Assembly: GCA_043228905.1 (NCBI GenBank)
Contig: JBHGNT010001268.1
Span: 1 to 10,537, forward strand
Direction of reading: 5' to 3'
Length of the DNA stretch: 10,537 nucleotides
Origin: Azolla caroliniana
Taxonomy: Eukaryota > Plantae > Polypodiophyta
Shown: positions 1 through 10,537 of the stretch, piece after piece
How the letters are laid out: each line of letters begins with the position of its first letter
How positions within the stretch are numbered: position 1 is the stretch's first letter
Translations under genes and position numbers: made by a program
The notes under the pieces: model-generated
Databases searched by the model: none
Seen by the model: only the letters and a program-made list of their open reading frames with translations
What the model was told of the DNA's origin: nothing

Positions 1-101
1 CAGATAGTAAAGCAAGGAATGCAAATTAAGTTTAAGCAAAGTGGGTGCTTTATAGAGAACCATGGAAAGCTTATTGCAAAAAGAAAACGCCAAGGAAGAA
101 T
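1..101 (+). pseudogene. Copia polyprotein fragment between protease and the GAG-pre-integrase region
   Basis: Frame 1 reads QIVKQGMQIKFKQSGCFIENHGKLIAKRKRQGR. It joins in frame to MFVLDV (664) when 102-665 is removed. Confidence 0.85.
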
Positions 102-325
102 TGTCACGGACACACCAAGTGCGGACTAAGACGGAGCACGGATGATGAGGCTACGACGGAGCGATGACATAATGACACAGGAGCATAAAGATAGAGATGA
201 AGATTAAGGAGAGAAGATGGGCGAAACGAGAATACTAGATTGATATGTCCATGATTGGCGTTGAATCCCCTGAAAGGGACCAAGGATGTTACAAGTATTT
301 TATACATGTTCCAAGATTGAATATC

Positions 326-414
326 TCTACAATATACTCGAGAAATATCTCTAGAATATAGTCGTCTAGAATATGCCATACAATATTTCTAGAATATACT
401 AACGACTAGAGTAT
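326..414. repeat. Clustered TCTAGAATAT motifs in the LTR-A U3
   Basis: Exact copies at 350-359, 365-374 and 388-397. Variants TCTACAATAT at 326-335 and ACTAGAGTAT at 405-414. Confidence 0.8.
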
Positions 415-480
415 TATCAATCAATTCTGAAATGTATTATATGCTAGACTATAGAATACTAAACCATTATATACAAATGC

Positions 481-550
481 ATGCTCATATCAAAATGGTT
501 GAGCATGACATCTTCTTGATGTGAGGTTGTAGGTTCAATACTCACCAACT
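481..550 (+). promoter_or_regulatory. Degenerate tRNA-derived segment / Pol III type-2 promoter inside LTR-A
   Basis: A-box-like TATCAAAATGG (488-498, 1 mismatch to TRGYNNARNNG), stem ACATC-ttctt-GATGT (508-522), a GAGGTTGTA variable-loop/T-arm-like stretch, and B-box-like GGTTCAATAC (532-541). A-to-B start spacing is 44 nt, as in tRNAs. Confidence 0.55.
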
Positions 551-558
551 ATGTATTT

Positions 559-663
559 CATGTCACTGTGTCATGACATTATCCTCCCCTTTACGGTTGC
601 TTTTCCGAAATCGTGGTGTAGGGGTGAGCAGGAAGTGGAGCATGTCATTGTGTCATGACATTA
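559..663. repeat. 23-bp direct repeat (559-581 and 641-663): duplicated LTR-A terminus
   Basis: CATGTCACTGTGTCATGACATTA versus CATGTCATTGTGTCATGACATTA, 22/23 identical. Both contain the palindrome TGTCATGACA. Confidence 0.9.
579..592 (-). promoter_or_regulatory. Polypurine tract (PPT) of the LTR-A element
   Basis: Minus-strand AAAGGGGAGGATAA directly abuts the TG that starts the LTR at 578. Confidence 0.75.
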
Positions 664-1620
664 ATGTTTGTGCTAGATGTGGATATGCCTAAAAAGATTA
701 CAACCATGTTTGCAGAAGGAATGAGTGTAATCTCAGATGTGGAAATGTGGCGTAAAAGAATCGGTCACATAAGTATGCAAACCTTGAAAAATATGTTGAG
801 GAAAAATGCAGTGGTTGGATTGCCTAAGTTGAAAGATTGTGAGATGAGCAAAATATGTGAAGCATGCCAATATGGAAAGCAAAACAGGTTGCCTTTCCTT
901 GATAAAAGACATGCAACCAAAAATTTGTTGGATTTGGTATATACAAATGTATGGGGACCAACAAAAAATGCATCAATTAGTGGTTGCAGGTTCCATGTAA
1001 CTTTTATTGATGATTGCTCAAGGAAAACATGGGTTTACTTCATGAAAGAGAAAAGTGAAGTATTTGATTGCTTTCGTAAGTTCAAATGCATGGTAGAAAA
1101 GCAAGTTGGAACTAGAATAAAATGTTTAAGATTTGATGGAGGAGGAAAATACTTCTCAAATGAGTTTTCTGATTTTCTATGCAATCAAGGAATAAGGAGA
1201 CAATTTACATGTAGATATACCCCACAACAAAATGGAGTTGCTGAGAGAAAAAACAGAACTCTGGTGAACATAGCAAGAGCCATGATGATTGAAAAAAATA
1301 TGCCATTGTATTACTGGGTAGAAGTTGTAAACACAACAAACTTTATTCTAAATAGATGTATAACATCTGGAGTACATGAAGTAACTCCTGAAGAATGTTT
1401 ATATGGAAGGAAACCTAGTTTAGGACACTTACAAGTGTTTGGATGCAAGGCAGGTACCTACTTAAGTGAGAAGTAAGCTTGATCCAAAAGCTGAAAAATG
1501 TATTTTTGTTGGATATTTAGAGGAACAAAAAGGGTATAGATGCTATAACCCTTTGACAGAGAAGATTGTGGTAAGTCGGGATGTAATATTTGATGAGTTG
1601 GGCAGCTGGTACAACCCAAA
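664..1620 (+). pseudogene. Copia GAG-pre-integrase + integrase (rve) + GKGY/SH3 region, inactivated
   Basis: ORF 655-1476 then 1466 onward. The first His of HHCC is R (WRKRIGH). The first catalytic Asp is N (YTNVWG, AAT 946-948). A small deletion/frameshift and a TAA lie at about 1453-1465. The right boundary is approximate. Confidence 0.9.
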
Positions 1621-2071
1621 ACAAAATGTAGAAACTGATGAAGACAAGGATAAATCTGAAAATGTAAGAGATAACCACAGAGATGGAAACAATGTTGGAC
1701 AACAAAGTTCAACATCAATAGAATGTACAGGACCATTAAAAAACTTTGGTAGTAAATTTGATTCAAATGCATGGAGTAGAAAACATTCAGGACATAAAAA
1801 ATATGATGATAAAAAGGGAAAACAGAAAATGCCAGAATATGAAATGCTTGATGATGGGTCTAGAAACATGGAAGATGTAGATTCAGATACATCATTGGAT
1901 AATGAGCTTGGTATAGGAGCCTTGAAAATCCTTGGTATGGAAAAGGCAATGAAAGATGCAAGTCAAAAATTGAGAAGATCATATAGAGAGAAAAAAACAG
2001 TTGAAAGATTTGGTTATGATACATACATGGCTATGCATTATGCATATATGTCTAAAGTGGTACAAATCCTT

Positions 2072-2536
2072 GATCCAAATAATTTTGATGAAGCAAAATC
2101 TGATAAGAAATGGGTGAATGCAATGCAAGAAGAAATAGATGCATTGGCTGAAAACAAAACATGGGATTTAGTGAAGTTACAAAAAGGAAAAAATTGTTGT
2201 AGGTTGCAAATGGGTCTACAAAACAAAGCATGATTCAAATGGGAATGTAAGTAGACATAAAGAAAGACTTGTGGCAAAGGGATATGCTTGAATTGATTAT
2301 GATGAAACTTTTGCACCGGTTGCAAAGATGGCAACATTGAGGACACTACTTGTTGTGAGTGCAGCCAAAAGATGATTTCTGCACCATATAGATGTAAAAA
2401 ATGCTTTTTTACATGGAAACTTGGAAGAAGAAGTGTATATGTGTCAACCACTAGGTTTTGAAGATAAGAAGCATCCAGAATATGTTTGTAAGCTGAAAAA
2501 GGCCCTCAATGGACTGAAACAAGCACCGAGAGCATG
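2072..2536 (+). pseudogene. Copia reverse transcriptase (RVT_2 type), N-terminal half, frameshifted and truncated
   Basis: DPNNFDEA..WVNAMQEEIDAL..NKTWDLV, then a frameshift near the A-run at about 2188-2193. It continues [62 protein letters not shown] and is cut within the following Trp codon. Confidence 0.92.
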
Positions 2537-2969
2537 TGTTACCGGCCGGCAAAGGAGTCCAGAGTGTGAAACGGGGAGTTATTTAATTATTAGGAATGGT
2601 TGTAAGTAAGCTATGAGTGTGGACGGACGGACCGGAATCGGTATGCCGTTCTGGATCCGGACCGATCCCGAACAGGTGCGGATGGCACCGTTTTGTACTA
2701 CATACCGGAAACCTATTTAAAGGCCCGGATACAATGTAATGAGCATCGGTTAATTAATAAAGCTTAGTGTTTTTATCTCTCTGTGTTAATTGCCGTTCTG
2801 CATTCATTGTTATATCTTACGTGTGTGATTATTAAGGACGATCTTACTAAGTAGCCTAATTAAGTCAGATTAATCGTTGATTTTAATCCTCTTGCCGTAA
2901 CACCCCTTTGGTGAAGTATCTTCCGTAGACACCCTGTGTTAGGCCATTGTCCGGCCCTAAGAATTAACA
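2537..2969 (+). repeat. 5' LTR of the gypsy element (~433 bp)
   Basis: Starts TGTTA exactly where copia homology stops and ends TAACA (2965-2969; CA at 2970-2971 is an alternative end) just before the PBS. TATTTAAA at 2714-2721 and AATAAA at 2756-2761. The partner LTR is not in the window. Confidence 0.8.
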
Positions 2970-2976
2970 CAGTTTT

Positions 2977-2987
2977 TGGCGACCACG
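2977..2987 (+). promoter_or_regulatory. Primer binding site, probably tRNA-Arg
   Basis: TGGCGACCACG is complementary to a tRNA 3' end ...GTGGTCG-CCA, as I recall for tRNA-Arg(TCG). A short T-rich spacer separates it from the LTR end. Confidence 0.7.
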
Positions 2988-3439
2988 ATTCTTGTTTTTA
3001 CAGCGAACGACGACACGGATGGATGACTAGATCAACGCACGACCTGGTTACAGATCGAACTCGACGCCTTGCCGAAAGGCAAAGGAGACATGAGGCTTTC
3101 CAGCAAGCGGCGTAGGAAATTAGAGCGGATCGCTCGTTTTCCAACGTAATCCGGAGAGTAGCGGAGGACTCCCTCTGGTTATAGCAAACATCGCACCCGG
3201 ATGACGACAACAGCCTAAGCAGCCTTCGGGAAACCGAATCCCTTCTCCAGGCGTTGGCAAACGGAGAAGGCGAAGCAGAAGCCTTTTCAGCGTATGAATC
3301 GGATTCTGAAGGGGAATACAACGTGCTCACGAACTACCGTAGCAACAATGAAACCCCGGGCGGACCGGAGGACGAAGGATCAGACACCTTACCGACACCG
3401 GAACCGGAAGTGCTAAGGTTGGAACCTCCGGAACCAGCA

Positions 3440-3583
3440 GAGGAAGAGCGACCTCCGACATCGGAAGTCGAAGAGGAGAGGCCTCCATCACCAAAAGAAG
3501 AGGAAAGACCACCGATGCCGGAAACAAATCAGGAAAGACCACCGACGCCGGAGAAAAACCAGGAACGACCACCAACACTGCCA
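3440..3583 (+). repeat. Coding tandem repeat, 5 copies of 27-30 bp, (E/N)(E/Q)ERPPxxx
   Basis: EEERPPTSEV EEERPPSPK EEERPPMPET NQERPPTPEK NQERPPTLP. Confidence 0.9.
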
Positions 3584-4402
3584 GCCCGCGCATCAATACC
3601 GGATGACGACATGCCGTTCCAGTACTCCAAGTATAGAGATGATCCGGACGCGGAAGCTCATGTTCACGCCTTTGAACAGACATGGGAAGCAAACCATGTG
3701 TCCTAGCGATTGACCCCGGAGGAAGAGGAACGCTCTAAGATAGCGGAATTTGGCGTCACATTGGAAGGACCGGCAGCGAGATGGCGCCGGACGTAGGACC
3801 CGTCTACCATCACCACCTTCGCAGATTTAAAAGCTAAATTCTTGCATTTTTTCCAAAAGGAGGTGGACCAGACAGTAATGGTGGGCTTGTTTTATACCAT
3901 TTGACAGGAGGCAGGGGAGAGCATTCCCCAGTTTGTCATCCGGTTTCAACGGATGCATAGTCAACTTGCCCGCACACCCCCGGAGGAGGAATTACAGACT
4001 ATATTTCTGAATGCGCTCCGGGAACCCCTACGCACGGTGTGCACAGTAATTGACTTCCGCGCAAGTACCATTGACCAGGTCATTGACCGAGTGAGAGAGA
4101 TGGAAAAGACAAGCTCCTGGCTCACACTAGGAGCACTCCAACGGGCGTTACCGTCCGATGAAGACCTCCGGTTTCGGCAAGCAATACAGTGCACAACCTG
4201 CTTGAATTCCGGACACTCGGCACTAGAATGCACTATGAGGACGCAATGTGTAATCTGTCAATCCAAGGGCCATACGACGGATAGGTGCGAGTATAATCTA
4301 TTGAACCAGCAAGCACTGCCCGTCCGACAAATAGAGCCACGCAGCAGCCGGGATGAAGAAGAGGAATGCTAGCGGCGAATGGACCGCGACCGACCGGCAC
4401 AG

Positions 4403-4461
4403 GATGTCCGGTATGGTGATCGACGGGAGAATGATGTCCGGTACGGTGATCGGCGGGATAA
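4403..4461 (+). repeat. 30-bp tandem duplication in gag (DVRYGDRR x2)
   Basis: GATGTCCGGTATGGTGATCGACGGGA at 4403 and GATGTCCGGTACGGTGATCGGCGGGA at 4433. Confidence 0.9.
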
Positions 4462-4964
4462 CTATGACCGGCATGATAGATATAATCGGTACCAGGATTA
4501 CAATAGACGATACAAACATTACGACCGGGAGCACTCCCCCGGGTATCGTCAGCAACGGGAGGAATACGGCAGATATAACGAGCAACCTCGTCAAGAGTAC
4601 CGCAATAAGAAGAACTATAACAAAAAACGGCATTTCAAAAAAGGCGGCTACCCACAGGATCCAGAACAAGGAGCTTCAAGCAGCCAACCGGCCCAAAACC
4701 CCGCGCTTACCACGAGACCTGCCTCGGATACAACAGACAATGCCGAATCCAGCAATACCCGGAAAGCCTACTGCTACTACTGCCGACAGGAAGGCCATTA
4801 TAGTAATCAATGCCCGGTGAAGAGCTATGACAAACGACTGGTAGTAAATATGGTAGTCCCTGAAGTGGCAGATTTGCAGCAGGTGACCACAAGGTCGAAG
4901 GGCATGGCCAAGGAATGGGAGACGCAGGAGACCATCCGGAAGCAAGCGACGGAATGGGTGAAGA

Positions 4965-5855
4965 AAAGAGCAAAATGTCATAGACTTACAACGGCAAAAG
5001 GAGAACACCGTAGGGCTTGCCGGCGGCAGTCACTCCGAGAACGAGACATGGTAGGCGGTGCAAGAATGCCAGATTACGCTGCCACTAGGAAGACTCCTAC
5101 AGCTCGTGCCAAGATTCACGGAAGGATTGAAGATAGCCATGACGGAAGGAGAATCATCACCGGCACCGGTACTCTTCTCGAATTCGGAGGAGGGACCAAT
5201 GGTGGTGGACACCAGCAGTCCGGTAATTACTGCCATTATAAAAGGGAAAGAACTCCCCGGCACAGTAATAGACGGAGGCTCCGGGGTGAATGTAATAAGC
5301 CTCCGGACGTGTGATGACCTAGGAATCCATGAGTGGGAGCCGTGTCCGTTCTGGTTACGGATGGCCGATACAAGCTCAATGCGGCCAACAGGATTAATAC
5401 GAAAATTAGAAGTCACTGTTGGCGGTCACACATTTCACATCTCGGCAGTAGTGCTACAATTACATGCACAAGGCGCATACCCGCTATTGCTGGGGCGGCC
5501 GTGGTTGAAAACGACACATATCAAGCAGAATTGGAGGAAAAATATAATTACCTTCCGGCGAGGAAAAGCCAAGGTACGGGTACCAACATAGCCAAGGACG
5601 AGCACTGGCAAGGAATGTACACCGTTGTATGCAGAGCGCGTCAACATGCTAGAAGGGTTAGCTGACGAAGAAGAAGCTCAGTATTTGCAGGAAAACCCGA
5701 AGATCGTACCCCTCTTCGAAATTGACATTGCCGAAGCAGTAGCACCATACGTACCGCAACCGGAAGAGACTGAAGCAGAACCGGATAAAGACGCAATCCG
5801 AGAGTTACGGCAAGCGCAGGAAGCGTTGGAACGGGAAATGGCCATTTCACAGCGC
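4965..5855 (+). pseudogene. pol: pol part 1: aspartic protease and linker
   Basis: VIDGGSGVNVIS active-site motif (Asp at 5271-5273), LRMAD and LLLGRPWL. Stops at 5052 and 5589. Rejoins part 2 in frame after removing 5856-6651. Confidence 0.9.
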
Positions 5856-5981
5856 TGTCGTGCCTTTCGGCTCCGGATCGTTGCGTGAGTCGGGTGGGAA
5901 CCGCCGAGGTTTTGGACTAGGAGAAAGAAGAATATGAGATGAGGCTAGTAATGAATAGATTATTAGAAAGAGAGATAGAAA

Positions 5982-6117
5982 TTTCGTGAATCCCACGAGT
6001 GTATTGTATTCGATTAATCAATATTTAGATAAGAATATGTATTTAGATTGAAAGAAAGATATAAGAAACTTGTGAATCCCACAAGTATAGATTATATTAT
6101 TTTCGTGAATCCCACGA
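5982..6117. repeat. Three copies of the quasi-palindrome TYGTG-AATCC-CACRA in LTR-B
   Basis: TTTCGTGAATCCCACGA at 5982-5998 and 6101-6117; TTGTGAATCCCACAA at 6070-6084. Confidence 0.9.
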
Positions 6118-6256
6118 TTATATTAATCGGTTGGTGTTTTCGGAAATATATCCAATTTCCAAATATTTCACACACCTATTACATTGTGCTCCCCATCCTT
6201 ATGTAGTGATGGGAGAGACTAAGCATAGCTACATGCTTTTTTTTTTCTAATATGTT

Positions 6257-6402
6257 CATGCACACTAAATGTGCATGTGATGCTTTCTTAATCCTTGCTT
6301 TTATTTGCTAAATATAGTGCTCATGCACGCTAGATGTGCATGAGTCACTTTTTAGTTGCTTGCGTTTTTCTATAAAATATTCACGCACTCTAAAAATGCA
6401 TG
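6257..6402. repeat. Three copies of a 21-bp CATGCA..TGCATG inverted-repeat motif in LTR-B
   Basis: CATGCACACTAAATGTGCATG at 6257-6277, CATGCACGCTAGATGTGCATG at 6322-6342 and CACGCACTCTAAAAATGCATG at 6382-6402. Confidence 0.85.
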
Positions 6403-6473
6403 ATTTACCTTTTAATAAAGGTAGGCGCAAATAAAGAACTTATAGTTATTAAATCTATTTGTAGAACACTAAA

Positions 6474-6546
6474 GATAAGGTAGCATAATGGTAAAATTGA
6501 GGTTTGGCTATGTGGAGGTATAGGGTTCGAATCTTGCCCTATGCAC
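6474..6546 (+). promoter_or_regulatory. tRNA-derived segment / Pol III type-2 promoter inside LTR-B
   Basis: A box TAGCATAATGG (6481-6491) fits TRGYNNARNNG. A GGAGGT variable-loop-like stretch precedes B box GGTTCGAATC (6524-6533). Spacing is 43 nt. A T5 run lies at 6556-6560. The cloverleaf is degenerate, so this is not a functional tRNA. Confidence 0.7.
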
Positions 6547-6651
6547 GTGATAAATATTTTGATATTCTTATTTTATTTATTTATATGTAATTAAATCGTT
6601 TATATTATTTTTACTTTTTCACGTAGTGTACGAAATACACTACGACAGCGC

Positions 6652-9573
6652 GTAAAAGCGTCGCAACTTGAAGAGGTGAACCTAGGGATCACGGACGAAG
6701 CAAAACCGGTGCACATCGCCAAGGAGATGAAGTTCGAAGACAAAATGGCGATGATCACACTTCTCACGGAATTTCGCGACGTGTTCGCCTGGTCATATGA
6801 AGACATGCGAGGACTCGACCCTCAGTTATACCAGCATCAGATTCACTTGAGCAAGGACGCAAAACCAGTGGCACAGAGACGGTACCAGATGAATCCCAAT
6901 TATGCCGCCAAAGTCAAGGAGGAAATCGACAAACTGCTAAGAGTGGGCTTTATCCGTCCGGTAAAGAAAGCGACATGGCTGAGCCTGATCGTAGTCGTAC
7001 CGAAGAAGAATGGAAAAATTCGAGTTTGTGTGGACTACCGGAAACTCAATGCGGCTACGGTAACAGATGCGTTTCCACTTCCGTTCACAGATGGAGTGTT
7101 GGATGCCGTCGCTGGCCATGAGGTCTATAGTTTTCTAGACGGATTCAGCGGGTATAATCAGATCCGGATGCATCCCGACGACCAAGAGAAAACGGCTTTC
7201 ATCACCGAATGGGGGGTGTTTGTGGCCGTGGTGATGATGTTCGGACTCAAAACGGCACCGGCAACATTTCAACGAATCATCATGGAAATCTTTGGTGAAT
7301 ATATCCCAACTTTTATGTAGGTTTTCCTTGACGATTTCGCCGTCTATAGCCAGGAGGAGGACCATTTTCAGCACCTCCGTCTTTGTCTAGAAAAGTGTAG
7401 AGCATACCGGCTAAGCTTGAATCCGGCAAAGTGTGTATTTGGCATGTCCAGTGGAACCTTATTAGGACATATTGTGAGCCAGGAAGGTATTGCAGTCGAC
7501 CCAGACAAAGTGAAAGCCATATTAGAAGCACCGGCGCCGGCAACGGCAAAGGCATTGAGCCGGTTCTTAGGACAGATCCAGTGGCACAGCTAGATGCTCC
7601 GATACTTGGCCGACCTGGCTACATCGTTGCATGCCGCCGTACATCGGACACCATTCCAGTTGACCGACACTGAGGATAGGGCGTATAGGGCCCTCAAGGT
7701 ACTATTGTCGCAAGCACCGGTAGTGCATCCCCCGGATTGGAGTAAAGAATTTCATGTGTTCGTGGACGCCTCTGACATCGCAATCGGAAGCGTACTGATG
7801 TAGCTTACGGAGCCAAAGTGGTACTGGCCAGTGTACTATGCCAGCTGAAAGCTATCCCAAGCGGAACGGAACTACTCTACCACGGAACGGGAAGCTCTAG
7901 GGATGATTTACATCATGACAAAGTTTCGGCATTATTTATTGGGAAGGAAGTTTTCCTTCCATGTAGATCATTCGACACTCCTCTACCTGGTGTCCAAGGC
8001 GTCACTCACCGGTAAGTTGGCTCGGTGGACCTTACTGTTACAGGAATTCGAGTTCGAAATATTCCACCGACCCGGTATACAGCACGCCGTAGCGGATTAT
8101 TTAAGCCGATTAGAGTCCGGAGAGACGGGTTACGGAGTAGCGGACGAGTTTCCGGATGCAGAGCTGTTTCGAGTCACTACGGAAACCGCAGCAGATGAAT
8201 CGGTGGCACAGGAAGACAAGTGGTTCACAAACATGCACCAGTTTCTGAGCACAGGACTGCCTCCGGAGGAGATGAACCGGGACGAAAGGAAACACCTGGC
8301 TGTGCAAAGCCGACATTTCTGCTTACTGCGAGATACACTTTACCACAAGGGTGCGGACGGCATATGGAGACGGGCGGTGCGCAGCGATGAAAAGGACCTC
8401 ATACTGAGGGAAGCCCACTTCGGAGTTGCCAGAGGTCACTATGCCGGAGATGCGACGACCAGGAAAATATGGCAAAGTGGCCTATGGTGGCCAACTACAT
8501 TAAGAGATGCTGTACGGTATGCAAAAGAATGTGACCTATGCCAGCGAATGGGTCAGCCAACGGAGCAGGCTCGGATGCCACACCAACCTGTACTACCACT
8601 CGAACCATTCCAGAAGTGGGGGCTGGACTTTGTTGGACCGTTCAAACCACTGGCAATGAGAACAGGTAATCGGTACGTCATCGTGGCGACGGATTACTGC
8701 ACGAAATGGGTGGAGGCCAAAGCCTTAAGAGACAACACCGCTGCGTCAACGACAAAATTTCTATACGAATACATCTGGTGCCGTTACGGATGCCCAATCG
8801 AATTAATAAGCGACCAAGGGGGGCACTTTCTCGGCCAAGTAGTTGAAAGCCTGACGACATTCTATGCCGTTGTCCATAAACGGAGCACACCATACTATCC
8901 GCAAGCAAATGGGTTAGCTGAATCGACGAACAAAACGCTCCAGAATATCCTCCGGAAGATCGTCAACGAAAACCGAACGGATTGGGATACCAAGCTACAT
9001 AGCGCACTTTGGGCATACCGGACGTCATATAAAACGAGCATCCGAACAACACCGTTCCGGTTAGCGTTCGGACTAGAGGCGGTAATGCCGGTGGAATTCC
9101 AAGTACCCAACATACGGATCCAGCTACGGGAATGGCTGAACGAGAAGGAGTCAGAGGCAATACGGTTAACAGCGCTGTGTGAACTCGAGGAACAACGATT
9201 GGCAAGCATCCTGCACTTAGAATTGGAACAACGGCGACGAAAAGCATTTGTCGACCGGCACAGGAAAGGAAATGAAAAAATGTTCGCAATCGGCAAGCCG
9301 GTGTTAGTATTTCAGACCCGGATGGGCAGGATGCTGGGAAAACTACGGTTTAGATGGACTGACCCGTATTGGCTGACACGTGAGTATAATGGGTCCTACC
9401 AGTTAGGGACACTTGCCGGGGAAGTGCTAGGCAAATGGGTCAACGGATTCCGATTGAAGACATATAGTGGACCGATGCCTAAGAACCCATTTGAGCAAAG
9501 GACCGACACATGTGAGGAAACGACAACCTGTGAGACGCCAACCACCAAGACGGAGGAGACGGCAAGCCGGTAA
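6652..9573 (+). pseudogene. pol: pol part 2: reverse transcriptase, RNase H, integrase (single frame, 4 premature stops)
   Basis: RT: RVCVDYRKLN, LDGFSGYNQI, MMFGLKTAPATFQR, VFLDDF (7321-7338). RNase H: FVDASD, TERE, VDH, ADYLSR. Integrase: EAH..GH, CDLC, WGLDF, ISDQG, NGLAE and a GPY/F-like RWTDPY. Stops at 7318, 7591, 7801 and 7846. The span 7903-9573 is still open. Confidence 0.96.
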
Positions 9574-9659
9574 CAGGGGAGAATGAGGCGACGGCAAACC
9601 GTAATGAGGCCGGTAAGGGTTCGATAGGACCAACGGAAAACTAACCTCACACCACATTT

Positions 9660-9690
9660 AAAAAAAGAAAAAGAAAAAAGAAAAAAAAAG
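9660..9690 (+). repeat. A-rich purine tract after pol
   Basis: 31 nt made up only of A runs and single G residues. No TG-started copy of the LTR follows, so it is not the terminal PPT. Confidence 0.75.
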
Positions 9691-10019
9691 CGAGGTAATC
9701 ATGCAAAAGCGAGGTATGAGAGAGAGCGAGGAGCGAAAAGGTATGTAGTGGGCATTTAAGCGCCACCACAGGACATAATGCTATTTTAGTACACGACGTG
9801 CACACACTTGAAAAAGGCGCCAGAATGCACAGAGAAAAACCACTACACGTGGAGACCCTCTACTTTCGCGAACCCAGGAGCACAGAAGCACCAAGGCGCT
9901 GGAAGATCATCAGACGAGAACCTATGCACAGAGAACCCCCGCTTTTTGAACTCTCTCTCTCTCAATCTCACTCTCATCACCATCCAACCTCGCCACCACA
10001 ATCCGACCTCGACACATAC

Positions 10020-10537
10020 ATGGACCCGCAAACGCTGTCGAAAGCCGCCAAGAAATGGCTAAAGCAACACGGGCTCGAGGGCTTCTTGACGATTATGGAG
10101 GTACCGCCACACAAAGAAGTCGACAAGGTTATCAAAGAAATCGACACAAAGGTCATAACGGGGGAGGCGATCCGTGCGTTAACAGGCCTTCCGGAGGGAG
10201 GCATACTCACGATTGACAATCCGACCTCGGAGCAACTCATCAAGTATTTTGGTGAGTACTCCCTAGCCAGCAAGGGCTACCGGACACAGGGCGGCGGAGA
10301 TATGCTGTTCCGCAAGATTGCTCGTGTGCTCCACGAATACGGCCATGTGTACCCTAGACCCCCTGTCATGCCGCAGAACCGGGCAGGGATGATCATCGCC
10401 ACCTATGAAGGGATCAATGTGGATTGGCCGGTATTGATCGCAGACGGTTTGTGTGCGGCGATTGAGATCGTCAGAGGCAAAGACGACAAAGAAGGCCGAG
10501 ACGGACGAAGGATATGGCACGCAGTAACGCTGTCGTG
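10020..10537 (+). CDS. Additional 3' ORF of the gypsy element, unknown function (open at the window end; possibly interrupted at 10531)
   Basis: About 172 stop-free codons from ATG 10020: MDPQTLSKAAKKWLKQHGLEGFL...VITGEAIRALTGLPEGG...YEGINVDWPVLIADGL...RRIWHAVT. A CT-rich leader (9951-9978) precedes it. The track probably omits it because it has no stop in the window. Confidence 0.75.
   Translation, partial: MDPQTLSKAAKKWLKQHGLEGFLTIMEVPPHKEVDKVIKEIDTKVITGEAIRALTGLPEGGILTIDNPTSEQLIKYFGEYSLASKGYRTQGGGDMLFRKIARVLHEYGHVYPRPPVMPQNRAGMIIATYEGINVDWPVLIADGLCAAIEIVRGKDDKEGRDGRRIWHAVTLS

What the first reader, a model, noticed from the sequence alone, without database searches (positions are those of the whole stretch)
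481..550. Second, apparently independent LTR with a tRNA-like cassette in the same position and orientation
Seen: A-box-like 488-498, a 5-bp anticodon-arm-like stem ACATC/GATGT, then GAGGTTGTAGGTTCAATAC (T arm/B box), at 44-nt spacing. It sits about 37 nt from the U3 terminus and is antisense to the LTR, whose orientation is fixed by the PPT. LTR-A and LTR-B show no other similarity visible by eye. Inference: recurrence in two families suggests a shared design of outward-facing tDNA at the LTR edge rather than chance.
Basis: partly seen in the sequence, partly recalled or inferred. Interest (0 to 1): 0.7.

Follow-up and report, generated by a model that had tools for sequence, protein, structure and literature searches.

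The report
Backwards tRNA promoters inside retrotransposon ends
Many families of jumping genes in this plant genome, likely a moss, keep a back-to-front tRNA-gene promoter about 180 bases ahead of their own promoter, which likely recruits the cell's tRNA-gene factors to hold that promoter open amid silenced DNA, a role so far untested.

Summary
Observation confirmed and much wider than stated. Window 488-541 holds an A box, a tRNA variable-loop AGGT and a B box, antisense in U3 of a self-primed Tcn1-type LTR (102-578). This copy is weak alone (51/1000 whole-LTR shuffles match it). LTR-A is Phygy-type (tRNA-Trp primer, 4-bp NCGN duplications), so the two differ in lineage. The cassette also sits in autonomous elements: 64 of 67 chromodomain-picked LTRs score antisense, 1 of 67 sense. 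A derived pattern hits 9,597 sites, control 0; 26 of the first 30 are antisense in LTRs. Across families only the boxes and AGGT persist; stems, anticodon arm and terminators do not. Exceptions: two families carry it in sense; copia, the window's host gypsy and 25 of 29 Trp-primed loci lack it. Not Helenus (sense, TRIM-only). Best reading: a TFIIIC-bound DNA element aiding the LTR promoter (0.45); binding and function untested. The scan noted tRNA boxes in two other genomes' LTRs before.

The parts
102..578 (-). LTR-B: LTR of a non-coding, self-primed Tcn1-type element (U3 about 578-272, R-U5 about 271-102)
   Evidence: Genome copies align over 99/102-578 and occur as LTR pairs with 5-bp TSDs
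488..498 (+). A box of the cassette, antisense to the LTR
   Evidence: present in 14 of 19 family copies picked through another part of the LTR
524..527 (+). AGGT in the register of tRNA variable-loop positions 44-47
   Evidence: Not part of the scoring matrix, yet AGGT or GGGT in 20 of 22 families; 15 of 19 B copies
532..541 (+). B box, 44 nt after the A box start
   Evidence: GTTCRANNC in 16 of 19 B copies
579..590 (-). Polypurine tract fixing LTR-B orientation
   Evidence: Same PPT-TGTCA junction precedes 3' LTRs of chromodomain elements
641..660 (-). Duplicate of the first 20 nt of the LTR; outer end of the B insertion (102-660)
   Evidence: Repeat D10; same 82-bp duplication in L004; a contig joins 98 to 663
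295..304 (-). Predicted Pol II TATA box, 183 nt from the A box
   Evidence: lies 31-35 nt before the self-primer in B and four autonomous families
261..271 (-). Predicted self-primer (5' end of the element RNA), complementary to the sequence behind the 5' LTR in full copies
   Evidence: 8-11 nt complement in 5 of 6 B copies; family-specific 11-12 nt complements in four autonomous families
5856..6647 (-). LTR-A: solo LTR of a gag-only Phygy-type element, 4-bp GCGC duplication
   Evidence: PBS matches host tRNA-Trp; Phygy features from PMC6317226 supplement
6481..6533 (+). Cassette of LTR-A: A box 6481-6491, AGGT 6516-6519, B box 6524-6533
   Evidence: 28.2 bits, 0 of 1000 shuffles
628..2540 (+). 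Broken copia pol fragment into which B inserted
   Evidence: Pfam gag_pre-integrs, rve, SH3_retrovirus
2537..2972 (+). 5' LTR of the host gypsy element; no cassette (negative control)
   Evidence: Best score 8.4, reached by 33% of shuffles
10531..10537 (+). Start of a third, Trp-primed LTR whose antisense cassette (36.3 bits) lies just beyond the window
   Evidence: L149

Best explanation
The cassette is a tRNA-derived A-box/B-box element that many Tcn1-type and Phygy-type LTR families carry in U3, mostly pointing away from and about 180 nt upstream of their own TATA box, and it likely works as DNA, binding TFIIIC to keep the element's Pol II promoter open against surrounding heterochromatin. 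Shown: presence, strand bias, spacing, retention of the boxes and loss of the stems across families. Inferred: selection on the boxes, origin from a tRNA-headed SINE, Pol II transcription of the element from the TATA, TFIIIC binding. Untested: binding, any Pol III transcript, barrier or activating effect.
For: Among nine families picked by chromodomain alone, mean pairwise identity is 0.96 at B-box invariants and 0.89 at the AGGT (not in the matrix), against 0.27 in the anticodon zone and 0.33 upstream; cassette-bearing families share as little as about 50% integrase identity. T-stem pairing equals shuffled partners (50 vs 49.5), so RNA structure is not what is kept. The most abundant family in the chromodomain sample keeps only the B box, as at ETC and B-box barriers (PMC12409998 and PMC2040200, passages). 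A-box-to-TATA distance varies less (CV 0.26) than distance to the LTR edge (CV 1.28) over 19 families. Sense exceptions fit, because the fission-yeast tDNA barrier is orientation-independent. Chromodomain elements of this kind sit in heterochromatic islands yet are transcribed in P. patens (PMC7466625, passages). A divergent tRNA-like A/B pair drives a neighbouring gene in Leishmania (PMC4950102, passages). A free tRNA-headed SINE with the same head layout exists in this genome.
Against: No binding, chromatin or expression data. Within family B the boxes are not clearly more conserved than neighbours (A 0.89, B 0.93, middle 0.89, inner U3 0.86-0.88). Abundant families do without it: four copia LTR types, the host gypsy, 25 of 29 Trp-PBS loci, 15 of 15 more distant Tcn1-like metagenome LTRs and, by eye, Selaginella SM-Tcn1. 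AGGT conservation is not explained by any promoter element I found described. A pure barrier does not need the strong strand bias. B-box identities are partly circular, since the box was located with the matrix, and the TATA was taken as the first match more than 60 nt downstream. tDNA barriers have not been described in plants (PMC13578239, passage).
Confidence: 0.45

Rival explanations
1. Passenger: SINE heads inserted into ancestral LTRs and spread by descent and U3 swapping between families, without current function.
For: A SINE donor type exists; boxes decay like neighbours within family B; many families lack it; an earlier scan note read a fungal case this way (e1-9852194, not checked here).
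Against: Neutral decay would not leave boxes at 0.89-0.96 identity and the stretch between them at 0.27 across families, nor keep spacing at 43-44 in 15 of 22 families.
Confidence: 0.2
2. The cassette is transcribed by Pol III and the antisense RNA is the functional product, tuning or silencing the element.
For: Intact A and B boxes at tRNA spacing in most families; strong antisense bias; B and A have T-runs 14-23 nt downstream in some copies.
Against: A T4 run was seen in only 7 of 24 cassettes, though for edge-proximal ones only 6-44 nt could be scanned; no shared fold or sequence between the boxes; B-box-only families would transcribe poorly.
Confidence: 0.17
3. In the genomic RNA the antisense cassette pairs with host tRNA loops to help strand transfer or packaging, as proposed for HIV-1 U3-R.
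For: The kept stretches (D loop, variable loop, T loop) are the most constant parts of tRNAs; AGGT is in exact tRNA register; the HIV precedent was seen as a title in a reference list only.
Against: Tcn1-type families are self-primed; family A is no closer to its primer tRNA-Trp than to others and exact matches to the 15 isotypes held are at most 15 nt; sense-oriented families exist.
Confidence: 0.12
4. The cassettes are landing pads for elements that integrate upstream of Pol III genes.
Against: Break points lie 64-196 nt from the A box with no single distance (read); it does not explain benefit to the carrier.
Confidence: 0.05

Closest known systems
Helenus / TRIMp3 (Kojima 2024, PMC10886601; parts 1-4 of 6 of the text and searched supplement passages read)
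   Same: tRNA-like sequence in an LTR with A and B boxes kept and no working tRNA; SINE-head origin proposed; includes one lycophyte family.
   Different: In the Helenus sequences seen the cassette is sense and in the 3' part of the LTR, proposed as the element's promoter, in TRIMs of 311-1263 bp. Here it is mostly antisense in U3, beside a TATA, and present in autonomous gag-pol elements. The paper notes that 'not a few LTRs' in Repbase contain tRNA-like parts but analyses only TRIMs.
Trypanosomatid divergent tRNA-like promoter elements of snRNA genes (PMC4950102, abstract and passages)
   Same: Divergent non-cloverleaf tRNA-like unit whose A and B boxes sit at a conserved distance upstream of another transcription unit; B box better kept than A box.
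   Different: There the neighbour is a Pol III snRNA gene at about 105 bp and the effect is shown by mutation; here the neighbour is a predicted Pol II LTR promoter at a looser distance and nothing is tested.
tDNA, ETC and B-box heterochromatin barriers of yeasts (PMC2040200, PMC12409998, passages)
   Same: TFIIIC-type sites, with or without an A box, acting as DNA elements.
   Different: [quoted passage not shown]
Tcn1 chromoviruses and Phygy elements (PMC6317226 passages and supplement rows, PMC2864245 passages and supplement 3)
   Same: Carriers: self-priming chromodomain elements, and tRNA-Trp-primed elements with NCGN duplications.
   Different: No tRNA-like U3 cassette is mentioned in the passages read; SM-Tcn1 lacks one by eye.
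tRNA-Lys3-like sequence in HIV-1 U3-R (Piekna-Przybylska 2010; title seen in a reference list only)
   Same: tRNA-related sequence in U3.
   Different: There it relates to the primer tRNA; here most carriers use no tRNA primer.

Membership tests
Helenus (TRIMp3) | tRNA-like sequence with A and B boxes inside the LTR | tested here: met
Helenus (TRIMp3) | Cassette on the element's sense strand, able to start the element's RNA | tested here: not met
   Helenus entries seen are sense; B is antisense by PPT, TATA and self-primer
Helenus (TRIMp3) | Non-coding TRIM of at most about 1.3 kb | tested here: not met
   Full B copies are about 1.7-2 kb; autonomous carriers exist
Helenus (TRIMp3) | tRNA-type PBS | tested here: not met
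   B is predicted self-primed; family A does have a tRNA-Trp PBS
Tcn1 chromovirus lineage (family B as non-autonomous member) | Self-priming: sequence behind the 5' LTR complementary to the RNA 5' end | tested here: met
   8-11 nt complement 31-33 nt after the TATA in 5 of 6 copies
Tcn1 chromovirus lineage (family B as non-autonomous member) | PPT-LTR junction and LTR similarity shared with chromodomain elements; 5-bp TSD | tested here: met
   Same junction; LTR-B matches L239 U3 at E 3e-20
Tcn1 chromovirus lineage (family B as non-autonomous member) | pol with chromodomain integrase | tested here: not met
   B internal region is repeats without gag-pol in the copies read; placement rests on cis features
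Phygy (family A) | 4-bp NCGN TSD and tRNA-Trp PBS | tested here: met
Phygy (family A) | Phylogenetic placement of RT/RH/INT with reference Phygy | not tested
   Family A is gag-only; no reference Phygy proteins were held
Functional tRNA gene | Cloverleaf with acceptor stem and valid anticodon loop | tested here: not met
   No ARAGORN or Rfam call; best relative 25.4 bits, below cut-off 29
TFIIIC-dependent barrier / Pol III type 2 promoter | A and B boxes at tRNA spacing | tested here: met
TFIIIC-dependent barrier / Pol III type 2 promoter | TFIIIC occupancy and blocking of silencing | not testable with these tools
   Needs ChIP and reporter assays

The most novel reading that the evidence does not exclude
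Two unrelated gypsy lineages of a moss carry their own mobile tDNA insulators: TFIIIC sites placed upstream of, and in some families on both sides of, the Pol II promoter let heterochromatin-dwelling retrotransposons stay expressed, scattering on the order of ten thousand TFIIIC sites through the genome and giving the first plant tDNA barrier.
Probability: 0.3. Interest if true: 0.85.

Novelty: new variant of a known kind. Interest (0 to 1): 0.62.

Why it matters
How retrotransposons that live in heterochromatin keep being transcribed is an open question, and tDNA barriers are undescribed in plants. A box-for-box conserved Pol III-type element upstream of LTR promoters, with natural full, B-box-only, sense and absent variants, makes both directly testable in a moss with reporter assays. 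If bound, these sites (9,597 exact pattern hits, of which 2 of the first 30 are tRNA genes) would far outnumber tRNA genes and could shape TFIIIC distribution. They are also a likely source of false tRNA or SINE annotations.

Tried and rejected
ARAGORN and Rfam on the window: no tRNA. Expression: no RNA holder listed; three contig sets laid cannot show strand or ends, so no evidence either way. CpG protection at the B box in 38 copies of the most abundant family: too few changes, inconclusive. Within-family conservation in B: no clear excess. Nearest host tRNA: no isotype stands out among the 15 held, an incomplete set. Rejected: Helenus membership; a functional tRNA; conserved stems or terminator; 'always at the edge' and 'always outward'. 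The first tree attempt failed at display and was redone. Rows dropped: 3 of 70 own-genome and 9 of 46 metagenome loci without a readable LTR edge; 34 of the 80 metagenome loci were not given to (short, or no edge); the window B copy and the unresolved family C4 were left out of the 22-family counts, which use one chosen copy per family, usually a high-scoring one. Literature: ten searches listed no paper describing antisense A/B boxes in U3 of moss LTRs; most subscription papers and Repbase entries were not searchable, and five .doc supplements of PMC2864245 could not be read and may describe moss Tcn1 LTRs.

Full report
Setting. The window is a nest of plant retrotransposons: a copia pol fragment (628-2540), a gypsy element from 2537 onward, and inserted LTRs. 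The host is likely a moss; this is inferred from the lineages present, since Tcn1 is reported only from mosses and club-mosses and Phygy from Physcomitrella (PMC6317226, passages).

Observation. ARAGORN and Rfam do not call a tRNA. I built a weight matrix from 35 of 39 distinct host tRNA sequences. The window copy scores 11.6 bits, which is unremarkable for a whole window, marginal for a whole LTR (51 of 1000 shuffles) and significant for the outer 150 nt on the stated strand (1 of 1000); LTR-A scores 28.2 (0 of 1000). The single copy is weak; the case rests on families.

What LTR-B and LTR-A are. B is a non-coding element with LTRs of about 480 bp, a repeat-rich interior and 5-bp duplications. 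Its orientation is fixed three ways on the minus strand: PPT, TATA, and a sequence 31-33 nt after the TATA that is complementary to the bases behind the 5' LTR in 5 of 6 copies. Four autonomous chromodomain families show the same arrangement with their own, different 11-12 nt complements, while two tRNA-primed controls do not. This is Tf1/Tcn1-type self-priming (bioRxiv 2022.12.06.519325 and PMC6317226, passages). A is a gag-only element with 4-bp NCGN duplications and a PBS matching host tRNA-Trp, the Phygy signature. A and B share no BLAST similarity beyond what other families share in the boxes. So the carriers belong to different lineages.

How widespread. I collected LTRs through the chromodomain, independently of the motif. 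Of 70 loci, 67 had a readable LTR edge; 57 of 67 have an antisense B box in the first 150 nt; 64 of 67 beat shuffles at p <= 0.05 antisense and 1 of 67 sense. These are not independent: 38 belong to one family. At family level the cassette ranges from near-perfect (C1, C2, C6, C7) to B-box-only at the very edge (C3) to barely visible (C4). Among Trp-primed loci, 4 of 29 distinct ones carry it, including autonomous elements (L350, L362). A pattern derived from these cassettes hits 9,597 places against 0 for the reversed control. Of the first 30 hits, 26 are antisense in known LTR families, 1 sense in an LTR, 2 are tRNA genes and 1 is a SINE. Four copia LTR types and the window's host gypsy lack it. 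In metagenome relatives, the 22 loci at 65-97% integrase identity with a readable edge all show at least a B-box-like match, and the 15 at 50-60% show none significant. In the integrase tree that cassette-less group falls between two cassette-bearing clades (support 99 and 93), so either it was lost there or gained or swapped more than once. SM-Tcn1 of Selaginella lacks it by eye.

What is conserved. Across 22 families T8, A14, the GG, the B-box invariants and an AGGT at tRNA positions 44-47 persist; the AGGT was not in the matrix. Spacing is 43-44 in 15 of 22. T-stem pairing does not exceed shuffled partners (50 vs 49.5; Watson-Crick only 33 vs 27.6, reached by 10% of shuffles), there is no common fold, and T4 runs follow in 7 of 24. 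Among nine chromodomain-picked families identity is 0.96 (B box), 0.89 (AGGT) and 0.27 (anticodon zone). Against this, boxes within family B decay about like their neighbours, as expected if most differences arose after insertion, but it gives no support.

Position and strand. Over 19 antisense families the distance to the LTR edge is 6-558 nt (CV 1.28) and the distance from A box to first TATA-like match is 114-275 nt in 18 (CV 0.26 with the outlier). Two families break the strand rule: an autonomous Trp-primed family (L345) and, by TATA and termini only, L356/L131 carry a sense cassette about 85-100 nt before the TATA. Three others (L362/L353, L228, L358) add a sense cassette downstream of the TATA, so that both point away from the promoter.

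Mechanism. Conservation of promoter letters without RNA structure, B-box-only variants, and anchoring to the TATA point to a DNA element read by TFIIIC (inferred). Known TFIIIC sites block heterochromatin in yeasts, and divergent tRNA-like boxes drive neighbouring snRNA genes in trypanosomatids. Chromodomain elements of P. patens lie in heterochromatic islands and are still transcribed. I therefore favour a barrier or chromatin-opening role for the LTR's own promoter (0.45). Rivals are a passenger relic (0.2), a functional antisense Pol III RNA (0.17), pairing of U3 RNA with host tRNAs (0.12) and a landing pad (0.05). A SINE family with a like head (at least 40 copies, A-rich tail, one 15-bp duplication) shows a plausible donor type but is not B's direct source. 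No usable RNA data were found.

Comparison and novelty. Helenus shares the tRNA-like LTR segment but is sense, TRIM-only and tRNA-primed, so membership fails. Ten literature searches listed no description of this arrangement. Earlier scan notes report tRNA boxes in LTRs of two other, likely fungal genomes, read once as a landing pad and once as a relic; I did not check those loci. Verdict: a real, selected-looking and apparently undescribed LTR module; a new variant of a known kind, with function untested.

Noticed in passing
window 102-660; L004: The B insertion is an LTR plus PPT plus a 20-nt duplicate of the LTR start; flanks read AGAAT/TTAAT, an imperfect duplication. Possibly plus-strand priming at a duplicated PPT lengthened U3.
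   Followed up: partly
L147 (3' LTR junction); window host gypsy 2537 onward: The host gypsy family has no purine tract before its 3' LTR; earlier scan notes describe a tRNA-Arg end there.
   Followed up: no
window 310-420; L116, L347, L359: Arrays of TTCTAGAA (heat-shock-element-like, recalled motif) fill U3 between cassette and TATA in B and some Tcn1 families; other families have CATGCA arrays (RY-like, recalled).
   Followed up: no
L328 1215-1570: A tRNA-headed SINE family of about 350 nt with A-rich tail, at least 40 copies.
   Followed up: partly
L349 745-1463: Two inverted 290-bp arms, each with an outward-facing cassette, around a self-primer-like centre: a fold-back of a Tcn1-type LTR.
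   Followed up: no
PMC2864245 supplement 3: SM-Tcn1, reported without evidence of self-priming, shows by eye a complement between its LTR and the bases behind the 5' LTR.
   Followed up: no
L005, L014/L015, L017, L030: Several B copies are interrupted near the TATA (window-equivalent 292-308), hinting at an accessible spot.
   Followed up: no
L008 internal region: One B copy carries about 300 bp resembling ribosomal protein rps19/rpl22 coding sequence (recognised by eye, recalled).
   Followed up: no
G000 C814 and C1268: The window is present twice at 100% identity on two small contigs, probably an assembly duplicate.
   Followed up: no
window 9720-10535: An extra open frame of at least 272 aa after the host gypsy integrase, without Pfam match.
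   Followed up: no

Follow-up and report, generated by a model that had tools for sequence, protein, structure and literature searches.

The window, by which we mean the whole 10,537-nt stretch of Azolla caroliniana DNA analysed here, is a nest of LTR retrotransposons made up of a Copia fragment, a plus-strand Gypsy element from position 2537 on, and two inserted LTRs. Taken by themselves, the types of element would suggest a non-seed plant as host. One of the two inserted LTRs is a solo LTR and the other, termed LTR-A, is unrelated to it; each harbours a tRNA-like head close to one end, and the head of the solo LTR, together with the motifs that accompany it, is referred to below as the cassette (Table 1).

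Table 1. Positions of the two inserted LTRs in the window and of the motifs within and beside them.
Feature	Positions	Strand	Remarks
LTR-A, unrelated LTR	102..579	-	PPT complement at 580-595
Second tRNA-like head, in LTR-A	481..545	+	Antisense, outer U3; T8 at 488, B box 532-541, TATA at -31, CAA at -7
Left 4-bp TSD, GCGC (NCGN type)	5852..5855	.	Right copy at 6648-6651
Solo LTR, 792 bp, TG...CA	5856..6647	-	Coding Ty3/gypsy family likened to Phygy; sits in pol of another Gypsy element
Probable Pol II TATA zone of the LTR	6190..6210	-	Inward of the cassette by ~270-340 nt, opposite direction; suggested by the sequence and a TATA-like core in relatives
TATA at -33 from tRNA position 1	6441..6444	+	Candidate TFIIIB site
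tRNA-like head (positions 1-73)	6474..6545	+	Antisense to the element; linear motifs retained, cloverleaf lost
A box TAGCATAATGG	6481..6491	+	Full pattern in 8/16 copies; position 10 variable
8-bp hairpin enclosing the B box	6518..6544	+	Distinct from the tRNA T arm; 92% of its cells pair, with changes on both sides in 3 pairs
B box GGTTCGAATC	6524..6533	+	Full pattern in 8/16 copies; C56 missing in 8/16
T4 run	6557..6560	+	Possible Pol III stop, product ~84-87 nt

The solo LTR and its relatives

Contigs from public runs bridge the insertion site and omit 796 nt, that is the 792 nt of the LTR plus 4. Relatives were retrieved with a 20-mer at the LTR end opposite the cassette, an anchor that is blind to the cassette itself, which yielded 61 metagenome loci from organisms other than that of the window, many of them collapsed assemblies. 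At least 600 nt lie behind the anchor in 23 of the 61 loci, eight of these 23 stopping before the position of the cassette and being left uncounted, and the other 38 are too short. One PBS motif adjoins the U5 end at 12 of the 61 loci, with a degenerate version at one more, most of the remaining loci have NCGN-type flanks, and the same motif occurs at loose ends of run X17. Going by the 3' end of tRNA-Trp, this PBS is presumably of the tRNA-Trp type. Past the 6647-type end, related LTRs are followed by either a PPT complement or an NCGN flank. Since relatives have the PBS beside the 5856 end and the PPT beside the 6647 end, the LTR reads along the minus strand, and the cassette is thus antisense to it in the outer U3, which bears out the original prediction of an outward-pointing cassette, antisense to the transcription of a solo LTR.

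The coding capacity of the family is evident from locus L048, where a PBS, an open gag of 712 aa, an open pol of 1241 aa, a PPT and the U3 side of the 3' LTR are found, and Pfam places RT, RNase H and integrase in that order in pol, with neither a chromodomain nor an extra ORF. By TSD, PBS and domain order, the family can be likened, as a matter of signature, to the Phygy-type non-chromovirus Gypsy elements. The accessible part of the Neumann 2019 supplement (PMC6317226) gives a 4-bp NCGN TSD and a tRNA-Trp PBS as the Phygy signature and, again as in the family here, describes a polyprotein that fills the internal part and lacks a chromodomain. Phygy elements measure 7.7-10 kb in that source, compared with a slightly smaller ~7.3 kb here, and, in contrast to the LTR described here, a tRNA-like U3 part goes unmentioned for them in the same accessible part (PMC6317226). 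Scans of viral contigs returned one match in all, with no relatives of pol and no tRNA-Trp gene among the results.

The solo LTR and the elements around it show a number of other peculiarities. A GTGAATCCCAC-core repeat occurs three times at 5975-6124, with its CpGs intact in 41 of 45 cells across copies, far above the other CpGs of the LTR, and is likely, judging from this pattern, to be a constrained cis-element. Between the cassette and the Pol II TATA zone, at 6253-6423, lie three palindromic units, each built on a CATGCA core, and one more palindrome, all well covered in X17, a run from another species; we take the CATGCA cores to be RY-like. At 5858-5919 the contigs of X1, X9 and X12 reach 3-4 times the depth found over U3, which can be ascribed to a U5 end common to more subfamilies. 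Two loci (L031, L043) have a single LTR with the PBS on one side and the PPT on the other, representing either the shared LTR of tandem elements or a collapsed assembly, and in L025 (1-374) two U5-side LTR halves are joined head to head as an inverted repeat. The host Gypsy element carries an extra ORF behind pol (9720-10535) that encodes at least 272 aa and has no Pfam match. At the very end of the window (10527-10537), the first 7 letters of the same LTR end follow an NCGN site, likely marking another insertion of the solo-LTR family, in this extra ORF.

A tRNA-like head in the outer U3

The A and B boxes are arranged as in a tRNA gene, with a T8-to-T54 distance of 45 nt, and the head further retains T at position 33 and a variable-loop remnant, AGGT, at tRNA positions 44-47 (6516-6519). 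The LTR terminus at 6647 is 114 nt away from the end of the B box. Box spacing, remnant loop and a location about 110 nt from the terminus had all been predicted, and all three are confirmed. The strict A+B pattern was not regenerated in any of 3000 dinucleotide shuffles of the LTR and in only 3 of 300 window shuffles; with the loosest pattern the counts rose to 21 of 3000 and 35 of 300, respectively. A tRNA-motif score, which was devised after examples had been seen, produced 16 matches in 149 kb (the window plus the 61 loci), compared with 0.2 on average over 20 shuffles; the sole two matches in the window are the cassette at 6474-6545 and the LTR-A head at 488.

Searches for tRNA genes as such gave a different picture. 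ARAGORN at its default settings reported 0 tRNA genes in the window and, on 60 loci, only one tRNA-Leu, which is unrelated; at relaxed settings the cassette was among 31 noise-level calls, and no Rfam tRNA match at E<=10 was obtained on the window or on three 131-nt pieces. Over 15 distinct copies, 47% of the cloverleaf pair cells were paired overall, with 32% for the anticodon stem and 42% for the acceptor stem. A functional tRNA gene was rejected, given the lost cloverleaf and the lack of a default ARAGORN or Rfam call. When the two cassettes of the window were compared with phages by blastn, no tRNA was among the matches listed (15 were listed for the solo-LTR cassette), and for the L040 cassette tRNA genes made up 3 of the best 15 matches listed, at a non-significant E of 2.

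On the upstream side of the head, a TATA is present at -33 in 12 of the 16 copies (chance 0.13 for a single copy), and the bin that holds it (6441-6450) has the fewest changes among 26 bins from 6381 to 6640. Plant tRNA genes have TATA at -34 to -29 (PMC3082873). A CAA motif near -7 to -3 was found in 0 of 16 copies. Downstream, the predicted terminator stood in part: a T run does lie ~23 nt behind the B box, but it is a T4 and not a T5, the first T5 occurring near 6608, and a run of T4 or longer lies 7-30 nt from the B box in all 16 copies, which is chance level in such T-rich DNA (P 0.68).

Presence, recurrence and conservation

The cassette is present in 14 of the 16 LTRs that are complete end to end (from 15 loci, L028 having two), one of the 14 bearing a deletion through the B box, while in the two LTRs without it (L005 and the second of the pair in L028) some 300 nt of U3 are missing as a whole. 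LTRs of the family measure 650-810 bp, and the cassette occurs in PBS-flanked 5' LTRs, in PPT-flanked 3' LTRs and, beyond the 14 counted, in the 3' LTR of the coding locus L048, as predicted for a cassette common to most copies, whether 5' or 3'. Summed contig depth over 6478-6570 equals that over the rest of U3 in X1, X9 and X12, the runs that contain the window's own LTR sequence; in X1 it amounts to 412-472 thousand over the cassette versus 231-545 thousand elsewhere in U3. For X17, the B-box bins of both LTRs exceed their direct neighbours, but other U3 bins are higher and contig depth is unable to rank the parts, so that this excess carries no weight. A TSD and tail belonging to the cassette itself had been named as the mark of a one-off SINE insertion, and a flanking repeat reached P<0.05 in only 3 of the 16 copies (P 0.15 for the window copy); a direct repeat near 6440-6463 and 6581-6604, considered as an old TSD, is not significant. 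A one-off SINE insertion is excluded, because the cassette occupies 5' and 3' LTRs family-wide at a depth like that of the rest of U3, and in 13 of 16 copies the flanking repeat falls short of significance.

The same layout had been predicted for LTR-A, and this too was upheld: the head lies ~40 nt from the U3 end, and the two LTR types cannot be aligned above shuffle level. Its TATA (-31) and CAA (-7) are at the positions seen in plant tRNAs (P 0.08-0.14 for each alone), there is no T4 before the end of LTR-A, and family contigs cover the head as they do the rest of LTR-A. The one contig of X23, a presumed RNA run, that matched LTR-A does not reach the head and is uninformative on expression. 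The departure from the B box at position 540 is private to the window copy, the canonical letter accounting for 96% of the X1 depth. At 102-663, LTR-A is followed by the PPT complement, ~60 nt of internal end and then a 20-23-nt repeat of the U3 end (641-663); judged from this arrangement, 102-663 is a collapsed element inside the Copia gene, with an imperfect flanking duplication.

A third family (L052 200-620, L062 735-1091) has an antisense tRNA-like head ~30 nt from the U3 end, worn in L052, and adjoins a chromodomain frame (Pfam Chromo, E 2e-4, which is below the curated cut-off). The three families are mutually unalignable above shuffle level, and in all three an antisense head lies no more than ~115 nt from the U3 end. 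No such head was detected in the LTR of the host element (window 2537-2972) or in the L005/L035 family, so that the head is common but not universal among these LTRs. An antisense tRNA-like head in the outer U3 of coding Gypsy LTRs is real, family-wide and recurrent.

Similar stretches were seen at three other places. One lies on the minus strand of L025 (915-977), at the contig end and 8 nt before a possible LTR end; another, on the minus strand of L018 (25-82) and likewise at a contig end, stands behind a GA repeat with no clear LTR context and is perhaps a free SINE; and in L010 (1591-1660) a stretch resembling a tRNA 3' half stops just before a TG start.

Conservation was compared over copies that share 62-97% U3 identity (15 copies, pairwise), and changes were counted on a tree of 16 copies against matched-site expectations. 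The original prediction that the boxes would be more conserved than their flanks failed for the boxes as blocks and held for single tRNA-invariant positions. Mean pairwise identity in the 15 aligned LTRs is 0.78 for the A box and 0.77 for the B box, against 0.78 for the 93 nt upstream, and 26% and 41% of 11-nt windows are conserved as well as the A and B boxes, respectively; the A box took 16 steps on the tree (~14 expected) and the B box 11 (~14 expected), and both full boxes are intact in 3 of the 16 copies. By comparison, the twelve sites taken to be tRNA-invariant underwent 8 changes where 14-16 were expected (P 0.02-0.06). Restricted to the 11 non-CpG sites, the count is 3 against 12-14 (P 0.0002-0.004), the omission of C56 having been chosen post hoc, and no unusual conservation is seen for the 11 fixed promoter letters when G10 and C56 are counted among them (P 0.31-0.45). 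The CpG of the B box is intact in 5 of 15 copies, similar to other CpGs of the outer U3 (75/136, P 0.17), whereas the CpGs in the three repeats of this LTR survive much more often (41/45, P 3e-5); the high-coverage contig L043 is also without C56. Indels are scarce between the boxes, with 2 events in 53 nt, or 3.8 per 100 nt, versus 8-32 in four flanking zones. This pattern would fit a tRNA-type skeleton that is partly constrained and heavily decayed, as might result from selection on a few source elements, although it is no proof of it.

A putative Pol III-factor site at the LTR edge

At a rough probability of 0.45, we favour the reading that a captured tRNA or SINE head has been retained as a putative TFIIIC/Pol III site at the edge of the LTR, a proposal that draws on the sequence and on analogy with known systems. 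A tRNA-derived SINE head would have entered the ancestral U3 and ordinary reverse transcription would have copied it to both LTRs. TFIIIC would bind at the A and B boxes and TFIIIB at the TATA at -33, back to back with the Pol II promoter, and the bound factors could keep the edge of the LTR open, thereby protecting the Pol II promoter of the element itself, with a ~85-nt transcript ending at T4 as a possible by-product. Selection would act only on active source copies, and most inserted copies would decay at the B-box CpG. We count in favour of a retained site the shuffle tests, the presence in 14 of 16 LTRs, the invariant sites, the few indels between the boxes, the TATA at -33 and the recurrence in three families. 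Counted against it are box blocks no better conserved than their flanks, the 3 of 16 copies with both boxes, the CpG decay, the unremarkable set with G10 and C56, the headless LTRs in the same DNA, and the source of the relatives, which come from other organisms and in many cases from collapsed assemblies.

Barriers formed by TFIIIC-bound sites and tDNA are described in yeasts in the accessible text of two papers (PMC11346459, PMC13578239), and these tDNA and extra-TFIIIC barriers resemble the cassette in that B-box DNA is proposed at a chromatin edge. In the same accounts the yeast barriers were demonstrated for host loci, whereas here the case is built from sequence and the host is a plant with methylated repeats. 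CpG methylation excludes TFIIIC, as stated in the available portion of PMC11346459, so a barrier of this kind would be limited in methylated DNA. A broader version of the proposal holds that Phygy-type and chromovirus elements of non-seed plants, as unrelated lineages of autonomous Gypsy elements, each captured an outward-facing tRNA-derived promoter at the U3 edge as a portable putative TFIIIC/Pol III boundary, which would keep the LTR promoter active in heterochromatic nests; this, on the same sequence and analogy, we consider rather unlikely.

The most credible of the alternatives, not far behind the favoured reading, sees the head as a passenger: a tRNA-SINE head would long ago have landed in the outer U3 of ancestral LTRs, where insertions are tolerated, and would since have been copied along, decaying without a present role, antisense copies having survived since they least disturb the element's RNA. 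The decay of the cloverleaf and, in a neutral-looking manner, of the CpG, the box blocks that do not surpass their flanks and the paucity of copies with both boxes are what such a passenger would leave behind; the L018 copy without clear LTR context suggests that free copies exist, and SINE insertion into an LTR has been proposed as the origin of such sequences in the accessible part of Kojima 2024 (PMC10886601). A mere passenger sits less easily with invariant tRNA positions that outlast 30-38% U3 divergence, with a nearly indel-free spacing, and with the side and orientation common to three unrelated families. Nor is there a significant flanking duplication beyond the few copies noted above, and X1 lacks the excess depth over the cassette that a closely related family of free SINEs would be expected to cause.

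It is improbable, in our estimation, that the cassette functions within the element's RNA as a docking site for the primer tRNA, whose D and T loops would pair with the 3' U3 and so aid the start or transfer of the minus strand, as in Ty3 and HIV-1. Docking would directly explain the antisense orientation and the U3 position, and the conserved letters are indeed those of the D and T loops and include A21 and T33, two positions that do not belong to the fixed promoter letters. As reported in the accessible part of PMC5371799, the 3' part of the bipartite PBS of Ty3 lies in U3, and a tRNA-like sequence is described for the U3-R of HIV-1 in the text available to us, so that tRNA-complementary U3 RNA is common to these systems and the cassette. 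The sequences of Ty3 (PMC5371799) and of HIV-1, where it resembles tRNA-Lys3, match the primer tRNA, whereas the cassette differs from the PBS-type tRNA in the anticodon place and at the 3' end: GTC occupies the anticodon place in 9 of 16 copies, CCA in 0 of 16, in spite of a PBS of the tRNA-Trp type, and positions 59-73 differ from the PBS letters. Most Tcn1 chromoviruses, moreover, have no tRNA PBS according to the accessible part of PMC6317226, a point that matters if LTR-A and the L052 family are Tcn1.

We attach a similarly low likelihood to a reading in which the product itself matters, a ~85-nt Pol III RNA antisense to the 3' U3 and folded as a hairpin round the B box that would tune the element or decoy silencing, as do the miRNA units of foamy-virus LTRs. 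The distance from the start to T4 (84-87 nt), the well-paired hairpin with its three doubly changed pairs and a fold z-score of -2.6 for the L040 copy point in this direction; against it, hairpin pairing and covariation were matched by 55-188 of 500 shuffles, the fold z-score of the window copy is -1.1, and T4 is at chance level in the solo-LTR family and missing before the end of LTR-A. The precedent, Pol III miRNA units in foamy-virus LTRs, likewise consists of A/B-box units in the U3 of an autonomous retroelement in the available text of PMC3993851, although the miRNAs there were established experimentally and the unit here is tRNA-shaped, antisense and known from sequence. Finally, a fortuitous resemblance of AT-rich LTR DNA to short box patterns, with which the missing Rfam and default ARAGORN calls and the 15 listed phage matches of the window cassette, tRNA-free as they are, would agree, is largely refuted and very improbable in view of the 0 of 3000 shuffles, the 16 matches versus 0.2 expected and the joint agreement of both boxes, variable loop, T33 and spacing in several families.

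The putative Pol III-factor site has relatives among known LTRs. Helenus/TRIMp3 elements share with the cassette tRNA-like A and B boxes in the LTR, a lost cloverleaf function, a proposed SINE2 capture and solo LTRs with TSDs, as described in the accessible part of PMC10886601. They are, however, non-coding TRIMs, 311-1263 bp long, whose LTRs do not exceed 323 bp (PMC10886601), compared with a 650-810-bp LTR and gag-pol coding here, and in Helenus-1_SMo, LTR-11_DR and their neighbours the tRNA part is sense to the PBS-PPT direction and thought to drive the element's own RNA, whereas the cassette is antisense in the outer U3 and therefore cannot transcribe the element. Membership of Helenus was rejected, as L048 codes for gag and pol and the cassette is antisense to PBS-gag-pol-PPT. 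In the Cassandra and Ajax TRIMs, as treated in the same available text (PMC10886601), a Pol III promoter derived from a small RNA is likewise fixed in the LTRs of a whole lineage, though it is 5S-derived, the elements are non-autonomous and, unlike what is proposed for the cassette, Cassandra transcription proceeds from the 5' LTR through the element. Kojima 2024 (PMC10886601) remarks, in the part accessible to us, that 'not a few' Repbase LTRs contain tRNA-like parts, of which only those of TRIMs were studied, so tRNA-like captures in LTRs are already known in passing. Our search of the open-access literature (Repbase entries lying outside its scope) turned up no account of an antisense tRNA head in the outer U3 of autonomous plant Gypsy LTRs, and tRNA goes unmentioned in the available portion of PMC7466625.

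Even as a passenger, the head would still mark LTR families and supply these genomes with thousands of tRNA-like boxes. If it is functional, retrotransposons that nest in silenced repeats would carry a Pol III-factor boundary of their own, a counter-silencing device borrowed from host tRNA genes and repeatedly found, and tRNA-type insulators, documented only for yeasts in the papers cited above, would gain a testable example from a plant.
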